From positions 4,548-68,547 of the forward strand of contig CAZHCS010000002.1 in the NCBI GenBank assembly GCA_964531475.1: 64,000 nucleotides of DNA. Reading direction: 5' to 3'. The position numbers and the translations under genes were made by a program. This DNA is from an uncultured Candidatus Saccharibacteria bacterium. Its GTDB lineage: Bacteria > Patescibacteriota > Minisyncoccia > Phycocordibacterales > CSBR16-119. Positions 1 through 64,000 of this stretch are shown in pieces (positions within the stretch are counted from its first letter, which is position 1; each line of letters begins with the position of its first letter). Under the pieces are notes generated by a model. That model was given only the letters and a program-made list of their open reading frames with translations, was not told where the DNA came from and did not search any database.

Positions 1-1
1 G

Positions 2-175
2 CGCCACGTCGTCCGTCCCGGCGTGACTGGTTGGGCCCAGGTCAAGTTTAAATACGCCGGGACCGTCCTCGAGTCGTATCAAAAATTTGAATACGACATG
101 TACTACGCCAAAAACCAAAACCTCTTTATGGACGCTGGTATTATTATGAGGACCGTGTTGAAGCTTTTCATCTAG
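2..175 (+). CDS. C-terminal fragment of a polyprenyl glycosylphosphotransferase (bacterial sugar transferase, WbaP/EpsL-like); 5' end lies outside the window
   Basis: Frame-2 translation ...RPGVTGWAQVKFKYAGTVLESYQKFEYDMYYAKNQNLFMDAGIIMRTVLKLFI* matches the conserved C-terminus of the Bac_transf family; stop TAG 173-175 overlaps the next start (TAGTATG). Confidence 0.7.
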   Translation, partial: RHVVRPGVTGWAQVKFKYAGTVLESYQKFEYDMYYAKNQNLFMDAGIIMRTVLKLFI

Positions 176-176
176 T

Positions 177-1640
177 ATGATCAGGCGCTTCCAAGATTTT
201 TTATTCAAGAACACGAGCGTCCGCCAGACGATAGTAAAAAATACTTTTTGGCTTGCCGTCGGAACGACTGCCAGTAAAATCATCCGGGCTGTCATGGTCA
301 TCTGGGCCGCACGCATGCTCGGCACAGGAGATTATGGTATCTTCTCCTATGCTCTTGGCCTAGTATCAATTTTTTCCGTATTTGCTGATCTTGGACTATC
401 ACCGCTTCTGACGCGCGAGCTCGCTAAAAAAATACCAGAAGGGCGCGCGTATGCAGCTTCGATCATCGGGACCAAGTTCGCTCTTCTTGCCCTTTCGTTT
501 CTGGCCGTGATTGTATTCGCTCCGTTTGCCTCGGATATTCCTGCTGCCAATCCGCTTCTACCGCTCGTCGCACTACTCGTAACATTCGACGCGCTGCGAA
601 GTTTTGGTAACGCCATAATCAGAAGCGAAAACCGGATGGAGCGCGAAGCCCGTCTTTCTTTTGGAACTGAGATAGCGACAGCGATACTCGGCGTTTTAGT
701 TCTAGTTTTCGCTCCGAGCGTCACAAATCTCGTGCTTGCTTATCTTGTAGGTAGTGGCGCAGGAGCAATAGTCATGTTCATGGGCCTCCGGAATTATTTC
801 CGCGGGCTCTTCGTAAGTATTAGTAGAAAACATGCGCTCGTGGCGCTCCGTGGCGCTCTGCCCTACTCGGCTATCGGAATCCTCGGCGGCCTCATGACCA
901 ACATCGACATATTTTTTCTCGGACGCTTTATGGACGCAAATGCAGTTGGTCTCTACGCAGCCGCCCTACGTCCTGTAATGCTCATATATCTCTTGCCGAC
1001 ATTCCTGACCATCGCTGTATTTCCCCAAATGAACACCTACGTCGCGACGGGAAATAATGGGGCCTTGCGAAGCCTTGTTGAACGCGGCCTCATCGCGGCA
1101 TGCGCGCTCGCAATCCCAATCTCGATCGGAGGTCTTGTAGCTGGTGGAAGCTTCGTCCACAATATCTTCGGCGCCGAGTATGCCGGGGCTACGCTACCAT
1201 TCAAAATCCTCATAATGACAGTAGTGCCTGTGTTTGGGAACATGATCCTAGGACACGTACTATTTTCAAAAGACACACGTAGGGCACCCATAAAAGCATC
1301 TGTTACGGGGCTCGTGGTCAATGTCGTACTTGATCTAATCCTCATCCCGCGATTCGGCCTTGCCGGCTCAGCCATAGCGACACTCATCGCTCAGATATCA
1401 ATGAGTTATATTTTCTACACTGAAACGCGAAAACTTATGCCGCTCTCCGTCGTCGGTGGATTGCCGAGCATAGTTATCTCGAGTATCGTCATGGGCGGCG
1501 CAGTGTATGGACTTCTTCACGCTGGCTGGAACAGTTTGTTTGTCATTGCGTCTGGCGTCATAGTCTACATCTCTATGCTTTTCCTTTTGCGAGACAAACT
1601 ACTTATAGAAGTTCTTCAGACACTAAAAAGTTCGCGGTAG
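177..1640 (+). CDS. Polysaccharide flippase (Wzx-like, MOP superfamily)
   Basis: 487 aa with about 12 TM segments; N-terminal KNTFWLAVGTTASKIIRAVMVIWAARMLGTGDYGIFSYALGLVSIF is a typical Wzx/RfbX signature. Confidence 0.8.
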   Translation: MIRRFQDFLFKNTSVRQTIVKNTFWLAVGTTASKIIRAVMVIWAARMLGTGDYGIFSYALGLVSIFSVFADLGLSPLLTRELAKKIPEGRAYAASIIGTKFALLALSFLAVIVFAPFASDIPAANPLLPLVALLVTFDALRSFGNAIIRSENRMEREARLSFGTEIATAILGVLVLVFAPSVTNLVLAYLVGSGAGAIVMFMGLRNYFRGLFVSISRKHALVALRGALPYSAIGILGGLMTNIDIFFLGRFMDANAVGLYAAALRPVMLIYLLPTFLTIAVFPQMNTYVATGNNGALRSLVERGLIAACALAIPISIGGLVAGGSFVHNIFGAEYAGATLPFKILIMTVVPVFGNMILGHVLFSKDTRRAPIKASVTGLVVNVVLDLILIPRFGLAGSAIATLIAQISMSYIFYTETRKLMPLSVVGGLPSIVISSIVMGGAVYGLLHAGWNSLFVIASGVIVYISMLFLLRDKLLIEVLQTLKSSR

Positions 1641-2689
1641 ACATCTTCTGTCTTTTTCAAAAAAAGTTCGAGCGTGAATTCCCGTTCGTAACGCGCTCGC
1701 GCGGCGGCGCCACAGCGCCGCCGCGCTTGTTCGTTTGAAATGCTTTTCAGTGCATTCGCAATCTCGCCGATGTTATTTTCGACAAGGATTCCGCAATCAG
1801 GATTGACTTCTTCCGGGACGCCGCCGACGCGCGATGCGATAATTGGCAGCCCAGCAGCCATGGCCTCCAGGATCGTCATGGGCAAGCCCTCGTGCTTTGA
1901 GATGAGAATAAATGCGCAAGACTTCGCAAGTTCTCTTCGCACTTCGTCCGACTCGAGACTGCCAAGGAGCGTGACCCGTGAGCCAAGATCGAGTCGTTTA
2001 ATTTCCTGTTCTATCTTTTCTCTGTCAGGCCCATCACCAATGATTTCGATAGTCATCGTAACGCCAGACGCTTTGTAGGCCTGGAGCAAGAGTACAAATT
2101 CTTTCGGATACGCCAAACGTCCAACGGAAATTATTTTTTCTTCACAAATGGTTTCGATTTTTGCATCAGCAACACCATTATGAATGACGACGAGTTTTTC
2201 TGCAGGCGCAATCTTGTAACGAAGCGCAAGTCCTCTGTCGTATTCGGAAACGCAGATGATCTTGCTCGTCCATTTCGCGGCAATACGCTCGGCAATCGGT
2301 GCGATGATTTTTCTCGTCCATTTCGCACCGTCAGTGAAGGCAAAACTGTGCGCAGTAAAAATTGTCGGGATGCTTCCACGAATGACGAAGCGCGCCAAGA
2401 ATCCAGCGAATGAGCTGTGAGCGTGGACTAGGTCTGGCTGGAAATCAAACAAAGTCTTTCGAAGAATGGTGTTCGCCTTTAGTAAACGAAGCGGATTGAA
2501 CGAGTTGCCGAAATATTGGTTCGGATAAAAACGGATGCCGAGCTTGGTCGCCTCGTTTTCGAGCCAGCCGTCGGGGGCCGCCATAATGGCGACGGCATTG
2601 CCCATAGTTTTCATGTGCGCCGCCAAGTCTCGCACATGCGTCTGCGCCCCGCCGATTTCAGATTTGGTTATGACGTAAAGGATTTTCAT
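1616..2689 (-). CDS. Glycosyltransferase family 4
   Basis: GT-B fold; C-terminal ...SKHEGLPMTILEAMAAGLPIIASRVGGVPEEV (E-X7-E region); N-terminal KILYVITKSEIGGAQTHV. Confidence 0.85.
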   Translation of the reverse strand: MKILYVITKSEIGGAQTHVRDLAAHMKTMGNAVAIMAAPDGWLENEATKLGIRFYPNQYFGNSFNPLRLLKANTILRKTLFDFQPDLVHAHSSFAGFLARFVIRGSIPTIFTAHSFAFTDGAKWTRKIIAPIAERIAAKWTSKIICVSEYDRGLALRYKIAPAEKLVVIHNGVADAKIETICEEKIISVGRLAYPKEFVLLLQAYKASGVTMTIEIIGDGPDREKIEQEIKRLDLGSRVTLLGSLESDEVRRELAKSCAFILISKHEGLPMTILEAMAAGLPIIASRVGGVPEEVNPDCGILVENNIGEIANALKSISNEQARRRCGAAARARYEREFTLELFLKKTEDVYRELFSV

Positions 2690-3468
2690 TTGTAGAAATC
2701 TTTAAGCTTCCTTGAAAAAACAATACTCGCAATCGGACGCAATAAATAAACGATCGCAAATGGTGAATACTGTCCACGCTTAATAGCATTCCAGCGAGCT
2801 CGCAAGGCACATAATGCCTGTTTATTATTTTTATTAGCCGTAATCGAAACATTCGACATGCGATAGTACAAGAGAAATTCTGGCAGATTGCAGAGCTTGT
2901 TCGCCACAGCGATTCGAAGCCACAAATCATAATCTTGGGCGTATTGAAAACTTTCATCATAACCGCCAACCTTATCAATAACGCTCCTGCGCATCATCGC
3001 AAGCGGATGAATAATATTGTTCCATTTGATTAGATTCTTTTTGACTATCCTGGCGTCGGTTTCCCAGTCGAACCGGTCAACTTCAACACCGCTATCGTCA
3101 ACCACTTTCGCCCACGTTCCGACGACTCCAATATCGGCATGCTCATCAAGAAACTTCACCTGCTTCTCAAACCGCTCCGGCATCGCGACATCGTCCGCGT
3201 CCATACGCGCAATATATTCGCCGCGCGCGACCCGCAGGCCAATGTTCAGTGATTTCGTGAGCCCTACATTGTGTGCGTTCGTGATAATTTTCACTCGCGG
3301 GTCCTTGTAAGAAAACGCCTTTAACATATCTGCCGTCTTATCGGCAGATCCGTCGTCAATGATGATGAATTCAAAATCAGTAAATGTTTGCACCAAAATA
3401 CTCTCGACCGCTTCCCGAAGGAAACGCTCGCCATTTTTGACCGCCATAATAACCGAGACTTTCGGCAT
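2686..3468 (-). CDS. Glycosyltransferase family 2
   Basis: VSVIMAVKNGERFLREAVESILVQTFTDFEFIIIDDGS...ARMDADDV (DXD) and QDYDLWLR motifs. Confidence 0.85.
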   Translation of the reverse strand: MPKVSVIMAVKNGERFLREAVESILVQTFTDFEFIIIDDGSADKTADMLKAFSYKDPRVKIITNAHNVGLTKSLNIGLRVARGEYIARMDADDVAMPERFEKQVKFLDEHADIGVVGTWAKVVDDSGVEVDRFDWETDARIVKKNLIKWNNIIHPLAMMRRSVIDKVGGYDESFQYAQDYDLWLRIAVANKLCNLPEFLLYYRMSNVSITANKNNKQALCALRARWNAIKRGQYSPFAIVYLLRPIASIVFSRKLKDFYK

Positions 3469-3490
3469 AATGGCCCCATCATATCATCCT

Positions 3491-3522
3491 AAGGAAAAAG
3501 CCGGAACCCGTAGGTTCCGGCT
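3491..3522 (-). terminator. Rho-independent terminator after the 3546..3959 gene
   Basis: Hairpin gccggaacc-tacg-ggttccggc followed on the minus strand by TTTTTCC. Confidence 0.6.
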
Positions 3523-3545
3523 GTCTTCTTGTGGTCCCAGAGAAC

Positions 3546-3959
3546 TTATCTCTTGGGACTAAAGGCAAGGTTGTCGTCCATGAAGCATAGACCTTTGACT
3601 CTGATGGTCATATGATCCCCCGAATTACCCCAGTCTGGTTCGGTCGGATTAAAACCCTTAGAGCGTAGGAACTCCACCACTTTCACGCCGAGCTCTCTAG
3701 GCCTCTCAACATAGAAGGTCCGGCCACCAATGCCACGATGACCGTCGGCGATCCAGCAACCATGCTTCGATGTTTCGATATTCAATTCATTCCTGTGATC
3801 GAATCTTCGGAAAAGCCGTCTCATGGCCTTATCACTTGTCGTACAAAATACCCTTCGAGAACGGATGTATCCCCGAATGAACAGGAACGCGAAGAAAAGG
3901 AGCAATCCAAGGGCAAAAAATCCACTCAATGAGTGATCACAGTTGCAGCTACTTTGCAT
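3546..3959 (-). CDS. Hypothetical N-terminally membrane-anchored protein
   Basis: 137-aa ORF; TM helix FFALGLLLFFAFLFI then soluble domain GCWIADGHRGIGGRTFYVERPRELG; no confident family. Confidence 0.4.
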   Translation of the reverse strand: MQSSCNCDHSLSGFFALGLLLFFAFLFIRGYIRSRRVFCTTSDKAMRRLFRRFDHRNELNIETSKHGCWIADGHRGIGGRTFYVERPRELGVKVVEFLRSKGFNPTEPDWGNSGDHMTIRVKGLCFMDDNLAFSPKR

Positions 3960-4028
3960 GGTGCGTTAGTTTTGTTTCTATGATTACTTTACACAGAAAA
4001 TGAGAAAAGTCAATAGCTTCCTTAGCCA

Positions 4029-4634
4029 CTACGAATCTAGGCTCCTTCTCCACCACTCTTTTCCAAAAGCCGCGAGGAGAGCGAAGATCCCGCCAACGAA
4101 TGCGGCAAAGACGAGGATGAGAACAGGTTTATCGTTAAGTGGTTTAACGCCTATAGTTGGCTCTTTGGCAATGCTTGTCAAAACAAAGCCAGATACGTCG
4201 TTAGTTCCGCGGGCTTCGGCAAGCTCTAAGTGATCAGCAACTACAAAAATTCCTACTTCGCGCAATACCGGCAAAGCTTCCTCGGGGCGAGACGAATGAA
4301 TATACACCCGGACCAAATTGGTGTTATCTGGGTTGACGGCCTTAATCCCCAAAACTTTTGACGCTGGGATTCCTAGTTTTTCTTTTACTAACTCATCGTA
4401 ACTTCCAGAAGAGATCTTTTCGGTAAGCTGATGAGCGTTCTCTATAGGAACGAGAGCACCTTCAAAACCTGGATACGTACCTATTTCTATGAGAGTATCG
4501 ACAACGTATGACTTTGGGGCCAAGAAAGCGAAAACAGTCCCTACCACCAAAGCTATCATGACGAAAAAGGCAATGAGGCCCTTTCGTCTTAATATAACTT
4601 TTGCAAAATCTAGGTTCTGTTCTTGGTTGTTCAT
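4029..4634 (-). CDS. Wzz-like polysaccharide chain-length determinant protein (short form)
   Basis: Two TM segments (N- and C-terminal) flanking a soluble domain; N-terminal DFAKVILRRKGLIAFFVMIALVVGTVFAFLAPKSYVV resembles the Wzz motif. Confidence 0.5.
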   Translation of the reverse strand: MNNQEQNLDFAKVILRRKGLIAFFVMIALVVGTVFAFLAPKSYVVDTLIEIGTYPGFEGALVPIENAHQLTEKISSGSYDELVKEKLGIPASKVLGIKAVNPDNTNLVRVYIHSSRPEEALPVLREVGIFVVADHLELAEARGTNDVSGFVLTSIAKEPTIGVKPLNDKPVLILVFAAFVGGIFALLAAFGKEWWRRSLDS

Positions 4635-4643
4635 AAGCGAAGG

Positions 4644-5990
4644 CTATTCTACCAGGGATTGCTTTCTTGACACAACCCACACTTGCATGGCCGCAAAAGA
4701 AACACCTATTATTATCCAATTAAAGGTGTCACCGAAAAACGGATTGTTGTTGTGGAACATGGCATTAACAATGTACGCGACAAAACTACCTACAAGCCCT
4801 GTCGCAATCATGCCAAGATTACCCATATCCTCTGATAACCGAAATAGGCCCCTAAACAAAACAAAGTAGGCAAAAATTCCAAGAACAAGCGCAGGTATTC
4901 CCAGTATGGCAGCAATATTAAGCACTATGTTATGAGGAAAATGTCTTGTGACTATACTCGCTCCAAAATAACCAGCGACGTCAGCGTAGCTTTCTCGAAC
5001 ATAATTCGGATAATTATAACCAACGCCAAGTGGATGACTTGTGATTACATTTACAGCAGAAAGGGCGATTGGAATACGTTCGAGAGATGGTGTCCCTATC
5101 GAAAACACCTCGGAGCGAATTTTTGGATGAGTAGTCATAACCGCAAACACAATACATACGAAGATGAGTGCGGGTATTGGGGCCCAAGGTTTTAGTCTGC
5201 CAGAACGGTATGCCATGACAAAAACCAAAACGGCTCCAAAGAAGGCGCCGCCTATGGCCGATTTAACGAACGTAAGAACGAGAGCAAGAGATATTATGAC
5301 CATCACGCCAAATGAAATCGCGCGACGAGTCAATGTTTTTTTCATAAAGAAAAAAGCTAGAGCAACTGGCACCAACGACCCAAGCTGATACGAAAGAGGT
5401 ATTACGTAAGAACTCAAACCAGAAATGCGGATGCGATCAATTATCTGATACGCGATCGGCCCAGGCACCCCCAATACTTCTCGTGCTTTCCAGAAAAATC
5501 CTTCGGGAAAAAAGTATTGCATGATTCCGAAAAAAGCCGTAACAACGGCAAAAAATACCATGACTCGCAGTGCCCGAACAATACTTTGTTCATCCCTAAG
5601 AATAAATACCGCCAACGGCACGAGCATTCCCGGAACAAAAAGGCGCTTGCCTATCCACTCAACCCAATAGCGAAATTCTTCACCCGCAAGAGCCCCACGT
5701 ATCAAAACCCAAGAGATGAAAACAAGAACGATCAGCAAAAAAGAGAGCGTCTCTCTAGAAAGAGTAAATGATTTACCTGACGCCAATCCGTGGATTATCG
5801 ACCCTAAGGCCACAAGCGCGATCATACCGCCCTTCAAAAGCGCCGTTTCTTCGAAGCCAAGACCGATGATTGGAATTAGAAGATAGAAGCCAATACGCGG
5901 ATCCTTGAGTGTCGCAAAGAAAGCGACAAAAGCATAAACCGCCACGACTATCGTGAGTATCGAGGATATTCCTGTCGTGACAGCCAGCAT
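4644..5990 (-). CDS. O-antigen polymerase/ligase family membrane protein (Wzy_C-like)
   Basis: 448 aa polytopic protein; HFPHNIVLNIAAILGIPALVLG resembles the Wzy_C H-N-x-x-L...G motif. Confidence 0.55.
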   Translation of the reverse strand: MLAVTTGISSILTIVVAVYAFVAFFATLKDPRIGFYLLIPIIGLGFEETALLKGGMIALVALGSIIHGLASGKSFTLSRETLSFLLIVLVFISWVLIRGALAGEEFRYWVEWIGKRLFVPGMLVPLAVFILRDEQSIVRALRVMVFFAVVTAFFGIMQYFFPEGFFWKAREVLGVPGPIAYQIIDRIRISGLSSYVIPLSYQLGSLVPVALAFFFMKKTLTRRAISFGVMVIISLALVLTFVKSAIGGAFFGAVLVFVMAYRSGRLKPWAPIPALIFVCIVFAVMTTHPKIRSEVFSIGTPSLERIPIALSAVNVITSHPLGVGYNYPNYVRESYADVAGYFGASIVTRHFPHNIVLNIAAILGIPALVLGIFAYFVLFRGLFRLSEDMGNLGMIATGLVGSFVAYIVNAMFHNNNPFFGDTFNWIIIGVSFAAMQVWVVSRKQSLVE

Positions 5991-5996
5991 GAGGGA

Positions 5997-6947
5997 CTAG
6001 ACGAGCTCGAAGAATGTCTCCCAGTATCCGACTTCGAGTTTAGGATGCGCCAGCTGCGCGCCCATACTAGTGACACAGAGGTCAGAACCGCGCCAGAAAC
6101 TTTTCCTGATCTCGTATCCGTGATTACGGAGGAATTCCACTATTTCTCTAGCAGACGAGCCTTTCTTGTGAAGAAGCTCGGAATGAATCTCGATGAAGAA
6201 ATATTTTGGACGATTACCCTCGGCTAACGCTTTTTCTGATCCCTTCAATATTTCTTTCTCGTATCCTTCGACATCCATGCGGATAAAGTCGACTTTCTTG
6301 AACTTCAAGAAATCATCAAGGGTCATGATCTCAACTTCCACCTCTTCATATTTCATGCCCATGTCCTCGCGCTTCAAAAAGCTCGAGAGGTTGCCGCGAT
6401 CGTAAACATAGAACTTTGCTTTGTCGCGCTTTTCGCCAAATGCTGCTTGGTGAATATCGGCGTTTCTAATACCGTTCAATTCTAAATTTTTCTTAAGAGC
6501 AGCAAAATTATGTGGTGCCGGCTCGATTGCATACAAGTGTCCAGAAGGACCGGCGAGCTTGGTCTCGATGAGCGCATAATAACCGATATTGGCGCCAACT
6601 TCGAGAATCTTCATACCAGGAGTTATAACGGTTTTAACCTCCGCAGTCGAGTTCTTCTCGTGGACACCATAAAGAGCCAACTCGCGAGAAATACCAAGAT
6701 CATTCAGATCGAGAATCATGCGCGACCCCTGGACCTTTTTCATAATCTTGCCGTCTTTGAAGAAAATATAGAGGAATTTAAGCGGAATATATTCTCTAAA
6801 AAATCGATAAATTATTCTACCGATAACCGCAAACGTCTTTGCTGCAAACGCGATAGGGCCATGTTCTTTTAAAACACGCACTCCTTTTATAAAAAGGTTT
6901 TCATTCGTCTTTAATACTGTGTTTTTGAGATTAGATAGTCGTTTCAT
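5997..6947 (-). CDS. FkbM-family SAM-dependent methyltransferase
   Basis: ILEVGANIGYYAL...YAIEPAPHNFAALKKNLELNG...FIRMDVEGYEKEIL. Confidence 0.8.
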   Translation of the reverse strand: MKRLSNLKNTVLKTNENLFIKGVRVLKEHGPIAFAAKTFAVIGRIIYRFFREYIPLKFLYIFFKDGKIMKKVQGSRMILDLNDLGISRELALYGVHEKNSTAEVKTVITPGMKILEVGANIGYYALIETKLAGPSGHLYAIEPAPHNFAALKKNLELNGIRNADIHQAAFGEKRDKAKFYVYDRGNLSSFLKREDMGMKYEEVEVEIMTLDDFLKFKKVDFIRMDVEGYEKEILKGSEKALAEGNRPKYFFIEIHSELLHKKGSSAREIVEFLRNHGYEIRKSFWRGSDLCVTSMGAQLAHPKLEVGYWETFFELV

Positions 6948-8125
6948 ATGTGTATTCCTTTAGCGCTCATTATTTTTCGTAAAGCCTGTGTGAACGTATT
7001 GGTAAAATTCTCTTGCGTATACTTTTCTGATTCGGCATACGTTGCAAGACTTCGTCTAATAAATTCCTCACGCGGCGTCTCCGAAATCGATTTTACTTTT
7101 TCGATTAGGTATCGCATGTCTACTGATTCCAACATATGCCCGAAATCGCCGACATCAACTCCGTCTTCGATTGTGACAACTGGAACCAGTCCCCGACGCA
7201 TACAGGTTGTGACCGAGGTTGCACAGCCTTCCGAAGATGACGGTAGTATAACATACCCGGATTCGCTGGAAATATCCCGGAAAGTATCGCCCTTAACGTC
7301 CATAAATCCTATAAAATTTATATTAGGAGAAGAGTCTAGCATTGGCTTCATTATCTTGTTAAAGTCCTCTTCTCCGGTAGGGCCTCCAATATAGAGCGTA
7401 AGTTCTGGAAGATTATGGAATACTTCTATAGTAAGAGGTAGGCCCTTCATTATATTACCATTGCCACCGAAATATAGAAATTTCTTCTGATCTTTTTGTC
7501 GGATCTCTTCTTCTGTAGTCGATAACCCCGGATAGCTGGACAACCATATACGCTCTATCTGCTTGCCGAATTTTTTGTAGCCCTCTATTCCCCAATCATT
7601 ACAACAAGTCATAACCGCGTCGGCATACTTCATGAATCGTTCAATGTCGATATCATGAATCATGCGTCGATAGACAATTTCATTTCCAGGAAATCGTTCC
7701 AAGAATTCATCATGACGTTTCGCGGTAATTCGATTAGATAATTCCGGCTCCGGCCCCATGGCAAATAGTATTTTAACCGCCTTTGGCACTCGTTCACATA
7801 TGTCTGCAAAATATTTACCAGAATCACCTACGCCAAGACCGATGAATATATCGTATTCGTCTTTCAATTTTTTAACGTCCTGCATCTCTGCGGTGCGGTC
7901 GATTATATCGACGATAAAGCCAAGCTCGTTCAGTATACGCGCCATCTGGAAGCTTTCCCAATTATTAGGGTGCGACAAGTCACTCATCATACCGCGCAAG
8001 AAAAATTCTTCAGTCTTGTAGTATAGCAACGCACGGCCACGTTTCTCTGAGAGAAATCGATCAAAACCGCGGACAAATTTTCGGCGAGCTATCTTGTAGA
8101 GAATTCGCTTGAATAGTTTATTCAT
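6944..8125 (-). CDS. Putative glycosyltransferase (divergent GT-B)
   Basis: C-terminal LPSSSEGCATSVTTCMRRGLVPVVT resembles the GT-B EX7E region; otherwise divergent. Confidence 0.4.
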   Translation of the reverse strand: MNKLFKRILYKIARRKFVRGFDRFLSEKRGRALLYYKTEEFFLRGMMSDLSHPNNWESFQMARILNELGFIVDIIDRTAEMQDVKKLKDEYDIFIGLGVGDSGKYFADICERVPKAVKILFAMGPEPELSNRITAKRHDEFLERFPGNEIVYRRMIHDIDIERFMKYADAVMTCCNDWGIEGYKKFGKQIERIWLSSYPGLSTTEEEIRQKDQKKFLYFGGNGNIMKGLPLTIEVFHNLPELTLYIGGPTGEEDFNKIMKPMLDSSPNINFIGFMDVKGDTFRDISSESGYVILPSSSEGCATSVTTCMRRGLVPVVTIEDGVDVGDFGHMLESVDMRYLIEKVKSISETPREEFIRRSLATYAESEKYTQENFTNTFTQALRKIMSAKGIHI

Positions 8126-9036
8126 TAGCCGTAAATTAATTTTGAGAGCTCGGCGTCGTTATACCTCTCTGCATTCTTGGTCGAATATGCTTCAGGCGGA
8201 TTAGTGTTGGCCGTACCAGAGCGAACTACATAATAATCACCTTCGTCAAAAGTAAAATATCGCTCGCTTTCACCTATCAAGTCTTCATCTATTTTTTCTC
8301 CAGGAGATATACCAACTATATCGAATGAATCTCTTTTGAATATTGTACGAAGAATGTCATAGATACCGGCAGCCTTCATCTTTGGGATAAATATTTCTCC
8401 GCCTTCAGCTTTTTCAATAGCGTCGGTCACCACTTTTACAGCATCTGTCAGCTTGAAAAAGTATCGGCGCATGTCTGCATGATGAAGCTTCACTTCAATG
8501 TCAGGATGCTCTTTCCAGAACGTGATGAGAGAACCATGAGAGTCGATAATATTACCAAAACGTGTGCATGCGAACGTTGTGTCTGAATTGTGGTCAGCCT
8601 CGATGAACAATTTCTCCATGATATATTTCGTCATGCCGTATGCGTTTGAAGGAGAGGCTGCTTTGTCAGTCGAAATACCGATAGCTGTTTTAACAGAAGG
8701 CGTAGCGATCACTGCTTCGATAAAAGATTTCGAGCCGATGATATTGTTGAGGTATCCTTGGGTTGGCTGCTCTTCAACCATAATAAGATCCTTCATAGCC
8801 GCGGCATGAATAGCTATATCACAACCTCGAAGCGCGTACTTAAGAGTCTCTATATCACGCACATCTCCGATCCGAAATGTGAGGTTCGGATTATTAAACT
8901 CCTTCTTCATCTCATACTGCCTCTCTTCGTTCCTACTATAGATCACGACCTGATTATCGCGGCCAAGCTCTTGGACGAGCGCCTTGCCAAGAGACCCTGT
9001 ACCGCCGGTCACAAGTATTTTCTTGTTCTTGATCAT
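8125..9036 (-). CDS. Polysacc_synt_2-family NAD-dependent dehydratase/epimerase (CapD/PseB/WbpM-like UDP-sugar 4,6-dehydratase)
   Basis: KKILVTGGTGSLGKALVQEL Rossmann motif; AIHAAAMKDLIMVEE; YGMTKYIMEKL catalytic YxxxK. Confidence 0.8.
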   Translation of the reverse strand: MIKNKKILVTGGTGSLGKALVQELGRDNQVVIYSRNEERQYEMKKEFNNPNLTFRIGDVRDIETLKYALRGCDIAIHAAAMKDLIMVEEQPTQGYLNNIIGSKSFIEAVIATPSVKTAIGISTDKAASPSNAYGMTKYIMEKLFIEADHNSDTTFACTRFGNIIDSHGSLITFWKEHPDIEVKLHHADMRRYFFKLTDAVKVVTDAIEKAEGGEIFIPKMKAAGIYDILRTIFKRDSFDIVGISPGEKIDEDLIGESERYFTFDEGDYYVVRSGTANTNPPEAYSTKNAERYNDAELSKLIYG

Positions 9037-9046
9037 GGAGAATTAT

Positions 9047-10069
9047 TTAATGATAAAGCTCCCCTATCTTACTAATTTCGGGAGTTTTCGCAACAAAATC
9101 ACGGATTATAACTACCCCTTCATCTTTTGGAAGAAGCGTCCCAAGCCCATCACAAACACCAAAAATACGGGTTGGCAAATCGACGTCATCTACCAATATG
9201 TCGCCACGAGCCCCAAGGGTGCCAGGTGTTATGAGTGAAAAATCTTGAAAAGTTCTCACTCTTGGCTTATTCAAAATATTCCTCTGGAACAAAAAATTCT
9301 CGACCATGCCGGTATAGCCACCGAGACTCGAAAGCGAGAGGATTTCAATACCGCGAGCACGAGCAGCCGCAAGCGTTTCCGGCATAACAGTCCGGTTCCC
9401 GGCGTCGATGATCTTGCCGCCGGCCTTCATCATCTTCGCAATATCCAGGTTAATCACTGGAATTCCCGGCGTTGCTCCAATGACAATGTCAGCATCGTGC
9501 GCACCAGCTTCGAATGTCTCGACGGCGAAAATCGAGCCCTTGCCCCGTTTTATCAGATTTAGTCCTTCAATAATTTTCTGAGTTTTCACAAAATCCTTGT
9601 CAAAAAGAAATACGCCTGCGCCACGCTCGCAGAGTTTGAGTGTTATTTTCGAACCAATGTTCCCGGCGCCGACAACAAAGACTTTTTTTCCGGCAAGAGA
9701 CCCTGTAAGGAGCGCCACGAACATGTCGAGCGAGTCGACCGTGAAATCATTTGGCTTGTAAACGAGCCATTTACTTTTCTTGATCTTTGAAAGTAGAACG
9801 GCCTCGAGATTGTCCGCTTCGTTTTTTATTTCCGAATCGATAAAGAAATAATCGGCGACACCGTCAAACGCGCTTACGATATCATCAACGCACGAAACGT
9901 CCCGTAGGATGATTGTGATCGCGATAGTCGAATTGGTCTCTCGGACGGAGCCAAAGATTATAGGTGGGTTATTGATGTCGGCTGTCGTTGCCACACCGAC
10001 AATCTTTTCCTTGGGCGAGACCGCCAGGATATTCTTTAACTCTTCGAGTTTTGGTCGTATGTTTTCCAT
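9047..10069 (-). CDS. NAD(P)-binding Rossmann-fold protein of unknown specificity
   Basis: Central KKVFVVGAGNIGSKITLKLCERGAGVFLFDKD dinucleotide-binding motif; N- and C-terminal domains unassigned. Confidence 0.4.
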   Translation of the reverse strand: MENIRPKLEELKNILAVSPKEKIVGVATTADINNPPIIFGSVRETNSTIAITIILRDVSCVDDIVSAFDGVADYFFIDSEIKNEADNLEAVLLSKIKKSKWLVYKPNDFTVDSLDMFVALLTGSLAGKKVFVVGAGNIGSKITLKLCERGAGVFLFDKDFVKTQKIIEGLNLIKRGKGSIFAVETFEAGAHDADIVIGATPGIPVINLDIAKMMKAGGKIIDAGNRTVMPETLAAARARGIEILSLSSLGGYTGMVENFLFQRNILNKPRVRTFQDFSLITPGTLGARGDILVDDVDLPTRIFGVCDGLGTLLPKDEGVVIIRDFVAKTPEISKIGELYH

Positions 10070-10070
10070 A

Positions 10071-10781
10071 TCAGACTATTTTATCCCAATTCCCTTTCAA
10101 AATATGCCGAAGACTCTCTGGGCCATGGTTCATATACAAATCGAGCGCAGATAAATATGCAGCGAATTCTTTGCTCTTATGTTGCAAATATTCTGGATGC
10201 TTGAATTCTTGGAAGATTACCTTGATCCCGGCCTCATCATACATGTGGGTTTTCAAATACGCCTTTGCGCCACTACCTGAAAGATATGTCTTTGCGCCGA
10301 GAACTTTGCATATTTCAAGCGTCACTTCTGTGCCGCCTTTGGTCGTACCTGAAAGGGGTAGGTCAGAAGCGCGAACGATCTTTGTGTCGATACCAAGTTT
10401 TTCTTTCAAGAAAAGTATTAGGTCGATATTAAAATCAGCGAGCCGCTCGTGTTTTTTTGCGTAATGATTTTCAAGAAAATGGAGAACGTCTTTGGCGTGC
10501 GGATGCTTGCCATAATTCTGCTTGAGGGTCGGTAGGTGTTTCTTGATATCAGGACTTTCCCAGTTAATCCGGACCTCGTGAATCTTGGCATTAGATGAGA
10601 GACCCGCAAGCGGCAGAGTTATCCACGTCGGTTTTCCCGAAACGAGTAATTTGTTCCTGTTCTGTACGCCGTTCTTTTCGAACTGAACAGTATCAAGAAT
10701 AACGAAGACGTCAGCAAGATGCATCTTATGGAAAAAGCCGAGCCACGGAAAGGCTTCGGGTTGATGGATAGCGACGATCAT
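10071..10781 (-). CDS. WbqC-family protein
   Basis: MIVAIHQPEAFPWLGFFHKMHLADVFVILDTVQFEKNGVQNRN... matches the WbqC-like family found in O-antigen clusters. Confidence 0.8.
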   Translation of the reverse strand: MIVAIHQPEAFPWLGFFHKMHLADVFVILDTVQFEKNGVQNRNKLLVSGKPTWITLPLAGLSSNAKIHEVRINWESPDIKKHLPTLKQNYGKHPHAKDVLHFLENHYAKKHERLADFNIDLILFLKEKLGIDTKIVRASDLPLSGTTKGGTEVTLEICKVLGAKTYLSGSGAKAYLKTHMYDEAGIKVIFQEFKHPEYLQHKSKEFAAYLSALDLYMNHGPESLRHILKGNWDKIV

Positions 10782-10785
10782 GTCT

Positions 10786-11436
10786 TTAGATCTTTAAGCT
10801 GACGCGGACAGCTTCGAATGCTTCGGCGTATTTGCAGCCGTTCTCAAAGCCGCGAATCTTGGCTCGGCCTTCTACGGCTTCAATCCAGCGCTCGCCGTAT
10901 TTCGCATGCTGACTGCGGTGCTCTTTGAGCGACTCAAGCTTCTGATCAATAGTGTCAGAAATATCGAAATAAACCTGGGCGCGAAACGGATGATATGAGC
11001 GACCAGATGGTGGAATAGGTTCGTACATAAAGATATTGTACATGTAGCGCGCGGCCGAAATCGTCGACTGGGCAGTATTCTTGTGATCCTGGTGAGTGTC
11101 GAATATCCAGTGAGTGAATATATAATCCGGCTTGAATTCGCTCATAATGGCATCAAGGGCTTCGACGGTCGAGCCATTATACGGGACGTTCTTGTTCGGG
11201 AAGTTCAGGACTACGAGATCGGTCACGCCGAGCTTGGCCGCGGCGGCCCGGCCTTCGGTCATAGCTTCGTCGACTGTCCGCAAAACCGTACCGTCAAAAT
11301 TCTGATACGAGGAATCGGTCATGACGACCATTTTGACCTTGTGACCTTCTTTGACAGCCTTGGCCAAAATGCCGCCGCAGGCGAGTTCGATATCATCCAA
11401 ATGGGCTCCGATGGCTAAAATATTCATACGATTCAA
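10786..11436 (-). CDS. PIG-L/LmbE-family N-acetylglucosaminyl deacetylase
   Basis: ILAIGAHLDDIELACGG...PDYIFTHWIFDTHQDH. Confidence 0.8.
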   Translation of the reverse strand: MNRMNILAIGAHLDDIELACGGILAKAVKEGHKVKMVVMTDSSYQNFDGTVLRTVDEAMTEGRAAAAKLGVTDLVVLNFPNKNVPYNGSTVEALDAIMSEFKPDYIFTHWIFDTHQDHKNTAQSTISAARYMYNIFMYEPIPPSGRSYHPFRAQVYFDISDTIDQKLESLKEHRSQHAKYGERWIEAVEGRAKIRGFENGCKYAEAFEAVRVSLKI

Positions 11437-11463
11437 GTGCTCACAATTTACAACAGATTCCCG

Positions 11464-11497
11464 GAAAAAGCAAAAGGTCCCGACATTGTCGGGACCT
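11464..11497 (-). terminator. Rho-independent terminator between the two PIG-L genes
   Basis: ggtcccgac-attg-tcgggacc followed on the minus strand by TTTTGCTTTTT. Confidence 0.6.
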
Positions 11498-11513
11498 TCG
11501 CAAAGAACGTGGT

Positions 11514-12245
11514 TCAGGCCGAGACCGAGAGGCCGATCCTTTCCGGAACAACCTTGATGCCCATGCCAGCCGGCAGCATGTACCGGGTAGGACGCATGAT
11601 CTGTGCAAGCTCCGGATGGAGATCGCCATAGCGCGTGATCCGGACGAAAGCCTCAGCGTTCATGACAGTAGGACTTGTCATCTCGAAGGCACGCGTTTCC
11701 TGCATCTCGAGATTCCCTGCCCACAGTGCATCTGCGTCCTGGCTCGTCATGCAGCGGACCATCTTTTCCTTCGTCTCCAGAACGTCGGTAATGTCGACGT
11801 AGTGGGTCGGATAGAAAGCGAGGTTCTGCGGACGCGGGCCGATCGAGAAGACCTCGAAGGCGAACAGCTCGGTATTCACGCCCTTCTGGAGGAACGGCTC
11901 GATGGTGAGCGCAGAGAGTAGCCGATGATCGGGATTCACATCAACCGGCCAATGAGTGAAGACGAGGTCGGGCTGGTAACTCTTCACCAGCTCGCCGAAT
12001 TCGCGGCGGACCTCGGCCGTCATCACCGGGTTCAGTTCTTCAAGCTTCCAGAACGTCGGTTCGAGGCCGATCAGAGCATGGCTCTTGCGGCTTTCTTCTT
12101 CACGGACCTTGCGGACGCTTTCGTCCGTCGTGAGCGTCGTCACGAGCGAAACGATATCGTGGCCAGCGTCAACGAGACGCTTCAATGTGCCGCCGAAGCC
12201 GGTCTCCATGTCATCGGGGTGGGCAGTAACGGACAGGATCCTCAT
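11514..12245 (-). CDS. Second PIG-L/LmbE-family deacetylase
   Basis: MRILSVTAHPDDMETGFGG...PDLVFTHWPVDVNPDH; the track ORF extends to 12281 but the MRIL start at 12245 fits the family. Confidence 0.75.
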   Translation of the reverse strand: MRILSVTAHPDDMETGFGGTLKRLVDAGHDIVSLVTTLTTDESVRKVREEESRKSHALIGLEPTFWKLEELNPVMTAEVRREFGELVKSYQPDLVFTHWPVDVNPDHRLLSALTIEPFLQKGVNTELFAFEVFSIGPRPQNLAFYPTHYVDITDVLETKEKMVRCMTSQDADALWAGNLEMQETRAFEMTSPTVMNAEAFVRITRYGDLHPELAQIMRPTRYMLPAGMGIKVVPERIGLSVSA

Positions 12246-12304
12246 GTCTTTTGGTTTTAAGGTTTGACGACACACTAGCATACTTTGCTGCTAATGTCAA
12301 CTAC

Positions 12305-12991
12305 CTACCTCCCTATGATGTTCTTGAGCTCGGGGCCGATATTGAAGAGCGCATCCAAGACACACATATTCGGTATGAACTCACCCCACTTCTGTTCGTA
12401 GACAGGATGCTTGAAATTTTGCCAGATAAGATCGATATTGTTTTCTTTTAGGACATTTTCCAACAAATAATCCCGGGCACCATCTCCACTCAAGTAGGTG
12501 TCAGCGCCGACGGCGCGACACATTGCAGCGATCCGTGCAGTTGGCTCCCCACCTGTCGGAACCTTGAGATCACGGATATGAACGATCTTCGTCTTTGATT
12601 CGAGTACGCCTAAAACGAAGTGGAAGAATTTCAAACTGACATCGGCAAGGCCTGTATCCTCTCTACAGGATTCGTATATTGTTTCGATGCGTGGGAAATA
12701 CTCGTCGAAATATTTTGCGCCGGCATATGCGCCTTTGATCGCACCTAAATGCTGCTTGATGTAATCCTGATTGGCAATTTTTATATCTTTAATGAGATCC
12801 GTCTGATGTTCGTAGGCAACGGGAATGGTGAGCCAGAGCGGTCCGTTCGCCGTCTTGATGAGGTTTCTGTTCTGATGGCCCTGCTTCACATACTGGAAAT
12901 CGTCGACGAGGATGAAAACGTCTGACTTAATAAGCTTATCGAATAATCCAAGATATGGTAGGAAATGGACTTGATGGGCCGAGCAGATCAT
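12305..12991 (-). CDS. Second WbqC-family protein
   Basis: MICSAHQVHFLPYLGLFDKLIKSDVFILVDDFQYVKQGHQNRN...; the ATG at 12991 lies two bases after the upstream gene's stop. Confidence 0.75.
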   Translation of the reverse strand: MICSAHQVHFLPYLGLFDKLIKSDVFILVDDFQYVKQGHQNRNLIKTANGPLWLTIPVAYEHQTDLIKDIKIANQDYIKQHLGAIKGAYAGAKYFDEYFPRIETIYESCREDTGLADVSLKFFHFVLGVLESKTKIVHIRDLKVPTGGEPTARIAAMCRAVGADTYLSGDGARDYLLENVLKENNIDLIWQNFKHPVYEQKWGEFIPNMCVLDALFNIGPELKNIIGR

Positions 12992-12992
12992 A

Positions 12993-13721
12993 TTATTTCT
13001 TGAACACGTACAAAAGATACGGAAAATAAAATTTCGAAGCGAAGAGCGAGCGAGAGAGAAACCGCTCGAGCTTATTGCGGGAATCGACAAGGAAGCCGAG
13101 GTAATGCGCGCCAGTGATCTTTTGTGTATCGGAAATGATGAAGGCGGGATTGCCTTTGAAGATCGTCCCCCCACCAACGACGGACTCGCGAGCGAAGCGG
13201 TAGTCGCCGAAAAAATTCCGCAGACTCCTGTCCTTCATCCGCACTTTCGGAGAAAAGAAATAACCAAGCTTGTTGTGCGACGAAAATGCAAGTGTGCCGC
13301 CCGGCTTTAATTTTGAAATTGCTTCACGTAAAGCCTTTTCGCGCAATTCTTTGGTCTCGATGTAGTCGATCGAGTTCATGGGGAAAATGACAGCATCAAA
13401 ATCTCCTCCAATATTTGAAAGGTCGCAAGCATCACCAAGAACAAAAGAAACTTTTGGAAAATCTTGAGGCGGGAAATTCTGTGTAGCCGCGTCAGTGAGT
13501 TTCCGAGAACGATCAACCGAGACAACACTATTTCCATACAAAAGAAGATTCGCTGGGAGTCGCCCGGCTCCCCCACCTATGACCAAGACATGCTTCGCCT
13601 TGATGTCGTATCGATCAATTAAATACTTTTCTGGATTATTAAGACTCCGCAGGCGTGTTGAATTTGCCGCATATTTGGCAACGACTTGATCTGACTCATA
13701 GAGATTTTTATTTTCTTGCAT
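12993..13721 (-). CDS. Class I SAM-dependent methyltransferase
   Basis: HVLVIGGGAGRLPANLL...DAVIFPMNSIDYIETKELREKALREAISKLKPGGTLAF. Confidence 0.75.
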   Translation of the reverse strand: MQENKNLYESDQVVAKYAANSTRLRSLNNPEKYLIDRYDIKAKHVLVIGGGAGRLPANLLLYGNSVVSVDRSRKLTDAATQNFPPQDFPKVSFVLGDACDLSNIGGDFDAVIFPMNSIDYIETKELREKALREAISKLKPGGTLAFSSHNKLGYFFSPKVRMKDRSLRNFFGDYRFARESVVGGGTIFKGNPAFIISDTQKITGAHYLGFLVDSRNKLERFLSRSLFASKFYFPYLLYVFKK

Positions 13722-14694
13722 GAATATTGCTCAAGAAATTCATAAACGCATCAAAGTTTTTCTCGACCGAATAGTTCTCGGCGATATACGCGCGCAAATT
13801 CCGAGAATATTCTTTTCTCTTTTCAACGTCTAAAATCAAGTTTTCCAAAGCGGCCCTCCAACCCTCGCGCGTACCGACGAGCGCGCCAGACTTACCATCA
13901 GTAATCATCTGACAGGCTGACGGCGTAAAGTCGGTCACGACCGGTAGGCCAAGCTGCGAGAAGACGTAGAGTCTGCCCGGATTGTTCGACATTTTAAACC
14001 GCAAGACATAATCATTCTTCACGTAATTTACCAAATTTCTGAAGAAGCTTTTAAATGGTCGCGCTAGAAGTTTGGGTGTTGGCAAGGCTGACGGCGCGAT
14101 ACCAATATCACAATTCTTTAGGTCTTCCAAGAATTTACCCTCCTCCCACTGCACATGCGTAACCGGGCAAACAGATGGATGATTCTGTCTCCAGGTACCG
14201 AGCTTCTTGATATTGTAAATCGCGCGAAGCTCGATATCGCGCGATTTTGCGATCTCGTCGAGTGCCCACGAAACGTCCGCCATACCATCAAGATGCTGTT
14301 TGTTGCCATGGTAACCGATAATAACCCGGCCATTGTTCGTGTGGACCTTTTCTGACGCCGGCACATCTGGAAACATGTAGTAAATAAAAATGTTTTTATT
14401 GTATTTCAAGAAAAAGTCACGTTGCTCTATTGAACTTACAATCAAAAAATCTGCAGCGCGAGACTCTTTGCGCTGATGACGAGTTGTGACTTTTGGATCA
14501 AATATACCGACAAGCATATTTGGGTTCTTCTTTTTCGCATCCCGTACGCGGGAATCCGGCGCCATAAAAAGCGCGACATCATAGGCTTCGTAATTGTCCC
14601 AATCATTTTTGACAACTTCGGCCAAACGCCTAGCGAGACCGTTTAAGACGAGTGTTCCTGCGGCGTTATAGTTTGTGTTGATGACGAATTTCAT
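13708..14694 (-). CDS. Putative glycosyltransferase (GT-B C-terminal domain)
   Basis: ...VFSQLGLPVVTDFTPSACQMITDGKSGALVGTREGWRAALENLILD resembles a GT-B C-terminal domain. Confidence 0.4.
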   Translation of the reverse strand: MKFVINTNYNAAGTLVLNGLARRLAEVVKNDWDNYEAYDVALFMAPDSRVRDAKKKNPNMLVGIFDPKVTTRHQRKESRAADFLIVSSIEQRDFFLKYNKNIFIYYMFPDVPASEKVHTNNGRVIIGYHGNKQHLDGMADVSWALDEIAKSRDIELRAIYNIKKLGTWRQNHPSVCPVTHVQWEEGKFLEDLKNCDIGIAPSALPTPKLLARPFKSFFRNLVNYVKNDYVLRFKMSNNPGRLYVFSQLGLPVVTDFTPSACQMITDGKSGALVGTREGWRAALENLILDVEKRKEYSRNLRAYIAENYSVEKNFDAFMNFLSNIHARK

Positions 14695-14806
14695 CCCATT
14701 AGAAACAGGTCGCGGTCATTCCGCTTTCTGTAACGATTATATTTTTTCTAATAATTCGATTCATAGAAAAATTATTTTATATATTGACCGCAGTTTCTAA
14801 CGGGGT

Positions 14807-15442
14807 TCATGCAGGATAAATGACGGCCCAGATCTCGCCAAACTGCACCGTGTGATGATCAATGCGATACCCCGCCTGCTCGAACTCGTTCTTGAACTGC
14901 GCAAATGTATACTCGGTGAAGTGTGTGGTATCGAGACGATGGTCGAGACCAAGCTCTTTTTTGTAGAGAGTCACCCATTCCCTGTCGATCATCGGGACAC
15001 GGAAAAGAAATTTGTCAGCAAGCGGCCTGATGCTTTTAAGAAAATTTACACGGTCATCGATATGCTCTAAAACGTTTGACATAATAATTATGTCAAATTT
15101 CTCATTGGACAGATCTTTTGTTGCATCAGCGACACGGTATTCGAGATTCGGAGCCGAGGCTTTCCGTTTGGCTTTCTCAATATTTTTTTCTTCGATATCG
15201 ATACCAAGAACGCTTTTAGCAGACGCGGCTACGTCTTTAGCAAGAGACCCGCTTCCACAACCTATATCCAAAACCCGATCGTTTTGGCTGACATTTCTGG
15301 TAAAAAATTCATGATAGCCGATTAGGCGATGCTTTGGATGCTCACCACCTTCGACTTTTATAGCAAGAAATGATATGAGCTTGTAAGAAAAGCTGTGTAG
15401 TTTAAGGGCGAGTATTAGAAAGATTTTATATATTTTCTTCAT
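14807..15442 (-). CDS. Class I SAM-dependent methyltransferase (Methyltransf_11/12-like)
   Basis: RVLDIGCGSGSLAKDVA...FDIIIMSNVLEHIDD. Confidence 0.75.
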   Translation of the reverse strand: MKKIYKIFLILALKLHSFSYKLISFLAIKVEGGEHPKHRLIGYHEFFTRNVSQNDRVLDIGCGSGSLAKDVAASAKSVLGIDIEEKNIEKAKRKASAPNLEYRVADATKDLSNEKFDIIIMSNVLEHIDDRVNFLKSIRPLADKFLFRVPMIDREWVTLYKKELGLDHRLDTTHFTEYTFAQFKNEFEQAGYRIDHHTVQFGEIWAVIYPA

Positions 15443-16556
15443 GAAAAAGTGTTTTATAAACCTGAAGCTCTCGTTCTATAGTCACCGGCAGGCTCTGCCG
15501 AGTTGCGATATATTCCCGAGCGTTATGACCAAGTCTAGCACGGAGCTCTGGATTTTCAAGAAGTACTTTAATAGCCAAATGAAATCCCTCTGGTGTCGGT
15601 TCCGCCAGCAACCCTGTTTCATTATGCGCAATAACTTCACGAATACCCTTCGCATCAGCACCGACGCACGCAAGCCCTACTGCCATAGCCTCTAGAAGCG
15701 ATTTTGGATTACCTTCGTGAAGTGATGGGAGCGCGTAAACTTCGGTCTTCCCAAACTCTTCGATCAAACGACTTTGCGGAATATTGCCAAGAAATGTAAC
15801 AGAAACTCTTGTCCGCTCGGCAGCCTCTACCGCATCGGCCTTGAGGCTCCCCGACCCTGCAACAACCAAATGCGCCGGCAGACCTTCGAGTGACTCGACG
15901 AGTGTTGCGATATTTTTCTGCGGCTCAAGACGTCCGACAAACAAGACACGTCCCGGCTCCGGTGTGACAGGGATCGGCTTGAATCGCTCGATGTCGATAT
16001 AGTTCGGAATGACCGTAATCTTATCCGATGTAATGTGAAATGTTTCTGAAATAAATTTCTTGTCGGCTTCGGACGTAATGATGATCTTGTCGGCTGCGCG
16101 GTATGAAATACGTTCGACGGTTTTGGCGATCCAGATTTTAATCGGACTAAGACCATTTCTTGTGGCAAAGTCATACCATTCATAACCACAACGCACCAAA
16201 AATTTTTTGTTAAAGATTTTTTTCGCAATGACGCCAGCCCATGATCCGTCCATCTGGTTCGTCTTTATAATATCCACACTACGAAATACCCTTGCATAAA
16301 TAAATGGTATCAGGAAAACGTAAAGATTGGACGGTATCCATGATGGTCGAGGAACAATTATTATATTTTTTGGCAAACAAGAGGAAAGAGATCTTTCTGA
16401 TTTATCACCATAAGTAAAGAAATATATTTTTTTACAGTGACCAGCTAGTTCTGAGTAAAGTTTGACTTCACGATCAAAATTACCAACTTTTTTCCATGTT
16501 GCAAGAGAAATGCCGCGAGTGAAAAGAAGTGCGAGCGTTATATCTTTTGTCTTCAT
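15426..16556 (-). CDS. Glycosyltransferase family 4
   Basis: ...EVYALPSLHEGNPKSLLEAMAVGLACVGADAKGIREVIAHNETGLL. Confidence 0.85.
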   Translation of the reverse strand: MKTKDITLALLFTRGISLATWKKVGNFDREVKLYSELAGHCKKIYFFTYGDKSERSLSSCLPKNIIIVPRPSWIPSNLYVFLIPFIYARVFRSVDIIKTNQMDGSWAGVIAKKIFNKKFLVRCGYEWYDFATRNGLSPIKIWIAKTVERISYRAADKIIITSEADKKFISETFHITSDKITVIPNYIDIERFKPIPVTPEPGRVLFVGRLEPQKNIATLVESLEGLPAHLVVAGSGSLKADAVEAAERTRVSVTFLGNIPQSRLIEEFGKTEVYALPSLHEGNPKSLLEAMAVGLACVGADAKGIREVIAHNETGLLAEPTPEGFHLAIKVLLENPELRARLGHNAREYIATRQSLPVTIERELQVYKTLFHEENI

Positions 16557-16559
16557 GAT

Positions 16560-18602
16560 TTAAACCTGCCAGAAATTATAGAGCGTGATATTTGGGAATT
16601 CATCCATAGAGCGTTCTATGTAATCTATCATCACGCGACTTTGCTCTACCCCTGGATTTAAATCATATGCTTGCCTAGCCGCCTTTCTCGCATCTAAAAA
16701 CTTGGCCTGGTATAGATATGCTACCGCCTTCATCCAGTATGTCTGGGGAGCCTGTGGAACCAAGAGCGCAGCCTTGTCCAACGTTTCGTGAGCCTTGTCG
16801 AGATTATTCACCTCAAACAATCTTTGGTATATGTATAGGTTAGCCAACGTTAAATGCATGCGGTAGTCATCGGGCCGACCAAGCAAATATTTCTCAGCTT
16901 CTGCCGCAAAGAATTCAGTCTCTTTCGCAAAATCGGCAACCTTTTGCGGATCATTTAGTATTTCAGGTTTTGCCGATATACCACGCTGAAAGTCTGATAT
17001 TGATTTCCAAAGAATTGTTGCTGGATCGACAGGAGAAGAGAAAAGGTCTGGGTATCTTTCAAGACGTCGCACGCTCGAGCCTACAGTGTGCACAAATCCG
17101 TTTGCCTTCTGGGCCCTGATTATCGGTGATGTGCCTATCACAAACAAATACGCGCATCCAGCCACGAGCACTATGCCGGTCACCCTTGAAGCTAGCGCTC
17201 CAAAAACTACCGCGCCACTCTTACTTGTACGCTCTTTATACGTATCGTGCAAGACGGAAGCAGCAAGAGCGGCCATGACAACTACAGCGATATAAGAAAT
17301 TGTGGTATCGAAAGCAGTCTGCAGCTCCAAAAAGTGTCCTGTGAAATACACAGCCAAAACCGCCGCCAAAGCCTGCCTTTTTTTATCCCCTGAAACAAGT
17401 ACGACATACAACATACCGACAATTATGACGATATAAACAAGAACATATACAGAAACGCCGACTATTCCAGTCTCGACACGCTGATCTATAATTATGTTGT
17501 GAGCGCGATCAAACCACGGCTCAGCACCATTCTTCTTTTCGAGCAAACGGTTGTCGTAATATTTTTCAAACCCGCGATCGAAGTTGTCAGTTCCCCAGCC
17601 CCAAACTGGACGATCGAGGGCCGCTTTGCGTGATAGCTCCCAAACTATTGGTCGCGCTGGAGTTTCTTGCGAGAGATATGCTTCGTTCAAAAAACCCCCT
17701 GGTACAGTAAAGGATCTTATGGCAATAGCCAAAATTACCACTCCGGAAACGGTAAGCCCTACAGCTAAACCTTTGCGGATTTGCGATGATTTAATGCGAG
17801 AAATACCTAGAATCACTGCGAGCCCAAGCACAGTAATAAGAGCTGTCATGGCCGAGGCCTGTGCACCACCGATAACAGTGAGTGGTTCTTTCAAAACATT
17901 AACATCACCAAGCCAGACGTTTTTGTTTATGAAAAAAGGGTTAATAATAAATACTATAGGCAAAAGCCAGTGCCACCATCGCCTGTTGCTAATTTCGGCA
18001 TAGACGTAATAAAAAGAAAGCGCAAATGCAGCGTAGACATACATGGCCGCGAATGAAGAGTTACCAAATGTAAAACCTTCCCATTCGGTCTTGGAAAAAA
18101 TTATGCTAAAGCCGTCTCGGCCAAGAAGTGCGCCGATTGAAAATATTGCTGAAGAAACAAGAAAAACCTTTATGAACCTACGGCGCTTTTCCAAGTCTGA
18201 AAATACAGACATGAGAAACATGTAGAAAAGTCCCAAATGGATAAGATAAAAAATTCCGGACATTCGAGTCATGCGCGACCAAAACGATGTGTGCATATCA
18301 ACTCCCATGAACCCGGAAACTACCGTAAGAACAAGAAGTAAGACCAAAGCTATAGTTATTGGCGATTTAGCCACGCTTATGCGTGCCTTGCCAGATAGCA
18401 TTGCAAGACCAAAAACAAGGGTTAGGATCTCGACAATAACGATAAGATTTACCGCTCGTGACGTAGTTCCGTAAAAAAGATGTTCGATATAAAACACGAA
18501 TGGAAACAAGGCAATAAATGCATAAAGTGTCCATTCGAGAAATTTGTTCAAAGTCGCGCTCCTGGTGTCTATAAACATGGGCCAAGTATAGCCGATTTCC
18601 AC
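16560..18602 (-). CDS. O-antigen-ligase-like polytopic membrane protein with C-terminal TPR repeats
   Basis: AHNIIIDQRVETGIVG (Wzy_C-like) in a 12+ TM core; C-terminal TPR-like YWMKAVAYLYQAKFLDARKAARQAYDLNP. Confidence 0.6.
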   Translation of the reverse strand: MEIGYTWPMFIDTRSATLNKFLEWTLYAFIALFPFVFYIEHLFYGTTSRAVNLIVIVEILTLVFGLAMLSGKARISVAKSPITIALVLLLVLTVVSGFMGVDMHTSFWSRMTRMSGIFYLIHLGLFYMFLMSVFSDLEKRRRFIKVFLVSSAIFSIGALLGRDGFSIIFSKTEWEGFTFGNSSFAAMYVYAAFALSFYYVYAEISNRRWWHWLLPIVFIINPFFINKNVWLGDVNVLKEPLTVIGGAQASAMTALITVLGLAVILGISRIKSSQIRKGLAVGLTVSGVVILAIAIRSFTVPGGFLNEAYLSQETPARPIVWELSRKAALDRPVWGWGTDNFDRGFEKYYDNRLLEKKNGAEPWFDRAHNIIIDQRVETGIVGVSVYVLVYIVIIVGMLYVVLVSGDKKRQALAAVLAVYFTGHFLELQTAFDTTISYIAVVVMAALAASVLHDTYKERTSKSGAVVFGALASRVTGIVLVAGCAYLFVIGTSPIIRAQKANGFVHTVGSSVRRLERYPDLFSSPVDPATILWKSISDFQRGISAKPEILNDPQKVADFAKETEFFAAEAEKYLLGRPDDYRMHLTLANLYIYQRLFEVNNLDKAHETLDKAALLVPQAPQTYWMKAVAYLYQAKFLDARKAARQAYDLNPGVEQSRVMIDYIERSMDEFPNITLYNFWQV

Positions 18603-18620
18603 GGGGCTTTCAATTGGCTA

Positions 18621-18648
18621 TGAAAACACCCCCTTGACGGGGGCGTTT
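18621..18648 (-). terminator. Rho-independent terminator after the 18660..19976 gene
   Basis: cgccccc-gtcaa-gggggtg followed on the minus strand by TTTTCAT. Confidence 0.55.
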
Positions 18649-18659
18649 CAATTTTTGTA

Positions 18660-19976
18660 TCAAGGAACCTGCTCATGCCTAATCAGTGTAGGAACATTAC
18701 CTCCTATCGTCTGTAACACTAAGTCGCGGTCGTTGCCTGTCCCCGTGTATTTTACGGCACCATCAAGATTCACGTCTTCGGGCATATAACCGACAACCAT
18801 ATTCGTCGGAACAAGTCCGCCGATGGCTACCAAGATCGGATCACGATCATTATTGGTTCCAGTGTAACTAACCTTACTGGGCTCGAGTGTCTCAGTGTTA
18901 CCAGGCCAGAGCATCATCACTCCCCCATCGTTTTTCATGGCTTCGTTACCCCACATAGCAGTCAATGGTGAGGTAAAATCGACCATGCTTCCCGATATAA
19001 TCGGGGTTGCAGTCATGGCGCCAAGATGATTACGGTGGCGCACAACGACATGATGGCTCGTGTCCGAAGTCAGAAAGTGTGGCACTGAACTACCATCTAG
19101 ATCGACAATGTCGCCATCTCTTTGGAGCAGTAAACTTCTTACGGCTGAGACGATTACCGGATCAAGCGCATCACGTAACTCCACACGTATCCAATCGACA
19201 ATCGCATCGGTGCCGGCAGTTGCTAGTACTGAGGCATGTATGGAGTCACCACCTATGTAAGGATCGTTTAGCGGAACTAGCCCCTGTGCGCGCAGGCTAT
19301 CATTCATTATGCCGTCATTTTCGAACGGGCCAGAGAGGAAGGCTTTTGCGGACAACATAAAGTCTGTGATCTTGGTGCCGTAAACCCTGACGCTGTCGAT
19401 TGAGACTGTGCCGGCACTACCTGAACTGCCATTTCCATACAGTCTGAAAACCAGGTCCGTCACCCCATCGACATAACCAGGCGACACTAACTGAAAATCC
19501 CAATTAGTCCAGGTACCCTCTGATGTCAGCACAAGAGAATCAAGACTTGTTACGAATCCATCAAGACTTGATCGTAAGTGAAATATTGTTGGCCCACTTC
19601 CCGAACGAGAAATCCAAAGACTTATACCCTCAACCATAATAATGTTTCCGGGGTTCACTGTTAACGCAAAAGCACAGTGATCTCCGACATCAAACGAGAG
19701 AGAGGTCGGCCAGCCACGGCGGATCAACGCCCTATCAGCAGCCTGCCCAGACGTACCACTAGTGAACCCGTTACCAACCGGAAAAATGTTTGGAGTAACG
19801 ACCGTTAACCCTGTCACGACTACGGTGTCAAAATAAGTAGGGTTCAATGTGCCTGGATTTGTCGGTGGCTCAAAAAGCCATTCAGCTAACACATGCTCGT
19901 CCACTTGAGATACTACTTTGCAAGGAGCAAGCGCGGCGATCATAATAATGACCGCAAAGAAAATCAAGTTCTTCAT
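18660..19976 (-). CDS. Secreted protein with tandem D-x-N-x-D-G calcium-binding-like repeats
   Basis: Signal peptide MKNLIFFAVIIMIAALAPC; C-terminal repeats KVSYTGTNNDRDPILVAIGGLVPT / DVNLDGAVKYTGTGNDRDLVLQTIGGNVPT. Confidence 0.5.
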   Translation of the reverse strand: MKNLIFFAVIIMIAALAPCKVVSQVDEHVLAEWLFEPPTNPGTLNPTYFDTVVVTGLTVVTPNIFPVGNGFTSGTSGQAADRALIRRGWPTSLSFDVGDHCAFALTVNPGNIIMVEGISLWISRSGSGPTIFHLRSSLDGFVTSLDSLVLTSEGTWTNWDFQLVSPGYVDGVTDLVFRLYGNGSSGSAGTVSIDSVRVYGTKITDFMLSAKAFLSGPFENDGIMNDSLRAQGLVPLNDPYIGGDSIHASVLATAGTDAIVDWIRVELRDALDPVIVSAVRSLLLQRDGDIVDLDGSSVPHFLTSDTSHHVVVRHRNHLGAMTATPIISGSMVDFTSPLTAMWGNEAMKNDGGVMMLWPGNTETLEPSKVSYTGTNNDRDPILVAIGGLVPTNMVVGYMPEDVNLDGAVKYTGTGNDRDLVLQTIGGNVPTLIRHEQVP

Positions 19977-20017
19977 GTTTGCGATTTTGGTTTGATAAGA
20001 GCTTAACAGAAATCAGG

Positions 20018-20059
20018 CAAAAACAAAACCGCCCCTTTCGGGGCGGTTTTGTTTTTGTT
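20018..20059. terminator. Bidirectional terminator hairpin
   Basis: aaccgcccc-tttc-ggggcggtt flanked by A-run and T-run. Confidence 0.6.
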
Positions 20060-20086
20060 AACAGTTTACACTGTCGAGCCTAAACG

Positions 20087-21919
20087 TTAGTCAAGAGAGA
20101 CGTAGTCGGTCTTGAATTCGTCGAGGTCGCTCGTGTAGCTGTTAAAGCTCGTCGTGCTACCAGTAGTGTTCCACTTGATAGACGTTAGAGCTGCGCGGAA
20201 CAAGTCATCAGTGTCAGAAGGACTCCTGAGGATTGTCATAGTGAAGGTTTCTGATTCACCCTCGTCAACCATGTAGAGACCACCCGTGAGAGTAGAGTCT
20301 GTATTGTTTGCAAGGACACCAGAGACATCAGTTACCGTAGTTGTTCCAGAGTAGTCAACTGCGAACGTGTTGTTTGCAGAGCCAGCTGTAGAGGCAACAG
20401 AGGAAACGTAGACATCATCACCGATAGCTGCAACCTTGAACTTGATAGTGAACGTTGCTGTATCACCATTGTTCGTGTCGCTAGCAGACTTAGTAGCGTC
20501 AACGCTTACGAGGTCCAAAGAGATACCGTTCTCACGGAATTCCTGGGCTTCGCCGCCGACAGTACCAGACTTCTCGTTAGCAGCAAGCTGATCGCCTTCT
20601 TCATTTTCGATGTCCATAGCACCGCGGTTTGTCGAAGTGACAGAGGCAGTGATAGTGGAACCAGCTGTGAAGTCATCAGCGTCAGCGATTTCAGCTACGA
20701 CTTCGAAGTCAACAGTGTCACCAGCTCCTAGATCAAATTCGAGGTTGTCGAAAGTGATAGAAGCAGTAGCACCAGCTGCGATCGAAGGAACCGATTCGGT
20801 GTATTCTTCACCGTCGATTACGAGTCGGATCGTAGAGACCATCGACTGGAAGGTCGAAGTGACTGGAGCAAACGTTACTGGGAATTCATCCAAAGTAGCG
20901 TCAGAATCTCCTTCGAGCTCGAGTTCGCCCTTCAAGAGGACAACATCATCAGTTGTACCTGCATCAGAGATAACTACGATACCAGCCTCTGGGTTGTCTT
21001 CATGAGTCGAAAGCTTGAGCTCAGTGTCAGCAGCATCAGAGAAGGTAACAAACGACATGCCGATACCGTCGCCAGCTGCATCCCAATCTATGTCAGTTGG
21101 GATTTCACCAGTTTCAGTAGTAACAACGCCGTCACCGTCTTCGTAGCGGACAGACTCGATAGCAACCGTCCAGGAATCAGAATCGATATCACCGGAATCA
21201 AGATTGCCAGCAGCGTCAACTGCGATCAAGAGCTTTTCAGTCTCTTCAGCGCGAACGATAGCACCATCAAGGGCGATAGTTCGAGTGTAAGTATCGTCAT
21301 CAGTCTCAGAGAAATCATCGACATCAGCAGAACCAACCTCTTCACCATCGAACCAGACAGAAACACGATCTACGTAATCATCGAGGTGGTCAGAATCCCC
21401 AGAGCTGTTACCAGACGGATCGAAGACAACCTTGACCGAGCGGAGCATGATATCACCGTCGTTCGAAGCTTCAACTTCGACACCAGCGACAACAACCTCT
21501 TCCTCACCTTCACCAACTTCTTCGTTAGTGTACTGAGAGAGAGTGTTCATGTCATCGATAGTACCGTTATCTCCTTCGAGATCACCGTTATCGTTGTTGT
21601 TATCATCGTTGCCGTTGTCATTGTTACCGCAAGAAGCAGCAGCCAATGCAGCACCCGTCATTGGGCCGACGACGCCGTCAGCAGTCAAGCCTTTCGAGGC
21701 CTGGAACGCCATGACGGAAGTCTTGGTCATAGGACCAAACTTACCATCAGCCGTTGCGCCAACGACAGACTGCATAGCCATGACCTGAGCACCAGTCGAA
21801 CCCTGCTTGAGGGTGACAGTGTGGGCGTAGCATGCAGCATCAACTGAAGCAGCAAAACCGAAAGCCAAAAGGGCAACGGCAGCGGCTACAGCGAAAGTTT
21901 TCGTTATAGATTTTGTCAT
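20087..21919 (-). CDS. Secreted surface protein: N-terminal PG_binding_1 domain, Asn/Asp/Gly linker, large acidic Thr/Asp/Ser/Gly-rich domain
   Basis: Signal peptide; LKQGSTGAQVMAMQSVVGATADGKFGPMTKTSVMAFQASKGLTADGVVGPMTGAAL matches the PG_binding_1 consensus; GNNDNGNDDNNNDNGD linker. Confidence 0.65.
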   Translation of the reverse strand: MTKSITKTFAVAAAVALLAFGFAASVDAACYAHTVTLKQGSTGAQVMAMQSVVGATADGKFGPMTKTSVMAFQASKGLTADGVVGPMTGAALAAASCGNNDNGNDDNNNDNGDLEGDNGTIDDMNTLSQYTNEEVGEGEEEVVVAGVEVEASNDGDIMLRSVKVVFDPSGNSSGDSDHLDDYVDRVSVWFDGEEVGSADVDDFSETDDDTYTRTIALDGAIVRAEETEKLLIAVDAAGNLDSGDIDSDSWTVAIESVRYEDGDGVVTTETGEIPTDIDWDAAGDGIGMSFVTFSDAADTELKLSTHEDNPEAGIVVISDAGTTDDVVLLKGELELEGDSDATLDEFPVTFAPVTSTFQSMVSTIRLVIDGEEYTESVPSIAAGATASITFDNLEFDLGAGDTVDFEVVAEIADADDFTAGSTITASVTSTNRGAMDIENEEGDQLAANEKSGTVGGEAQEFRENGISLDLVSVDATKSASDTNNGDTATFTIKFKVAAIGDDVYVSSVASTAGSANNTFAVDYSGTTTVTDVSGVLANNTDSTLTGGLYMVDEGESETFTMTILRSPSDTDDLFRAALTSIKWNTTGSTTSFNSYTSDLDEFKTDYVSLD

Positions 21920-22505
21920 TTTTTTAATAACTGCAAATTATCGTTATTAATTCTCGAGAACGTTGCAACTTTTATTGAAGCAACGGTCTCGTGCGTGTCG
22001 CGCGCTTACGCGCGCGACACGACTTACCTTTCGGTGTTAACCGAAAGTTTTGCCACGGAGATTTTAAACTCTCCGCAGCGGACAGAAGCGGCGGCAACTC
22101 GCGAACTCATCGCCTTGTAGGATAAGAACGCGAAATCACGCGCCAGGTATCTGCCTTGTCGACATGGCGGAGTACCAGTATCGTCGACAAACTAAAAACA
22201 CCAGACTCTTCGAAAAGAATCTGGACGAAATTAAGTTGTCAATGATCGTGTATTCCTGAAGGTTTCCCTTCGTGCGCAAAGACCTAAGTCTTTGCGCGAA
22301 ACAATTTTAAACCATTTCGAGCCGAAGCCGCGAGATGGTTTGTGGATAACCCCTTTGGCTTACGCCTCGGAGCTACCCGCACATCATCTCATGTTTTCGA
22401 AAAAAACTCAATGTGAGCGTAGTCGAGTGTCATGAGCGACGTGCAAATGAAGACGACCAGAAAAACCTTATATTACAATATCAATGTTTGACAAAAGCCT
22501 TTTAC

Positions 22506-23405
22506 TTATGCGTTTAGTGAGTACCTGCTCCACCTCTTTTCGCCACTCTTTTTAACCTTGCCCAAAACCACTAAAGCATTGAGATCACGAAGAACTGTCT
22601 TTTGGCTATAATCTTTGAAATACGAAACGATGTCTTTTATGGCGATATCCTTCTTTTCAGTAATCAGAGTAATGATTTTCTGCTTTCGCTCATCCATACT
22701 AGGAGCTTCAGCCGCCGTTATTTTTGTCGGCCTTTTTATAAAAGACATTGGCTTTTCATAATGTCTTTTAGAAATTGGTGTTTCTTTGGTTGGTACTGAG
22801 GCAGCGTATTCTTCCATGTCAGAATCCTCGACCCGGAAAAAATCGCTCCTTAGCACCAAGTTGGAGGCCTCTCCTTCGGCCATCTTCATATCACGAATAC
22901 CCGAAAAGCCTTCTATGCGCTGACGGTTGCGCAAATCTCCGATAAATTCTATTAGCGCATGCTTCAAAACGCTGTAGTTCATGTCCGATACAAAACCGAC
23001 AACTGTAGAAACCTCTAACAAAGACACTATCTCCCAGGACTTAGAAATTATTCTTGCTATATGAAAATGTAGGTCGCCCGTCAAAGCATATGAAAGGCTT
23101 CTAGTGTCCGATAAAACCGACAAGGCCCGCTCGCGTACCCTGTTACGCATAGGATCGGCCGTATCAATAAGATCAGTTACCATATATATGGCCGTAGTTA
23201 TCTTTTCGGCTTTCTTAGAAACGGACATGAAAACACCTTCGTGAGGGACACGCTTGATTTTATTGGACACGGAGATTTTATTCTGCTCATGTCCATTAGA
23301 TTTAATCTCCTCACTTAGCATAATCTTGTCTTTGAATGTGTCCATTATACAAGAGCCCAACTGAAAGACAAATGCGCCGAGCGCGACACCTTTTTCAAAA
23401 GACAT
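22506..23405 (-). CDS. Hypothetical protein with predicted C-terminal winged-helix DNA-binding domain
   Basis: C-terminal ...ERKQKIITLITEKKDIAIKDIVSYFKDYSQKTVLRDLNALVVLGKVKKSGEKRWSRYSL. Confidence 0.4.
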   Translation of the reverse strand: MSFEKGVALGAFVFQLGSCIMDTFKDKIMLSEEIKSNGHEQNKISVSNKIKRVPHEGVFMSVSKKAEKITTAIYMVTDLIDTADPMRNRVRERALSVLSDTRSLSYALTGDLHFHIARIISKSWEIVSLLEVSTVVGFVSDMNYSVLKHALIEFIGDLRNRQRIEGFSGIRDMKMAEGEASNLVLRSDFFRVEDSDMEEYAASVPTKETPISKRHYEKPMSFIKRPTKITAAEAPSMDERKQKIITLITEKKDIAIKDIVSYFKDYSQKTVLRDLNALVVLGKVKKSGEKRWSRYSLNA

Positions 23406-23493
23406 TGTCGAGTGTCCGGCCAGGGTGCATGGGCAATTTCTGTGAAAAAACCTTATTTTGCAAAGCTATTTTGTGATACAATAATCACCGTAT

Positions 23494-25926
23494 ATGGCTA
23501 AAAAAACTTCTCGCAAGAAAGCTGCCGCGGTTCGTTCCGCGGCTCCGATTGAGAATTCTGAAACACTGCTTGGTATGCGCGTGAGCGCTGAAACCAAGAA
23601 CAGTATATTTTCTATATTGTTCTTTGTCTTTGCACTCGTCTTTGCGCTTTCGGGCTTCCGACTTGGCGGCGTTGCCGGAAATTTTATTTATACCAACTTA
23701 TCAAACCTTTTAGGCGTCGGCTACGTACTCTTGCCTTTGGTTTTCATACTACTTGGCATATCTTCATACAAATCTGAACGACCTGCTTTTGGTGTAACAC
23801 ATATAGTATCTGGCGTACTATTTCTTTTTTCTGGACTTGGAGTCATTCATATTATAAAAGCTGGTGCCGCAGGTGCTGTCGGCAAGATTTCTTCGTGGCC
23901 ATTCGTCAAGCTCTTTGATGTATATCTGGCATTCATATTTTTATTCGCACTATTCGTCGTATCGCTCGTAATCATGTTCGACAAGAGGCCAAGCTGGAGT
24001 CGTTTCAAAGAACGATTGGCCGGATGGTTCGGCTCGCATGTAGAGCCTACAGAAGAAGAAGCCGATTCATCTTCTGAAGAAGAGCCAAACGAAGAAGAGG
24101 AAGAGCCTGCTCCCGAACCTGCTCCGACCACTGCCCCACTTCCAGAAGAGCCTGTTGCCGAAGAACCTGAACGTCAGGGCGCCGTGCCTTTTAGCGCGTC
24201 TTTCAAATCGTCCGGCGAATACAAGGCACCGCCACTTAGTCTCCTACAGAAAAATGATCAAAAGGCTGTAACGGGAGACATCAAAGCCAATTCAAATATT
24301 ATAAAACGCACACTCGAAAACTTCGGCATAGATGTCGAAATGGACGAAGTGACTGTTGGTCCGACTATTACTCGTTTTGCGTTGAAGCCAGCCCAGGGTG
24401 TGCGATTGTCACGCATAACAGCATTGTCGAACGAGCTTCGTCTCGCGCTTGCCGCATCATCGATCCGTATCCAGGCCCCTATTCCTGGAAAGTCACTCGT
24501 CGGTATCGAGGTACCAAATCAAACCAAAGCCATGGTCGACCTGCGAAGCCTTTTGGCCGGAAAAGAGTTCAAAGATTCACCAAAACCTCTGCTTGCGGCA
24601 CTTGGCAGAAGCGTCTCCGGCAAGGCAGAATACGGCAATATCGGTAAGATGCCTCACTTACTCGTTGCCGGAGCAACTGGTTCGGGTAAATCCGTGACAG
24701 TGCACACGATGATCACTTCACTCCTATATAGGAATGGGCCGGAAGACTTGCGCTTCATCATGGTCGACCCAAAACGTGTCGAGTTGACCTTATACAATGG
24801 TATCCCCCACTTGCTGACACCGGTTATTACAAACCCAAAGAAAGCTATTCTCGCGCTCAAGTGGGCTGTTTCGGAAATGGAACGCCGTTACGACATTTTG
24901 GAAAAATGTGCCGTCCGTGATATCGATTCTTATCACGCAAAATACAAAAAGGCTTCACGCGAAGATAACGGCCCCGAAGGTATGCCGTATATTCTCATAA
25001 TCATCGACGAGTTGGCCGACATCATGACGACTTACCCGCGCGAACTCGAGTCCGGTATTGTGCGTTTGGCCCAAATGTCCCGAGCTGTTGGTATCCACCT
25101 CATCCTCTCGACCCAGCGTCCTTCGGTCAACGTCATCACTGGTCTCATCAAAGCCAATGTCCCGAGCCGTATCGCACTTCAAGTATCATCCCAAATCGAC
25201 TCACGCACTATTCTCGACAATGCCGGAGCCGAAAAGCTCTTGGGAGCTGGCGACATGCTTTTTGCGTCAGGCGAAATGGCCCAGCCGCAGCGCATCCAAT
25301 GCGCATTCATTTCTGAAGACGAAGTCAAAGCCGTGACGCACTATCTAAAGACACGCTACCGTGATGAATTGCCTGATGATTTGAATCTAGGCGACGGATC
25401 GATCAGTGCTGACGCGAGCATCTTTTCATCTAGCCTCGAAGACGAAGACCGCGATGAACTTTTTGCGGAGGCAAAAAAACTCGTCATCGAAGAGAAAAAG
25501 GCGTCAACGTCGTACATTCAACGCCGTCTCAAGATCGGCTATTCGCGCGCAGCCCGCATCTTGGATGAACTCGAACAGGCCGGTGTCGTCGGTCCGGCCA
25601 ACGGGGCTAAAGCCCGCGAGATATTCGCCGATGCGGCGACAGTAGGCGCGGCGCGGCCGGCGGCTCCCTTGTCGCCTGCGCCGGCCGCGCCGCGCCCCCA
25701 CACCGTAACAATAGTTCGCGATGACGAAGAAGATGAGACTCCAACCGAAGACGATGATGTGGGCAACGACGACATGTGGCGCGACCAAGAAAATATGAGC
25801 GACGACGGCGACGGCTTCACTGCGACAGAAGATGAGACAGCTCCTGTGGTTGAAGACGAAGAGGTCGTCGCGATAGAAGATGATGAAAATAGCAGCAACG
25901 ATTATGACGAGAACGACAAATATTAA
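23494..25926 (+). CDS. ftsK: DNA translocase FtsK/SpoIIIE with an unusual approximately 120-aa acidic C-terminal tail
   Basis: N-terminal TM segments; Walker A LLVAGATGSGKS; gamma domain ASTSYIQRRLKIGYSRAARILDELEQAGVVGP; tail rich in D/E. Confidence 0.9.
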   Translation: MAKKTSRKKAAAVRSAAPIENSETLLGMRVSAETKNSIFSILFFVFALVFALSGFRLGGVAGNFIYTNLSNLLGVGYVLLPLVFILLGISSYKSERPAFGVTHIVSGVLFLFSGLGVIHIIKAGAAGAVGKISSWPFVKLFDVYLAFIFLFALFVVSLVIMFDKRPSWSRFKERLAGWFGSHVEPTEEEADSSSEEEPNEEEEEPAPEPAPTTAPLPEEPVAEEPERQGAVPFSASFKSSGEYKAPPLSLLQKNDQKAVTGDIKANSNIIKRTLENFGIDVEMDEVTVGPTITRFALKPAQGVRLSRITALSNELRLALAASSIRIQAPIPGKSLVGIEVPNQTKAMVDLRSLLAGKEFKDSPKPLLAALGRSVSGKAEYGNIGKMPHLLVAGATGSGKSVTVHTMITSLLYRNGPEDLRFIMVDPKRVELTLYNGIPHLLTPVITNPKKAILALKWAVSEMERRYDILEKCAVRDIDSYHAKYKKASREDNGPEGMPYILIIIDELADIMTTYPRELESGIVRLAQMSRAVGIHLILSTQRPSVNVITGLIKANVPSRIALQVSSQIDSRTILDNAGAEKLLGAGDMLFASGEMAQPQRIQCAFISEDEVKAVTHYLKTRYRDELPDDLNLGDGSISADASIFSSSLEDEDRDELFAEAKKLVIEEKKASTSYIQRRLKIGYSRAARILDELEQAGVVGPANGAKAREIFADAATVGAARPAAPLSPAPAAPRPHTVTIVRDDEEDETPTEDDDVGNDDMWRDQENMSDDGDGFTATEDETAPVVEDEEVVAIEDDENSSNDYDENDKY

Positions 25927-26284
25927 AACTTGGCTGCGCGCAGGACTCTTGGTCGGTCTTTTCGCCTTTATTATCGGCTATGCATTCTTTCGGACCCAAG
26001 CTGTCGCCAAAGGTGTTGCGCTAGTGATCGAAGGGCTTGCTGATGGATGGGAGACGCACGAGCAACTGATAACGCTCACTGGTACCGCAGCCCACGCAAC
26101 ACACCTATTGATCAACGGCCACGAAACTGCAGTCGACGAGGAAAACCGTTTCGTCAAGACATTGGCCCTCTCCCCCGGCTATAATATAATCACTGTAGAG
26201 GCTCGCGACCGTTTTGAACAGACGACCCGGACAGTCTACCGAGTCTTGTATCAAGAAGCGGAAGCAAAGACGAACGATTTATAA
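25904..26284 (+). CDS. Hypothetical small membrane-anchored protein overlapping the ftsK 3' end
   Basis: ORF 25880..26284; TM helix WLRAGLLVGLFAFIIGYAFF; a start at 25904 gives a 23-nt out-of-frame overlap with ftsK. Confidence 0.35.
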   Translation: MTRTTNIKTWLRAGLLVGLFAFIIGYAFFRTQAVAKGVALVIEGLADGWETHEQLITLTGTAAHATHLLINGHETAVDEENRFVKTLALSPGYNIITVEARDRFEQTTRTVYRVLYQEAEAKTNDL

Positions 26285-26301
26285 ACATTTAAAAACAACG
26301 T

Positions 26302-27408
26302 ATGGCATTAAAAAAGAAAAAGGTTGAAAAGAGCGAAAAATCCATCGAGGAACGAGACGAAGCGGCGCCAGCCGCGAGCGGTATGGCCGGAATCGAAAGC
26401 ACTCTCAAGGCCATCCAGACCAAGTTCGGCGAAGGTGCCATCATGAAGATGGGCGACACGCCAAAAGTAAGCATTGGCGCCATCTCGACTGGCTCGCTCG
26501 GTCTTGATGCCGCGCTCGGTATCGGCGGACTTCCAAAGGGTCGCATCATCGAAATATTCGGCCCTGAATCATCAGGAAAAACCACGCTCGCGCTCCACGT
26601 CGTCTCAGAAGCCCAAAAGCGCGGGGGTATCTGCGCCTATATCGACGCCGAACACGCCATGGATCCGGACTATTCGCGCAAACTCGGCGTCAACACCGAC
26701 GAACTCCTCATTTCGCAACCTGACAATGGTGAACAGGCGCTCGAGATCTGCGAATCGCTAGTACGAAGTGGCAAAATTGACGTTGTTGTCGTTGACTCAG
26801 TCGCGGCACTGACGCCGAAAGATGAAATCGAAGGTGACATGGGTTCGCACCAAGTCGGCAAACAGGCTCGTCTCATGTCGCAAGCAATGCGCAAACTTAC
26901 CGCCCTCGTGTCACGCTCAAAAACAATCATCATCTTCATCAACCAGATCCGCATGCAAATCGGCGTCATGTTCGGAAACCCCGAAACGACAACTGGCGGC
27001 AAGGCGCTCAAATTCTATTCATCGGTGCGCCTTGATATCCGCCGAATAGCGTCAATCAAAAAAGGCGAAGAGGTTGTTGGTTCGCGTACGCGCGTCAAAG
27101 TCGTGAAAAACAAGGTCGCTGCCCCGTTCAAACAGACCGAGTTCGACATAATTTACGGCGAAGGCATCTCCATAGAGGGCGAAATGCTCGCGCTTGGCGA
27201 GAAGATGGGCTTCATCAAAAAGTCTGGCGCGTCTTACAGCTACGTTCCAAATGGAGGTGACTCCTCCTCCGCCAAGGCTTCGGAGGACAAGGAAGTAAAA
27301 CTCGGCCGCGGCTACGATGCTACCCGCCAATTCCTCAAAGAAAAGGAAAACAAAAAAGTCCGCAACGATATCTTGAAAGATGTCGTGAACGGACTGAAGA
27401 CGATATAG
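26302..27408 (+). CDS. recA: Recombinase RecA
   Basis: [70 protein letters not shown]. Confidence 0.95.
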
Positions 27409-27411
27409 AAT

Positions 27412-27444
27412 CAAAAAAGCCCCGCGTGAGCGGGGCTTTCGGTT
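27412..27444. terminator. Bidirectional terminator after recA (A-run/hairpin/T-run)
   Basis: aaaaaagccccgcg-tga-gcggggctttcgg; stronger T-run on the minus strand (TTTTTTG). Confidence 0.65.
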
Positions 27445-27725
27445 GGCTTTCTCGCCGACCGCTCCTGTTTGTAATACAGGAGTAAAATATTGTGATTCCC
27501 TTTCGGGAAATTGTACAAAGGAACTTCGGTCCTCGGCGGAGCAGCGTAAGCTGCTCCGCACGAGAACTATACTCCCAGCTCGACACCAAGATCTATGCTG
27601 GAAAATCGGACAGCGGGCTAACGGGGTTGGACCACACGGGATCCCCTTTCTTCTTTCCCTCGTTGGCATGGGAGCTTGACGATAGTCTACGCCATCCCCA
27701 GCTTGCATAATGCCTTGGCTAACCA
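27440..27725 (-). ncRNA. Candidate structured RNA A (unknown family) ending in an intrinsic terminator on the minus strand; shares a 24-nt module with candidate B
   Basis: No ORF; multiple hairpins; the exact 24-mer GTGATTCCCTTTCGGGAAATTGTA at 27493-27516 recurs at 39235-39258. Confidence 0.35.
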
Positions 27726-27793
27726 GAGTTCATTCGAGGCTCCTATCTTCAAAGAACTCCCTGAAAGCTTAGCATATATAAAATATTTGTCAA

Positions 27794-27863
27794 GCACACA
27801 CACCTACTTTTTGATGGGCTTCGCCATGCGCCTTTGGCGCAATCAAAAAGTAGGTGTGTGTGC
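27794..27863. repeat. Palindromic repeat element, copy 1 (inverted relative to copies 2 and 3)
   Basis: cacacacctactttttgat...gcgcctttggcgc...atcaaaaagtaggtgtgtg. Confidence 0.7.
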
Positions 27864-27966
27864 AGGCATTTTCTTAGCTGTTTTTCTAATCACGAAAAAA
27901 ACCTTGTTTTCAAGGCTATTTAGGCGTTTACGGCAATAACCCGCTAAGCAGCTTATTGTAGTGAGA

Positions 27967-28512
27967 TTATTTGATGAGTTCGACGAGCTTTGCGACCAGG
28001 CGCTCAGGATCATCTTCAAAGACGACGGCCATATGGCTTTTTGGATGTTCGCCGACAAGGCGCTTGATAACCTCGTCGGTTTCCCACGCACCGCGAAGGA
28101 CGCCGACAGGTTTGCCCTCTTGGAGTGCGAGTGTAAATTCATGGAGCGCGTCAAGCTTGCCGCAGCCGACAATAACTGCATCGGCCGCCCGTGTCGCAAA
28201 TATCTGCGCACCACTTCCGCCAAAACCTGTGTAAATGACAATATCGCCATGGTCTCCATCGAGTCTGTATATATCACGGTGTTCGCGCTCGTTAGCCGCC
28301 GGCGAGATATAGAGCGTTTCGCCGCGGCGCTCTTTGGCGCCAATAGCCGCAAAGAGTGGGAAGCCATGCTGCGCGCCAGTAATGAGCAAGTGCCCCGCCT
28401 TCCCCACTTCGCGACCAAGACGCTTGGCGAGCTCGAGCGCATCGAGACTCGCGCCATGCGTTTCAATGGCGCCCGTCACGGCAAATTTCAACCGACGAGA
28501 TTTCATATGCAA
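27967..28512 (-). CDS. TIGR00725/LOG-like (SLOG) Rossmann-fold nucleotide-binding protein
   Basis: KFAVTGAIETHG...LLITGAQHGFPLFAAIGAKERRGETLYISP...IVIYTGFGGSGAQIFATRAADAVIVGCGK. Confidence 0.55.
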   Translation of the reverse strand: MHMKSRRLKFAVTGAIETHGASLDALELAKRLGREVGKAGHLLITGAQHGFPLFAAIGAKERRGETLYISPAANEREHRDIYRLDGDHGDIVIYTGFGGSGAQIFATRAADAVIVGCGKLDALHEFTLALQEGKPVGVLRGAWETDEVIKRLVGEHPKSHMAVVFEDDPERLVAKLVELIK

Positions 28513-28533
28513 AGATTATAGCACAGTGGCGCA

Positions 28534-28647
28534 GCGCAGGGGCTTTCAAAAAGGCTCGCCGCAGGTCCGAGTTTACAGAGGGCCGAGGCGGAAGAAAATC
28601 CGCCCTATGGGGGCGGATTATTCTGGTCTTTTTGAAAGCCCCTGCGC
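28534..28647. repeat. 114-bp element bounded by a perfect 20-bp inverted repeat with internal alternative hairpins
   Basis: gcgcaggggctttcaaaaag ...74 nt... ctttttgaaagcccctgcgc; internal ggcgga-agaaaa-tccgcc and atccgccc-tatg-ggggcggatt share the tccgcc arm. Confidence 0.6.
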
Positions 28648-28652
28648 GTAGC

Positions 28653-30047
28653 CTAAAACATAAGCTCAACACTCTCACCGCTACGCGGTACGACGGCGTT
28701 GACACCCAAGTGATCGCGCAGCTTTTGGGCGAGGAACATCGAGACGTTCGGCTCGCCCATGACGAGGAACGCTTTTTTCAAACTCTCGCGCGTCTTTTCA
28801 ACAAACTGTACCAAGTGAAATGAGTCTTTGTGCCCCGAAAAGCCTTGGATCGTTTCAACTTTTGCTCGCACGTCAATGCGCTCATGGAAAATCATGACAT
28901 CGCGACGTCCTTCTTGGAGCAAGCGCCCAAGCGTACCCGGCGTTTGGTAACCAGTCAGAAGCAGTGTCGCATTCGGGTCGGATAGATAGTTCTTCTCGTG
29001 ATGCAAAATCCTACCGCCAGACGACATGCCTGATCCAGCCATGATTATTTTCGGATTAGGCGCTTTCAAAATAGCGATGGAGTCCTGGGTCTTTTCGGTC
29101 TCAATAAGTCCCGGGAAATTAAAAATGTCATCGCCTGAATTGATCTGCTCGCGTACGGTTTCTTTCAAATACTTCGTGTGCTTCCGAAAGACATCAGTCA
29201 CGCGAATAGCGAGCGGAGAATCAAGGAATATTTTCATGTTCGGCACCTGCTTGCTCTCGACAAAGTTATTTATCTCGTACAAAAATTCCTGCGTGCGCTC
29301 GAGCGAAAATATGGGCACGACGAGTACGCTTTTTTTCTTGTGGGTATCGAGTATAGCCTGCTTTAGCTTATCCTCACGTTCGCTGCGCTCTTCGTGATTG
29401 CGGTCGCCATAGACTGATTCCATGACCAAATACGTTGCGTCGGTCACAGCTTCGGTATCAGCAAGGAGCGGCGATGGCGAATTGCCAAGATCGCCAGTAA
29501 AAACAATCTTTGTCCCGTTGTAAACGATTTCTGCCATAGCCGAACCCAAGACATGCCCCGCGTCTTTAAAGACAACATCGAGCTCACCGCCGAGCGAAAA
29601 CTTTTCGTGATATGAAAATCCTTCCCAAAGTGAAATAGCCTTGTCGATAACACGCTCGGCGTACATTTCATCGAGGCGAAACTCTCGGCCACTATCAGAG
29701 CCTGCCAAAATATTTGCCGTATCGCGCAACATGACAGCCGCCAAATCGCGCGTCGCAGTTGTAGAAATAATGCGGCCCTTGAAACCTTCGTGAACAAGTT
29801 TCGGTATTCGACCAATGTGGTCGGTATGGGCATGAGTCACAATGAGCACATCGACGCTCGCTGGGTCATACGAAAACGGGTGCCAATTCTCGAGCTCGGC
29901 CAAATGCTCTCCTTGGATAAGTCCGCAATCAATTAAGACTTTAAAGCCGCTTTCGGTCTCGATGAGGAAATTCGCGCCCGTCACCCAGCCAGCGCCGCCA
30001 GCAAAAGTCAGCTTTAGCCTCTTTTTTCCATCATTATTTTTTGCCAT
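28653..30047 (-). CDS. MBL-fold metallo-hydrolase with beta-CASP domain (RNase J / RNA-processing-like)
   Basis: VLIVTHAHTDHIGRIPKL (HxHxDH), beta-CASP region; start taken at MAKNNDG (the track ORF extends to 30083). Confidence 0.7.
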   Translation of the reverse strand: MAKNNDGKKRLKLTFAGGAGWVTGANFLIETESGFKVLIDCGLIQGEHLAELENWHPFSYDPASVDVLIVTHAHTDHIGRIPKLVHEGFKGRIISTTATRDLAAVMLRDTANILAGSDSGREFRLDEMYAERVIDKAISLWEGFSYHEKFSLGGELDVVFKDAGHVLGSAMAEIVYNGTKIVFTGDLGNSPSPLLADTEAVTDATYLVMESVYGDRNHEERSEREDKLKQAILDTHKKKSVLVVPIFSLERTQEFLYEINNFVESKQVPNMKIFLDSPLAIRVTDVFRKHTKYLKETVREQINSGDDIFNFPGLIETEKTQDSIAILKAPNPKIIMAGSGMSSGGRILHHEKNYLSDPNATLLLTGYQTPGTLGRLLQEGRRDVMIFHERIDVRAKVETIQGFSGHKDSFHLVQFVEKTRESLKKAFLVMGEPNVSMFLAQKLRDHLGVNAVVPRSGESVELMF

Positions 30048-30447
30048 GATGGTCTTTTGAAAAATAATAACCAAGTGCAACAAAATTTCCCACTAACCCG
30101 CAAAACAGGTCGTTTATTGAATCATTTCTTTCTGCTAAAACATTTCCTATGTCAAAAAAATCTTGCATGGAATATTCCATGACTTCCCATAAAGATGCAG
30201 CCACCAACAACAAAAAACTATTGACCAATATTATCGTCAGAAATCTTTTTTTCCCGCGCCAAAAGGAATATTTTTCGTTAAAAAACCAAATCAAAAAAAG
30301 ACCGCCACAAAAACCGCCAAAGGCGTGCATGAATTGGTCGAAACGGGCAAAACCTTGGTACCAATGAAAATAACTTGCGAGTGCATTCAAAACAAATAAT
30401 GCAAACAAGGAGAAGGCGAATTTTTTGAACAAGTCTCTGCGTGTCAT
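30034..30447 (-). CDS. Hypothetical integral membrane protein
   Basis: 137 aa with 4 predicted TM helices. Confidence 0.45.
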   Translation of the reverse strand: MTRRDLFKKFAFSLFALFVLNALASYFHWYQGFARFDQFMHAFGGFCGGLFLIWFFNEKYSFWRGKKRFLTIILVNSFLLLVAASLWEVMEYSMQDFFDIGNVLAERNDSINDLFCGLVGNFVALGYYFSKDHHGKK

Positions 30448-30470
30448 GATGGAATAATTGTATCATACCA

Positions 30471-30545
30471 CCACACCTACTTTTTCATTGCGCCAAAAGG
30501 CGCCGGACATTGCCCATAAAAAAGTAGGTGTGGGGGCACACCCTC
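30471..30545. repeat. Palindromic repeat element, copy 2
   Basis: cacacctactttttcat-tgcgccaaaaggcgcc...-ataaaaaagtaggtgtgg. Confidence 0.7.
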
Positions 30546-30696
30546 GACAAGCTCGGGATAAAGAAAAACCCTCGAGGGAGGGTTTTTCTTTACGGCTATC
30601 CATATTATCCTAGCTTTTTGAAAAAAGTGGGTGCGATGCGGCCTAGACCACGGCCCAGGCCGACGGCTCGCTCCCCTAGGACTCATGTTCTAGATA

Positions 30697-31212
30697 ATGT
30701 GGGATAACCGTGCTTTTATTCTAGCAAATTTTCCAGTAACGCAAGACTCGACAAACTCGTTCTTGAAAAGTATAATCCATCGAAACACTGCACATACCAT
30801 GAACTACGAAGAAGGCGTCATCTACCTGTACGCTATCGCATTTACGGGGGCAGTCCTCATGCTAATAAAAGGACTTGAGTTCTCGATATCAAACGATAAA
30901 CGCACGTCGTGGACTGAACTCTGGCTGCTAACTGTAGCATACCTCTGCTCCGCCGGTTTTTTCTGGACCAGCATCATAGGCGCCATCATTTCCCTAGTAG
31001 TTGGCCTCATGGGAGGAAAACGATTTGACATCTTTTCCGCCGTACTGGCTCTGATAGCGCTTGTCTTGAATTTCACTATGTTCGGAGCCTCTTGGAACAC
31101 AGAAGGCTGGAACGGCCTCGTCGCCGGGCCCGGCTTCGGACTTGCAGTGATCGGAGGCTTCGTCCTTCTCTTTGGGGCCTACAAAAGAACGAAGGCTCGC
31201 ACGGCCACATAG
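30697..31212 (+). CDS. Hypothetical membrane protein (likely true start at MNYEEG, about 30799)
   Basis: 3-4 TM helices; no family assigned. Confidence 0.4.
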   Translation: MWDNRAFILANFPVTQDSTNSFLKSIIHRNTAHTMNYEEGVIYLYAIAFTGAVLMLIKGLEFSISNDKRTSWTELWLLTVAYLCSAGFFWTSIIGAIISLVVGLMGGKRFDIFSAVLALIALVLNFTMFGASWNTEGWNGLVAGPGFGLAVIGGFVLLFGAYKRTKARTAT

Positions 31213-31215
31213 CAT

Positions 31216-31248
31216 AACGCCCCGACAAGTCGGGGCGTTCGCTTTTCA
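31216..31248 (+). terminator. Rho-independent terminator
   Basis: aacgccccgac-aa-gtcggggcgtt followed by cgcttttc. Confidence 0.6.
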
Positions 31249-31257
31249 ACTATACTA

Positions 31258-31740
31258 TTATGCTGGATAGCTATCTTTGTAGACGTATTCCTGATCAATC
31301 TTTGTGTATGAGAATAGTTCGTCTTCGCCAAAGAAGCGGTTGACTTCGTCTATACCATTTTCAACCGAATCCGACGCATGGACGCAGTTCGACTGGATAC
31401 TCATGGCAAGGTCTCCGCGAATAGTGCCGCCAGGAGCCTCATATGCTTTCGTTGGGCCGACAATGATGCGCACGGCATTGACCGCGCCAATTCCCGAGAG
31501 AGCCATGACGACAACCGGAGCCGATTTCATGAAGTCCTTGATGCCGGCAAAGAACGGCTTATCTTTGATGTGTTTGTAATGGTCTTCGAGTAAGACGTCT
31601 TCGAGCGTGAGCATCTTCAAGCCGTTGATTTTAAGGCCCTTCTTCTCGAAGCGGCTAATAATCTCGCCGACCAAATTGCGCTGGACCGCGTCCGGCTTCA
31701 TGATAATCAAGACTTTCTCGTTTTTCGGGTGAGTGTTCAT
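31258..31740 (-). CDS. ndk: Nucleoside diphosphate kinase
   Basis: KPDAVQRNLVGEIISRFEKKGLKI...NCVHASDS (active-site His). Confidence 0.9.
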   Translation of the reverse strand: MNTHPKNEKVLIIMKPDAVQRNLVGEIISRFEKKGLKINGLKMLTLEDVLLEDHYKHIKDKPFFAGIKDFMKSAPVVVMALSGIGAVNAVRIIVGPTKAYEAPGGTIRGDLAMSIQSNCVHASDSVENGIDEVNRFFGEDELFSYTKIDQEYVYKDSYPA

Positions 31741-31907
31741 AATAGTTTTTAGATTTTAATAGACGTATATTAGCATTCTGTGCCTCAAAATCAAATTAGT
31801 TTATCTCTTACTTTTGTCTTGAAACAAAAGCTCAAGACTCTGGAGAAAACGCCCACTCCTGACAAAGCGGGTGTCAATGTACCCCCCCTCCAACCAGACG
31901 AAGCAGA

Positions 31908-31987
31908 CCGGGCAAAATTCGAATCCCGAGGACCTAGTGCGAGGCGAAGCCAAAGACACGCTCCCGCAGGGTGAGAATTTTGCCCGG
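31908..31987 (-). promoter_or_regulatory. Conserved-core element X within a 13-bp terminator-like stem, 12 nt downstream of the 31999 stop and upstream of ndk
   Basis: ccgggcaaaattc-[GAATCCCGAGGACCTAG...CCCGCAGGGTGAGAA]-ttttgcccgg; core shared with 37491-37558. Confidence 0.5.
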
Positions 31988-31998
31988 ACTGCGAAGCA

Positions 31999-34734
31999 CT
32001 ATATCTTCATAAACTTATCCATCACCTCTTTCTCCACCTCATCGCGTGGCCTTCCATATTTCAAGAAAGAAAGTTCCTTGAGCGATTCGACAATGTCGGG
32101 ATTGCCAGCTGGAAGGTCCGGCGTACGGATGTTGAAAGGCTTGGCCGGAACGCCGTTCATAAGCATGCTGACATACGCGTTTCGGTTATCGAGTTTCAAA
32201 ATATCCTGCGTCGTAAAGACTGGCTCGAGACGTTTTACCAGGACTTCAGCATCTTCGGAAGAGATGCGAAATACCGCCATCGAGCCGACGTTCCCCAAGA
32301 CAGCGTTACGGATATCATCCGAGAGCTGCGAGAGGTATTGGTGTGCGACGTTCAAGCCGAGCTTGTATTTGCGCGCTTCGGAGAGGATGGACGAAATCGA
32401 CGGCGTCGTGAAGTTTTGGAATTCGTCTATGTAGAGATAGAACGGTGGGAAATCTACGCCGTGACTGTCGGCACGCGAGAGCGCGGCCATCTGAATCTTG
32501 CCGACTAGGATTAGGCCGAGCAAGTTGGCATTTATGTCGCCAAGCCTTCCCTTCGAAAGATTTACGAGCAAGATTTTTTTCTTGTCGAGGATTTCGCGGA
32601 AGTTGAAGCTCGATTTTTCCTGCGCAATGATCGGCCGCATGATTTCGTTCGAGATAAAGGTGTCGAATTTTGACGTGATGTACGGCACAAAGTTCTCGAG
32701 GCCTTGCTCGCCTGTCGTCGCCTCGGCCGTCTTCCAGAATTGCTTGATGATCGGATTTGTACAGCGTTCGAGTTTCATATCGCGGAATTTTTTATCAGAG
32801 AGAACACGTCCGATTTCTAGAATCGTATTGCCAGAGGCTGGGTCAGACATAACTAGTCCGGCGGAATTTTTGAAATATTGCTCAAAGAGCGGACCGCCGG
32901 CTGTTTTCATGTCAAAGAGCTGACTAAAGATACCGAGGAGTTCGTTGATGACAAGCGTCTTTTGTTCCGGACGCTCTGGATCAAATTCGAGCATGTTGAG
33001 CCCCATCGGACGCGCCGTCGATGCCGGGTCAAAATATATGACGTCGTCGATGCGCTCTTTCGGTATGTAAGAAAGAATCTTCTGAATATCAGAACCGTGC
33101 GGATCGATGTAGCAAACACCGTCGCCGCGCTCGATGTCTTGGCGTATCATGTTCATGAGAATACCTGTCTTACCGGTACCAGTCTGACCAATGACATAGA
33201 AATGCCGCATGCGGTCTATTTCGGACAAGAAAATATCCGTTTCGGTTCCGCGATAACTGTTTATACCAATACGCACACCCGAAGAACCGATATCAAGAGG
33301 AGCCGGCGCGACGCCTGATTTGCCTTCGCGAAGCTCTGGAGAACCTGTCGCGCCGGCCGGAAAATGCACAAGAGTTGCAAGCTCACGCAAGTTGAGCGGC
33401 AACGCCGTCTCGGCTGGCAAACGAAATGTAAACGAGTGCAGCAAACGGTCGATTTCGCGCTCCCCTGCTCGATTCCAGACCAAAGCATTACCGTTCGGCC
33501 GAGCAAACTGCGAGAACGCCGATTCGATATCGTTCATGATCTCGCGTGTACGTTCGGCGCGCGGCGAAGATGCCACGATGCGGATGTTTGCAACAACAAT
33601 ACTAGACTTGATCTTTTCCCCGATCTCACCAACCACGACGTCATCGATATGCTTTTCCTCGGCGGGCTTGTCTTTTGGTTTTGAAGAAAAAATGCTCGAA
33701 GCAAACGCCTTTAATTCTTTTTTAGTCTCGTAGTAGTCATCGAGTGCGTTCTTGAGCGAAGTGCCTTTTTTAACTTTCTCGAGCGTCTTGGAAAACTTGT
33801 CTACATACTTCATGCCAGCCGGCATGATGAGGAATTGAATAGCTGCGCCTTCGCGAGTCTTGTCGAGTTTACCAAGAGCCGCAAGAAGAGCTTGGAGCGG
33901 ATCATGATCAAATGCTTCGTAAGTCAAGAGTGGAAAAACGTCGTCTTTTGCAAATGATGCCGTTGCCCCGCCTACCGTACCGCCTGGAATAAACACATTG
34001 TAGTCGTCGGAGACTTGGCGGACTTTCGCCCCGTGATAAAACGCGAGCACCTGCTTTTCGAGCAATGTGCGACGTTCTGTCGGGACGGAAACGTAAAAAA
34101 CAATTTCTGGGCTGTCGTGCGAAACGGCAAGTTCGAGAGTAAAATATTGCTTGTAAGGGTCGTTTGAAACAACACCTATGCTCTGCATGCCGGCAAAAAA
34201 CTGCTCCATACCAGAGAGAAGCTCCTTGAGGCTTTTCTGTTTGCCATCGGCTGACGACTCGGGCGGGAGCGTAATCTCAAAGAGCGACAAGTGAAGCGAC
34301 TGCCATTCTGGGTTGCGTTCGGAAAGCCCCGGCACCGAACCAGAGGCATGCAAAAACTGTACGAGGAAACGGTGGAAATCGTCTTCGATATGCGGATTTT
34401 TCATTCGAGCAATGACATCGAGAGTGTTCTTGATGCCGCGCTCCAAAAGCATGCCGTATAGTTCTTCTATAGCACTGTCATGCTCTTCGGGCCGCAACGC
34501 AAGTGTCATGGCTTCGGTTTCAGATGGTGTCGCGCGATATGATTCGTGCAAGACATCTTTGGTATCGGCTTTTTTGTAGGCAGAAATTGTCTCGTGCGTC
34601 ACCTCCGCGCGCGAACGTTCGAGCCCGCGCTCGGCGTTCGCACGCTCCTGCTCGGCCACGCGTTCGCGCAAATACACAAGCTCCTCTTCCGGAGATTTGA
34701 ATTGCGTCGTTTCCCTGCCAATACCGCCTTCCAT
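31999..34734 (-). CDS. Large P-loop ATPase, TraG/VirD4/HerA-like (DUF87-type) with an approximately 500-aa unassigned N-terminal region
   Basis: Walker A FYVIGQTGTGKTGILMN; Walker B FYLYIDEFQNF; C-terminal EARKYKLGLNVAHQYLSQLSDDIRNAVLGNVGSMAVFRISSEDAEVL resembles coupling-protein C-termini. Confidence 0.55.
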   Translation of the reverse strand: MEGGIGRETTQFKSPEEELVYLRERVAEQERANAERGLERSRAEVTHETISAYKKADTKDVLHESYRATPSETEAMTLALRPEEHDSAIEELYGMLLERGIKNTLDVIARMKNPHIEDDFHRFLVQFLHASGSVPGLSERNPEWQSLHLSLFEITLPPESSADGKQKSLKELLSGMEQFFAGMQSIGVVSNDPYKQYFTLELAVSHDSPEIVFYVSVPTERRTLLEKQVLAFYHGAKVRQVSDDYNVFIPGGTVGGATASFAKDDVFPLLTYEAFDHDPLQALLAALGKLDKTREGAAIQFLIMPAGMKYVDKFSKTLEKVKKGTSLKNALDDYYETKKELKAFASSIFSSKPKDKPAEEKHIDDVVVGEIGEKIKSSIVVANIRIVASSPRAERTREIMNDIESAFSQFARPNGNALVWNRAGEREIDRLLHSFTFRLPAETALPLNLRELATLVHFPAGATGSPELREGKSGVAPAPLDIGSSGVRIGINSYRGTETDIFLSEIDRMRHFYVIGQTGTGKTGILMNMIRQDIERGDGVCYIDPHGSDIQKILSYIPKERIDDVIYFDPASTARPMGLNMLEFDPERPEQKTLVINELLGIFSQLFDMKTAGGPLFEQYFKNSAGLVMSDPASGNTILEIGRVLSDKKFRDMKLERCTNPIIKQFWKTAEATTGEQGLENFVPYITSKFDTFISNEIMRPIIAQEKSSFNFREILDKKKILLVNLSKGRLGDINANLLGLILVGKIQMAALSRADSHGVDFPPFYLYIDEFQNFTTPSISSILSEARKYKLGLNVAHQYLSQLSDDIRNAVLGNVGSMAVFRISSEDAEVLVKRLEPVFTTQDILKLDNRNAYVSMLMNGVPAKPFNIRTPDLPAGNPDIVESLKELSFLKYGRPRDEVEKEVMDKFMKI

Positions 34735-34803
34735 ATGAAGAAATTATAGCATGCAAACAAAAGCAAAGAGCCTGACAAGTCAGGCTCTTTGGTCACCTCA
34801 TGG

Positions 34804-35265
34804 CTAGGCATTTTCAAGCTGCCTGATGAATTCGACGGTTTGCACCCCTTTAGCGCACTCGAAGCAGATCCACCCAGGGCTTTGGGCCTTGACCTGCTCT
34901 TCACGATTCGCCTGAGCGCGAGCAATGTCGTCCATTGTTCTTCCTTCTTGCGGCAAGTTCAATCCCGTCGGAAAATCATACGTCAGATTCGAAATGAGAT
35001 CGAACGTATCGGCGTCGATCTGATCGCGCCCCTCAATTCCTTCTGGTGTATGCGACCTTCCTACCTCCTGCTTTTGATCAGGTATGATCTTGACCAGGGT
35101 CCCGACCCCTTCGCAATGTGGGCACGAGACACCCTCGAGATGGTGCAAGCTGTATTTGGCCAGCCGGTTCTTAGCGTTGGGGGGGCCGGCAGTTCCGGTT
35201 AGCTTAAAATCGAGTCCGCGGATCAGGAATTTCAGCCCTTGCACGACGTCTTTCATGTTCGCCAT
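34804..35265 (-). CDS. Hypothetical zinc-ribbon protein
   Basis: CPHCEG ... CFECAKG cysteine pairs. Confidence 0.4.
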   Translation of the reverse strand: MANMKDVVQGLKFLIRGLDFKLTGTAGPPNAKNRLAKYSLHHLEGVSCPHCEGVGTLVKIIPDQKQEVGRSHTPEGIEGRDQIDADTFDLISNLTYDFPTGLNLPQEGRTMDDIARAQANREEQVKAQSPGWICFECAKGVQTVEFIRQLENA

Positions 35266-35316
35266 GGTTGATGGTTTTAAGGTTCGAAGTTTGTGTCGAG
35301 GCGAGTATACCTATTT

Positions 35317-35354
35317 CCCCCGCAAAAGCAAAGAGCCAGCGGGAGCTGGCTCTT
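35317..35354 (-). terminator. Rho-independent terminator, probably for the 35534..36034 gene
   Basis: gagccagc-tccc-gctggctc followed on the minus strand by TTTGCTTTTGC. Confidence 0.5.
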
Positions 35355-35533
35355 CAGTTTGCGCAGGTCGTTCTTCAAGCGATGACGGACCAAACGGCGC
35401 TCCAAGGACTTGGATTTGCGCAGTTTTTTCTTCATCCCGAAGAACTTATTGCAGCATCCGCATTTCGGACCCTCGGGTCCGTGCTGAACACTGTAGTGAT
35501 CGTAAATCCGACCGAAACCGATGTGCATGGTAG

Positions 35534-36034
35534 TTAGAGTTTGTTTTGTACTTTCAGGAGATTCAGTGCATGCTGGTCCGATTCGCTCATGGGCAAATTT
35601 CTCGCTTCTTTGTAGGTGAACCAACCATAGCCAACCAGATTAGGCTGATTCAGAACCACAACACCATCAGAAGTAGTCTCCCAATGGCCAAGATGGTAGT
35701 GCTGTTCAAACCGACATCCTTTCGCCCGGTCCGGCTCCACAATCGGCTCGAATTCACCAGTCGGGCTTTTTAGAAACGCTTGAGGCCAATCACACGTAAC
35801 TGACGTTTGAACATAAATGTCATTCACTTGATGAATGAAATCATCTTCGCCGCTCCAATAGCTTACCTGCGGCATATGCCAGAGACAGCTCCCTTTTTCA
35901 TCAGTAGATGACTGCAGGAGTAGAATCGTTGACTGTGCATCTTTTTTCCTAACTCTGGCAACTTCACCAAAACCAGGATTCGAGCAATGGTCGGAGAGAA
36001 TGGCAAAATTAGCCATGACCCGGATGTTTTTCAT
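35534..36034 (-). CDS. Hypothetical protein
   Basis: 166-aa ORF; no recognisable motif. Confidence 0.4.
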   Translation of the reverse strand: MKNIRVMANFAILSDHCSNPGFGEVARVRKKDAQSTILLLQSSTDEKGSCLWHMPQVSYWSGEDDFIHQVNDIYVQTSVTCDWPQAFLKSPTGEFEPIVEPDRAKGCRFEQHYHLGHWETTSDGVVVLNQPNLVGYGWFTYKEARNLPMSESDQHALNLLKVQNKL

Positions 36035-36068
36035 GGTACGTAGTTTTTCTGTATACTACGCAAATATA

Positions 36069-36836
36069 CTATTTTGTCAATACCACCGGCCCGTTCTCCG
36101 TAATCGCCACCGTATGTTCAAAATGAGCCGAGAGTGAGCCGTCATCGGTGACGTAAGTGTATTCGTCTTCGGTCACGCAAACTTCTTCGGAACCAAGGTT
36201 TAGCATCGGCTCGATTGCAATAACCATACCCGGCACGAGTCGCTCGCCAGTATTTGGCTTGCCATAGTTTGGGACGTAGGGATCTTCATGGACATCGTAG
36301 CCAACACCGTGACCAGAGAGGATTTTAACAATACCGTAACCGAGCGGCCCGACAAAGCTCTCGATAGCGTGGCCGATATCGCCGACACGGTTACCCGGTT
36401 GGGCGGCCGCGACCGCACGCTCAAGCGCTTCGCGCGTCGTATCTATGAGCGCGGCCGCCTCGTCGGACACTTTGCCACACGGCACGGTAATAGCACTATC
36501 GGTAATAAAACCCTTGTGACGCAATCCTAGGTCAAGCGACACAATATCGCCATCTTGAAGAACAATCTCGTCGAGTGGAATACCGTGTACAACTTCGTCG
36601 TTAACAGAAACGCAAAGCGCCGCCGGATACGGATATGACACGCCTTCGGGTGTGTAACCTAGAAATGCCGCCTCGTCGCCACCCTCGGCGATAAGTTCAC
36701 GAGCACGTTTGTCTAGCGCTGTGGCAGAAGTGCCAGGTACGACAAGTTTGGCCACCTCGCGCAAAATTTCTGCATGACGTGCGCCGCCCTCACGCATAAT
36801 AGCTATTTCAGCTTCTGTTTTTAAACGGATGGTCAT
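36069..36836 (-). CDS. map: Methionine aminopeptidase, type I
   Basis: DGDIVSLDLG...ILSGHGVGYDVHEDPYVPNYG...AIEPML...FEHTVAIT. Confidence 0.9.
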   Translation of the reverse strand: MTIRLKTEAEIAIMREGGARHAEILREVAKLVVPGTSATALDKRARELIAEGGDEAAFLGYTPEGVSYPYPAALCVSVNDEVVHGIPLDEIVLQDGDIVSLDLGLRHKGFITDSAITVPCGKVSDEAAALIDTTREALERAVAAAQPGNRVGDIGHAIESFVGPLGYGIVKILSGHGVGYDVHEDPYVPNYGKPNTGERLVPGMVIAIEPMLNLGSEEVCVTEDEYTYVTDDGSLSAHFEHTVAITENGPVVLTK

Positions 36837-37423
36837 GCGCCAAAAGACGTCTTAGAAATAATCTCGTTAGCTACTTCTTCGATTGTTTGTTCGCCATTTA
36901 TTTCAATAAAACGATAGTCTCTGTTGTTGCGATACCATTCGACTGCCGGCATGACATCTCGATCAAACCAAGAAAGACGTTTTTCTACTTCGCCGGCACT
37001 TTTATCGTCAGCTCGAGCACGCTCGCCAAGTCGTGCGCGCGACCATTCGTTCGATACGTTCATATAAACAATGAACGGCTTTTCGCGCTTGTAAAAACGC
37101 ATGGCAGTATCTAGCATGACCGCTTCGTCCTTCGAACGTGGTGTGCCGTCGATAACTATATGCTGGCGCCCATTGAAGCTTTCAATAAGAAGATGCGACC
37201 AAATATGCGCTGCCAAAAAGTCAGGCTGTCGCTCTCCTGTTTTCATGATCTCGTACGCAAGTCCGGCCGTATAGTTTGGCTCTTTGACGAAGTTGCGGAA
37301 CTTTTGACCGGTTTCCAGATAAAATATATCCGTGTCGCTCGCAGCACGCAGGCGCTCCATAAGAAGCGCCGCTTGGGTGCCTTTGCCGCAGCCAGACCGG
37401 CCAATGAAGATAAAGGTTTGCAT
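36833..37423 (-). CDS. adk: Adenylate kinase
   Basis: FIFIGRSGCGKGTQAALL P-loop; sits in the secY-adk-map-like context. Confidence 0.8.
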   Translation of the reverse strand: MQTFIFIGRSGCGKGTQAALLMERLRAASDTDIFYLETGQKFRNFVKEPNYTAGLAYEIMKTGERQPDFLAAHIWSHLLIESFNGRQHIVIDGTPRSKDEAVMLDTAMRFYKREKPFIVYMNVSNEWSRARLGERARADDKSAGEVEKRLSWFDRDVMPAVEWYRNNRDYRFIEINGEQTIEEVANEIISKTSFGA

Positions 37424-37490
37424 GAGATTAGTATACAGTATTTAGTATACGGTATACAGTATGGGTTTTACGTTCCGACTCAGCGTAGCA

Positions 37491-37558
37491 AAAATGCCGA
37501 TTTTCGAATCCCGAGGACCTAGCATAGCGATCCCGCAGGGTGAGAAAATCGGCATTTT
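37491..37558 (-). promoter_or_regulatory. Conserved-core element Y within a 15-bp terminator-like stem plus U-run, 12 nt downstream of the rpsR stop and 67 nt upstream of adk
   Basis: aaaatgccgattttc-[GAATCCCGAGGACCTAG..CCCGCAGGGTGAGAA]-aatcggcatttt. Confidence 0.5.
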
Positions 37559-37569
37559 GCGAAGCCTCT

Positions 37570-37767
37570 TTACTCTGCGACGAACGGCAAGAGTGCCATT
37601 AATCGCGCCCTTTTGACCGCGAGCGCCACTTTCTTCTGATTCTTTGAAGAGAGCTTTGTCTTTCGCTTGTTCATAATGCGGCCAGAAGCGTCCAAAAACT
37701 GCTTCAAGATTGCCGTGTCTTTGTAGTCAACGTGCTTTATATTGTTTGATGTGTAGTAATCGTTCAT
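37570..37767 (-). CDS. rpsR: 30S ribosomal protein S18
   Basis: 65 aa; ...DYKDTAILKQFLDASGRIMNKRKTKLSSKNQKKVALAVKRARLMALLPF. Confidence 0.85.
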   Translation of the reverse strand: MNDYYTSNNIKHVDYKDTAILKQFLDASGRIMNKRKTKLSSKNQKKVALAVKRARLMALLPFVAE

Positions 37768-37845
37768 TTTTATAGTTATTAGTGTCTAGTGAATAGTGGC
37801 TAGTGCTTCACTTCTAATCACTAGAAGTTAGTCACTAGTCACTCA

Positions 37846-38331
37846 TTAAAACGGGATGTCTTCGACGTTTATATCATCTTCCGGATATTCGATAGTCTCG
37901 AGTTCTGGGGCTTTCATCGGAGCATCAGGCTCGTTAGAAGAAGCTGCAGCCTGTCCACCGTACGAACCACCGCCAGATGACTTTGGACCGAACTGGAACG
38001 TGTCGACAATAATTTCCGTACGGTATTTCTTGCCGCCGTCTGCGTCCCAACTTCTCGTCTGCAAGCGACCCTCTACGTATATAGAGCTCCCCTTTTTCAT
38101 GTACTGCTGAACAATCTCGGCCTGGCGTCCAAAGACAACCAAGTTATGGTATTCAGTCGAGTCCTGTTTTGCACCATTTTTGTCCTTCCAGGTGCGATTG
38201 GTGGCGATAGAGAAATTGCACACCTTGATACCAGATGGGAGAGCTTTCGTCTCCGGATCGCGGGTCAGGTTTCCCATGACAATAGCCTTGTTGAGATACA
38301 TCCCGTTAGTGACAGGTCGCGGTCTTAACAC
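37846..38331 (-). CDS. ssb: Single-stranded DNA-binding protein
   Basis: OB fold LNKAIVMGNLTRDPETKALPSG...; C-terminal acidic tip DDINVEDIPF; the true start may be MYL at 38301. Confidence 0.9.
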   Translation of the reverse strand: MLRPRPVTNGMYLNKAIVMGNLTRDPETKALPSGIKVCNFSIATNRTWKDKNGAKQDSTEYHNLVVFGRQAEIVQQYMKKGSSIYVEGRLQTRSWDADGGKKYRTEIIVDTFQFGPKSSGGGSYGGQAAASSNEPDAPMKAPELETIEYPEDDINVEDIPF

Positions 38332-38455
38332 AACCTGTTTGCTATAGTAGTAATTATTTTATCCAAATCTCCACATCTGTATATCGAGCGACCGTGGTCA
38401 CTAACGGGATACATAACGTAAGGTTAGTGGATAATCCTCTTCGTATTGTAAGCGA

Positions 38456-38938
38456 CTACTCAGCTTCTCGCAAGGATGTATCTCCTTCTACCAACTCGTC
38501 AATCTTTTGATCGACAACAGCGGCATCCATTGGAGCAGCATCGCTGTCCGCCTGCGTTCGGCGCTGGCCTGCGGCACGCGACTGCATCATACGAGTACCG
38601 ATAAAGGTGTTCTCGCGAACAGTCTTGATAAGAATTGAACGCAAGATAGATGGGTTCTTGTCGATAGACGCGGCAAATGCTTCAAGCGAAGCAGCTTCGA
38701 GCTCGAACTTAACCCATCCGAAGTATGCAGTATCGAACGAGCGATTCTTGTTGTCGATCTCTTTTACAACATCGTATGCGAGCTTCATAGACTCGGGATA
38801 CTTGTCAGCGATAACTTCGGCGCCCATCGAGGTCAAGGTACCCTTGATACCTTCGACGACTTTGGCGAGCTCTTCTTCTGAAAGAGTCGGCATGACATGG
38901 TAGCCGAGTTCGTAGATTTTTTTATTTGAATCTTCCAT
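38456..38938 (-). CDS. rpsF: 30S ribosomal protein S6 with acidic C-terminal extension
   Basis: KIYELGYHVMPTLSEEELAKVVEGIKG...KLAYDV...; position in the rpsF-ssb-rpsR order. Confidence 0.75.
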   Translation of the reverse strand: MEDSNKKIYELGYHVMPTLSEEELAKVVEGIKGTLTSMGAEVIADKYPESMKLAYDVVKEIDNKNRSFDTAYFGWVKFELEAASLEAFAASIDKNPSILRSILIKTVRENTFIGTRMMQSRAAGQRRTQADSDAAPMDAAVVDQKIDELVEGDTSLREAE

Positions 38939-39127
38939 GGTTATGAGTAAGTAATAAGTAGAAAGTCGTAAGTCGCACGAATTCCTATTTTAATAATTGA
39001 TAATTTTGGCAAAACCCGCCTTCGCCAAGGCTAAGTCGGGCAAAGAAAAAACGCTCGTATCGGACCTAGCGGCGGCCTCACTCAAGGGCAGCCGAACGAA
39101 ACGTTGTTGAGATATTATCACGTATGT

Positions 39128-39413
39128 ATAAAAACACAAGAGCCGCGAAAATTCGCGGCTCCAGCACGTTCCGGTTCAAAACACGGTTCGTGTACCTTAG
39201 TACGCCAGACTGAGCTGTTGCGGTTCAGGGTGTCGTGATTCCCTTTCGGGAAATTGTATCTAAAGAACCAGTTCATCCCACGGCAGGCGGAGAGTGTCCC
39301 CACCCTCCTCTCCTGCCGGGAATGATTCTTCACGACGATCGATCGGGCCCATCGGGGCCCCTTCTTACAGGACTTCTGTGTCAACCGACGTCGGAAAATT
39401 TATAGCATGCCGA
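39128..39413 (-). ncRNA. Candidate structured RNA B (unknown family) directly downstream of tatD, ending in an intrinsic terminator; shares a 24-nt module with candidate A
   Basis: Terminator gagccgcg-aattt-cgcggctc plus TTGTGTTTTTA on the minus strand; 24-mer at 39235-39258; the only ORF is a low-complexity 88-aa frame. Confidence 0.35.
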
Positions 39414-40265
39414 CTATTTTGAGTCAATACCAAAAAGCGTAGCCATATTTTTGAGTAGTTTAAGCCGAACTTCTTCTGTGTCGAGGTCCTTGATCTCAGC
39501 GATTTTCTTTACCGTCTCTTCTACCATCCACGGCTCACAGTCTTTTCCACGATACGGTACAGGTGCGACGAACGGCGCGTCGGTTTCCGAGAGGATTCGG
39601 TCGATAGGAGTAATCTTTAAGACTTCGTCATAGTCACGAGCAAACGTGATAACGCCTGTGAACGACAGATAAAAACCAAGTTTCAGAAACCTCTCGGCAA
39701 TAGCGGGCGTTCCAACAAAGAAATGCACGTCTCCGCGCAACCCCACAGGTCTTGCCTGTGTAGTAGATTCCAAGATTTCCAAGACATCTTCATACGCATC
39801 CATAGTTCCCTTTTGCGGACGGATATGGAGTATGAGCGGCAAGTTTTTCTCGATTGCCAAATCAATTTGTTGTATAAAAATTTCTTTCTGCAAATTCTTC
39901 GTCGCTATATCATTCTCATCAATTCTGAAATAATCAAGCCCACATTCGCCAATAGCGACGACTTTTTCCTTCCCAGCAAGCTCGCGGAATTTCTCCATCG
40001 TCACGCCGAAGCTTTCAGTGTAGGCGGAGCCAGCATCACTCGATGCTTTCGCCAAAGGCTCAAGCATGGCACAGGGATGAAACCCGACGGACGCAAAAAG
40101 GTTTGCACTTAGTGGCGCGATTCGTACAGCTTCGGCTGAAGTTTCGTAATCGGTTCCGACAGTGATAGTGCCGATTTCTTTTTCTTCGAGGATTTTAATA
40201 ATCTCTTCCTTGCGCTCGGCAAGTGGCGAGAGATTTAAGTGCGAATGAATATCGAAATATTTCAT
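39414..40265 (-). CDS. tatD: TatD-family metal-dependent hydrolase/DNase
   Basis: MKYFDIHSHLNLSP... conserved His/Glu/Asp ligands across the TIM barrel. Confidence 0.85.
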   Translation of the reverse strand: MKYFDIHSHLNLSPLAERKEEIIKILEEKEIGTITVGTDYETSAEAVRIAPLSANLFASVGFHPCAMLEPLAKASSDAGSAYTESFGVTMEKFRELAGKEKVVAIGECGLDYFRIDENDIATKNLQKEIFIQQIDLAIEKNLPLILHIRPQKGTMDAYEDVLEILESTTQARPVGLRGDVHFFVGTPAIAERFLKLGFYLSFTGVITFARDYDEVLKITPIDRILSETDAPFVAPVPYRGKDCEPWMVEETVKKIAEIKDLDTEEVRLKLLKNMATLFGIDSK

Positions 40266-40266
40266 A

Positions 40267-41691
40267 CTAATCTTTACGCAAAAAAAGTGGCTTTTCTGGT
40301 TTTTTATTCTCTTTGATGAGTAACTGGATTACTGATGACGTTTCAGGTAAAAACGGCTCAAGAGCGACCGCGATACGCGCAAGTCTTTCAACACATGTTC
40401 GAATAATCTCTTTACCTTTTTCTAAATCATCTTTCACTACTGAAAACGGTTTTTCGGCATTAATATAACGATCAAGTTCGGTTATTTCTTTTGAAATAGC
40501 TTCCATGGACGCCTGGATATCGAAGCCTTGTATCTCGCCAGCGTAGACTGGCATTTCAACCAGAGGCTCACAATATTTTTCCGATAGCGTCATCGTGCGA
40601 CTAACGAGATTTCCAAGTCCATTGGCAAGATGAGCATTGTAACTTTCCTTAAAACGCTCAACAGTAAAAGGACTATCCTCGAAGCTTGAGATTTCAGAAA
40701 GAAGAAACATGCGAAGGGCGTCAGTTCCGTATTCGCGAGCGATCTCAAGCGGATCAACAACATTTCCAAGTGTCTTTGACATACGTACGCCTCCATCGGC
40801 AGTAATGAACCCATTTACTACTATCTGATATGAATTTGGGAGTCCCGCAGCGATAAGCATAGCTTGCCAAATGACGCCCTGGAAACGGGTATTATCTTTG
40901 CCGCAATACTGTGTCGGCGTACCATCCTGCCAAAACTTTTTGAAATTAGTTTCGTTCTCAGGCCAACCAAGTGTCGAGATGTAGTTAGAAAGCGCGTCAA
41001 ACCAAACATACATGACCTGGCTTTCGTCCCCTGGCACTGGTACACCCCAGGACATTTTCTCTTTCAATCGAGATATAGAAAAGTCTTCAAGTCCACGCGA
41101 CACGAACGCTTTCATTTCGTTATAGCGAAAATCGGGCACAATAAAATCTGGCCTTGTCTCGTAGAATGCGAGAAGTTTGTCTTGCAACGCAGAGAGCTTG
41201 AAAAAGTAATTCTCTTCGTCTATGAGCTCAATATTTGTTCCTGGATGAAGTGGACATTCTCCGTTTACGAGCTCAGAGTCAGTCTTTTCACTCTCGCAAC
41301 CGACGCAATATTTTGTTTGGTATGTTTTTTTGTAAATATATCCATTATCGGCAACCCTCTTCCAAAATTCCTGAGCGGCATGTAAATGATGCTCGTCAGT
41401 CGTTCGGATAAAATGAACTTCTGGATTAATACCAAATGCATCGACTTGTCCGCGAAAGACAGCGAACGCATCGTCCACAAATTGTTGCGGCTGCTTCCCC
41501 GCCGCTAGGGCTTTCGTGTAAATCTTCTGACCATGTTCGTCAGTGCCACTATTAAAAAAAACTTCATCACCAATTAATATATGATGTCTTGCTATGACGT
41601 CCGCGCGTATGAACTCAAGCGCATGCCCCATATGAAGCGGTGCATTCACATACGGAAGAGTAGTTGTTATGTAAAAAGGCTTACGACTCAT
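40267..41691 (-). CDS. metG: Methionyl-tRNA synthetase (short form)
   Basis: TTTLPYVNAPLHMGHALE (HIGH region), RMSKTLGN (KMSKS), Zn knuckle CVGCESE...CPLH. Confidence 0.95.
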   Translation of the reverse strand: MSRKPFYITTTLPYVNAPLHMGHALEFIRADVIARHHILIGDEVFFNSGTDEHGQKIYTKALAAGKQPQQFVDDAFAVFRGQVDAFGINPEVHFIRTTDEHHLHAAQEFWKRVADNGYIYKKTYQTKYCVGCESEKTDSELVNGECPLHPGTNIELIDEENYFFKLSALQDKLLAFYETRPDFIVPDFRYNEMKAFVSRGLEDFSISRLKEKMSWGVPVPGDESQVMYVWFDALSNYISTLGWPENETNFKKFWQDGTPTQYCGKDNTRFQGVIWQAMLIAAGLPNSYQIVVNGFITADGGVRMSKTLGNVVDPLEIAREYGTDALRMFLLSEISSFEDSPFTVERFKESYNAHLANGLGNLVSRTMTLSEKYCEPLVEMPVYAGEIQGFDIQASMEAISKEITELDRYINAEKPFSVVKDDLEKGKEIIRTCVERLARIAVALEPFLPETSSVIQLLIKENKKPEKPLFLRKD

Positions 41692-42748
41692 GCTGCATTT
41701 TGGCCAAACGCTCTTTCTCTAGGTCACCAATATATTCGAGCGCCGTCACTGCGACCGGTACCGCAAGAATAAGTCCCCAAAAACCGGCGAGTCCAACGCC
41801 GATCAAAACCGATAGGATAACCACAAGCGGAGAAACGCCTGTCATTTTGTTTACGACGAGAGGCGCAATAAGGTAGCCTTCGAGCTGCTGGATGACGAGG
41901 TACAGCGCGACAACCATAAGAGCCAAACTAATGCCGCCGCCAGCGAACGCAAGAGACACGGCCGGTATCGCCGCCAAGAAAATACCAAAAGGAATTAGTT
42001 CAAATATTGCGGCCACAACAGCCAAGAGAACAGCGTTTTTTACTCCAAGCAAAGAAAGTCCCAAAAATGTGAGCAGTCCGACAAGTATTCCCAATATAAC
42101 CTGTCCCTGCATCCAAAGAGCTATTTTTCTTTGTGATCTTTTCCATAGATCTATAACATACGCCTCGCTATGTATAGGCGAAGCAATACGCAAAAACGAC
42201 TCTATGCCGTCACGCGAAACAGACAGATAAAAAGATATTATGGCGACAAGAGCGACGTTTAATACTCCGCCGAACAATGTAGATATCGTATTGCCAAAAC
42301 CTGATGCAACGACAGATAAGAAAGACTGTGCACTTGAAACCAGATTATCTAGGTTGCTAGATGTGACCGAACCTGGGTTAACATCGCCCAGCGCAGCAAG
42401 GTCGACATTTGATATTGGCAGACCCTTTGGGAAATATTCCCCTATTACCGGCAACAGGTTGACGAATTCTGAAATCAAAACCGGTACGAAGAAGTAAAAT
42501 ATCCCAACAACCACCAGTGCTGTCAAAAGATACATGACAACGACAGACAAAACACGGTTGATGCGCGTCTTTTCTTTTAGATATTCGGCGGCCGTCCTGA
42601 TGAACGATGCCAAAACAACCGACGTCAAAACAACAAAAACCAAGTGTTTGAGCTTCCAGAGTGCGGCTATGACGACACCGGCAATCAGGACCTTGAAAAT
42701 GGCCTTGCGGCTTATATTGACCGTGTAGATTTTGTCACCTTCTTTCAT
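41681..42748 (-). CDS. AI-2E family transporter (PerM-like)
   Basis: 8 TM helices; ...LEGYLIAPLVVNKMTGVSPLVVILSVLIGVGLAGFWGLILAVPV. Confidence 0.8.
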   Translation of the reverse strand: MKEGDKIYTVNISRKAIFKVLIAGVVIAALWKLKHLVFVVLTSVVLASFIRTAAEYLKEKTRINRVLSVVVMYLLTALVVVGIFYFFVPVLISEFVNLLPVIGEYFPKGLPISNVDLAALGDVNPGSVTSSNLDNLVSSAQSFLSVVASGFGNTISTLFGGVLNVALVAIISFYLSVSRDGIESFLRIASPIHSEAYVIDLWKRSQRKIALWMQGQVILGILVGLLTFLGLSLLGVKNAVLLAVVAAIFELIPFGIFLAAIPAVSLAFAGGGISLALMVVALYLVIQQLEGYLIAPLVVNKMTGVSPLVVILSVLIGVGLAGFWGLILAVPVAVTALEYIGDLEKERLAKMQHES

Positions 42749-42781
42749 ACGACCAACTATACCAGGTTTGGCCTGTATTAG

Positions 42782-44095
42782 CTACGCGAGCTTTTGAGCG
42801 AAATAGTCGGATAAATCAGCGATTTTGACACGCTCTTGGGAGCCGTCATCGCGGTGGCGTATAGATACTGAGTCATCTTGCTCGAGTGTATCGAAGTCGA
42901 CGACGACACAAAACGGCGTACCGATTTCATCCTGACGGCGATAGCGCTTGCCAATGTTGCCATTGTCATCCCAAGCGACGCGGCCAAATTTCTTTTTGAG
43001 AGCTGCGTAAACTTCGCGAGCTTTGGCGACAAGTTCTGGTTTGTTTTTAAGTAAAGGAGAGACAGCGCATAGTACAGGAGCGATTGCGGGACTTAGTTTT
43101 AGATACGCCCTCGATTCCCCATTCATTTCGTCTTCGGTATAAGCAGAAACGAGAACGGCCAAAAAAGCACGGTCGGCACCAAGCGACGGCTCGATAACAT
43201 GAGGGGTTAGTTTCTCGCCCGCCTCTTCATCTAGATATGAATCAGCAAGTCCATGAGCTTTGAGGTCAAAGTCAGTACGATACGCCAGACCGAATAATTC
43301 TTTCCTACCAAACGGGAAATCAAATTCAAAATCTATTGTGCGCTTAGAATAGTGCGCCAGATCTTCTGGAGCAACTTCGAGTTCATGGATTGTTTTCGGA
43401 TCGATGCCAATACTTGTGGCCCATTCTTTGATAACGTTTTGCCACATAGTAAATGCTTCTTTCCATTCTGATTCTTTGACAAAGTATTCTATCTCCATCT
43501 GTTCGAACTCTCGAGATCGGAACAAGAAGTCACGAGGAGTGATTTCATTCCTAAACGCCTTACCTATCTGAGCAATACCGAATGGTAGCTTTGGATGATA
43601 CGCATCAAGTGTATTCTTGAAGTTCGCAAAAATTCCTTGTGCCGTTTCTGGACGAAGGTATGCGACCGAGGCTGAATCCTCAACAGCTCCAACGTTCGTC
43701 TTGAACATCATATTAAATTGGCGTGGAGCAGAAAGTTTTCCCTTACAATCAGGACAGAATTCCTTGTCATCTATTTGATCAGCTCGAAAACGATGTTTAC
43801 ACTTTTCACATTCGACAAGCGGATCAGAAAAACCGGCTACATGTCCGCTAGCTTCCCATACCTTTGAACTCATTAGAATAGCCGCGCGCACGCCGTACAT
43901 GTTCTCACGTGAAGTTACAAACTTTTCCCACCAAGAAGCCTTGATGTTGTCAAGGAGCTCATTACCCAAATGGCCGTAATCCCATGTACCAGCAAGGCCT
44001 CCATATATTTCAGAACCCTGAAATACAAAGCCGCGCCTCTTGCACAGGCTTACTATCTTCTGCATAAGGTCAGTAGGGTTATTGGACGGTGTCAT
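42782..44095 (-). CDS. glyQS: Glycyl-tRNA synthetase, dimeric class II type
   Basis: GFVFQGSEIYGGLAGTWDYGHLG..., FRNEITPRDFLFRSREFEQMEIEYF, SLGADRAFLAVL. Confidence 0.9.
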   Translation of the reverse strand: MTPSNNPTDLMQKIVSLCKRRGFVFQGSEIYGGLAGTWDYGHLGNELLDNIKASWWEKFVTSRENMYGVRAAILMSSKVWEASGHVAGFSDPLVECEKCKHRFRADQIDDKEFCPDCKGKLSAPRQFNMMFKTNVGAVEDSASVAYLRPETAQGIFANFKNTLDAYHPKLPFGIAQIGKAFRNEITPRDFLFRSREFEQMEIEYFVKESEWKEAFTMWQNVIKEWATSIGIDPKTIHELEVAPEDLAHYSKRTIDFEFDFPFGRKELFGLAYRTDFDLKAHGLADSYLDEEAGEKLTPHVIEPSLGADRAFLAVLVSAYTEDEMNGESRAYLKLSPAIAPVLCAVSPLLKNKPELVAKAREVYAALKKKFGRVAWDDNGNIGKRYRRQDEIGTPFCVVVDFDTLEQDDSVSIRHRDDGSQERVKIADLSDYFAQKLA

Positions 44096-45977
44096 GCTGT
44101 GAATTATAGTTACTGTCGCGATTTAGTCTAGTAGTTATAGGCTGGAGCGACCGTACTATGTCTACATTGGTGAAAACATCTCGGGCAGTCAATACCGTAT
44201 CCGACACTAGATTTGGAGCCGTGCCAGACTGAGAAGACGAAGGATTTAGGCGCACCTGGAAGTTGACCTGTCTTGGAGAAGATGATGTGCCGACTCCAGC
44301 TTCGACGGTGCCGATATTCCACGTAACCTCACGGGTCGGCGCGTTATAAGTTATCGACTGACCAGACGGACTCGTCGCGCCGACCCATTCGACATAAAGC
44401 GGAAGCGTGGCTTTGACCGTCGCCCCACTGACGCGATTGATCGTGTTTGCAATACTCCAAACTATCGTGTACGTCGTCGGCTGTCCCGAAGTTGGCGGTA
44501 TAGGTCCAGAATTCTGAAACGGTCCAGAATTATACAGTGCGTGACCAGTGATCGAAAGCTGTGTGCCAAATTTTACAGTCTTTTTTATAAAGTTCTCGAT
44601 CTCCAAAAAACTATTACCAAGTTCTGGCTTGCGCCCCCTGATCGAAAGATCTATCACGATTTCAGGATTTTTGGTCGAAGAACCAGAAAGAGAAAGCGGG
44701 CGGAAAGAGAATGATAGTTCCCCGCGATCACCTGGATCGATAGTCCCAAGACGACTAGATGTTTCCCTATTCCAAATTATAGTGCGAGTTGATGAGTCGT
44801 AAAAACCGTCATCGGAACTTATGGAATCAGGATCAAAAGCAGAACCAGAAAATTGTGCCGTTATCTCGACGTCGGTTATTTTGGCATCGAGAGAGTTAGA
44901 GAAATTTATAGAGCCTTCGGTAGACTGCCCAGCTATCGCAACAGATTCTGCTCCTACGCTACCGTTTATACTAAGGGCAAGATCCAAGAATGGCTGCTCG
45001 ATGGCGATTCTGTAGCTTTCGGAATTAAATTGTGTTCCGATAGTTTGTTCGTCATTTGGGTCTGCAGTGCCGGCATAAATATTGAACGCGCGGCTCTCGC
45101 CGGCTTCGGCTACAATAACACCTTCGACGCGAATCGTTTTTTCTGCGCCTTTGTCGAGATCGCCCAAGAACCAAATATTGTTAGAAAATGTTGGCTCTGG
45201 AGTTGATCGCTTCCAATCAAATCCAGGAGGATAATCGACAATGACCATCATATTTTCTGCAGCCTCTTCGGTGTTAAGGCTAGTTACGATATCAAAGGCA
45301 ATTTCCTGGTTTGTGTTTGATACTTCGGGGCCTTTTACAGAAAGGTTGAGCGGAGTCGACGAAATATTTACGACATATAGCTCCTCTTTAACGAAAATAG
45401 CCGAAGAGCCTGGAACACGGTACTCTAAAACTATATTTATGTCTCGTGTAGTTCCCTGCTGTCCGAAAAGCACCAGGTCGAGAAGTTTTTCCGAAACACC
45501 GCCAGCCGGAACTGTACCGACAGTAAAACGATCGCGCTCAATACTTTCGCCAACACCTGCGCCTTTCTGGTATTCAAGGAGCAGGTCGGAATATTCTAAA
45601 CTTACATTGTTCTTGTTTATTATTTCTATCTTCAAAGGCAAGGCTTCGCCTCCGGAAACAAAGGCGTTACCCAAAACATTTATCTCAATATTGTCTGCGG
45701 AAACAGTATTCGATTCTCCAAAAAACATAAAGGCTCCAAATATGACAGCCAAAGAGAAGAAAGCAATAGCGCCCAAGAAGAATTTCTTGAACATGGTATT
45801 TGAAAGAAGGCTTTTTTGCTCTTTTATAACAGCGGCCGGCTCATGTTTCCATTCCGAAGGAGCTTCGCGTTCGTCTTCATATATTGGACTGCGAGGTTTT
45901 TGTTTCGGCGCAGAGCGCGGGCTGTAGAGTTTTTCTTTGAGCCGATCGAGATGGCTTTTTCCTTTCTTTGGAGGCAT
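44079..45977 (-). CDS. Large membrane-anchored extracellular protein (single N-terminal TM, beta-rich ectodomain)
   Basis: Basic N-terminus, TM FFLGAIAFFSLAVIFGAFMFF, then approximately 560 aa rich in S/T/N/G. Confidence 0.5.
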   Translation of the reverse strand: MPPKKGKSHLDRLKEKLYSPRSAPKQKPRSPIYEDEREAPSEWKHEPAAVIKEQKSLLSNTMFKKFFLGAIAFFSLAVIFGAFMFFGESNTVSADNIEINVLGNAFVSGGEALPLKIEIINKNNVSLEYSDLLLEYQKGAGVGESIERDRFTVGTVPAGGVSEKLLDLVLFGQQGTTRDINIVLEYRVPGSSAIFVKEELYVVNISSTPLNLSVKGPEVSNTNQEIAFDIVTSLNTEEAAENMMVIVDYPPGFDWKRSTPEPTFSNNIWFLGDLDKGAEKTIRVEGVIVAEAGESRAFNIYAGTADPNDEQTIGTQFNSESYRIAIEQPFLDLALSINGSVGAESVAIAGQSTEGSINFSNSLDAKITDVEITAQFSGSAFDPDSISSDDGFYDSSTRTIIWNRETSSRLGTIDPGDRGELSFSFRPLSLSGSSTKNPEIVIDLSIRGRKPELGNSFLEIENFIKKTVKFGTQLSITGHALYNSGPFQNSGPIPPTSGQPTTYTIVWSIANTINRVSGATVKATLPLYVEWVGATSPSGQSITYNAPTREVTWNIGTVEAGVGTSSSPRQVNFQVRLNPSSSQSGTAPNLVSDTVLTARDVFTNVDIVRSLQPITTRLNRDSNYNSQHDTVQ

Positions 45978-45998
45978 GAGATATATGATACCACCAAA

Positions 45999-46580
45999 TC
46001 AGATGAGTTGTGTAGCTGCGAGTGACTTGTTTACTTCGCGGATTATGTTTTTCTTTGTTGCTGCAACTTTTTCCATGACTTCGCCGTTAAAAGGACTAGT
46101 GACAAAATCATGTCCAGCCTGTTCTCCCCAATAGCCGAGCGTGTGAAGAATCTTGAGCGCGAGCAAGGCTTCGACGGATTCGATGATAGCTCCGCCCAAT
46201 TTTTCTTGTGAAGTAAATTCATAAGCGGCAACCAGGTCGTCAAAGAGCGCCGGATGCGGCTCGCCCTCTGGGGCGAGCCGCATCAAGAGCTGCAAACTCC
46301 GCACGCGCGATGGTGTCGCTAGGCTTTTTTTGGAGTTTAGTTCGTGAATCGGTCGTGCGGACACCAAACGCCAGTACGTCTTGCCTTTAACAAGCGATAC
46401 ATCGATATATTTGAAATCCTGAACGAAGAACCGGAGGCGCGATTCGATTTTCCTGATTCCGGTCGCCTTGGCATGAATCACACCGAAATCTTTTGTAAAC
46501 AAATCAAAAGTCTTGTCCGCCTCCCCACTCGAGCGAGTCCTCATAACGAACGCTTCGGTGTGATAAATGGTGTGAGACAT
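45999..46580 (-). CDS. recO: DNA repair protein RecO (short form)
   Basis: N-terminal OB-fold pattern HTEAFVMRTRSSGEADKTFDLFTKDFGVIHAKATGIRKIESRLRFFVQDF... Confidence 0.55.
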   Translation of the reverse strand: MSHTIYHTEAFVMRTRSSGEADKTFDLFTKDFGVIHAKATGIRKIESRLRFFVQDFKYIDVSLVKGKTYWRLVSARPIHELNSKKSLATPSRVRSLQLLMRLAPEGEPHPALFDDLVAAYEFTSQEKLGGAIIESVEALLALKILHTLGYWGEQAGHDFVTSPFNGEVMEKVAATKKNIIREVNKSLAATQLI

Positions 46581-49500
46581 TATTTTGATATCTTCACTTC
46601 TTCCCCACCAAATGAAATATCTTTGATACCCGCAGTTTTCTTGAGTTCGTCTTCGAATCCGGTAATCACGTCTTTTTGGTTCTCTGGGATAGTGAGGCTG
46701 ACCATTTCACTTGGCAAAAGATTTTGGTCTTTGCGCATACCCTGCACACCCCGCAAGAATTCTCGAAAATCGCCTTCGCGTTTGAGTTCAGGAGTTATTT
46801 CCGTATCCAGAAAGACTCCTGGTTTTTCTTCTCCTAGATTTTCCAGAACAACATTTTTCACATTTATCTCATCAGCGATGATTTCGGTTACTTCATTCCA
46901 AAAAGGAATAGATCCGAAATCATGCTTTATAGAAAGCTTAGAAAGAGGTTGTCGAACTTTAATACCTGATTTTTGTCTCTGTTCAAGCCCCATTGTTACA
47001 AAGTTCCTCGCATGTTGCATGGTCGCTAATATTTCTGTATTAGATTTCTTCCCTTCTGGCCACTTGGCAAGATGCGCCGATTCTTCATCACGTTCGTTGC
47101 GCAGTGTTTGCCAAATATCTTCTGCCGCGAACGGCGCGAATGGGGCCAAGAGTCTCGCAATAGTTTTTAAGACATGATACAGAGTCGCCTTGGCATCAGT
47201 ATCACCATCCTTGAGACGGTCACGAGAGCGTCGCAAGTACCAAGTAGACAAGTCGTCAATGAAATCACGCAACGCACGAACTGGCTCGAGGAGTTTGTAT
47301 GAGTTCAGGCTTTCCGTCATGGAGTTCGTGAGCTCATTGAGCCGCTCAAGGATCCAGATATCGAGCACGTTGTGAGTGGCTAGTGAATAGTGACTAGCTT
47401 CTAGTGAACGATCGCGATAGAGTTCGTAGAACGCCAGCACGTTATAAAGCAGATTGAATACTTTGTTGCGAAGCTCTGCAACAGTTTTCTCATCGAAATT
47501 CTTTGAATCGCCCGGTTGATTGACCGAATACATCCAGAGGCGCAGCGTATCGACGCCGTACTTATCCATCATCTCCCACGGGTTGACGATGTTACCGATA
47601 GACTTACTCATCTTCTTGCCTTTGGCATCGAGAATATGCCCGAGACAAATGCAGTTTTTGTAAGCCTTGCCTTTACCCATGAGCGCGCCCACGGCGTGAA
47701 GCGTATAGAACCAGCCACGCGTCTGATCGACAGCTTCGGAAATAAAGTCTGCCGGATAACCCCTGCCTTTCGAGAGGAATCCGCCATCAATATACTTCTT
47801 GTTCTCGAACGGATAGTGATGTTGCGCGAATGGCATAGCGCCAGAGTCGAACCAAACATCCATGACTTCTTTTACACGACGGAATTCCTTGCCATCCTTT
47901 TCGAGCACAATGTCATCGATAAACGGACGGTGAAGATCGAGCTCTCTACTTGTCGAATTATCAACGTAGGCCTTTAAAATTTTTCCGTTATCTATCTGGT
48001 GGAACAATTTCATCGCTTCGTGATTATCGAGCCCGCGTAAAAGCTTGAACGCTATTTCATTCGTCCCCTGATGAGCAAAACAAACGATCGTTTTGCCAGC
48101 GTATTTCACCAACACCTCATCGAGGAAATTTTTTACTCGCGCTTCAAGGTCGGCCCAGCTTTCGCCAGTGTCACCACGTTTTACCAAAAATCTTTCATCT
48201 GTCGGCAATGCCTTGTACGCATCACGCGAAGCTTTGATTGCCGGATCATCTTGTGTCTGTTCTTCCCAGTTACCACTCTGTATCTCTCCGAGACGATCAT
48301 CAATGACAATATCAGCACTATCTGCATAAGCGCTTGCTGTCTGTCGGGAGCGCAGAATCGGTGAAGAAAATATAATGTCTGGTTTCTCGTCAGCCAATTT
48401 TTCTGCTGCTTCGGCTGCCTGCTTGCGACCAAGGGCTGTCAGCGGATGCTTGTCATGAGCAGAAGACGACATACGCATAACATTGTGTTCGGCCTCGCCA
48501 TGACGAACAAAAATTATCTTTGTGATTGACTGTTTTGAATAGGCCCGCAATGTTTCGACAGAATCAACAACCAATCGCTCCCCGTCCTCGCTCATCCAGA
48601 CCGGCAACGGCGTACCCCAATAACGCTCGCGCGAAATTGCCCAGTCTTTGATGTCTTTGAGCCACTCGCCGAAACGGCCATCACGAATATGAGACGGCTC
48701 CCAATTGATCGATTTATTTTCCTCTACCATTTCGTCGCGAAGTTCCGACATGCGGATGTACCACGAATCACGGGCGTAGTAGACAAGCGGCGTCTTGCAG
48801 CGCCAACAATGCGGGTATGTGTGTTCGTAATTTTTCTTGGCATAAAAGAGTCCGCGCGCAGTCAGGTCGTTGATGACGTCGACTGCAAGCGTCGGTTTAC
48901 CATTCTCGTCTTTTTCCATGGCGAACCTGCCAGAAAAGAATCCGGTGTTTGGTAGAAATTTACCATCGAGTCCGACAACGTGTTCTTTTGGAAGCCCTGC
49001 TTTCGTACCAAGCTCGAAGTCATCCTGGCCGTACATCGGCGCAATGTGAACAATGCCCGTACCGTCAACGGTTGTAACAAAATCGGCAACATAAACTTTG
49101 TGAGATTTGTCGTTTGGCTTGACGAAGTCATAGAGCGGCGCGTATTCCATTCCAGCCATCTCACTTCCCTTGTGTTCGGCGATGATTTCGTACGGTTCGG
49201 CGATGACCGAGAGGCGCTCTTTGGCAACAACTAAAATTTCTTCGCCCACTTTGGCTTCAACATAATCGATATCTGCACCGACAGCGAGCGCGACGTTCCC
49301 CGGAAGCGTCCACGGTGTCGTCGTCCAGGCGACGAAGTATGCTTTGACGAAACCTTTGATCGGAAACTTCGCAAAGATCGAGAGGTCTTTGACGTCTTCA
49401 TAACCCTGCGCGAGTTCATGACTTGCAAGTGGTGTTCCGCAGCGCGAACACCACGGTACGATACGGTAGTCTTTGTACAAAAGTCCGCGCTTCTCTACAT

Positions 49501-49993
49501 GTGCAAGCACACTCCAAAGCGATTCTATATACGAGTTATTGAAAGTGAAGTACGCATTCTTCTTGTCGACCCAATAGCCGATACGGTCGGTGAAGTCTTC
49601 CCAATCTTTTATGTATTCGAAAACAGAGTCCTTGCACTCTTTGTTGAATTTGCCGATGCCGTAGTCTTCGATAGCTTTTTTGGAATTAAGTCCAAGCTTC
49701 TTTTCAATCTGAAGCTCTACCGGCAAGCCATGCGTGTCCCAGCCGCCCTGACGGCGAACATGAAAGCCCTGCATCGTTTTATAACGAGGGATTACGTCCT
49801 TGAAAGCGCGGGCTTCCAGGTGATGGAGCGCGGGCTTGGCATTGGCCGTTGGCGGACCTTCGAAAAAGACAAATTCGCCCTCCGGAGATTCCTTTGTCAG
49901 AGTTTTTTCGAAAATCTTGTTATCCTGCCAAAATTTCAGGATTCGCTCTTCGCGAAGCGCCGCGTCGGATTTAGAGGGTTTTTCGTTTTCCAT
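46580..49993 (-). CDS. ileS: Isoleucyl-tRNA synthetase carrying an approximately 200-aa inserted histidine-phosphatase (PGAM-family) domain
   Basis: HIGH-region PALHHLEARAF, KMSKSIGN; insertion approximately aa 487-685 (about 47941-48535) with FVRHGEAEHN and SSPILRSRQTA signatures. Confidence 0.9.
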   Translation of the reverse strand: MENEKPSKSDAALREERILKFWQDNKIFEKTLTKESPEGEFVFFEGPPTANAKPALHHLEARAFKDVIPRYKTMQGFHVRRQGGWDTHGLPVELQIEKKLGLNSKKAIEDYGIGKFNKECKDSVFEYIKDWEDFTDRIGYWVDKKNAYFTFNNSYIESLWSVLAHVEKRGLLYKDYRIVPWCSRCGTPLASHELAQGYEDVKDLSIFAKFPIKGFVKAYFVAWTTTPWTLPGNVALAVGADIDYVEAKVGEEILVVAKERLSVIAEPYEIIAEHKGSEMAGMEYAPLYDFVKPNDKSHKVYVADFVTTVDGTGIVHIAPMYGQDDFELGTKAGLPKEHVVGLDGKFLPNTGFFSGRFAMEKDENGKPTLAVDVINDLTARGLFYAKKNYEHTYPHCWRCKTPLVYYARDSWYIRMSELRDEMVEENKSINWEPSHIRDGRFGEWLKDIKDWAISRERYWGTPLPVWMSEDGERLVVDSVETLRAYSKQSITKIIFVRHGEAEHNVMRMSSSAHDKHPLTALGRKQAAEAAEKLADEKPDIIFSSPILRSRQTASAYADSADIVIDDRLGEIQSGNWEEQTQDDPAIKASRDAYKALPTDERFLVKRGDTGESWADLEARVKNFLDEVLVKYAGKTIVCFAHQGTNEIAFKLLRGLDNHEAMKLFHQIDNGKILKAYVDNSTSRELDLHRPFIDDIVLEKDGKEFRRVKEVMDVWFDSGAMPFAQHHYPFENKKYIDGGFLSKGRGYPADFISEAVDQTRGWFYTLHAVGALMGKGKAYKNCICLGHILDAKGKKMSKSIGNIVNPWEMMDKYGVDTLRLWMYSVNQPGDSKNFDEKTVAELRNKVFNLLYNVLAFYELYRDRSLEASHYSLATHNVLDIWILERLNELTNSMTESLNSYKLLEPVRALRDFIDDLSTWYLRRSRDRLKDGDTDAKATLYHVLKTIARLLAPFAPFAAEDIWQTLRNERDEESAHLAKWPEGKKSNTEILATMQHARNFVTMGLEQRQKSGIKVRQPLSKLSIKHDFGSIPFWNEVTEIIADEINVKNVVLENLGEEKPGVFLDTEITPELKREGDFREFLRGVQGMRKDQNLLPSEMVSLTIPENQKDVITGFEDELKKTAGIKDISFGGEEVKISK

Positions 49994-50305
49994 CTATCGA
50001 ATTTACCATAAAAATGGCCACGAAAGAAGTTTGTAAAATTTTAAATTTTGGGTTATAAATTGGGAAATAAACCACCTTTATGAAGAATATGGCGCGTCGG
50101 GTGCGTCGGTTCTTCACAAAGAAGGACCCGCGCGTAAGAAAAGTACTCTTACAGATCGTAAGGGACCTAGTTCCACCTGAAATCCGGGGTAAGGCTTTGT
50201 CATCGCACCTCCTCGCGATGCGCAAAGAAATTATCCCCGGCAGACTACAAGGTGTACGTTTTGTCCAAGATTGATGGCTGGGTCTCTGACCTGGCCATCG
50301 TTCGT

Positions 50306-51976
50306 TTACATCCTCTCCGGTGCTTTGATGCCAAGGAGCCAGAGACCGTTATGGATAGTCTGACCGACGGCTTTGGCCAGGGCGATGTTATAAGAAGCGT
50401 TTACATTTTCAACATCGATAATCTTTGTGTTTCCGTACCAAGAATTAAATGCGCGCGCGAGCTCTAAAAGATAAATAGCAACATGATGCGGCGCCAAAAA
50501 GTTAATCGATTCTTCGACGACCTCTGGAAAACGCGTGAGCAAGCGTTCGACATCGCTCACAGCAAGTTCTCTTTTTTCTCCTGACTCGGTAATGCCCGCC
50601 TCGCGCGCCTTTTCGAGCAGCGAATTGATACGCGCATGCGTGTACTGCAAATACGGACCAGAGTCGCCTTCGAAAGAAAGCGATGTTTCTGGGTCGAAGT
50701 TTATATTCTGCCCGGGTTTTGATTTGAGGATGGAAAATTTGATCGCGGCGATGGCGACGGCGTCAATCATCTCTTGCGAGAGCGCGCGTTCGGCAGAGCG
50801 TTCGCGGACTTCTTCGGACACCGTATCGAGGATATCCGTCGCGAGCGGCACGCCACCGAGGCGGCTCGACATCTTTTGCCCCTTGAACGTCATACGGCCA
50901 TGGGGTACATGGCGATTATTGTTTGCCCAGGCATTATCTATCTTATACGCAGCATCAATGACCAAAGCAAAATGCTGAATCTGTTGATAGTCAGTTACAA
51001 ATATAGATAAGTCTGGATGATATCCTTCAAACTTCATCTTTATTAAACCAAGATCTTTTGCTTCATAAGTAGGATTTCCCTGGCTATTGATAAATACAGC
51101 TGTGTTTAACCAAGGTGTTGAAGTATCAGGGATATACACAATCGCGCCTTCACTTTCGGTAAAGACTTTTGGTGTATACTTCTCTACTAATTCTTTACCG
51201 ACAACGCCGGCCTCGCTTTCATAAATATAGCTATCGAAGTGCGAACCGAGCCGCGCCACAACGCTTTCGAAATATTTAATATTGAACTCTTTGCAGGCCT
51301 TGAAGAGCCGGAATTCGGGCGTGTCGGCCCCAGCGTAGAGATTGTCCGCGATCTCTTTGACACGCGATTGGATGCTTTCGTCTTCTTCGAAGCGTTTGGT
51401 GCCTTCGACATACGCATCGCCAAGCGCGCTGATCTCGAGATTCTCCGTATCGATATTTTTCTCAAGCAAGACGAAGATCGCTTTGGCAACGCCGAGCGAG
51501 ATATCCGACGGGAACGAGACGCTCGACACCTCTGCCCCGCTCGCGCGCATGAGGCGCACTAACGACTCGCCGATAGCGTTGTTCATCATGTGGCCGATGT
51601 GGAACGGCTTGAAGAGGTTCGGGCTCGAATGCTCGACGAGGATTTTCTGGCCCGCGTGGATGTTTGAAATGCCGAACTGTGCGTCGATGCCACGGATGAC
51701 GTTCGCAAAATACGCCGGTGAAAGGCGGAAATTGATGAACCCGGGACCCGCGACGTCGGTCGAGGTGACGAACTCGTGGGTTGGGAGCGCAGAGCGGATG
51801 GCTTCGGCGAGTTCGCGCGGATTCTTGCCAGCTTCTTTGGCCAAAGCGAGTGCGACGTTCGTCGAATAGTCGCCATGGGCGAAGACCTCCGGATGCTCGA
51901 GCGCCGGGTCAGCCGAAAATCCGAGCGCTGCGAGCGCTTCGGATATGAGCCTCTTTAATTCTGATTCTATATTCAT
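50306..51976 (-). CDS. argS: Arginyl-tRNA synthetase
   Basis: HSSPNLFKPFHIGHMMNNAIGESL; C-terminal anticodon-binding domain; start taken at MNIESE next to the msrA stop (the track ORF extends to 52039). Confidence 0.9.
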   Translation of the reverse strand: MNIESELKRLISEALAALGFSADPALEHPEVFAHGDYSTNVALALAKEAGKNPRELAEAIRSALPTHEFVTSTDVAGPGFINFRLSPAYFANVIRGIDAQFGISNIHAGQKILVEHSSPNLFKPFHIGHMMNNAIGESLVRLMRASGAEVSSVSFPSDISLGVAKAIFVLLEKNIDTENLEISALGDAYVEGTKRFEEDESIQSRVKEIADNLYAGADTPEFRLFKACKEFNIKYFESVVARLGSHFDSYIYESEAGVVGKELVEKYTPKVFTESEGAIVYIPDTSTPWLNTAVFINSQGNPTYEAKDLGLIKMKFEGYHPDLSIFVTDYQQIQHFALVIDAAYKIDNAWANNNRHVPHGRMTFKGQKMSSRLGGVPLATDILDTVSEEVRERSAERALSQEMIDAVAIAAIKFSILKSKPGQNINFDPETSLSFEGDSGPYLQYTHARINSLLEKAREAGITESGEKRELAVSDVERLLTRFPEVVEESINFLAPHHVAIYLLELARAFNSWYGNTKIIDVENVNASYNIALAKAVGQTIHNGLWLLGIKAPERM

Positions 51977-52521
51977 TTCAATAATTCTTTGTGGTTTTTC
52001 TCGAGCTTTTTTATCTTTGGAGCCACGACCAGCTGGCAATACGCCTTGTCCGGATTCTTGCCGAAGTAGTCGTGATGATAATCCTCGGCCGGATAGAACT
52101 CGTCGGCCAATGAGACTTCGGTCACGATAGCTTTGCCTGCTTGCGCATCGGCTACGAGGACGCCGTATTCGCGGATCTTTTCGTCTATCACATCCTTCTG
52201 TTCGTGCTCGGTGTAGAAAATGGCGGAACGGTATTGGTTGCCGACATCGGCACCTTGGCGATCGAGCGTGGTCGGATCGTGGCTGTCGAAGAAAACGTCG
52301 AGGATGGCTTCGGTCGAAATGTGTTCAGGATCGTATTCCACCTTTACGACTTCGGCGTGACCGGTCATACCAGAGCAAACTTCTTCGTACGTCGGAGCCC
52401 GTCCATCGGTCGGTGAATGCCCGCCCATATATCCGGGAGTGACAGAAAGAACGCCATGGAGGGAACGAAATACAGCCTCGGTACACCAGAAGCATCCACC
52501 GGCTAGGTATATCGTCTCCAT
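51973..52521 (-). CDS. msrA: Peptide methionine sulfoxide reductase MsrA
   Basis: IYLAGGCFWCTEAVF active-site motif. Confidence 0.9.
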   Translation of the reverse strand: METIYLAGGCFWCTEAVFRSLHGVLSVTPGYMGGHSPTDGRAPTYEEVCSGMTGHAEVVKVEYDPEHISTEAILDVFFDSHDPTTLDRQGADVGNQYRSAIFYTEHEQKDVIDEKIREYGVLVADAQAGKAIVTEVSLADEFYPAEDYHHDYFGKNPDKAYCQLVVAPKIKKLEKNHKELLK

Positions 52522-52533
52522 GGCGTTAGTTTA

Positions 52534-53523
52534 TCATAAATCGGCTAGCCCCGCTTTTCGAGATAGTTTCGAAGTATTTCCATGTGACAACAGGCCTTGG
52601 TAAGAAACAATGACTTCTTCCTTGGGGTTATCTTTCAGTTTCTTGAACATCCTATTTTTAGTGGTCGTGCGCAAAACCCTGTGATCGAAGAAATGCACCC
52701 AGCCCAAGAAATCAACGCCGGAGTTGATGGTTCGTATACTGATCTTGTCAGGATGGAGCGTAAGACGTAAACGAACATCGAGAAATTCTTCTATCTTTCC
52801 AAGCAATTGCGAAAGATATCCCTTATTCTCATACAAGATCACAAAATCATCCGCATAGCGAATATAATATTTTACTCGCAGTTCGTTTTTCATATACTGA
52901 TCAAACTCATTCATGTAAACATTCACCAAAAGTTGCGAGGTGAGATTGCCGAGAGGCAATCCCCTGCCTGGAGAGGTGTTAAAACTTTTCACCACCTGAC
53001 GCACGAGCCAGATGATATCTTTGTCTTCAATATGTTTATCCAGAATCTCAAAGAGAGTTTCTTGATCGATGGAAGCGAAGAATTTTTTAATATCGCATTT
53101 CAAAACCCAAAGCGTTTTCGTATTATTTCTGCTTACCTTGTAAACGAATGAACGAAATCGTTTCAACGCCCGATGAGTCCCCTTCCATTTGCGGCAAGAG
53201 TACGAGTCAACAACAAATTTCTTATCGAAATAAGGATATAGATGCCGGTAGATAGCATGGTGAAGCAATCGGTCACGGACACTCGCTTTGTGAATATTTC
53301 TAGGCTTCGGATCGGAAATATTGAAGGCATAGTAACCGCCGTGAACATATCTTTTCGCAACCAAATCTCTGTGTAGGATCAAAATATTATCCATGAGATG
53401 GACTTGAAATTCCTGTACGTCTTTCTTGGCGCGTTTTCCTCTCACGAACTCACGCCACGCGGAAAGCAAATTCTCCGTGGAGATGATATCCTTATACCTA
53501 TGAATAAAAATATTTCGAGCCAT
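52534..53523 (-). CDS. Diversity-generating retroelement (DGR) reverse transcriptase
   Basis: RGLPLGNLTSQLLVNVYMNEFD (the DGR-type I/LGxxxSQ in RT motif 4), RYADDFVI (YxDD), C-terminal SYQGLLSHGNTSKLSRK; 329 aa with no maturase/X domain. Confidence 0.85.
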   Translation of the reverse strand: MARNIFIHRYKDIISTENLLSAWREFVRGKRAKKDVQEFQVHLMDNILILHRDLVAKRYVHGGYYAFNISDPKPRNIHKASVRDRLLHHAIYRHLYPYFDKKFVVDSYSCRKWKGTHRALKRFRSFVYKVSRNNTKTLWVLKCDIKKFFASIDQETLFEILDKHIEDKDIIWLVRQVVKSFNTSPGRGLPLGNLTSQLLVNVYMNEFDQYMKNELRVKYYIRYADDFVILYENKGYLSQLLGKIEEFLDVRLRLTLHPDKISIRTINSGVDFLGWVHFFDHRVLRTTTKNRMFKKLKDNPKEEVIVSYQGLLSHGNTSKLSRKAGLADL

Positions 53524-53558
53524 AAAAATTCAACCAATGCGCCCCCCCCCCACGGCTT

Positions 53559-53906
53559 TTGCCGGTGATCCTGAAACTGAAAGATGCTTATGGAGTATGG
53601 CAAGGATATTGCGCCCACTTCCCTAAAGCAAATCGCTTCACGCTTGGAAGCAAGATCGATTCCGTATTTCTTGAAAGCATAGAGTCTTCTTTTGTCGCCA
53701 GTTATTCCGTCGGACAAGTAAAGTTGAATCATGTTGAGAGCACTATTACGAAAACGGATCTTTTAAAGCTCCTCTTGCAATTGGCTTGGGAAACGAAGGC
53801 GATCGACAACAATAAATATATTCATTTGAGCGAACTCTTAGCCGAAGTCGGCAAGATGCTCGGAGGCTGGAAACGGCAACTGGCAAACAAAACTCCCGCC
53901 GCGTGA
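53559..53906 (+). CDS. avd: DGR accessory variability determinant (Avd; 23S-rRNA-IVS-family four-helix bundle), opposite strand to the RT/TR/VR
   Basis: C-terminal LAEVGKMLGGWKRQ matches the Avd hallmark (compare bAvd IAEVGRILGSW); 115 aa; only a TTG/GTG start is available. Confidence 0.7.
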   Translation: MPVILKLKDAYGVWQGYCAHFPKANRFTLGSKIDSVFLESIESSFVASYSVGQVKLNHVESTITKTDLLKLLLQLAWETKAIDNNKYIHLSELLAEVGKMLGGWKRQLANKTPAA

Positions 53907-53930
53907 TTGTCGACGGGAGAACCGTAGGAG

Positions 53931-54062
53931 TTGCGAACGCCGAGGAAGCGGTAGTTGCGATTCCAGTCATTGTCGAACCAATTCAGGTTCAGGTTACGCT
54001 TCGAATCGTTCCTGTTGAGGTAAGCCACGTTGCGGTTGCCATTGATCTTGGCCACGGAGCCA
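53931..54062 (-). repeat. DGR template repeat (TR), 132 bp
   Basis: Matches 54401-54532 at 112/132 positions; 19 of 20 mismatches have A on the minus strand in this copy; the VR reading frame translated over TR gives Asn-rich VAYLNRNDSKRNLNLNWFDNDWNRNYRFLG. Confidence 0.85.
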
Positions 54063-54305
54063 TGTGTGACGCGCCATCTAGTTCACCACCCTTCGAGTCG
54101 GAGAAACTGAAAACCCTCAAGGCTGAATCGTATTCGCAACCTTATATGTTGCAGAGCATGTCACACCAACTTTTCTCTGGTTTTTGTTCTGAATTCCTCC
54201 TGACACTCTTTTGAAAACCGTGGCCTTCAAAACTCTCGCCAAGAGGCATGCGGACAAATTACCCAAAGCCGTGACCTTAGATTTCTCATTTGTCGAAATT
54301 ATTGT

Positions 54306-54343
54306 AGCAAAAACGCAAAGCCGGCGCACAGAGTGCGCCGGCA
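54306..54343 (-). terminator. GC hairpin plus T-run 55 nt downstream of VR (terminator; also a candidate homing-enhancing stem-loop)
   Basis: gccggcgcac-tct-gtgcgccggc followed on the minus strand by TTTGCGTTTTTGC. Confidence 0.6.
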
Positions 54344-54396
54344 AGTTCCAAGGGTCCAAGTGCCAAGGACGAATCCAAGGCTCAAGGACCAGAGAA

Positions 54397-54999
54397 CTAT
54401 TTGCGACCGCCGAGGAAGCGGTAGTAGCGACTCCAGTCATCGTCGAACCAATGCAGGAGCAGGAAACGCTCCGAACCGCGCCTGCTGAGGCAAGCCACGC
54501 TGCGGTCGCCACCGATCTCGGCCACGGAGCCGAGTGCCACGATCGGGTACTTCCGCTGTTCTTCGGGCAAGGCTGCGCCATACGCAAGGAGCTCCTCGAT
54601 CTTGGCTGGCCGGAACCCGTCCTTCTCCATCTCTTTGATCGCGTTCTCCGAAGAGATGTCGCGGTCGAAGTGGAAGAGTTTGGGTTCGAAACCCACTTTG
54701 CCGGTGCCGGACAGCGGGAAGCGCTTCGCCGTGATGTCGTCGTTCTTCCAGTCGTAGTTGCCGGCGGCGATCATCTGCTCGAGCGTCATGCCATAGTCCA
54801 CGAAGAACTTCATGTCGAGCGGCGAGAGGTTGAGCACCTTGCGCAGCGCTTCACGATCGATCTGCGTCGGATCGGCTTCGATGAGGTCAGCGAGCGAGCC
54901 GTTCGTGAGCAAGGATTGGAATCCTTGATGGTCCTTGCCTTTTGCTTCGAGCAATGTGGCGAGGCTGGCCAGTTGGCCTGAAGTGAATGCGGTTTTCAT
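54397..54999 (-). CDS. DGR target (variable) protein with C-terminal VR
   Basis: 200 aa; C-terminus ...VACLSRRGSERFLLLHWFDDDWSRYYRFLGGRK* encoded by VR; the stop codon lies at the VR 3' boundary. Confidence 0.8.
   Translation of the reverse strand: MKTAFTSGQLASLATLLEAKGKDHQGFQSLLTNGSLADLIEADPTQIDREALRKVLNLSPLDMKFFVDYGMTLEQMIAAGNYDWKNDDITAKRFPLSGTGKVGFEPKLFHFDRDISSENAIKEMEKDGFRPAKIEELLAYGAALPEEQRKYPIVALGSVAEIGGDRSVACLSRRGSERFLLLHWFDDDWSRYYRFLGGRK
54401..54532 (-). repeat. DGR variable repeat (VR), 132 bp, inside the 3' end of the target gene
   Basis: See the TR entry; substitutions occur only where TR has adenine on the coding strand. Confidence 0.85.
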
Positions 55000-55194
55000 C
55001 GGACTTGTGGTCTTTTGAATCTACTCCCGAAGGGTAGCGTGCTATTCTCCTCTCCCGAATGGGCGGTTTGGCATAGCTTTGAAACTTCAATGATGTAAAG
55101 CCTCAAAGCTATGCCAAATTTCGCAAATAGTTCAGTTTTGAAGAACGATTTTTACCTGTCCATTATAACATATGACAAGTCATTTTGTCAATAG

Positions 55195-55716
55195 CTACAT
55201 CTTCCTCGTATCATACGCCCAGTGAAGTAACGCCTGACGTTGGCGGGGACGGCACGTAGCGTCGCCCGGGCGGCAATTGGCCGCGATTTGGCCAAGGTGC
55301 CGGCGGATGGCATTCCAGCGTTTGATCTGCCGTGCGTCTTCCTTGGGGATCCTGCGGCCCATGTAATAGCGGCAATACCATTGGAACCAGCCGCGAGGGT
55401 CGTCACGGTAAATCCAGCCCTTTCGGCGCCATTCGGCGAGCGGCTGGCTTGCGTTCACTTTGAAATGATTGAGCTTGGCGTCGCGCTTGCCTTCGCCCGG
55501 CTTGCCAGGCGCAAACTTGGCTTTCGTGAACCACGATTTCGGGAATTCCTTGGTGCAGTCGCGCATGTAGATGCCGCCGAAGACGCCGATGGCGAGCATC
55601 TCGGCTGGAGTCAAATCCGGCCGGAAATCCGGCGAGAAATTCTTTCCGGCCGGTTCGGTCAGTTCGTATTCGTAACCCTTTTGCATCAGGTCATTGACGA
55701 CAACACGTTTTTTCAT
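55195..55716 (-). CDS. Conserved hypothetical protein (Trp/Arg-rich motif GWIYRDDPRGWFQWYCRYYMGRR)
   Basis: 173-aa ORF; family not recognised. Confidence 0.45.
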   Translation of the reverse strand: MKKRVVVNDLMQKGYEYELTEPAGKNFSPDFRPDLTPAEMLAIGVFGGIYMRDCTKEFPKSWFTKAKFAPGKPGEGKRDAKLNHFKVNASQPLAEWRRKGWIYRDDPRGWFQWYCRYYMGRRIPKEDARQIKRWNAIRRHLGQIAANCRPGDATCRPRQRQALLHWAYDTRKM

Positions 55717-55781
55717 AGGCTCATTTTAGCATTTTTCCAGTGTGTTAAAATAATCAGGTTAATAGTTTAGTAAAAAGAATA

Positions 55782-56456
55782 ATGAAACAAGCAATATCGT
55801 TTATCATATTAGTCGCAGTAGTTGTCGTGGGCTTCATGCTCTTGCGTTCACCGGCCGACGCACCAACACAGGAACAGCCGGCCGATCAGGCGCAAAATGC
55901 AGGCACGCAAGCCGGCACCGATATCAACGGCACCAAGACCTTTGACGCTTCGGCAAGTTCGGCCACCTGGACCGGCAAAAAAACTCTCATCAAGGACTAT
56001 TACGACAACGGCACCGTCGGCATCAAATCCGGCAGCGCGACTTTTGTAAACGGTTTGCTAACCGGCGGCATGGTCACTTTTGACATGACGACGATCGCGG
56101 CAACATCGACCGGCAAAGGCGACGGTATGGACAGGCTTTCGGGCCACTTGAAGTCCGACGACTTCTTCGCTGTCGAGACTTACCCTGAAGCGACATTTGT
56201 CATTACTAGTGCCGCACGCGAAACTGACACCACTTACCTGGTAACCGGCGACCTGACTGTCAAAGGTAAAACTGCGCCAGTTAGCTTCCCTGTGGACGTA
56301 ATCGTCGCGGGCGATACGCTGCTCGCAACCGGCGCAGTTACTGTCGACCGTACGGTCTATGACGTCCGCTTTGGTTCGACAAAATTCTTCCAGGACTTGG
56401 GCGACAACGTGATCGCGGACGAGTTTACGCTTGAATTCGAAGCGGTGATGAAATAG
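55782..56456 (+). CDS. YceI-family periplasmic (polyisoprenoid-binding-like) protein
   Basis: N-terminal TM/signal anchor; TGDLTVKGKTAPVSFPVDV...VYDVRFGSTKF. Confidence 0.7.
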   Translation: MKQAISFIILVAVVVVGFMLLRSPADAPTQEQPADQAQNAGTQAGTDINGTKTFDASASSATWTGKKTLIKDYYDNGTVGIKSGSATFVNGLLTGGMVTFDMTTIAATSTGKGDGMDRLSGHLKSDDFFAVETYPEATFVITSAARETDTTYLVTGDLTVKGKTAPVSFPVDVIVAGDTLLATGAVTVDRTVYDVRFGSTKFFQDLGDNVIADEFTLEFEAVMK

Positions 56457-56499
56457 GACGAGATGTAGGAGTATTAAGTAAATAAGTATTAGGTATTAA

Positions 56500-56540
56500 G
56501 AAAACAAACCGCCCTTGGGCGGTTTGTTTTCTTTCCTCTT
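56500..56540. terminator. Bidirectional terminator
   Basis: aaacaaaccgccc-ttg-ggcggtttgtttt. Confidence 0.65.
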
Positions 56541-56549
56541 TGCGGAGCG

Positions 56550-56918
56550 TCAGTACATTGCAAGCGCCATAATCATCATGAGCGCGCCAACCAGTGCAGA
56601 ATTCTTGGTAAAGTTTATGCGTTCAGACATCTTGTGAAGAGGGTCCGCGACTTTCCAGAAAGGATGCATGACGAGACTAACCCCGACCAAAAATATGACC
56701 AGGAGCGCGAGACCGATGACGATGCCGATACCGGTCAAGACCGACAAGCCGCCGATGAGCATCATGACGCCGGTCATAAATACGGCGATTTTCGGATGTG
56801 GAACTTTTTTCGAAGCCGCGTAGCCAGTCAAGGCTTCGGAGGCTGTAAAGTGGTTGTAAGCGTTGTAGACGAAGTACCCGCCAAGAAGTAATCGTCCGAT
56901 CAAAAATAGTGCTTCCAT
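56550..56918 (-). CDS. DoxX-family membrane protein
   Basis: 4 TM helices; LIGRLLLGGYFVYNAYNHF typical DoxX N-terminus. Confidence 0.75.
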   Translation of the reverse strand: MEALFLIGRLLLGGYFVYNAYNHFTASEALTGYAASKKVPHPKIAVFMTGVMMLIGGLSVLTGIGIVIGLALLVIFLVGVSLVMHPFWKVADPLHKMSERINFTKNSALVGALMMIMALAMY

Positions 56919-56987
56919 TGGATGAAAATTATCTGATAATCCCTACCTCCGCATCTTATCACAAAAAGAAAAGGGCCCGAAGGCCCT

Positions 56988-57515
56988 TTACTTTTTATCA
57001 GACTTGCGGACAAGAAGGCTGTGCAACTTGACCGTGGAAGTACGCTGAGGTTTTTTTATGGAACAATCCGCACTGTCAAAACCCGGACGACACTTATTGG
57101 CCAAGACCTCCAGATGCCACTCTACACGCAGAGCAAAATCAGACTTCACTACAATACGAAACAAGTGGTCCCTCTCTCCGGCGCCCTTGCAGTTGAAATG
57201 GTGGTATGTCGACCTGTCCGCGCAAAAAAGATTTGTCACCCTTGCGACAGGACCAGAGTTTCTTTCGAAGAAACCGAGCCCTACGAGTGCGTGATGAAAT
57301 CTGACAATCAAGAAGCCCCTCACCAGAGAAATCTCCCTTCTTCTGCTCTTCTCAAAAAGAGCACGGTACGGTATGTCTTCCTGAGTAAGCTCTTCCAGAC
57401 AAGCTATAACTGTGGAAGCAAAGAGATGTTCGAAGTGTCCCTCTTGGTAAATATTCCTTAGAATTTTCCCCTTATCATCCCAGACAGTGAAATCCTTACC
57501 GAGTACTATATCCAT
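56988..57515 (-). CDS. Hypothetical protein
   Basis: 175-aa ORF; no family assigned. Confidence 0.35.
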   Translation of the reverse strand: MDIVLGKDFTVWDDKGKILRNIYQEGHFEHLFASTVIACLEELTQEDIPYRALFEKSRRREISLVRGFLIVRFHHALVGLGFFERNSGPVARVTNLFCADRSTYHHFNCKGAGERDHLFRIVVKSDFALRVEWHLEVLANKCRPGFDSADCSIKKPQRTSTVKLHSLLVRKSDKK

Positions 57516-57585
57516 GGCAATGTGTTTTTTCTGAGATTACAGGTGCCAAGGCATTGTGTCAATATATAAAAAGAAAAGTCCGAGA

Positions 57586-57900
57586 TCATCGGACTTTCTT
57601 CTTTGGTATGAAATTGACGCCATCTTTTGTTTCCACCATGCAATAACGTTCCAATAAGTATGCCGGAACATGCACTTCACGGAAAGCCTCATAGCTCACC
57701 CGTTGGAACACGTCTCGCATGTCAGCTGGTGGAGTCGGTTGAATTAAGTCGGCAATGGTTCGGCTTGTCATTGAATCAAGGTTTGAAGAGACAATATCAG
57801 AAAGAATCTTTTGGAACAAGTAAAAACAAAAGAGCCCCGACATGTCGGGGCTCTCTTCCTCTTGGCTTTTTAGGCGGAGGAAACTTCTTGTTGGCTCCAA
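57586..57900 (-). CDS. Hypothetical protein
   Basis: 104-aa ORF; no family assigned. Confidence 0.3.
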   Translation of the reverse strand: MEPTRSFLRLKSQEEESPDMSGLFCFYLFQKILSDIVSSNLDSMTSRTIADLIQPTPPADMRDVFQRVSYEAFREVHVPAYLLERYCMVETKDGVNFIPKKKVR

Positions 57901-58160
57901 TCGACTTATCGACTGGTGTTGTGCCCTGCTTTGGATGGGTGCAGTAACCCATTGCTATAAGATCAGTCCTGGGCGCGGTTCTTCTTGTTGTTGTTCATCA
58001 GGGACGTACCCTGGAAATTCGCCACCGTCGGAGGCGATTCGAACGTGTGTTTCTTCATGTGCTGGACGATTTAGTGTCCGCTTTTTATTTTACCCGAATC
58101 GAGAAGGTTTGCAAGACCAAAAACAAAAGCCCCGCGCAAGGCGAGGCTTTCGTATGTACC

Positions 58161-58487
58161 CTAAGGTATAGGGCGGTATGCGAGCCAGGAGATGGCTTCA
58201 GTACAAACACCACTAATCCAAATGAATCCGTTAGAACAAAGCATGCCAATGAAAGGCGCCGAAGAAATTGAGCTTGTCACCAGTAATGAGATGGCGAGGT
58301 CTTGGACTACATCCAGGAACCAAAACTCGTACTTCTTCCCCGACGACTCATCATCGCCATCACCCCACGGATCCTGTCCTGGGCGCCGAGGTGGCCGCGG
58401 CGGGCCACCATGGCTTTTCATACGCTCTCGTATTTGCTGCCGATGAAGCCTGACGCCGGCAGAAAGCCGTATTCGTGTAGCTATCAT
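58161..58487 (-). CDS. Possible small protein (Pro/Gly-rich N-terminus, hydrophobic C-terminal half) followed by an intrinsic terminator
   Basis: 108-aa ORF 45 nt after the dut stop; terminator-like gcctcgc-cttgc-gcggggc plus TTTTGTTTTTG at 58108-58140 on the minus strand. Confidence 0.25.
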   Translation of the reverse strand: MIATRIRLSAGVRLHRQQIRERMKSHGGPPRPPRRPGQDPWGDGDDESSGKKYEFWFLDVVQDLAISLLVTSSISSAPFIGMLCSNGFIWISGVCTEAISWLAYRPIP

Positions 58488-58531
58488 GTGCTATTTATTT
58501 TAAAACAGCATACGCCCGACGCCGACGAGTG

Positions 58532-58957
58532 TCAATTCTTTCCTGTCGAGCCTTCCCTACCCGCGCCACGCGCCGTATCCGAAAGCTCGTCCACTTCGAC
58601 AAGATCGCAGTCTTCGAATTTTTGGATAATCATCTGGGTAAACTTCTGTCCGGCTTCGATGACTTGTTCTTTGTCGGACGTATTCACAAGCGACGCGACA
58701 AACTCACCACGAAAACCGCTGTCAATGACGCCGCCCATGATTTTCAAACCCTGATTAAACGAGACACTCGATTTGTCCCACACTAGCCCTACATAGCCAA
58801 GCGGGATTTCAAGCGCGATTCCTGTCCGGACCCGCATCTGCCCGCCTGGTGTAAACACGACTTTTTCCAAAGCAAAGAAATCAATCCCAGCATCGCCCGC
58901 GTGCCCCTTTGCCGGCATCTTGGCCCGAGCGTCTAAGCGTTTCCATTGGAGTTCCAT
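58532..58957 (-). CDS. dut: dUTP diphosphatase
   Basis: AGDAGIDFFA, RTGIALEIPLGYVGLVWDKSS, GGVIDSGFRGE; start taken at MELQW (the track ORF extends to 59017). Confidence 0.85.
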   Translation of the reverse strand: MELQWKRLDARAKMPAKGHAGDAGIDFFALEKVVFTPGGQMRVRTGIALEIPLGYVGLVWDKSSVSFNQGLKIMGGVIDSGFRGEFVASLVNTSDKEQVIEAGQKFTQMIIQKFEDCDLVEVDELSDTARGAGREGSTGKN

Positions 58958-58995
58958 AACACTGATTTTAGCATAATTGCAGGTAAGCATTTTAG

Positions 58996-59607
58996 ATGCT
59001 AATATCGACGAAACCACTGAACCCTACAATCATGTCTATCGTAGCTTACGACCAGAACAGGACCAATGAACAACACGACAAGGTCACGAGTGAGGCACTT
59101 AAGCTCGCTCGGGATAAAAATGACGATTACGGATCGTCTTGGACAATCCTAAGACTATCTTCAGTAACCGCTCAGGCCTTTGCAAAAGCATTGAGGATCA
59201 GATCCATACAGGATGCCGGGAAACAGGAAGTCGCGGATTCAATACGGAGCGATTTCATCGGCATTATGAACTATGCGGCAATGGGATTGGCTCTCATGGA
59301 ACCGAACGTCGCGAATGACTTCCATCTGTCCAAGGAACGACAGAACGAACTATTGACCAACGCGATGAGCAAAGCGCGCGCCCTGATGATCAAGAAGAAT
59401 CACGACTATGGCGAAGCATTTCGCATCTTCGAGATCAGTGCTCTGCTCGACCTGATACTCCAGCGACTTGTCCGAATGAAAGCCATGCATGAGCGCAACA
59501 GCATGACCAAGGTTTCCGAAGGCCTGGATCAAAACTATTGCGACCTGATCAACTACGCGGTTTTCTGCGTCATTCGGCTCGACGAAGGCGCTGACCAGAT
59601 GAAGTAG
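58996..59607 (+). CDS. DUF1599-like protein (two helical repeats each with KNxDYG), recalled as a nucleotide-modification-associated family
   Basis: KNDDYGSSW and KNHDYGEAF repeats; neighbours dut and thyA; the true start may be MSIVAY at about 59032. Confidence 0.5.
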   Translation: MLISTKPLNPTIMSIVAYDQNRTNEQHDKVTSEALKLARDKNDDYGSSWTILRLSSVTAQAFAKALRIRSIQDAGKQEVADSIRSDFIGIMNYAAMGLALMEPNVANDFHLSKERQNELLTNAMSKARALMIKKNHDYGEAFRIFEISALLDLILQRLVRMKAMHERNSMTKVSEGLDQNYCDLINYAVFCVIRLDEGADQMK

Positions 59608-59617
59608 CTCTTTCGAG

Positions 59618-59650
59618 AACGCCCCCACGTCATGACGTGGGGGCTTTTTC
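59618..59650 (+). terminator. Rho-independent terminator
   Basis: gcccccacgtcatgacgtgggggc followed by TTTTTC. Confidence 0.65.
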
Positions 59651-59721
59651 ATGCCTTTTGACACCTTTGACTTCCTCCCCCGCTTCGGGTAGGTTTAGGT
59701 AAACCAACACTGACCTTTAAC

Positions 59722-60657
59722 ATGGAAGCGATTCTTTTCGATCCAAACAGAGACGGATACCCGAACCGCGGACACGCAGATCACGAATATCTGCCGTGGG
59801 TTCGGGAACTCCTGCGGATACATGATGAAGACCCTGAGGGAAACCTTTTGGGCAACCGCACCGGTACCGGCACCTATGGCATCTTCGGGGCACGAATGGT
59901 CTTTGACCTCAAGCTCGGCTTCCCGCTCCTGACCACGAAGAAAGTTCACATGAAGAGTATCATCCATGAACTCCTATGGTTTCTGATGGGTAGTACGAAC
60001 ATCAAGTACTTGCAGGAAAATGGTGTGAAGATCTGGGATGAGTGGGCCGACGAAAACGGCGAACTCGGACCAGTGTATGGTTCGCAGTGGCGGTCGTGGC
60101 CAAATATGGTCTTCAAAGGACCCGACGTGACAGGAATTGATGAGGATATCATGGCAGGCTCAGCAGGCTGGAGGAATAAGCCTATTGATCAGATCAAGAA
60201 CCTCATCGACGGGCTCAAGAAAAACCCCCGCGGCCGTCGTCACATCGTCAGTGCCTGGAATCCCGCCGAGATCGACCAGATGAAACTGCCGCCATGCCAC
60301 TGCCTGTTCCAGTTCTTTGTCGACAAAGACAACAACCTGTCCTGCCAGCTTTATCAAAGGAGCTGCGACAGCTTCCTCGGCGTTCCTTTCAACATCGCAT
60401 CCTATGCGCTCCTCACTATGATGGTCGCGCAGGTCTGTGACATGAAGCCCGGTCACTTCGTCCACACATTCGGCGATTTCCACTTGTATGCGGACCACGT
60501 CGAACAGGCACGACTCCAGCTCACGCGCGAACCGAGGCCCCTTCCGCGGATGATCATCAATCCTAAAGTGAAAGACATCTTTGGCTTCAAGTTCGAAGAT
60601 TTCAAGCTAGAGGGCTACGATCCACATCCGAAGATCGAGGCGAAGGTCGCGGTATGA
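59722..60657 (+). CDS. thyA: Thymidylate synthase (ThyA) with an approximately 20-aa insertion and N-terminal extension
   Basis: [42 protein letters not shown], catalytic [48 protein letters not shown]. Confidence 0.9.
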
Positions 60658-60663
60658 ACATTC

Positions 60664-60705
60664 CAAAGCACAAAGCCCCCACGCATGCGTGGGGGCTTTC
60701 GCTAT
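60664..60705. terminator. Bidirectional terminator between thyA and dcd
   Basis: agcccccacg-catg-cgtgggggct. Confidence 0.6.
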
Positions 60706-61790
60706 TTGAACTGCTTACCAAGCTTCGGGCCAACCTGGTCTACATAGTTCGAACTCTTCTCGGTGTACGGTTTTTCAGCCGGCGCCGCCATCGCTTCGTA
60801 AACGATCCGCGCAACTGGCTGATCGACTCGCAGATACATCGGTGCGAACGGCTGGACTTCGAGCGTAAGCGTCGAACCATTACTGCCTCCCCACCCGTCA
60901 TCGATATAGCCCGCGAAATGGCTCCGAAAATTACCAACGCGGTCATCCATGGCCCGCATCTCGCAGGCATGAGTGATCGGCACGCGTACTCCTTCGATGC
61001 TCGAGAGGATATAGAAGTGATCCCTTTCAAGAAAGAGTCGGCCGTCAGTCGGCAGTGGTATCGCTCTCCAGAACACGGTCCGATCGAGACCCTTGGCTGC
61101 CATGTCGAGTACCGCATGCGTCGCGATGGCCTCGTACCCGACGATATCAGACGCAAGATCGATAGCAAGCGACACTGAGCCGTCGTAATCAGCGACATCA
61201 GAAAGTGGTATCGGTGACCCGTCGGGTTTGAAGAGTATCGACCCAGCCGACTTCTCCATGGCGAGCAAGGCTTCCTTATCCCTGATCCGCGTATCGCTTG
61301 AAAAGAAGCGGATCTGATTGAGTGGCAATCCGTCGTAAAGAAGCGTCATGAACGCGAACGGCTTTACCTCGAGCCAAACATCGCCTTCGTAACCAGGCGG
61401 TATCGTATCGTAAGCTGGTACCCCATCAGCCAAAAGTCGTACGTGCATTCCGCTGCGCCCCGTCGTTGACTTCGGATTGCCGTAAGCATAGACGTTTTTG
61501 GGCAGCTTGAACCTCTCGTTCAAACGCACAACATATGTCAGCCCGCGCTGAAGCGGATTGGCGATATTGTGACGCGAACGAGGAATGCTTTTGAGAAGAT
61601 TGCGGATCGATTCCCCTTGGCGAGGCATCGGTAAGGCCGACACCATGTATATCTCGGTAGAGACTGTGGTATCGAGTGAACTCGACCCAACCATGGAAGC
61701 GCAGGCCCGATCAATACAACCTTCGCGAATGAGTTCGCGGATATAGGTGTCAGGCAGAACGCCTTTCAAGGTACTGTAATCTGTCATCAT
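60702..61790 (-). CDS. dcd: Long-form 2'-deoxycytidine 5'-triphosphate deaminase (DCD family, about 360 aa)
   Basis: 362-aa protein matching the long DCD-type dCTP deaminase architecture; sits in a dTMP-synthesis context. Confidence 0.6.
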   Translation of the reverse strand: MMTDYSTLKGVLPDTYIRELIREGCIDRACASMVGSSSLDTTVSTEIYMVSALPMPRQGESIRNLLKSIPRSRHNIANPLQRGLTYVVRLNERFKLPKNVYAYGNPKSTTGRSGMHVRLLADGVPAYDTIPPGYEGDVWLEVKPFAFMTLLYDGLPLNQIRFFSSDTRIRDKEALLAMEKSAGSILFKPDGSPIPLSDVADYDGSVSLAIDLASDIVGYEAIATHAVLDMAAKGLDRTVFWRAIPLPTDGRLFLERDHFYILSSIEGVRVPITHACEMRAMDDRVGNFRSHFAGYIDDGWGGSNGSTLTLEVQPFAPMYLRVDQPVARIVYEAMAAPAEKPYTEKSSNYVDQVGPKLGKQFK

Positions 61791-61892
61791 AGTCTATTGT
61801 TTTTTCTAGAGCCTACACCTTTCACACCTAGTACGCAACCCATGGACAAAGGGTTAGGAAAAGGCTATAACAGGGCAAACAAAACCAAGTAC

Positions 61893-62453
61893 ATGCCACA
61901 TCCAGAAATCATCGCTATCGCCTGTATCAGGAAACACGACCAGGCTATTGGCCGAAATAACGGACTCTTGTTTCGGATCAAAGAAGACATGAAGTTCTTC
62001 GTAAACTGGACAACGGGTCACACTGTCATCATGGGTCGCAATAACTGGGACTCCATCCCGCCGCAATACCGGCCACTTAGGGACCGCTTGAACATAGTCC
62101 TATCACGGCGCATTGACACCAGGTTCCCCGAAGGAGTCTTCAAGGCCAACACGCTCGAAGCGGCCATCGGGCTCGCCACGGTGAAAAAGCATGGCAATAT
62201 CTTCATCATCGGCGGCGGCCAGGTCTACCAAGAAGCCTTGCGAAAAAAACTTGTCGACCTGGTCGTACTAACTGTCGTAAACGACCCGGAAGGCGAAGAC
62301 AATAGTGTGGCGGATACGTTCTTCGCGCCCAATCACGAGTGGAAGAACGACTTCGAGCCGGCAGAGGAGAAAGGCGTATTCAAGAGAGTGCGCGACCACA
62401 CAGGGAAATTCTTTGAGAGGATTCCTGTACTTGTGTATCGTCGCAGGGAGTAA
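61893..62453 (+). CDS. folA: Dihydrofolate reductase
   Basis: IIAIACIRKHDQAIGRNNGLLF...VIMGRNNWDSIP...IFIIGGGQVYQEAL; the ATG at 61893 fits the family better than the ORF start at 61797. Confidence 0.85.
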   Translation: MPHPEIIAIACIRKHDQAIGRNNGLLFRIKEDMKFFVNWTTGHTVIMGRNNWDSIPPQYRPLRDRLNIVLSRRIDTRFPEGVFKANTLEAAIGLATVKKHGNIFIIGGGQVYQEALRKKLVDLVVLTVVNDPEGEDNSVADTFFAPNHEWKNDFEPAEEKGVFKRVRDHTGKFFERIPVLVYRRRE

Positions 62454-62456
62454 ACA

Positions 62457-62530
62457 AGCGCGGGGGCCTATGGCCCCCGCGCTTTCTTATTCCAAAAGAA
62501 AAAGCTCCACGAGGTGGTGTGGAGCTTTTT
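62457..62530 (+). terminator. Two tandem terminator hairpins after folA
   Basis: gcgcgggggcc-tat-ggcccccgcgc plus tcttatt; agctccac-gaggtggtg-tggagct plus ttttc. Confidence 0.6.
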
Positions 62531-62757
62531 CGGGAACAGTGGATATCCAGCTAGGTCAGCGATGGTACCACGATTGGGACACCCACGCTGTTCGCGAACT
62601 TGATCTCCGCAAGCATGTGACCCCGCCTCATGAGTCCAGATATGGCATCGGCGGCTGCTTGTTGCTTGGACGCTTTCTTACCGGCAGTTTTCGTTCCCAT
62701 TGATAGTACGGTTTTGGTTTAAATTCAATACTACGCCTAAAATAAAATGTGTCAACC

Positions 62758-62822
62758 CTCACACCTACTTTTTGATCGCGCCAAAGGCGCTTGGCGGAGC
62801 CCATCAAAAAGTGGGTGTGGAG
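62758..62822. repeat. Palindromic repeat element, copy 3
   Basis: ctcacacctactttttgat-cgcgccaaaggcgc...-atcaaaaagtgggtgtggag. Confidence 0.7.
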
Positions 62823-62972
62823 ACAAACCCCTTCCCCCTCCCAGCGAAGCAGACACGTCATTAAAAAGGGCTTACCGCAGGCGCGTGTTTACAAACGCGC
62901 CGAGGTAGAGGAAAGCCCGCCTTATGAATGGCGGGTTATTCCGTGCCTTTTTAATGATGTGGCTGCGAAGCG

Positions 62973-63404
62973 CTACTTTACTTCTATACCCATCGACCTG
63001 CACTGCCCTTCCAAAATCTTCACGGCAGCGTCAACGGAATTTGCCGACAAATCATTCATTTTTACTTCGGCGATCTCGGCAAGCTTGGCGCGAGTGATGC
63101 TGCCGGCCTTTTTCGTGGCGTTCTTTCCAGAACCCTTTTCAAGTCCAGCTGCTTTTAGAATCATAGGTCCTGTAAGCGGGGTTTTAGCGTCAAACTCGTA
63201 AGTGCGGTCTTCAAAGACGCGAAGCTTGACCGAAACCTTGCCCATACCCATCATGCCCTTTGTGCGATCATTGAATTCGGTCACAAAAGCGGCAATAGGA
63301 ATACCGGCCTGACCAATAGCGGGTCCGACTGGAGGAGCCGGGGTCGCGCGGCCAGCCTCGATCTGTAATTTAACGTTTTTTACTACTTTCTTTTTGGATG
63401 CCAT
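62973..63404 (-). CDS. rplK: 50S ribosomal protein L11
   Basis: VKLQIEAGRATPAPPVGPAIGQAGIPIAAFVTEFNDRTK. Confidence 0.95.
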   Translation of the reverse strand: MASKKKVVKNVKLQIEAGRATPAPPVGPAIGQAGIPIAAFVTEFNDRTKGMMGMGKVSVKLRVFEDRTYEFDAKTPLTGPMILKAAGLEKGSGKNATKKAGSITRAKLAEIAEVKMNDLSANSVDAAVKILEGQCRSMGIEVK

Positions 63405-63422
63405 AGGTGGGGATAGATTAGC

Positions 63423-63971
63423 TTAAATTTTACGAACTTGCAAGAAGTCCAATTCGACCGGCGTTTCTCGTCCGAACATAGACACCAAGACGTTGATCTT
63501 GCCACGTTCGGCGTCGATTTGGTTGACCTTGCCTTCTAGGTCTTTGAACGGGCCATCGACTATCTTGACCGTCTCACCAATAACCATATCGATGTCATGT
63601 TTTGCACCGTCATCTTTCTTCATGCGGCCAAGAAGCATGTCTATTTCTGCCGGAGATACCGGTACAGGGTTTACACCAGCACCAACGAACCCTGTTACGC
63701 GCGGAGTGTTACGAACAACATACCACGAGTCATCGGTCACTATCATGTCTACCAAAACGTATCCAGGATAAATCTTTTCTTCAACCTCGACACGCTTGTT
63801 GCCTTTGATCTTGATGTTTTTCTCGGTCGGGACGATAACGTCAAAAATGCGGTCCTGCATACCAAGACTTTCAATGCGTTGCTTCAAATTCCTCTCGACG
63901 GCACGTTCATAGCCGGCGTAGGTGTGGATGGCGTACCAATTCCTCTGTCCTGAAAGTTCTTGCTTTGCCAT
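63423..63971 (-). CDS. nusG: Transcription termination/antitermination factor NusG
   Basis: NWYAIHTYAGYERAVERNL (NGN domain), C-terminal KOW ...VKIVDGPFKDLEGKV. Confidence 0.9.
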   Translation of the reverse strand: MAKQELSGQRNWYAIHTYAGYERAVERNLKQRIESLGMQDRIFDVIVPTEKNIKIKGNKRVEVEEKIYPGYVLVDMIVTDDSWYVVRNTPRVTGFVGAGVNPVPVSPAEIDMLLGRMKKDDGAKHDIDMVIGETVKIVDGPFKDLEGKVNQIDAERGKINVLVSMFGRETPVELDFLQVRKI

Positions 63972-64000
63972 ATAAGTTAGATTATCTTCTCCAACAAGCT

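Follow-up and report, generated by a model that had tools for sequence, protein, structure and literature searches.

The DNA analysed here, a 64,000-nt stretch that we call the window, comes from a bacterium whose TatD homologues place it among the Parcubacteria/Paceibacteria-like CPR bacteria (the names on more distant homologues are Parcubacteria, Wolfebacteria and Paceibacteria). Two of its intergenic regions are considered. Region A lies 3′ of both a SLOG (LOG-like) gene and the convergent recA, and region B lies between tatD and rpsF; these neighbours are those named in an earlier note on the same DNA, and metG is also identified. Shuffled controls fold much less stably than either region (z = −4.24 for A and −7.40 for B). 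Each has a promoter-like site and a Rho-independent terminator on the same strand, as expected of a stand-alone sRNA gene, the signals being sequence matches only. The two minus-strand terminators that had been pointed out are present, at 27412–27439 and 39128–39162.

A 24-mer, GTGATTCCCTTTCGGGAAATTGTA on the plus strand, links the two regions. Exactly two copies exist in the whole 64-kb window, at 27492–27515 (one base away from the 27493–27516 first given) and 39235–39258, with no third even when up to three mismatches are allowed. None is expected by chance, there being no match in 100 dinucleotide-preserving shuffles, which agrees with the earlier estimate. With blastn the likeness widens to approximately 34 nt at 91% identity, a span (previously set at 31 nt) that includes GTTC(C)TTT(A)G; beyond it the two regions cannot be aligned, as had been claimed. 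Identity at 24 of 24 nt within such a block, in RNAs that otherwise cannot be aligned, is the pattern of sibling RNAs. Read on the transcribed strand, the 24-mer consists of a hairpin (P2, UUCCC-GAAA-GGGAA) and its flanks, and with a little more flanking sequence (approximately 37 nt in all) makes up what we term the linker+P2 module. The earlier note had recognized this hairpin but gave its loop as UUUC; the GNRA tetraloop (GAAA) appears only when P2 is read on the minus strand. The module copies of A and B are identical within this genome, whereas orthologues elsewhere differ at several positions, a pattern that would fit a short tract of gene conversion as well as co-evolution with some partner specific to the genome.

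The predicted transcript at region A, RNA A, is approximately 348 nt long (minus strand, about 27759–27412; 5′ end placed from the promoter-like site, 3′ end from the terminator), so that the unit is larger than the 27440–27725 originally outlined. Passing 3′ from the SLOG stop codon on the minus strand, one meets the SLOG terminator (27917–27895), a perfect 70-nt palindrome (27863–27794), the promoter-like site (27793–27766) and then RNA A. The promoter-like site is unique in the window and combines a −35 TTGACA (27793–27788), a 16-nt spacer and TGn with a −10 TAAGCT (27771–27766). Near-identical sites, spacer included, precede units in the related genomes L097 (TTGACAAATATTTTAGGATATGCTAAGCT) and L009 (unit 2), and the site is a putative promoter. 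RNA A is laid out as a unique 5′ domain, a long hairpin P1, a linker, P2, two 3′ hairpins and the terminator. P1 (27529–27567, minus strand) reads GUUCUCG-U-GCGGAGCAGC UUAC GCUGCUCCGC-CGAGGAC, and its base GUUCUCG/CGAGGAC recurs in L097. The linker (27510–27528, minus strand; CGAAGUUCCUUUGUACAAU) is unpaired in the predicted fold and holds the motif GU(U/A)C(C)UUU; it runs into the minus-strand P2 (27496–27509), which is followed by UCAC. The terminator, GCCCCGC-UCAC-GCGGGGC followed by UUUUUUG on the minus strand, abuts the stop codon of recA.

The palindrome directly upstream of the RNA A promoter-like site is one of three copies of an element of approximately 65–70 nt (27794–27863, 30472–30538 and 62760–62825), built as CACACCTACTTTTTGAT, a loop containing GCGCCAAAGGCGC, and ATCAAAAAGTAGGTGTG. 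It is absent from all related loci searched and may be a genome-specific REP-like repeat or a protein-binding palindrome. Beside the third copy lies a hairpin-rich intergenic stretch (62830–62975) with a long inverted repeat, CACGTCATTAAAAAGG...CCTTTTTAATGATGTG, possibly a further structured RNA or else part of a terminator region. The window also holds a 141-nt direct repeat (83% identity; 53931–54071 and 54401–54541, 470 nt apart) and, in or near intergenic DNA, a 29-nt repeat (86% identity; 37775–37803 and 47369–47397; GTTATTAGTGTCTAGTGAATAGTGGCTAG / GTTGTGAGTGGCTAGTGAATAGTGACTAG).

RNA B is predicted to be approximately 265 nt long (minus strand, about 39392–39128, with a putative start site) and comprises a 5′ domain, P1, linker, P2, 3′ domain and terminator. 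Its promoter-like site (39399–39427, minus strand) has a −35 TTGACT (39427–39422) that falls inside the end of tatD, a 17-nt spacer, and TGn with a −10 TATAAA (39404–39399); it would be a promoter whose −10 does not end in the customary T. The sequence that comes straight after the stop of tatD, TGCTATAAA, is kept in L010 and L099. P1 (39273–39325, minus strand) reads UCAUUCC-CGGCAGG ... CCUGCCG-U-GGGAUGA, and the linker (39253–39272, minus strand; ACUGGUUCUUUAGAUACAAU) is again unpaired in the predicted fold. The minus-strand P2 lies at 39239–39252 and is likewise followed by UCAC. The minus-strand terminator, GAGCCGCG-AAUUUU-CGCGGCUC followed by UUGUGUUUUU, has a GC-rich stem and a U-rich tail and sits in a region that resembles the terminator region of L097 at the same locus. 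In its 5′ half, RNA B matches L010 with 77% identity across 147 nt. Downstream of this terminator rpsF has a separate promoter and leader.

Both genes flanking RNA B have features of their own. The tatD gene (39414–40265) encodes 283 aa, compared with 260–267 aa in most close homologues, and its C-terminal extension overlaps the −35 of the RNA B promoter-like site, which suggests that the end of tatD has co-evolved with the sRNA cassette. The rpsF leader (approximately 60 nt; 39046–39105, minus strand; AACGUUUCGUUCG...GCUAGGUCCGAUACGAGCGUUUUUU) has its own −10 at about 39111–39121 and occurs in all nine related loci, with or without a preceding sRNA unit. In its fold a covarying inner hairpin (GCCC/GGGC, GCCU/AGGC and CUCCC/GGGG) is enclosed by an attenuator-like outer stem that ends with a run of U. 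It matches no Rfam family and is probably a clade-specific S6:S18 autoregulatory leader.

Syntenic loci of relatives, fetched via TatD and SLOG homologues, contain five further units in four genomes (L097, L099, L010 and a tandem pair in L009). With the two of the window this makes a set of seven units from five genomes (winA, winB, L097, L099, L010, L009u1 and L009u2). At the tatD–rpsF spacer, L011 and L095 have no unit, L096 and L098 a small ORF, L010, L097 and L099 one unit each and L009 its tandem pair; this spacer is a variable hot spot. The SLOG–recA spacer, 558 nt long in the window, shrinks to 33 nt in L092, whose SLOG is 79% identical, and to 74 nt in L093, which marks RNA A as a lineage-specific insertion at that site. 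Since several close relatives (L011, L092/L095, L093, L096 and L098) are without units, any function they have would be dispensable. Further afield, a scan of 185,579 reference genomes for an exact 20-mer core returned five matches, all unrelated (three share one probable coding gene of Saprospiraceae, and the other two are from Cryomorphaceae and Elusimicrobia, respectively). The module core has no match in JGI metagenomes or in viral contigs, and a module HMM together with the covariance model R1 found no members beyond the seven in approximately 1.3 Mb of related DNA.

In L093 the spacer that corresponds to the site of RNA A is occupied by a member of a different family, a long hairpin found immediately 3′ of genes (rpsR, a DUF8128 gene and the SLOG gene). 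The window has copies at about 37480–37560 and about 31900–32000 (minus strand), and others lie in L009 (about 12838), L093 (about 10559) and L094 (about 7329, equivalent to L098 about 19097). Its apex is conserved (CCUGCGGGAUCGC-UAUG-CUAGGUCCUCGG, with stem GGGAUC/GGUCCU and a 9-nt loop), and the outer stems of 13–20 bp differ wholly in sequence between copies while their pairing is kept. GCUUCGC flanks the whole, and no Rfam family matches it.

All seven units share one predicted layout: a variable 5′ domain, the long hairpin P1, an unpaired linker, P2, one or more 3′ hairpins and a terminator. The linker is pyrimidine-rich (GGU(U/A)CUUU), and its motif GU(U/A)C(C)UUU is found in 7/7. P2 has a GNRA loop in three of the seven and a GAAAA pentaloop in L097, and is followed by an AUCAC-like tail. 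L097, at the tatD–rpsF locus, reproduces the A-type promoter-like site nearly exactly and has the base of the A-type P1 together with the module GAAGUUCUUUCGACACCUUCCCGAAAAGGGAAUCAC, and L099 has a B-type promoter-like site and P1 followed by GGUUCUUUUGACUAAUUUCCUGAAAAGGAAUAAU. Changes in P2 fall on both sides of pairs: the loop-closing C-G becomes U-A in L099, a U-A becomes C-G in L009u2 (UCUCC-CUAG-GGGGA) and the outer U-A of L010 is flipped to A-U. In L010 and L009 unit 1, P2 has changed so far, loop included, that it is no longer recognizable; not every unit, therefore, strictly needs the module.

Seven units from five genomes make for weak covariation statistics. RNAalifold on MAFFT alignments of the seven cores did not recover P1, the hairpins being out of register, for which reason P1 was scored within the B-type units only. 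There, all 13 outer pairs of P1 are paired in 4/4 units, with a compensatory change from A-U to G-C; across the four cores, 97% of P1+P2 cells are paired, compared with 41–65% when the partners are slid, and four pairs have changed on both sides. A covariance model built from B-type cores (R1; winB, L010 and L009 unit 1 among its seeds) scores these seeds at 101.5, 100 and 86.2 bits, respectively. It finds winA at full length (35 bits, E = 2e-5) and aligns the long hairpin of RNA A as P1, a match that is not independent evidence because winB is in the seed. With filters off, R1 gives weak matches at the right positions of L097 and L009u2 (about 11–12 bits) and nothing else credible in the window or in approximately 1.3 Mb of related DNA; the window then still has only two copies of the module.

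Segment-by-segment comparison groups the parts of these units in conflicting ways. Among the 5′ domains only those of winB and L010 are related (z = 16), P1 unites only the four B-type units (z = 6–18), and the terminators and 3′ domains join winB with L097 and winA with L009u1 and L099. Linker+P2 is the sole segment common across types (winA, L097, winB and L099; z = 7–15), which argues that the 24-mer is the common core of a family and not an accident of two unrelated RNAs. The units are thus mosaics in which other parts have been exchanged or replaced around linker+P2. The idea that RNA B is a simple chimera, B-type in its 5′ half and A-type in its 3′ half, was softened in view of L099, a B-type unit that natively carries the module; what the segments show is general mosaicism.

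On balance we favour, with some reserve, the reading that A and B are sibling members of a lineage-restricted, fast-evolving and previously undescribed family of structured small RNAs, with their own promoter and terminator and the module as a core acting in trans. The earlier note had raised a family or a shared module, and this gains support from the five further units, from linker+P2 as the only common segment, from the compensatory changes in P1 and P2 and from the lack of any Rfam match. Each unit would be a cassette that opens with a promoter and a variable 5′ domain, continues through P1, the linker and P2 with its AUCAC-like tail, and closes with one or more 3′ hairpins and a terminator. 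We take linker+P2 to be the functional core because A-type and B-type bodies, unrelated in all else, have this segment alone in common. We infer that the RNAs are transcribed and act in trans, with siblings that bear the same module on different bodies serving the same partner under different promoters. P2 and its tail would provide stability, contact with a protein, or both.

For the linker, pairing in trans with targets as a seed can be put forward only tentatively. A conserved unpaired element displayed between stable hairpins is the usual signature of an sRNA seed, and we favour this role because the most conserved unpaired element in the seven units is the pyrimidine-rich linker, which lies between stable hairpins. 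Its targets would be purine-rich (complement AAAG(A/U)ACC). Scanning the 64-kb window for duplexes with the linker seed gave a best value of approximately −20 kcal/mol, compared with −18 to −25 for shuffled seeds.

The main alternative to seed pairing is binding of a protein to the module, and here pairing targets no better than random in the window count in its favour. On this account, which we hold to be rather doubtful, P2 with its GNRA loop, the AUCAC tail and the linker would form a handle for a lineage-specific RNA-binding protein, the RNAs acting as sponge, scaffold or RNP component and the variable domains being either irrelevant or the source of specificity. A module that is identical in two unrelated bodies here and different in other genomes fits co-evolution with a genome-specific partner. 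Against this, the units have no linked gene that could be a candidate partner, neither loop nor tail is conserved in L010 or in either unit of L009, and the RsmY-like Rfam score of the 3′ part of RNA A is weak (21–22 bits, gathering threshold 57) and comes mostly from the terminator.

The mosaic structure also invites an explanation without function, in which the units are largely neutral intergenic cassettes shuffled by recombination and the identical 24–34 nt record a recent, short tract of gene conversion or recombination. Discordant grouping of 5′ domains, P1, module and terminators, free gain and loss between close relatives, and a module more alike between paralogues than between orthologues would all follow. 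We nevertheless consider it unlikely, given that the module is kept across genomes at different loci (winA, winB, L097 and L099) with compensatory changes in P2, and that the units have well-formed promoter-like sites and terminators and a stability far above that of shuffles.

Less probable still are cis-acting parts of mRNAs, with RNA B as the tatD 3′-UTR or as a leader or attenuator of rpsF–ssb–rpsR, and RNA A as a 3′-UTR or an insulator of convergent SLOG and recA transcription. No terminator separates tatD from RNA B, B-type units always lie at tatD–rpsF, and the terminator of RNA A also closes recA. On the other side, the conserved promoter and leader of rpsF persist in genomes without any unit (L011 and L095), and A-type units occupy two unrelated loci (in the window and in L097). 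The 3′-UTR origin proposed in the earlier note accordingly fares differently for the two RNAs: for RNA A it is disfavoured by the SLOG terminator, palindrome and promoter-like site that intervene, and for RNA B co-transcription with tatD is possible as an additional mode.

A lineage-specific RNP seems to us very improbable. In it the P1–linker–P2 core would be a constant protein scaffold and hypervariable 5′ domains would lend specificity, guide- or adaptor-like, with the cassettes recombining. A handle that stays constant on a body that varies, together with mosaicism and with units gained and lost, is compatible with this reading; if true, it would give episymbiotic CPR bacteria a system of the guide or adaptor type.

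Coding potential was considered on both strands. The regions had been called poor in ORFs, which is not strictly so: in each copy the GTG of the 24-mer opens a plus-strand ORF, of 72 aa (27492–27710) in copy A, where an AGGAG motif lies 9 nt upstream, and of 56 aa (from 39235) in copy B. Neither ORF is conserved. Small proteins with a common N terminus are scarcely credible and we reject them: the translations share only their first eight residues, MIPFREIV, encoded by the module, the frame shifts inside the module of L097 to stop after 33 codons, stops after 15 in L009 unit 2 and has no counterpart in L010, and promoter-like sites and terminators face the opposite way. An overlapping minus-strand ORF has no Pfam match, and with these frameshifts and stops in the homologues there is no conserved protein-coding potential on either strand.

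Nor do known RNAs account for the units. Rfam 15 (4,227 covariance models) has no match at gathering score anywhere in the 64-kb window, and the scan of both regions that the earlier note proposed returns, even at E ≤ 10, only sub-threshold matches from terminators and plain hairpins; the L097 and L009 units (E ≤ 1) give nothing beyond terminator-driven noise, and ARAGORN finds neither tRNA nor tmRNA in the window. The note's failure to match known families thus extends to the homologous units, and known or housekeeping RNAs were rejected. A divergent RNase P RNA, tmRNA, SRP RNA, 6S RNA, riboswitch or intron missed by Rfam can hardly be the answer: unit sizes of 265–390 nt would suit an RNase P RNA or a tmRNA, and RNAs of CPR bacteria often depart from the usual forms, but absence from the same sites in the closest relatives, duplication (two units in the window, a tandem pair in L009) and unrelated 5′ domains make an essential single-copy RNA unlikely. 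Three other candidates were set aside. Mimicry of the 16S rRNA 3′ end (h45 + AUCAC) aligns locally no better than shuffles (fraction at or above the score 0.06–0.81); a MITE or other mobile element would have terminal inverted repeats, absent from the unit ends, the sole flanking direct repeat being a chance-level 9-mer; and phage, plasmid and viral collections contain no match.

For sibling trans-acting RNAs, the reading that we prefer, the setting adds interest. CPR bacteria have tiny genomes from which many canonical regulators are missing, and to our knowledge neither the usual sRNA chaperones nor sRNA targets are known in them. As far as we found, no regulatory small RNA or sRNA family has been described for CPR bacteria in the searchable literature. 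Judged by sequence features, these would be stand-alone bacterial sRNAs of a familiar kind that form a previously undescribed family in the CPR. The family is narrow (five genomes so far), its units dispensable and the RNAs candidates, which limits their significance; with gene boundaries, a defined module and natural presence/absence variants, it offers a starting point for CPR metatranscriptomics and target prediction. The units also illustrate how sRNA genes may evolve as mosaics in intergenic hot spots.

Several known systems bear comparison. Like REP and MITE elements, the units are short, structured intergenic sequences that occur more than once and that some close relatives have while others do not; however, only the 24–34-nt core is repeated and not the whole element, terminal inverted repeats are lacking, each copy sits inside a promoter-to-terminator unit, and the true palindromic repeat family of this genome has a different sequence. 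The protein-sequestering CsrB, RsmY and RsmZ RNAs are similar in having multiple hairpins and ending in a terminator, and the 3′ part of RNA A has the weak, terminator-driven RsmY-like score given above, but the present units lack the repeated GGA-in-loop motif and have one module per RNA. The closest concept, drawn from general knowledge, is that of OmrA/OmrB, Qrr1–5 and LhrC, which are sibling (paralogous) trans-acting sRNAs, each with its own promoter and Rho-independent terminator, that share a near-identical short segment. Here too two predicted stand-alone genes in one genome have a short segment in common while the rest has diverged. RNAs A and B differ from these siblings in that they have no homology of sequence or structure to any of them (no Rfam match), are much longer (265–350 nt) and heavily structured, and share an internal linker and hairpin in place of a 5′ seed; they are, moreover, mosaics that change locus between genomes, in a CPR host.

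Follow-up and report, generated by a model that had tools for sequence, protein, structure and literature searches.

The window analysed here is a 64-kb stretch of DNA (64,000 nt) from an uncultured Candidatus Saccharibacteria bacterium. Two hairpin elements, X and Y, lie in its intergenic spacers (Table 1). X is located between a gene for a 911-aa DUF8128/TraG-like protein and ndk, and Y is located between rpsR and adk. Since all genes around X and Y are on the minus strand, the sense reading of both elements is the reverse complement, in which the core reads UCACCCUGCGGGAKCG, an apex and CUAGGUCCUCGGGAUUC. The 17-nt left core block of the plus strand, GAATCCCGAGGACCTAG, occurs exactly twice in the window with up to three mismatches allowed, and two or more occurrences were obtained in 0 of 100 shuffled sequences. 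The right core block, CCCGCAGGGTGAGAA, also occurs twice in the window, at the places matching GAATCCCGAGGACCTAG. These results confirmed the two elements with a common core that had been described in the initial annotation. When X and Y were folded and compared with shuffled sequences, z-scores of -5.2 to -6.6 were obtained on either strand.

The gap between the stop codon and the stem is 11 nt in both X and Y, and seven of these nucleotides form a conserved motif, GCUUCGC. The motif is found again just past the 3′ arm of each element. The enclosing stems are perfect, as had been annotated, but they are longer than described: the outer stem (P1) of X extends to position 31992 by GCAG/CUGC around a U.U mismatch, giving 17 bp in total. 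The U-run reported after the stem of Y was verified. No U-run was found at the end of the X stem, and a separate terminator-like hairpin with a U-run is located downstream of X.

Table 1. Positions of X, Y and other features. Positions refer to the window unless a locus (L number) is given.
Feature	Position	Strand	Remark
X, plus-strand left arm	31908-31920	+	ccgggcaaaattc
X, plus-strand core	31921-31974	+	
X, plus-strand right arm	31975-31987	+	gaattttgcccgg
Stop codon upstream of X	32001-31999	-	TAG; DUF8128/TraG-like gene
X, 5′ flank motif	31991-31997	-	GCUUCGC; begins 1 nt past the TAG stop
X, 5′ arm of P1	31975-31987	-	CCGGGCAAAAUUC
X, core block A	31959-31974	-	UCACCCUGCGGGAGCG; CCUGCG invariant in 10/10 copies
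X, variable apical hairpin	31938-31958	-	contains internal GGCUUCGCC, the flank motif again
X, core block B	31921-31937	-	CUAGGUCCUCGGGAUUC; GUCCUCGG invariant in all copies
X, 3′ arm of P1	31908-31920	-	GAAUUUUGCCCGG
X, 3′ flank motif	31898-31904	-	GCUUCGU
Terminator-like hairpin with U-run	31845-31871	-	hairpin 31871-31852; separate from and downstream of X
Y, plus-strand left arm	37491-37505	+	aaaatgccgattttc
Y, plus-strand core	37506-37543	+	
Y, plus-strand right arm	37544-37558	+	gaaaatcggcatttt
Stop codon upstream of Y	37572-37570	-	TAA; rpsR
Y, 5′ flank motif	37559-37565	-	GCUUCGC; 4 nt past the rpsR stop
Y, 5′ arm of P1	37544-37558	-	AAAAUGCCGAUUUUC
Y, core	37506-37543	-	block A 37530-37543; short apex GCUAUGC 37523-37529; block B 37506-37522
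Y, 3′ arm of P1	37491-37505	-	GAAAAUCGGCAUUUU; ends in U-run
Y, 3′ flank motif	37483-37489	-	GCUACGC
Z1	62843-62972	-	same frame as X and Y, Z module; directly after the rplK stop
Z2	28527-28655	-	GCUACGC, 18-bp stem, GCUGCGC frame; different conserved three-way module of about 75 nt; directly after the RNase J stop
Z module in L038	5455-5575		
Z module in L042	4227-4310		
Y1_Tnp gene in L048	8320-9007		
Y1_Tnp gene in L058	9940-10624		
Repeat W, three copies	27794-27863; 30468-30536; 62760-62819		
DUF2238 leader	about 30590-30700	-	
DUF2238 leader in relatives	L014 1271-1623; L037 15795-16087; L038 10391-10637		
GTAAAAAATCCATTTT element in L017	10330-10520		
ATCCCGTTAG family	L024 9321-9442 and 12121-12238; L048 11236-11359; L058 7829-7936		
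Inverted flank-motif hairpin	27530-27565		convergent spacer after recA

A pattern scan of 185,579 species genomes gave four more copies of the element, in two Saccharibacteria MAGs. Further copies were collected from syntenic loci (rpsR, ndk, KsgA and a Y1 protein) and by a covariance-model search from the known copies. The search for additional cores, suggested with the initial annotation, resulted in a hairpin family with ten independent copies in at least four Saccharibacteria genomes, strain variants not being counted. All copies are intergenic: X and Y in the window, L001 and L004 in MAG co2_225, L002, L003, L024a and L024b in MAG co1_16, and L058a and L058b in a further genome. The genome of the window is a Saccharibacteria relative whose rpsR is 84-92% identical to that of the copy-bearing genomes, with adk being only 45-50% identical. 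In the metagenome and viral collections, the strict pattern gave one chance match only, within a coding region. Since this pattern misses diverged copies such as those of L058, the rarity in these scans says little. The covariance model built from the copies (R1) can be used for finding more of them.

The window was also compared with known RNA families. Rfam 15 gave no match at the gathering score in the whole window, and only sub-threshold generic hairpin matches were obtained around X and Y at E<=10, so that the proposed Rfam search for known riboswitch classes was negative. The ribozyme classes hammerhead, twister, pistol, hatchet and HDV-like were not detected at E<=10 in the Rfam search. 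The hairpin repeat of Saccharibacteria gene ends is real and conserved, and is undescribed as far as Rfam 15 and literature searches show. The plus-strand sequence UUCGAAUCC looks like a T-loop; however, no tRNA or tmRNA was found by ARAGORN and a T-stem is absent. A DNA uptake sequence was also rejected, because GCTYCGC is not enriched across the window (33 found versus 25 expected; 7 of 100 shuffled sequences were as high).

All copies share a common frame. From the stop codon, the order is a gap of 0-6 nt, GCUNCGC, usually AAAA, P1 (13-23 bp across copies), an internal loop, the core, the return arm, usually UUUU, and GCUNCGC again. The internal loop is small and separates P1 from a CCC/GGG helix. 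The conserved module that interrupts the stems is 38-54 nt long and rod-like; it is composed of the invariant blocks CCUGCG and GUCCUCGG, which are closed by the short CCC/GGG helix, and a variable apical hairpin. Within P1, only the A-run/U-run and 5-6 bp beside the core (AUUUYC/GRAAAU) recur, and the mid-arm sequence is free. The 5′ flank motif starts between -1 and +5 nt from the stop codon in eight of the ten copies. The stop-to-stem spacer of the other copies is 2 to 41 nt. Thus, the location immediately 3′ of stop codons is real for most copies, but the equal spacing noted for X and Y is not general.

In the initial annotation, the conserved core was placed within stems of differing sequence but maintained pairing. 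The family bears this out. About 95-97% of the P1 cells are paired across the copies, pairs changed on both sides account for 9/10 of P1, and the covariation score was reached by 0 of 500 shuffles. When the partners were slid as a control, the paired fraction dropped to 29-59%. In the short helix P2, a C-G pair is exchanged for U-A in two copies. The predicted inner helix P3 shows zero covariation and is broken without compensation in L058a and L058b, the most diverged copies. Thus, the predicted fold of the core is provisional. The z-scores of the family folds range from -2.9 to -6.6.

The outer stems are almost purely Watson-Crick. Changes giving a G.U pair in the sense strand were observed in L007, L014 and L024a, and those giving it in the antisense strand in L003, L024b and the L001 flank. 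The strain variants of X and Y have one C-to-U change each, which leaves a G.U pair in the sense strand. Since the G.U changes are about equal in number on both strands, wobble pairs were not decisive as a guide to the working strand. The nearly pure Watson-Crick stems with balanced wobbles would be compatible as well with a constraint acting on DNA or on both strands.

L003 and L004 are orthologous copies, both being located in the UvrD-KsgA spacer. No base differs between them in the core blocks or in the 5′ flank motif, although the proteins encoded on either side share only 63-65% identity. The apices are different, and the 3′ flanks show a single-base difference. In P1, four pairs have changed at both positions in a compensatory manner, and no pair is disrupted. 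Neutral intergenic DNA is not expected to stay alignable at 63-65% protein identity. Thus, the identity of the cores despite the diverged flanking proteins points to selection and not to recent copying. The stems of Y and L024a, which both follow rpsR, are homologous and differ by the exchange of a G-C pair for C-G, though adk is only 45% identical. Recent horizontal spread, instead of selection, could account for part of the core identity among genomes whose adk is 45-50% identical.

X itself occupies a site where it was gained. The spacer from DUF8128 to ndk is 258 nt with X in the window, whereas it is 32-62 nt and contains no hairpin in three relatives. Sites without an element lack the GCTNCGC motif. 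In addition, L001 and L058a, which are at non-orthologous sites in different genomes, have nearly the same P1 stem, AAAAUCUAAAU(A)UUUC. Since this stem is common to unrelated sites, it seems that the unit is copied as a whole, together with its stem. The initial annotation had considered a small element inserted into pre-existing terminator hairpins. However, most of the plain terminators found in these genomes are short, rich in GC and without the flank motif (one AU-rich 15-bp example was found in L024), and no empty frame was found in about 450 kb. Therefore, together with the P1 stem shared by two unrelated sites, insertion of a bare core into existing terminator loops was rejected.

The window contains two further elements, Z1 and Z2, with the frame of X and Y around a different module. 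The Z module is a three-way junction with two covarying hairpins, ACCAGAAUA...UUUCUUCCGCCUCGG...CCUGCGGCGAGCC; its fold z-scores are -6.7 to -8.9, and no match to it was found in Rfam. In MAG co1_16, X-type cores are present at the sites after rplK (L002) and RNase J, where the window has Z1 and Z2, respectively. The site after rpsR varies among the relatives, with X, Z-like or other modules in some and a decayed remnant or a plain GC-rich terminator in others. Thus, the X module is exchanged for Z, a plain terminator or nothing at three orthologous sites (after rpsR, RNase J and rplK). This exchange suggests that the element has a generic role at gene ends and that the module is replaceable. 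CCUGCGG and CCUCGG occur in swapped order in X and Z, but these motifs are too short to establish a relationship by circular permutation.

All ten copies have the sense orientation relative to the gene upstream of them. The two copies of L058 are separated by 2.3 kb and lie on opposite strands (L058a on the minus and L058b on the plus strand), and each follows its own gene. Thus, the orientation tracks transcription and not replication. In the window itself, gene direction and GC skew are confounded; the L058 pair led us to reject the replication strand as the cause of the fixed orientation. Taken together with the ten sense copies, this pair favours a role in the transcript.

A U-run of at least four residues is present at the end of P1 in seven of the ten copies. 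X, L024a and L024b, which lack it, are each followed by a canonical terminator-like hairpin with a U-run. X and Y were not called by a terminator consensus scan, because their loops are longer than 8 nt. The 3′ GCUNCGC motif is conserved although it lies beyond the U-run, and hence it would be missing from terminated transcripts.

Based on these results, we lean towards the view that X and Y are copies of a lineage-specific, REP- or MITE-like dispersed repeat that is kept as a 3′-end or terminator RNA hairpin with a recognition module. The element would be transcribed as the tail of the mRNA of the upstream gene and would most likely act at the RNA level, at the boundaries of transcription units. 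The frame stem would serve as an intrinsic-terminator-like 3′-end hairpin, for termination or for protection of the 3′ end, and a protein may recognize or process the RNA at the conserved module. The whole unit would multiply and be replaced, as are REP- or MITE-type repeats. Neither ligand sensing nor a particular regulation of ndk or adk would be involved. Two options raised in the initial annotation, a protein-binding terminator module and a small mobile hairpin, come near to this view and are partly supported.

The closest known counterparts are the REP, BIME and REPIN sequences of Proteobacteria, which are associated with RAYT transposases. Like the present family, they are short extragenic hairpin repeats with several copies per genome; they lie in the 3′ UTR near stop codons and keep their hairpin by compensatory changes, and they are transcribed with the upstream gene, as is predicted for the present family. 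REPs are regarded as protecting mRNA 3′ ends and as influencing termination and translation. A Y1 gene of the RAYT kind, which occurs in relatives at a locus occupied by an X-type element in other genomes, may be a further likeness. In contrast, the stem is the conserved sequence of REPs, whereas in the present family the outer stem is free in its middle part and an asymmetric apical core is conserved. The 5′ tetranucleotide GTAG of REPs is absent, and direct GCUNCGC repeats are found on both sides. Furthermore, the strictly sense orientation and the several unrelated modules in one frame are unlike REPs.

The elements also resemble intrinsic (Rho-independent, often bidirectional) terminators, since they are positioned right after stop codons at transcription-unit boundaries, have an A-run, a stem and a U-run in seven of the ten copies, and are replaced by plain terminators at the same sites in relatives. 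However, their stems are much longer and AU-rich and are interrupted by the conserved module, the flank motifs are conserved outside the A/U runs, and the three copies without a U-run are followed by a separate terminator. Pneumococcal BOX, Neisseria Correia and ERIC sequences are likewise dispersed intergenic repeats of about 70-150 nt with long hairpins and a modular build, and their presence also varies among relatives. They are transcribed, as is predicted for the present elements. MITEs have conserved terminal inverted repeats and target-site duplications of variable sequence. Here, in contrast, the arms are variable and the flanking direct repeat is constant: it is GCTNCGC at every site, often differing at N within one element. 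We know of no parent insertion sequence for the hairpin family. In integron attC sites, RYYYAAC and GTTRRRY close an imperfect palindrome after cassette genes. The present flanks are direct and not inverted, GTTRRRY is absent, and the neighbours are housekeeping genes.

The genomes of Saccharibacteria and other CPR bacteria are tiny, and hardly any cis-regulatory or non-coding RNAs have been described for them. A strongly conserved hairpin family at stop codons, with compensatory evolution over deep divergence and interchangeable modules in a constant frame, would give a handle on how transcripts end, how mRNA 3′ ends are formed and how small repeats spread in such reduced genomes.

An alternative to the 3′-end RNA hairpin is a single-stranded DNA mobile element without an RNA role. 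In this case, the hairpin and the GCGNAGC flanks would be recognized and cut by an IS200/RAYT-type transposase with Y1 (HUH) chemistry, and the elements would be REP/REPIN- or PATE-like passengers that merely tolerate gene ends. This alternative is possible but, on balance, rather unlikely. A Y1_Tnp gene (PF01797, 25.4 bits versus a cutoff of 23), whose best NCBIfam match is the REP-associated tyrosine transposase, lies in the UvrD-KsgA spacer of L048 and L057-L059. In L003 and L004, this spacer contains an X-type element, and a Y1 gene is absent from it. The hairpin CACCCCGAGGTC-SG-GACCTCGGGG (also written CCGAGGTC-NN-GACCTCGG) precedes the Y1 gene and in L048 also follows it, and the arms of this hairpin are similar to core blocks A and B, with the same polarity. 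However, this likeness is short and GC-rich and could be due to chance. The Y1 gene is single-copy and syntenic (UvrD-Y1-KsgA, 63% identity), and it could therefore be a resident gene, the hairpin being just the terminator of UvrD. Homologs of Y1 are widespread across CPR, mostly as single copies. None was found in the 64-kb window or in the examined parts of the MAGs with canonical copies. Thus, we regard the link between a RAYT-like Y1 transposase and the hairpin family as a lead from sequence comparison.

The antisense DNA strand of the flank motif reads GCGNAGC. The oligonucleotide d(GCGNAGC) forms an extremely stable DNA mini-hairpin in which N alone is free (PMC13037366), and N alone varies in the flanks. 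This hints at a role for single-stranded DNA. The nearly perfect Watson-Crick stems, the patchy distribution, the gain at one site and the P1 stem common to two unrelated sites would also be expected of a mobile element. The ends of IS200/IS605 and PATEs are imperfect hairpins that are bound as single-stranded DNA by Y1 HUH transposases, with a short conserved sequence beside both ends. TTYC before the core (eight of the ten copies) and ATTC at the core end (seven of the ten copies) recall the TTAC target of IS608. In contrast, the bias of IS200/IS605 for insertion into the lagging-strand template is contradicted by the opposite strands of L058a and L058b, no tnpA or tnpB is linked to the elements, and the hairpin of the sole Y1 gene found is merely similar to the family and not identical. 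Furthermore, all copies are sense to a gene, and the core blocks and 5′ flank are unchanged over about 35% protein divergence, which is unlike decaying passengers.

Another alternative is that the core is a specific functional RNA, such as a small RNA released by processing, a protein sponge or a new motif with self-cleaving or other catalytic activity, and that the frame only presents it. X and Z would then be alternative classes with the same job, as ribozyme classes that share contexts are. The invariant blocks within the internal loops of a rod-like fold are consistent with such an RNA. So are the unrelated three-way module Z with its covarying hairpins in the same frame and the replacement of X and Z by one another at orthologous sites. 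In addition, the two flank copies could form the base of the stem, enclosing a symmetric 3x3 internal loop, which would suit a dimeric nuclease such as RNase III. However, no Rfam ribozyme or sRNA family matched even at E<=10, and the inner helix lacks covariation. Since a plain terminator or nothing is found at the same sites, the module is dispensable at any given gene. We therefore consider a specific functional RNA doubtful.

With a similarly small chance, the two ideas may be combined as a modular marking of gene ends. A constant frame set from the stop codon would carry interchangeable modules (X and Z, with at least two further ones) and present them to one or several putative factors, and a resident RAYT-like Y1 enzyme would copy or swap the modules as single-stranded DNA via the d(GCGNAGC) flanks. 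If this is true, a domesticated transposase would maintain a functional family of 3′-end RNA elements.

The initial annotation had also proposed a ligand-responsive, riboswitch-like terminator that tunes read-through into ndk and adk. Both window copies are upstream of nucleotide kinase genes and the Y stem ends in a U-run, but this proposal is very improbable, because only L024a, the ortholog of Y, among the eight further copies is beside a kinase gene, relatives have DUF8128 and ndk close together without the element, the same adk is preceded by other modules or a plain terminator in relatives, X is 157 nt from ndk with the second terminator-like hairpin in between, and neither an Rfam riboswitch match nor a conserved alternative (antiterminator) pairing was found in the folds. 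The other genes downstream of the eight further copies are KsgA (two copies), fn3/peptidoglycan-binding, LDcluster4 and DksA-type genes, or the copy is in a convergent-gene spacer. Most downstream genes have their own -10-like box a few nucleotides before the start codon. The upstream genes are also unrelated (rpsR, rplK, UvrD, RNase J, ABC ATPase, LysM peptidase and DUF8128/TraG-like). Riboswitches with terminator platforms similarly have a conserved core closed by a covarying helix and several copies per genome. However, the present element belongs to the 3′ end of the upstream gene and is not a 5′ leader, and the genes have no functional coherence; a 5′-leader element of functionally coherent genes was thus rejected. 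Block A presumably resembles the 3′ end of E. coli 16S rRNA (CCUGCGG..GAUC), and KsgA adjoins two copies. This likeness was treated as a coincidence, since the other copies have unrelated neighbours. For annotation, the family accounts for puzzling long intergenic palindromes and gives a caution against calling them gene-specific riboswitches.

Several other features were also observed. In the 15 nt past the 3′ flank on the sense strand, purine-rich runs like GGAG or GAGG were seen in X, Z1, L001, L002, L024b, L048 and L053. The purine share of this stretch was about 69% (hand count of 17 elements). In L024b, the stretch can pair with the 5′ flank.

At many start codons, including that of adk (window, L017, L024, L027, L042 and L058), a TATAAT-like box ends 6-13 nt upstream, and no Shine-Dalgarno sequence was found between the box and the start codon. 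This arrangement suggests that mRNAs in this clade may be leaderless or nearly leaderless.

A conserved structured leader is located upstream of a DUF2238 gene. It contains …CCUAGGGGAGCGA…CGUGGU…CGCAUCGCACCCAC…GCUAGGAUAAU…GAUAGCCGUAA, followed by a terminator hairpin. The leader is kept among relatives with 45-50% adk identity, and Rfam gave generic hairpin matches only. Judged from its sequence, it looks like a riboswitch with a terminator platform.

The window also contains a third repeat family, W, with conserved arms of 17-22 bp (CACACCTACTTTTTGAT) and a 26-nt loop with GGGCTTCGCC. Two of the copies have this loop in one orientation and the third has it inverted (flip/flop). In L017, the rpsR element is followed by another hairpin element, about 200 nt long and with GTAAAAAATCCATTTT as its arms, which is missing in L022. 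As L017 and L022 encode an identical S18 protein, the element is a presence/absence polymorphism. In another repeat family, conserved arms (ATCCCGTTAG...) enclose about 90-110 nt, and the 3′ arm extends into the next gene's start codon (…CTAACGGGATG). Finally, the convergent spacer after recA in the window contains an inverted flank-motif hairpin, GCGGAGCAGC-GTAA-GCTGCTCCGC, which is preceded by GGTCCTCGG.

Follow-up and report, generated by a model that had tools for sequence, protein, structure and literature searches.

A histidine-phosphatase domain in the CP3 loop of a type-2 isoleucyl-tRNA synthetase, and its relation to other enzyme cassettes of Patescibacteria

[quoted passage not shown] According to Kantor et al. 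(2013, mBio, PMC3812714), an SR1 genome encodes an 'unusual isoleucine-tRNA synthetase' interrupted by phosphoglycerate-mutase-family domains, to which one descriptive sentence is devoted. This mention was the only one found in the literature on isoleucyl-tRNA synthetase (IleRS) or other aaRSs with a histidine phosphatase, on Patescibacteria or on domain architecture, and two large IleRS phylogeny studies leave the insert unmentioned. Enzyme modules fused to IleRS are widespread in the Candidate Phyla Radiation (CPR), yet almost undescribed. Here, an apparently active, complete phosphatase is described within the core of this essential synthetase, an arrangement that extends over a large part of the CPR. 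The gene lies in a 64-kb stretch of DNA, referred to as the window.

Host synthetase

The ileS gene is a single uninterrupted frame of 1137 aa with an ATG start, read in the standard code. Its main features are the following.

46580..49993, minus strand: ileS, insert-bearing type-2 (eukaryote/archaea-like) isoleucyl-tRNA synthetase, 1137 aa (ORF, TIGR00392, 8c8w)
49820..49831, minus strand: class I signature, aa 55-58, non-canonical ALHH instead of HxGH (alignment of relatives)
48809..49405, minus strand: CP1 editing domain, approximately aa 197-395, with the WTTTPWT and GTG..H.A..G..D motifs intact (match to 1wk8)
47600..47614, minus strand: KMSKS loop, aa 794-798 (motif position and conservation)
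46937..47362, minus strand: anticodon-binding helical domain, aa 878-1019 (Pfam PF08264); the DUF5915 region of the type-2 C-terminus comes next

The match to the curated IleRS equivalog TIGR00392 reaches 875.4 bits (cut-off 621.4), in two stretches, one on each side of the insert. Likewise, the Pfam match to tRNA-synt_1 is broken into two stretches with His_Phos_1 in between. The top PDB match is the P. megaterium IleRS2 structure 8c8w (E 8e-231). The full-length AF2 model has a pLDDT of 91.0 and a pTM of 0.84, with blocks at the insert junctions reaching 94-96, and Foldseek returned TM scores, normalised to the target, of 0.81 (8c8v) and 0.90 (1ile). The closest folds are IleRS2 structures having a resolved C-terminus, and the type-2 C-terminal organisation, without the C-terminal Zn-binding domain, is present as PF08264 plus PF19302 (DUF5915). 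The isolated editing-domain structure 1wk8 matches aa 197-395, where WTTTPWT occupies positions 223-229 and T224-T226, G311-T312-G313, H316 and D325 are invariant. With synthetase motifs, editing site and overall fold intact in sequence and model, the product is predicted to be a functional type-2 IleRS. Proteins of this kind are labelled by NCBI as 'class I tRNA ligase family protein', nothing more.

At the HxGH position, ALHH is found in 68 and GIHH in 47 of 121 relatives. The A/GxHH motif has been tied to mupirocin hyper-resistance and is documented in IleRS2 only (Brkic et al. 2023); that the window backbone bears it offers a parallel with detoxification. The MupA/MupB exception models are not reached (772 and 749 bits vs 1900), and the protein is related to them as an IleRS2, being itself neither MupA nor MupB. 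The model NF040702 (ileS_w_GNAT) is not reached either (333 bits vs 1999), and Pfam gives no GNAT match.

Insertion site

The surroundings of the insert can be followed from the CP2-CP3 linker to the second Rossmann half.

48614..48643, minus strand: CP2-CP3 linker WAISRERYWG, aa 451-460 (motif position)
48545..48613, minus strand: N-terminal half of CP3, aa 461-483, running into the insert; MSEDGER without the Zn-knuckle Cys pair (alignment to 8c8w)
47969..48544, minus strand: extra segment, aa 484-675, when compared with insert-free IleRS2, in place of a CP3 loop of about 5 residues (alignment to 8c8w)
47861..47968, minus strand: C-terminal half of CP3, aa 676-711, leading back into the Rossmann fold; EKDGKE without the second Cys pair
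47840..47860, minus strand: DVWFDSG strand, aa 712-718, opening the second Rossmann half

In the alignment to 8c8w, aa 483 of the query corresponds to residue 475 and aa 676 to residue 477. Since these two residues flank the insert, the roughly 190 residues are a clean insertion by which no host segment was lost. Insert-free proteins of Gracilibacteria have just 'GMTIT' at this point. CP3 hangs off the CP2-CP3 linker at the edge of the synthetic site, and the insert occupies a surface loop of CP3; this and the other insertion sites described below are variable surface loops tolerant of insertions. The equivalent linker of yeast IleRS lines the pocket for the tRNA CCA end and reveromycin (PMC7955072). 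The IleRS of T. thermophilus and that of P. megaterium have Zn-knuckle cysteines in CP3, which 108/121 insert-bearing relatives lack.

An earlier note on this DNA, made from the letters alone, had proposed a foreign insertion of about 200 aa in ileS and had placed it at 47941-48535, which is indeed aa 487 to 685. The proposal is borne out by the clean segment of ~190 residues and by an architecture shared by 264 independent proteins, a recurrence that chance does not come near to explaining. The strings quoted there are all in place (TLRAY at 481-485, RHGEAEHN at 497-504, SSPILRSRQTA at 543-553, LDLHRP at 685-690 and DVWFDSG at 712-718). As to its position relative to the other domains, the insertion follows the editing domain and lies in CP3, ahead of the DVWFDSG strand and of KMSKS. 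A normal IleRS subdomain with a fortuitous RHG, named in the same note as the reading that would overturn its proposal, is contradicted by the clean insertion and the full catalytic set.

Inserted domain

The inserted domain and its catalytic residues are located as follows.

47963..48517, minus strand: His_Phos_1 domain PF00300, aa 493-677 (Pfam E 5.5e-36)
48497..48505, minus strand: RHG motif, R497, nucleophile H498 and G499 (invariant in 121/121 relatives)
48482..48484, minus strand: N504, phosphate-pocket Asn (kept in 117/121 relatives)
48350..48352, minus strand: R548, second catalytic Arg, within SSPILRSRQTA (kept in 121/121 relatives)
48284..48286, minus strand: E570, proposed acid/base Glu, within GEIQSG (kept in 121/121 relatives)
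48071..48073, minus strand: H641, second catalytic His, within FAHQG (kept in 121/121 relatives)

PF00300 is matched with 124.5 bits against a gathering threshold of 21.7, covering profile positions 1-181 of 194, and in the alignment with PspA (4ij5) the RHG motif falls on the region of its catalytic His9. The histidine-phosphatase domain recognised in the earlier note is thus genuine and belongs to branch 1 of the PGAM superfamily (PF00300 E 5.5e-36), with R497, H498, N504, R548, E570 and H641 intact and conserved. Identity across the relatives is 37.5% for the insert vs 69% for the synthetase body; apart from its invariant catalytic residues, the insert evolves about two times faster than the synthetase. 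Modelled by itself with AF2, it gave a pLDDT of 96.8 and a pTM of 0.92, and a Foldseek search with this model placed GpgP, PspA, HFP, CobC and Rv3214 on top (TM 0.73-0.77), many structures of the family being matched at TM 0.73-0.78 with a probability of 1.00. According to the models, the phosphatase would be an independently folding alpha/beta domain with rigid and confidently predicted junctions.

The designation 'PGAM-like' in the earlier note is correct at the level of the superfamily and does not hold in the sense of a mutase. The equivalog models for dPGM, CobC and PspA all stay below their cut-offs, so the domain is not to be taken as a mutase: TIGR01258 (dPGM, pgm_1) gave 28-34 bits vs 81.7, with the match confined to the first ~70 residues, NF038349 (dPGM_arch) 85-86 vs 225, TIGR03162 (CobC) 87.7 vs 162.9 and NF045917 (PspA) 69.5 vs 350. 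The long form of dPGM (~230-250 aa, with an extra substrate-binding segment and a C-terminal tail) is not seen in this insert of ~190 aa. Structures of dPGM superpose with an rmsd of 4.2-7.8 A and a TMt of 0.58-0.69, compared with 2.5-3.5 A and 0.69-0.77 for most short phosphatases; the closest structures are those of short phosphatases acting on small molecules. The embedded domain could pass for a phosphoglycerate mutase when the metabolism of CPR bacteria is reconstructed from their genomes.

The insert is mildly acidic (pI ~5.8), comparable to its free-standing relatives. An added basic surface or RNA-binding signal was sought in the insert and not found, leaving direct tRNA binding unsupported. 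Scanning the positions conserved in >=95% of the inserts for substrate hints yielded only residues generic to the superfamily. Histidine phosphatases act on phosphomonoesters, and for this reason the 2',3'-cyclic phosphate suggested in the earlier note is unlikely as a substrate; its idea of an action near the tRNA 3' end loses ground because some relatives have the domain solely in the distant anticodon-binding domain. An exhaustive HMMER search for a donor, with the insert alone as query, returned nothing below E 1e-30. The nearest free-standing relatives are 35-46% identical to the insert, no nearer than the other embedded copies, and point to no particular donor subfamily or class of substrate. 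A second His_Phos gene was sought across the 64-kb window and not found.

Distribution and modularity

In total, 264 distinct CPR proteins with an IleRS-His_Phos fusion were recovered from many metagenomes, showing that the insertion is widespread in the related lineages, and the insert is present in 120/120 of the best matches to the window protein. It is the norm across a large clade of Patescibacteria and, by these 120 best matches, is fixed in the Paceibacteria clade that takes in the window. The fusion, called unusual in the earlier note, is so among characterised synthetases only; in a large clade of Patescibacteria it is the rule (120/120 best matches), and a mention from SR1 dates from 2013. 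An insert-based scan of species genomes gave two loci, labelled Patescibacteria group and Candidatus Nomurabacteria.

There are three IleRS sites at which His_Phos_1 occurs (A, B and C), and a single protein has between one and four copies. Site A is the CP3 loop and site B lies inside the anticodon-binding helical domain, distant from the acceptor end. The architectures among complete relatives are A (138 proteins), B (17), C+B (7), A+B (6) and A+A+B (1). The window protein has its insertion point in the CP3 loop, with RYWG before it and DVWFDS after it. This point is identical at residue level in 138 complete relatives, and the code-25 lineages use the same residue-level point. Every extra copy, whether at site B, at site C or in tandem, keeps the catalytic residue set. 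The copies from the three sites show pairwise identities of 35-48%, flat across pairs.

Further cassettes found in CPR IleRS are Nudix, GNAT, Ser-hydrolase and HD domains, with the GNAT site at about aa 216, where the editing domain begins. Nudix is absent from L003, P0254, P0261 and others, the Nudix versions having come only from the code-25 clade search. Besides the cassettes, a repeat of about 30 aa ('SFPxxGKEFKIEVS') was noted. Backbones that are 87-99% identical can differ by entire cassettes. For example, P0412, which has the insert, shares 87% identity with P0439, which lacks it, just as two insert-free proteins do with each other, and P0504 and P0502 have backbones that are 93-99% identical, with a GNAT cassette in only one of them. 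This rapid turnover, in which cassettes come and go between near-identical backbones, is seen in code-25 lineages only, whose IleRS backbone is ~35% identical to that of the window. Taken across Patescibacteria, this is a system of IleRS with exchangeable enzyme cassettes at four permissive loops.

Two proteins with short fusion matches on very long contigs (P0032 and P0016) at first looked like a gene split at the insert. This was rejected: each locus is one frame broken by in-frame TGA only, and the adjoining genes are fragmented too, as happens when genes of UGA-recoded genomes are predicted under code 11.

Interpretation

In the explanation we favour, to which we give a probability of about 0.5, the insert is an active small-substrate phosphomonoesterase cassette, accessory to aminoacylation and probably protective or housekeeping in its role. 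The sequence shows a complete His_Phos_1 domain grafted into the CP3 surface loop of what is predicted to be a working type-2 IleRS. Retained catalysis is suggested by catalytic residues that are invariant in 121/121 relatives, despite 37.5% identity of the insert, and in the extra copies. A phosphatase of the short small-substrate type (cf. PhoE, PspA, CobC and GpgP) is suggested by the nearest sequences and structures, namely PspA, GpgP, CobC, HFP and Rv3214, and by the mildly acidic domain. The 264 fusions, their varied architectures, the other cassettes and the near-identical backbones differing in content all point to an accessory, modular character. The phosphatase would then be dispensable for charging itself, and its physical and expression coupling to IleRS would matter, while the exact geometry would not. 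The weakest step concerns the job, which may be to remove phosphate from a nucleotide-like inhibitor, antimetabolite or by-product and so to keep it from disturbing isoleucine charging. A parallel would be the detoxification of aminoacyl-nucleotide antibiotics by GNAT and serine-hydrolase enzymes: such inhibitors of aaRSs are inactivated by MccE2, a GNAT, and by MccF, a serine peptidase (PMC8323819). As counter-points, the generic conserved positions of the insert give no lean to a nucleotide over a sugar-phosphate or phosphoserine substrate, and the fixed insert in Paceibacteria (120/120 best matches) suits a housekeeping role as well as one in conflict. Moreover, tethering brings little kinetic gain to a soluble small-molecule enzyme, and we know of no phosphorylated natural IleRS inhibitor.

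Several other explanations were weighed against these data. The phosphatase might be a hitch-hiker without functional tie to isoleucine charging, i.e. a phosphoserine phosphatase, glycolytic PGM, CobC or sugar-phosphate type enzyme that, in a reduced genome, ended up inside a gene which is essential and constitutively expressed. This is a possibility to be taken seriously, albeit an unlikely one. In its favour, metabolic phosphatases head the sequence and structure matches, the catalytic residues have been kept, the 64-kb window has no further His_Phos gene, insertions are tolerated by the variable surface loops of CP3 and the other sites, and fixation across a large Paceibacteria clade (120/120 best matches) is expected of a housekeeping function. 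However, it leaves unexplained at least three separate entries of the same domain family into IleRS at three sites, up to four copies per protein, four other enzyme families that target IleRS, and cassette differences between near-identical strains; the domain also stays far under the cut-offs of the named metabolic enzymes (dPGM_arch 86/225, CobC 88/163, PspA 70/350, pgm_1 34/82). Healing of the tRNA 3' end, akin to small alarmone hydrolases that undo the pyrophosphorylation of tRNA by toxSAS, is doubtful. CP3 is anchored on the CP2-CP3 linker lining the CCA-end pocket, the insert junctions are predicted to be rigid, toxSAS toxins stop charging through pyrophosphorylation of the CCA end while hydrolases restore it, and the Nudix and HD cassettes of CPR IleRS belong to families that cleave (pyro)phosphates off nucleotides. 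Against this stand 17 complete relatives with the domain only at site B, remote from the acceptor end, and another 7 with C+B and no CP3 copy. The domain is acidic without added basic surface, its nearest structures are all small-molecule enzymes, the GNAT and Ser-hydrolase cassettes are ill-suited to such a role, and there is no reason why tRNA(Ile) alone should need repair.

A non-catalytic structural or regulatory module, serving as ligand sensor, docking surface or stand-in for the lost CP3 zinc knuckle, would agree with the missing Zn-binding cysteines in 108/121 insert-bearing proteins and with junctions modelled as rigid. It is nonetheless improbable, as catalytic residues invariant in 121 sequences and in extra copies are a signature of retained catalysis and the existence of close insert-free relatives means that the domain is structurally unneeded. 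An artefact, be it an assembly chimera, a frameshifted pseudogene or an adjacent gene pair misread as one, has a negligible probability. No support was found for it: only the 'split' versions (P0032, P0016) looked like fragments, which the code-11 calling of UGA-recoded genomes explains, and the uninterrupted ORF and an architecture common to 264 independent proteins speak against it.

The favoured cassette could also be seen on a larger scale. On a tentative and rather speculative reading, IleRS might be a modular platform whose cassettes, in four loops, are tethered to the target and provide immunity or repair against toxins or antibiotics acting on isoleucine charging, e.g. aminoacyl-nucleotide mimics or tRNA-end-modifying toxins; the phosphatase of the window, fixed in Paceibacteria, would be the most widespread of these cassettes. 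If true, this would be a new principle, that of a drug target which carries its own resistance or repair enzymes. Should the cassettes prove functionally linked to charging, they would expose new stresses on isoleucine charging in episymbiotic bacteria, candidates being natural inhibitors, toxins and damaged tRNA. For domain-insertion engineering of class Ia synthetases, the four permissive loops are ready sites.

Comparison with known systems

The window IleRS shares its family and domain order with P. megaterium IleRS2 (8c8u/8c8v/8c8w) and T. thermophilus IleRS (1ile), i.e. HUP/Rossmann, CP core, CP1, CP2, CP3, anticodon-binding domain and type-2 C-terminus. It also shares the A/GxHH signature variant, which was engineered in 8c8w (Brkic et al. 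2023). Unlike both enzymes, it has an enzyme domain of ~190 residues and lacks the CP3 zinc-knuckle cysteines. Like the SR1 protein of Kantor et al. (2013), of which equivalents were recovered (L003, P0395 and others), it is a CPR IleRS interrupted by a PGAM-family domain. In the SR1 protein, two PGAM-type domains and a Nudix domain sit on a canonical-HIGH backbone ~35% identical to that of the window, in a UGA-recoded lineage, whereas the window protein has a single CP3 copy, an A/GxHH backbone and the standard code. The NF040702 family 'ileS_w_GNAT', found in the same radiation (SR1 bacterium Aalborg_AAW-1, P0504), likewise has a foreign enzyme domain in the IleRS core, but this is GNAT instead of His_Phos and sits at about aa 216 instead of in CP3.

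In fold, catalytic residues and size (~190-210 aa), the insert resembles PspA (4ij5), GpgP Rv2419c (4pz9/6s2q) and CobC (6e4b/6nru), as well as the riboflavin-pathway HFP (9mmh), PhoE (1h2e) and Rv3214 (2a6p). These short-form histidine phosphatases compare to it with a TM of 0.73-0.77 and 24-29% identity. Unlike the insert, they are free-standing, usually dimeric metabolic enzymes, and the insert stays under all their cut-offs. The bacterial CCA-adding enzyme bears an HD phosphohydrolase domain, and SAH hydrolases reverse the tRNA CCA pyrophosphorylation made by toxSAS toxins. His_Phos_1 is not homologous to these domains or to MccE2 and MccF, none of which sits inside a synthetase. The HD, GNAT, Ser-hydrolase and Nudix cassettes of CPR IleRS overlap with the families of these four systems. 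By analogy, they may all share one concept with the insert, that of a small enzyme clearing a block or an inhibitor at the tRNA/aaRS step.

Genomic context of the fusion

The phosphatase domain inserted in the isoleucyl-tRNA synthetase (IleRS) of the window is a real feature, carried by one of four synthetase genes on the same (minus) strand within 12 kb (40267-52039). Among these genes lie an AI-2E transporter, a 632-aa DUF11 protein and RecO, and no extra domain was found in the MetRS, GlyRS or ArgRS of the window.

40267-41691, minus strand, MetRS
42782-44095, minus strand, GlyRS
44079-45977, minus strand, DUF11 ORF, 17-nt overlap with the GlyRS start
45999-46580, minus strand, RecO-like ORF, start abutting the ileS stop with one shared base at 46580
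46580-49993, minus strand, ileS ORF, 1137 aa
49820-49831, minus strand, class I signature ALHH (aa 55-58), a non-canonical form at the HIGH position
50306-52039, minus strand, ArgRS
52534-53523, minus strand, reverse-transcriptase ORF, 329 aa (RVT_1, E 7.5e-23), adjoining MsrA

The abutment of the RecO-like ORF and ileS suggests translational coupling. The reverse transcriptase could be of the retron, DGR or group II intron type.

Host synthetase and insertion point

The ileS product scores 875 bits against the NCBIfam isoleucine--tRNA ligase model (TIGR00392, cut-off 621), the match being split between aa 6-487 and the C-terminal part. Between the halves of the class I core, Pfam places PF00300, histidine-phosphatase branch 1 (His_Phos), at aa 493-677 (E 5.5e-36). 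The earlier note, whose quoted strings were all recovered in the protein where it had placed them, was thus right to read a histidine phosphatase inside IleRS at 47941-48535 (aa 487-685). In an alignment with the sequence of crystallised P. megaterium IleRS2 (8c8w, E 8e-231), query residues 483 and 676 pair with residues 475 and 477, so that about 190 residues were gained and no host part was lost. The GC content is smooth across the insert, with no break.

KMSKS (aa 794-798) and the editing-site elements WTTTPWT, GTG..H and D325, together with many residues of the core, do not vary across 127 aligned sequences. The A/GxHH form of the class I signature occurs throughout the clade of the window protein (ALHH in 68/121, GIHH in 47/121). 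According to Brkic et al. (2023), A/GxHH is tolerated by IleRS2 only and brings mupirocin hyper-resistance. The AlphaFold2 model of the whole protein has high confidence along its entire length (mean pLDDT 91.0, pTM 0.84; 94-96 at both insert junctions) and matches solved IleRS structures with target-normalised TM-scores of 0.81 (8c8v), 0.87 (8wnd_B) and 0.90 (1ile). The protein is a genuine IleRS2 into which a well-folded His_Phos_1 domain has been cleanly inserted, and we infer a working synthetase on which the extra domain is rigidly docked.

Placing the insert relative to CP1 and KMSKS, as the earlier note had proposed, locates it past the CP1 editing domain and CP2, within CP3 and before KMSKS. 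The insert follows the conserved CP2-CP3 linker WAISRERYWG (aa 451-460) by 24 residues and precedes the DVWFDSG strand (aa 712), with which the second Rossmann half begins, by 36. Together with the published bounds of CP3 (473-534 in C. albicans IleRS; 459-526 in yeast IleRS, PMC7955072), these distances put the insert inside the CP3 subdomain, where it replaces the five-residue loop GMTIT of insert-free relatives. In yeast IleRS, the linker contributes to the pocket in which reveromycin A and the CCA end of the tRNA bind (PMC7955072), so that CP3 is anchored at the edge of the synthetic site.

In T. thermophilus and P. megaterium IleRS, CP3 holds a Zn-binding Cys cluster. The corresponding positions in the query read MSEDGER (within 48545-48613, minus) and EKDGKE (within 47861-47968, minus), and the zinc-knuckle cysteines (CxxC...CxC) are missing in 108 of the 121 insert-bearing relatives and retained in 13. 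This loss may be tied to the insertion. The other Zn cluster (C182, C185, C396, C399) is invariant.

Phosphatase state of the insert

Alignment to PspA (4ij5) predicts the catalytic set R497-H498 (RHG), N504, R548, E570 and H641. Conservation of catalytic residues, a further check named by the earlier note, is complete for R497, H498, G499, R548, E570 and H641 in 121 sequences (N504 in 117/121), even though mean identity to the query is 37.5% in the insert, compared with 69% outside it and 78% in the Rossmann core. Purifying selection on the active site is strong.

Modelled alone, the insert reaches a pLDDT of 96.8 and a pTM of 0.92. Among solved structures it is closest (TM 0.73-0.77) to small-molecule phosphatases of a compact type (about 200 aa), namely glucosyl-3-phosphoglycerate phosphatase, PspA, a riboflavin-pathway phosphatase, CobC and Rv3214. 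Like its free-standing relatives, it is mildly acidic (pI ~5.8-6.0, net charge -4). The insert falls below every named NCBIfam equivalog cut-off, including CobC (88 vs 163) and PspA (70 vs 350). A phosphoglycerate mutase was rejected, as dPGM_arch (86 vs 225) and pgm_1 (34 vs 82) were also missed and long-form dPGMs align more poorly than the compact phosphatases. Taken together, the invariant catalytic set, the nearest structures and the failed cut-offs point to an active-looking short-form phosphomonoesterase.

Spread and insertion sites

PF00300 is present in 120/120 best full-length database matches (55-92% identity, 1112-1335 aa), labelled, where a name is given, Candidatus Nomurabacteria, Pacebacteria/Paceibacterota, Minisyncoccia or 'Patescibacteria group' and listed by NCBI only as 'class I tRNA ligase family protein'. 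At species level, the nearest genomes are labelled 'Patescibacteria group bacterium' and 'Candidatus Nomurabacteria bacterium'. Searching with the insert and its flanks yielded about 40 further proteins (35-48% identity), including Uhrbacteria- and Niyogibacteria-labelled ones, and in total 264 distinct IleRS proteins carrying one or more His_Phos domains were recovered. The window protein belongs to a large CPR family, and in its Paceibacteria clade the CP3 phosphatase appears to be fixed.

Short matches on very long contigs come from UGA-recoded lineages, in which code-11 calling breaks a full-length gene into fragments; each such locus has one frame interrupted only by in-frame TGA. Two of these IleRS genes (L003:4717-8982 and L001:4948-8622, with 5 and 2 in-frame TGA) stand in databases as 3-4 fragments; nearby Dus, DnaG and BipA genes are fragmented likewise.

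Beyond one sentence by Kantor et al. 2013 (PMC3812714) on the IleRS of an SR1 genome, literature searches found no account of an IleRS-phosphatase fusion, and two recent large papers on IleRS phylogeny and structure do not mention these inserts. NCBIfam has a curated 'ileS_w_GNAT' model. The fusion, called unusual by the earlier note, is essentially uncharacterised in prior work, but it is not unique to the window genome.

Each His_Phos copy was placed against four IleRS landmarks (RYWG, DVWFDS, KMSKS and WYxRRSR), revealing three distinct sites: A in CP3, as in the window, at times with two or three tandem copies; C between the DVWFDS strand and KMSKS; and B between KMSKS and the anticodon-binding helix bundle. 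The 169 complete proteins divide into A (138), B only (17), C+B (7, on contigs up to 1.06 Mb), A+B (6) and A+A+B (1); one partial protein has four copies. Every extra copy retains the full catalytic set. Backbones of the Paceibacteria type (A/GxHH) and of the Gracilibacteria type (HYGS) share the CP3 insertion point to the residue, although they are only ~35% identical to each other. The three sites suggest more than one insertion event. Among the best matches to the insert (E down to 1e-29) are also free-standing proteins of ~405-420 aa with two tandem His_Phos_1 domains (P0241, P0250 and ~80 others).

Other cassettes and their turnover

The phosphatase is one case of a wider pattern of enzyme cassettes on IleRS. 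In code-25 (UGA-recoded) lineages labelled Gracilibacteria, Absconditabacteria or SR1, a Nudix or GNAT domain occupies a fourth site, D, at the start of the editing domain (~aa 216), and a Ser_hydrolase domain occurs in CP3, alone or after His_Phos. Four proteins (P0460, P0465, P0467, P0472) have a ~195-aa CP3 insert (RYWG-to-DVW spacing 263 aa vs 68) matching neither the His_Phos HMM nor precomputed Pfam families, which may be an undescribed cassette type. A Paceibacteria-clade fusion, P0212, has an extra C-terminal HD domain (aa 1140-1207, PF01966/PF13023) on 3 contigs. For a code-25 IleRS of 1677 aa (P0434), a Y1 transposase domain (PF01797) is listed.

Insert-free IleRS of ~1030 aa occur within the same code-25 clade. 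Over 1027 shared positions, P0412, which has the CP3 phosphatase, shows 87% identity to P0439, which has no insert; this equals the value between two insert-free proteins. P0504 (GNAT) is 93-99% identical to P0502, which lacks the GNAT. In the code-25 lineages at least, cassettes are thus gained and lost within short times and IleRS works without them, whereas in the Paceibacteria clade of the window protein the CP3 phosphatase is apparently fixed.

Compared with P0439, P0412 also has two copies of an in-frame ~30-aa repeat ('...SFPxxGKEFKIEVS...', ~aa 216-243 and 900-935), each in a hotspot loop that cassettes also use (sites D and B). They resemble small in-frame insertions of the Rickettsia palindromic element kind and may offer a clue to the way in which these loops take up DNA.

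Possible function

The inserted domain would be catalytically active, of the small-substrate type and accessory to aminoacylation. Repair of the tRNA 3' end is attractive for the CP3 copies, given the role of the CP2-CP3 linker at the CCA pocket and the existence elsewhere of hydrolases that undo CCA pyrophosphorylation, but it is weakened by the copies at site B, far from the acceptor-end pocket. With the same domain family at three sites, being part of IleRS seems to outweigh precise geometry. The main rival is a hitch-hiker, an unrelated metabolic phosphatase merely housed in an essential gene; this agrees with the fixed state in Paceibacteria, but does not account for IleRS being targeted repeatedly, for multiple copies or for the other cassettes.

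MccE2 (GNAT) and MccF (a serine peptidase) inactivate aminoacyl-nucleotide inhibitors of aminoacyl-tRNA synthetases (PMC8323819). The partner cassettes on CPR IleRS include the same GNAT and serine-hydrolase families, and Nudix and HD belong to families that cleave nucleotide (pyro)phosphates. When the rapid cassette turnover and the signature motif of hyper-resistance are also considered, these families favour, speculatively, a protective or housekeeping role in which the phosphatase might act on a phosphorylated nucleotide-like small molecule. The window IleRS fits among the synthetases with accessory domains, and the pattern around it is notable for its several sites, several enzyme families and fast turnover.

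Follow-up and report, generated by a model that had tools for sequence, protein, structure and literature searches.

The 64-kb stretch of DNA analyzed here (the window), from an uncultured Patescibacterium, carries what we regard with high confidence as a chromosomal diversity-generating retroelement (DGR) of the Patescibacteria type, made up of a target gene with its variable repeat (VR), a terminator, a promoter, a structured leader, the template repeat (TR), a second terminator, a reversed avd gene, a simple-sequence repeat and a reverse transcriptase (RT) gene. The nearest named ArgRS proteins are those of Patescibacteria and Nomurabacteria, at about 61-62% identity. An initial annotation of this DNA had proposed a complete DGR, and the DGR-type RT, the adenine-specific TR/VR pair and the adjoining Avd gene bear it out. 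The features it described are present where it placed them, with small corrections, but four parts of the cassette had been missed: the avd gene on the opposite strand, a structured RNA leader of ~220 nt 5' of TR, a terminator hairpin after TR and a C10 tract. The cassette had also been described as co-oriented with msrA and argS; both genes do follow on the same strand, but avd lies on the other.

The RT is encoded at 52534-53523 on the minus strand by an open reading frame of 329 aa that carries the motifs LGNLTSQ and YADD, confirming its earlier assignment to the DGR type, and is matched by Pfam RVT_1 at 7.5e-23. Its best solved relative in a PDB search is 8ub7_A, a 328-aa RT chain (E = 3e-42, compared with 2e-22 for group II intron RTs), which we take to be the Bordetella phage DGR RT from its length, its IGSLTSQ motif and its residue numbering, the code itself not having been found in the bRT paper. 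R75 aligns with R74 of bRT, the fingertip arginine. The signature described for DGR RTs is [I/V/L]GxxxSQ (PMC7826257). The enzyme had been called maturase-less, and neither a maturase nor an endonuclease domain was found in it.

TR (53931-54061, minus strand) and VR (54401-54531, minus strand) were delimited by comparison with each other and constitute the largest direct repeat within 50-58 kb. They had been given as 132 bp with 112 of 132 positions matching; the repeat pair is real, but its clean length is 131 nt with 111 of 131 matching, the 132-nt frame having 21 mismatches rather than 20, with a T/C mismatch at its first position (54062/54532). Over the 131 positions, 19 of the 20 mismatches fall at minus-strand adenines of TR, just as originally reported, and adenines make up 35 of the 131 TR bases (hypergeometric P = 2e-12). 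They occur 16, 19 and 0 times at codon positions 1, 2 and 3, respectively, and the Asn-rich character ascribed to this frame is evident from the 11 of 43 codons that are AAY. The remaining mismatch, at 54407 (G in VR, T in TR), had been taken as consistent with an IMH/IMH* difference, but as such it is not conserved: two sister assemblies have T there, in agreement with TR and with the family consensus GVRK. Alignment of the VR family reveals discrete hypervariable positions on an invariant scaffold. A check for additional VR-like copies, suggested at the outset, returned none beyond VR within the 64-kb window, where the next-best match at non-adenine positions is 47/96 against 95/96 for VR.

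VR encodes the last 44 residues (157-200) of a 200-aa target protein (54397-54999, minus strand), as had been annotated. Neither the target sequence nor its family has a match in Pfam, NCBIfam or the solved structures of the PDB. A C-type-lectin-like fold had been suggested for the C-terminus, and structure prediction indeed returns a C-type-lectin-fold variable domain, which in the model would display the variable residues. The remark that the target lacks an obvious signal peptide also stands, no signal peptide, lipobox or transmembrane segment having been found. Prediction now places the target family, some 7,200 cluster representatives strong, in a minimal C-type-lectin fold lacking an export signal, and this combination sharpens the question of whether intracellular binding proteins are what such DGRs diversify.

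A consensus sigma-70-type promoter (55162-55191, minus strand; TTGACA-18-TATAAT with TG before the -10, 12/12 consensus matches), the sole perfect site in the region and presumably the promoter of the target gene, precedes the start codon of the target by about 160 nt; the 5' untranslated region that it implies holds an inverted repeat with 21-nt arms (55067-55118). At the other end of the gene, a GC hairpin with a T-rich tail occupies 54310-54342 on the minus strand, its perfect 10-bp stem and 3-nt loop (54342-54320) being followed by TTTGCGTTTT. The initial annotation had recognized this perfect hairpin but put it 55 nt after VR, the actual distance being 58 nt, and had offered it as both terminator and homing structure. 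The hairpin looks to be foremost the intrinsic terminator of the target gene, with the promoter of the TR RNA directly after it, and may serve as a homing aid besides. It is unlike the homing hairpins of phages, whose loop is a 4-nt GRNA and whose place is 4-34 bp after VR (PMC3240598). Comparable GC hairpins follow VR at 32-84 nt in about 18 of 38 cassettes, and Wu et al. (2018; PMC5758913) report such repeats for no more than 34% of DGRs.

The putative promoter of the TR-containing RNA is an extended -10 element, TGCTACAAT (54301-54309, minus strand), from which a transcript would start near 54294. Its TAnnnT hexamer recurs at a fixed -29/-30 from the P1 anchor of the leader in 23 of the 29 related loci having that anchor, often with TGn before it, the loci without the pattern being the subgroup L038/L055/L058/L065/L073 and, in a weaker context, L017. 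The structured leader itself (54064-54281, minus strand) was recognized by covariation in an alignment of 34 loci and comprises the helices P1 (54281-54262), P2 (54244-54198), P3 (54166-54155 paired with 54075-54064), P4 (54151-54137) and P5 (54123-54088). RNAalifold on these loci gave 44 pairs, 37 of them with compensatory changes; 93.3% of alignment cells are paired, as against 42-49% when the partners are slid, and none of 500 shuffles reaches the observed values. In Rfam searches of the window and of 13 related loci, no family reached its gathering score.

Eleven nucleotides after TR, and overlapping the avd stop codon on the other strand, a hairpin (53919-53893) followed by TTTTGTTT (53892-53885) forms a terminator-like 3' end for the DGR RNA (53885-53919, minus strand). 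A stable hairpin and then a T-run follow TR in 34 of 35 loci, with inner stem sequences that differ, these counts coming from per-sequence folding; RNAalifold on an unstructured MAFFT alignment gave only 5 pairs. Pairing of the TR 3' end with the leader (GTTGCGAA in the window) was also considered and was dropped when it did not recur in L005, the one other locus inspected by eye. The DGR RNA appears to be a discrete promoter-to-terminator unit with conserved structure 5' of TR, which differs from the phage model and defines an RNA for reconstitution. If it does end after TR, RT expression is unexplained without read-through; no clear RT promoter was found in the window.

Between TR and RT, on the plus strand, lies avd (accessory variability determinant; 53559-53906), identified by Pfam bAvd (7.7e-14; 52.5 bits, above the 40-bit cut-off) and, over its full length, by NCBIfam DivGenRetAVD (2.1e-17; 63.3 bits, below the 80-bit cut-off). 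Begun at TTG 53559 the protein has 115 aa; begun at ATG 53538, given a C9 tract, it has 122. The core order TR-(avd)-RT, with avd reversed, is shared by the window, all 37 cassette-bearing species-level genome loci and 68 of 68 metagenome loci. The tract (53542-53551) reads C10 on the avd strand and G10 on the RT strand and is the longest G/C run in the window; on the avd side it starts 2 nt past the ATG (53538-53540), and on the RT side it stops 18 nt short of the start codon. At C9 the ATG is in frame, and at the C10 of the window it is out of frame, with TTG 53559 alone remaining. Translated in the avd frame, the tract gives PPP, and next comes a conserved R/K-L-I-P-V or Q-P-K-L-I-P-V with synonymous codon changes.

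An equivalent repeat is found in 99 of 108 related cassettes (35/38 in one set, 64/70 in another) and almost nowhere else in those loci; no other G/C run of at least 8 nt was detected in 718 kb. Two kinds of repeat occur at the avd/RT junction, poly-C/G with a length of 8-13 nt and GA/TC/GT dinucleotides, which may be on either strand; four GA-repeat loci keep the ATG in frame at repeat lengths of 14-35 nt. The length of the tract varies even among cassettes with 99.5-100% identity outside it. The window lineage has C9 (L001), C9 (L084), C10 (window) and A+C12 (L085) in otherwise near-identical DNA, L039 and L041 have C10 and C9 with 0 mismatches in 1,345 nt, and L137 and L152 have C9 and C8, all of these lengths being assembly consensus calls of a kind in which short-read assemblies can miscall homopolymers.

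Taken as a working unit, the element might operate as follows. The extended -10 promoter just past the target terminator would start a discrete transcript of ~400 nt (about 54294 to 53885) consisting of the five-helix leader, TR and the terminator hairpin. RT and Avd would bind this RNA and copy TR to cDNA with misincorporation opposite adenines, generating up to 21 variable residues at target positions 161-200, and the cDNA would replace VR by homing via the conserved GC-rich VR 3' end. The product would be a small soluble protein, lacking signal peptide and transmembrane segment, whose lectin-fold face is diversified for ligand binding. The poly-C tract in the 5' coding region of avd would gate Avd expression.

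Three readings compete with parts of this account, and the one that denies a DGR altogether has next to no chance of being right. It would make the RT a group II intron, retron or defence enzyme and the 131-nt repeat an ordinary diverged duplication, and it can point to the NCBIfam search, in which the top match, at 143.9 bits where the cut-off is 300 bits, was the RT/maturase model for group II introns and no DGR-RT model matched. Yet the profile and structure searches, which could have placed the RT in group II intron or retron clades, favour the DGR assignment: the protein is much nearer to 8ub7_A than to group II RTs or to the crystallised 'retron-type' RTs (2e-22), has LGxxxSQ and not QGxxxSP, lacks the domains named above and is accompanied by no intron RNA in Rfam. 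The concentration of TR/VR mismatches at adenines and the Avd gene adjoining the RT point the same way, and the group II, retron or defence reading is effectively refuted. Also unlikely, if to a lesser degree, is a relic: a formerly working DGR that has become frozen and inactive in this genome. The out-of-frame avd ATG at C10 is compatible with such a state, as are the VR sequences of three assemblies of one sample series (SRR13355620-22), which are exactly that of the window, so that consensus-level variation in that population is not visible, and the non-adenine change at 54407, which TR overwrites only if homing extends that far. Against it, RT, Avd and TR are intact, all 35 TR adenines are kept at codon positions 1-2, avd has an in-frame TTG start, a one-base change in the tract brings its ATG back in frame, and in other samples this RT and TR occur with different VR alleles and almost no further substitutions.

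The window, L085 and L084 share an identical RT protein and an identical TR but have three different VR alleles. L085 differs from the window at 17 VR positions, 16 of them TR-A sites, with 1 difference in 467 nt of the target outside VR and 3 substitutions from TR through RT; L084 differs at 21, of which 18 are TR-A sites. In a sister lineage (L086 and L087), likewise with identical TRs, 17 of 18 VR differences are at TR-A sites and the 1,973 other nucleotides have none. Variation at the adenine-templated positions, anticipated across populations, is thus seen among assemblies that share one TR, and VR alleles differing at these sites under the same TR show that the target gene has been rewritten recently. 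Judged by these alleles, the element is active in this lineage.

It may be, and we hold the view tentatively, that in this Patescibacterial DGR clade the mutagenesis machine is itself phase-variable, with slippage in a hypermutable repeat setting the avd frame and switching hypermutation on and off in a heritable, reversible manner. The repeat is a candidate phase-variation switch. If this is true, about two-thirds of the genomes, the window with its C10 included, would be out of frame, and a selected VR allele would stay frozen until slippage restores the frame. The tract at the start of avd would then embody a testable idea, that slippage turns the diversifier off and so keeps a useful variant from being overwritten. 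Because C10 leaves ATG 53538 out of frame and only TTG 53559 available, we think that the system in this assembly, though otherwise functional, is in a low or OFF phase. There is, however, a real chance, somewhat short of an even one, that the tract is instead a fixed functional element: a spacer in an RT promoter, an N-terminal linker of Avd (poly-proline or Arg-Glu), or a site of RNA polymerase or ribosome slippage giving some Avd at every length. The upstream start is in frame at the observed length in 32 of 88 poly-C loci (36%), a share that does not exceed the one found at lengths one base off and that fits a switch and, equally, a tract whose frame is irrelevant. On the RT strand, TTGnnn-N7/8-Gn-TAnnnT with 15-19 nt spacers is present in 13 of 87 loci and TAnnnT directly after the tract in 26 of 87, and in the poly-G class the tract is always 9-23 nt 5' of the RT start. 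Most loci, the window among them, lack such a promoter-like context, and the spacer idea finds support in a subclade only (those 13 loci of the 87). Fixed function is further opposed by the length variation among otherwise 99.5-100% identical cassettes, by L090, in which an interrupted, fixed version of the tract is in frame with a 135-aa Avd, and by the sharing of one place by two unrelated repeat types, poly-C and dinucleotides on either strand, which argues for selection on repetitiveness and not on sequence or peptide. In the papers that could be searched, nothing was found that ties homopolymers, phase variation or slippage to DGRs.

Both the architecture and the host group are already well documented, and the element is a further member of the DGRs of the candidate phyla radiation (CPR). 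Architecture B3, TR-(avd)-RT, accounts for about 90% of CPR DGRs (Wu et al., 2018; PMC5758913), and in the RT tree of Roux et al. (2021; PMC8144416) DGR clade 2 is confined to Patescibacteria. The window agrees with these systems in gene order and orientation, in its Patescibacteria host and in a target without recognisable transmembrane or conserved domains, and nothing in its architecture sets it apart. The DGR itself is therefore one more case of a system common in ultra-small, host-dependent bacteria. It resembles the DGR of Bordetella phage BPP-1 (mtd-avd-TR-brt) in its RT, which has [I/V/L]GxxxSQ as well as the fingertip arginine, and in having Avd as an accessory protein. In both systems a TR of ~130 nt is copied into a VR at the C-terminus, the changes being specific to adenines, the variable domain has a C-type-lectin fold (predicted here), and a GC hairpin lies downstream of VR. 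The present element differs in having avd on the opposite strand between TR and RT, a large conserved RNA structure 5' of TR, a chromosomal location in a cellular genome, a 200-aa soluble target in place of a tail-fibre tip, and a hairpin that lies 58 nt after VR with a 3-nt loop; the 140-nt spacer 3' of TR in BPP-1 has no counterpart, a terminator hairpin following after 11 nt. Compared with TvpA of Treponema denticola and Mtd, the target is much smaller (a domain of about 140 aa), matches no FGE-sulfatase or DUF1566 model and lacks signal peptide, lipobox and transmembrane segment.

RNA structures adjoining RT genes have been described as RT-7 (RF03028) and RT-10, the latter in the BPP-1 spacer (Weinberg et al., 2017; PMC5737381). 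Leader helix P2 resembles the first RT-7 hairpin, the only part that aligns, and has compensatory stem changes, but its score of 23.3 bits is far under the gathering score of 116.8 that sets the membership threshold. This analysis adds four things that were not found in the literature searched: a predicted lectin fold for the target family, a leader 5' of TR with covarying helices, a terminator after TR, and the repeat tract where avd and RT meet.

The closest parallel to that tract lies outside DGRs. Simple-sequence contingency loci of Neisseria, Campylobacter and Haemophilus undergo phase variation by slipped-strand mispairing. Like them, the cassettes considered here have a coding region whose 5' end holds a repeat, either a G/C homopolymer (8-13 nt) or one of dinucleotides, that is kept as a repeat and varies in length between near-identical genomes. 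They differ in that the tract is known from assembly lengths in an uncultured Patescibacterium, and in that the gene it would gate is part of a mutagenesis machine, whereas contingency loci gate surface antigens or restriction-modification genes.

The repeat pair at the core of the element comprises a template repeat (TR, 53931-54061) and a variable repeat (VR, 54401-54531) on the minus strand, which are identical at 111 of 131 positions in an ungapped alignment and constitute the highest-ranked direct repeat of the region. Adenines make up 35 of the 131 minus-strand TR bases and are the site of 19 of the 20 mismatches (hypergeometric P = 2e-12). In the frame of the 200-aa target ORF (54397-54999), all 35 adenines occupy codon positions 1 or 2, and 11 of the 43 TR codons are AAY. 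No other copy matching the TR at non-A positions was found in the 64-kb window. The minus-strand sequence over 52300-55300 agrees with the account in the initial annotation of a diversity-generating retroelement (DGR), subject to corrections. The pair had been described as 132 bp long; the pairing holds, but position 132 (54062/54532) is a T/C mismatch, leaving a clean repeat of 131 nt. The lone non-A mismatch had been read as consistent with an IMH/IMH* difference, a reading that the comparison does not support: position 54407 is G in the window and T in L084 and L085 (assemblies of the same lineage), the TR and the family consensus (GVRK), indicating a change private to the window.

Variation of the VR at adenine-templated sites, the absence of which was to have counted against a functional DGR, is seen between assemblies that share the same TR and favours a working element. 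A target and VR identical to those of the window are present in three Logan assemblies from one sample series, and the identical RT protein is encoded by L084 (SRR25679424) and L085, which derive from other samples. L085 differs from the window at 17 positions in the 131-nt VR, 16 of them at TR-adenine sites, and at one position in the remaining 467 nt of the target; there are no differences in the TR, and three substitutions from TR through RT. The one VR difference that L085 has outside the TR-adenine sites is 54407, which it shares with L084. L084 has an identical TR and 21 VR differences (18 at TR-adenine sites). In a sister lineage with an RT 76% identical, comparison of L086 with L087 gives 18 VR differences, 17 of which fall at TR adenines, and none in 1,973 nt outside the VR. 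Judged from sequence comparison, the element is a genuine, complete DGR that has recently been active in the window lineage, and the original interpretation stands as corrected. Separately, the TR, avd and RT of L084 are nearly identical to those of the window (2 substitutions in ~2.4 kb), and about 80 positions differ across 54549-55369, a segment that takes in the final part of the upstream gene and all but the C-terminal third of the target; this pattern suggests recombination that swapped the front end of the target or moved an RT-avd-TR module.

The RT (52534-53523, minus strand; 329 aa) contains the motifs LGNLTSQ and YADD and matches Pfam RVT_1. Its best solved relative is 8ub7_A, a 328-aa RT chain (E = 3e-42) that we take, from its length, IGSLTSQ motif and residue numbering, to be the Bordetella phage DGR RT (bRT), although the bRT paper did not yield the PDB code; group II intron RTs and crystallised retron-type RTs are the next matches (E ~2e-22). 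R75 aligns opposite bRT R74, and L191 opposite I181, with which [I/V/L]GxxxSQ begins; both bRT residues promote adenine mutagenesis (PMC7826257). An avd gene overlooked in the initial annotation lies at 53559-53906 (plus strand). Its product scores 52.5 bits against Pfam bAvd, over the cut-off, and matches the full NCBIfam DivGenRetAVD profile at E = 2e-17 with a score under the cut-off. avd and RT diverge, and 14-35 nt separate their start codons.

An AlphaFold2 model of the target (116 homologues; pLDDT 91) contains four short N-terminal helices followed by an alpha/beta domain from about residue 62. The leading Foldseek matches are without exception C-type lectin domains, although at weak E-values, and a C-type lectin fold is predicted. 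Transmembrane-like hydropathy, assessed in 19-residue windows, is absent from the target (maximum 1.2) and from 115 of 116 family members. When 1.84 billion cluster representatives were searched with a profile, 7,195 matched at E<=1e-3, of which 1,199 reached E<=1e-30, and the conserved unit spans profile positions ~62-205, with two or three copies in some proteins. Five family members of 320-490 aa (P0244, P0245, P0249, P0252 and P0352) carry two or three tandem modules of ~140 aa with the predicted lectin fold. At least 399 target homologues are about 200-215 aa long, none with a Pfam domain, and the few with a named source come from Patescibacteria, Parcubacteria or Adlerbacteria MAGs. The GC content of the target is 59.5% and that of the upstream 173-aa ORF, which has no family match, is 58% (54397-55716), against 41% for RT (52534-53523) and a window average of 48%. 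Within 55000-55191 (minus strand), a putative promoter that matches the sigma-70 consensus perfectly precedes the target start by ~160 nt, and the long 5' UTR that it implies contains an inverted repeat with 21-nt arms (55067-55118); a search of 55000-55191 against Rfam gave nothing beyond a chance-level miRNA match.

A scan of species-representative genomes yielded 80 loci with a target homologue, titled mostly as Patescibacteria-group or 'uncultured Candidatus Saccharibacteria' MAGs, the latter from one automated MAG series, with a few other labels. In 37 of the 80, the target is followed by a TR lying 270-480 nt further on, then by a reversed avd and finally by RT; with two exceptions, the avd alignment in the cassette loci ends 23-35 nt past the 132-nt TR frame, and TR/VR mismatches in related cassettes fall overwhelmingly at adenines. 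The other 43 loci (among them L004, L013, L018, L020 and L021) lack both RT and Avd over the 5 kb on either side of the target homologue; the homologues may serve as distant targets for a DGR located elsewhere, or be frozen copies. Two such copies occur in each of two MAGs (L018/L075 and L079/L081). Elsewhere in the window, the 1,137-aa IleRS (46580-49993, minus strand) carries a Pfam His_Phos_1 (histidine phosphatase) insertion at residues 493-677 (E = 5.5e-36), which splits the catalytic domain into two halves.

The 3' end of the target is marked by a 10-bp GC hairpin and T tail (54342-54310), terminator-like by consensus scan, and directly 3' of the tail is a putative extended -10 box, TGCTACAAT (54309-54301, minus strand). 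Of the 29 related loci in which a conserved downstream anchor was found, 23 have a TAnnnT hexamer, often after TGn, at a fixed spacing from that anchor, and the ~230 nt between the -10 box and the TR are conserved far above intergenic expectation. For the leader (54064-54281, minus strand; five helices designated P1-P5), RNAalifold gives 44 pairs in six helices. Pairing is maintained in 93.3% of alignment cells, compared with 42-49% after the partners have been shifted by 1-3 columns, and compensatory double changes occur in 37 of the 44 pairs, values reached by no shuffle. A long-range helix, P3, closes the leader domain 2-3 nt before the TR. Helix P2 resembles the first hairpin of Rfam RT-7 under threshold; no Rfam family reached threshold in the window or 13 related loci. 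In 34 of 35 loci a stable hairpin and then TTTTGTTT follow ~10-14 nt past the TR (11 nt in the window); the window's terminator-like hairpin (53919-53893, minus strand), with its TTTTGTTT run at 53892-53885, shares sequence with the stop codon of the oppositely oriented avd. A discrete transcript of ~400 nt would extend from just past the -10 box to the post-TR terminator.

The longest G/C run of the window, C10 at 53542-53551, starts 2 nt past an ATG on the avd strand (53538-53540) and, with respect to the other strand, stops 18 nt short of the RT start, on its upstream side. That ATG is in frame in L001 and L084, which have C9 and encode a 122-aa Avd starting MRPPPRLLPVILK, and out of frame with the C10 of the window and the A+C12 of L085. 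Among 38 cassettes, poly-C of 8-13 nt occupies this place in 28 and (GA)n of 14-35 nt in 7. In 718 kb of genome loci, all 27 G/C runs of at least 8 and 7 of 8 dinucleotide repeats are inside avd/RT junctions. An independent set of metagenome loci fetched by RT homology (70 usable) contains G runs of at least 8 upstream of RT in 59 and dinucleotide repeats in 5, with avd reversed in 68 of 68. Altogether, 99 of 108 related cassettes have such a repeat at the junction, and it occurs almost nowhere else in the loci. Only 9 of the 70 metagenome loci encode the window's target family, so the tract is tied to the RT/Avd clade rather than to the target. Read in the avd frame, the tract encodes prolines followed by a conserved R/K-L-I-P-V or Q-P-K-L-I-P-V with synonymous codon variation, and four GA-repeat loci (14, 22, 25 and 35 nt) keep a nearby upstream ATG in frame despite their length differences; the repeat therefore lies inside the translated 5' end of avd. 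In one relative, L090 (1339-1746 and the avd/RT junction), an interrupted CCCCTCGCCGCCGCC stands in for the homopolymer and keeps the frame of an upstream ATG; the avd called there encodes 135 aa, and the tract has the appearance of a fixed form that does not slip.

Of 14 pairs of cassettes with an identity of at least 99.4%, 7 differ in tract length, and such differences occur in three of the four lineages represented. The tract may be a phase-variation switch, a hypothesis we advance tentatively and at somewhat less than even confidence. At the observed length, an upstream start is in frame in only 32 of 88 poly-C loci. This share is consistent with a contingency locus caught in random phases, and also with slippage by the transcription or translation machinery, in which case the avd frame would not matter. 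A promoter-spacer arrangement for RT is confined to a subclade. The four sister-lineage loci (L086-L089) all have C10, a phase in which a TAA immediately 5' of the tract closes the avd frame, and avd was called in none of them; their VRs nonetheless differ at 18 positions with nothing else changed. No simple repeats linked to DGR genes were found in the literature searched, which did not take in the key CPR paper.

By its sequence and layout, the DGR is of a known Patescibacterial type. TR-(avd)-RT is architecture B3, found in 90% of a CPR set (Wu et al., 2018; PMC5758913), and a Patescibacteria-restricted DGR clade has been described with targets lacking recognisable transmembrane or conserved domains (Roux et al.; PMC8144416). 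Together with the window ArgRS, for which the nearest named proteins are from Patescibacteria and Nomurabacteria, these parallels indicate a further member of a documented kind. Its value lies more in the surroundings than in the DGR itself: a conserved hypermutable tract where avd begins, a minimal target family with a predicted lectin fold and no export signal, and a delimited RNA unit whose leader shows covariation. In the phage model, a 140-nt spacer 3' of the TR supplies the primer and most protein contacts, whereas in the window the conserved structure is 5' of the TR.
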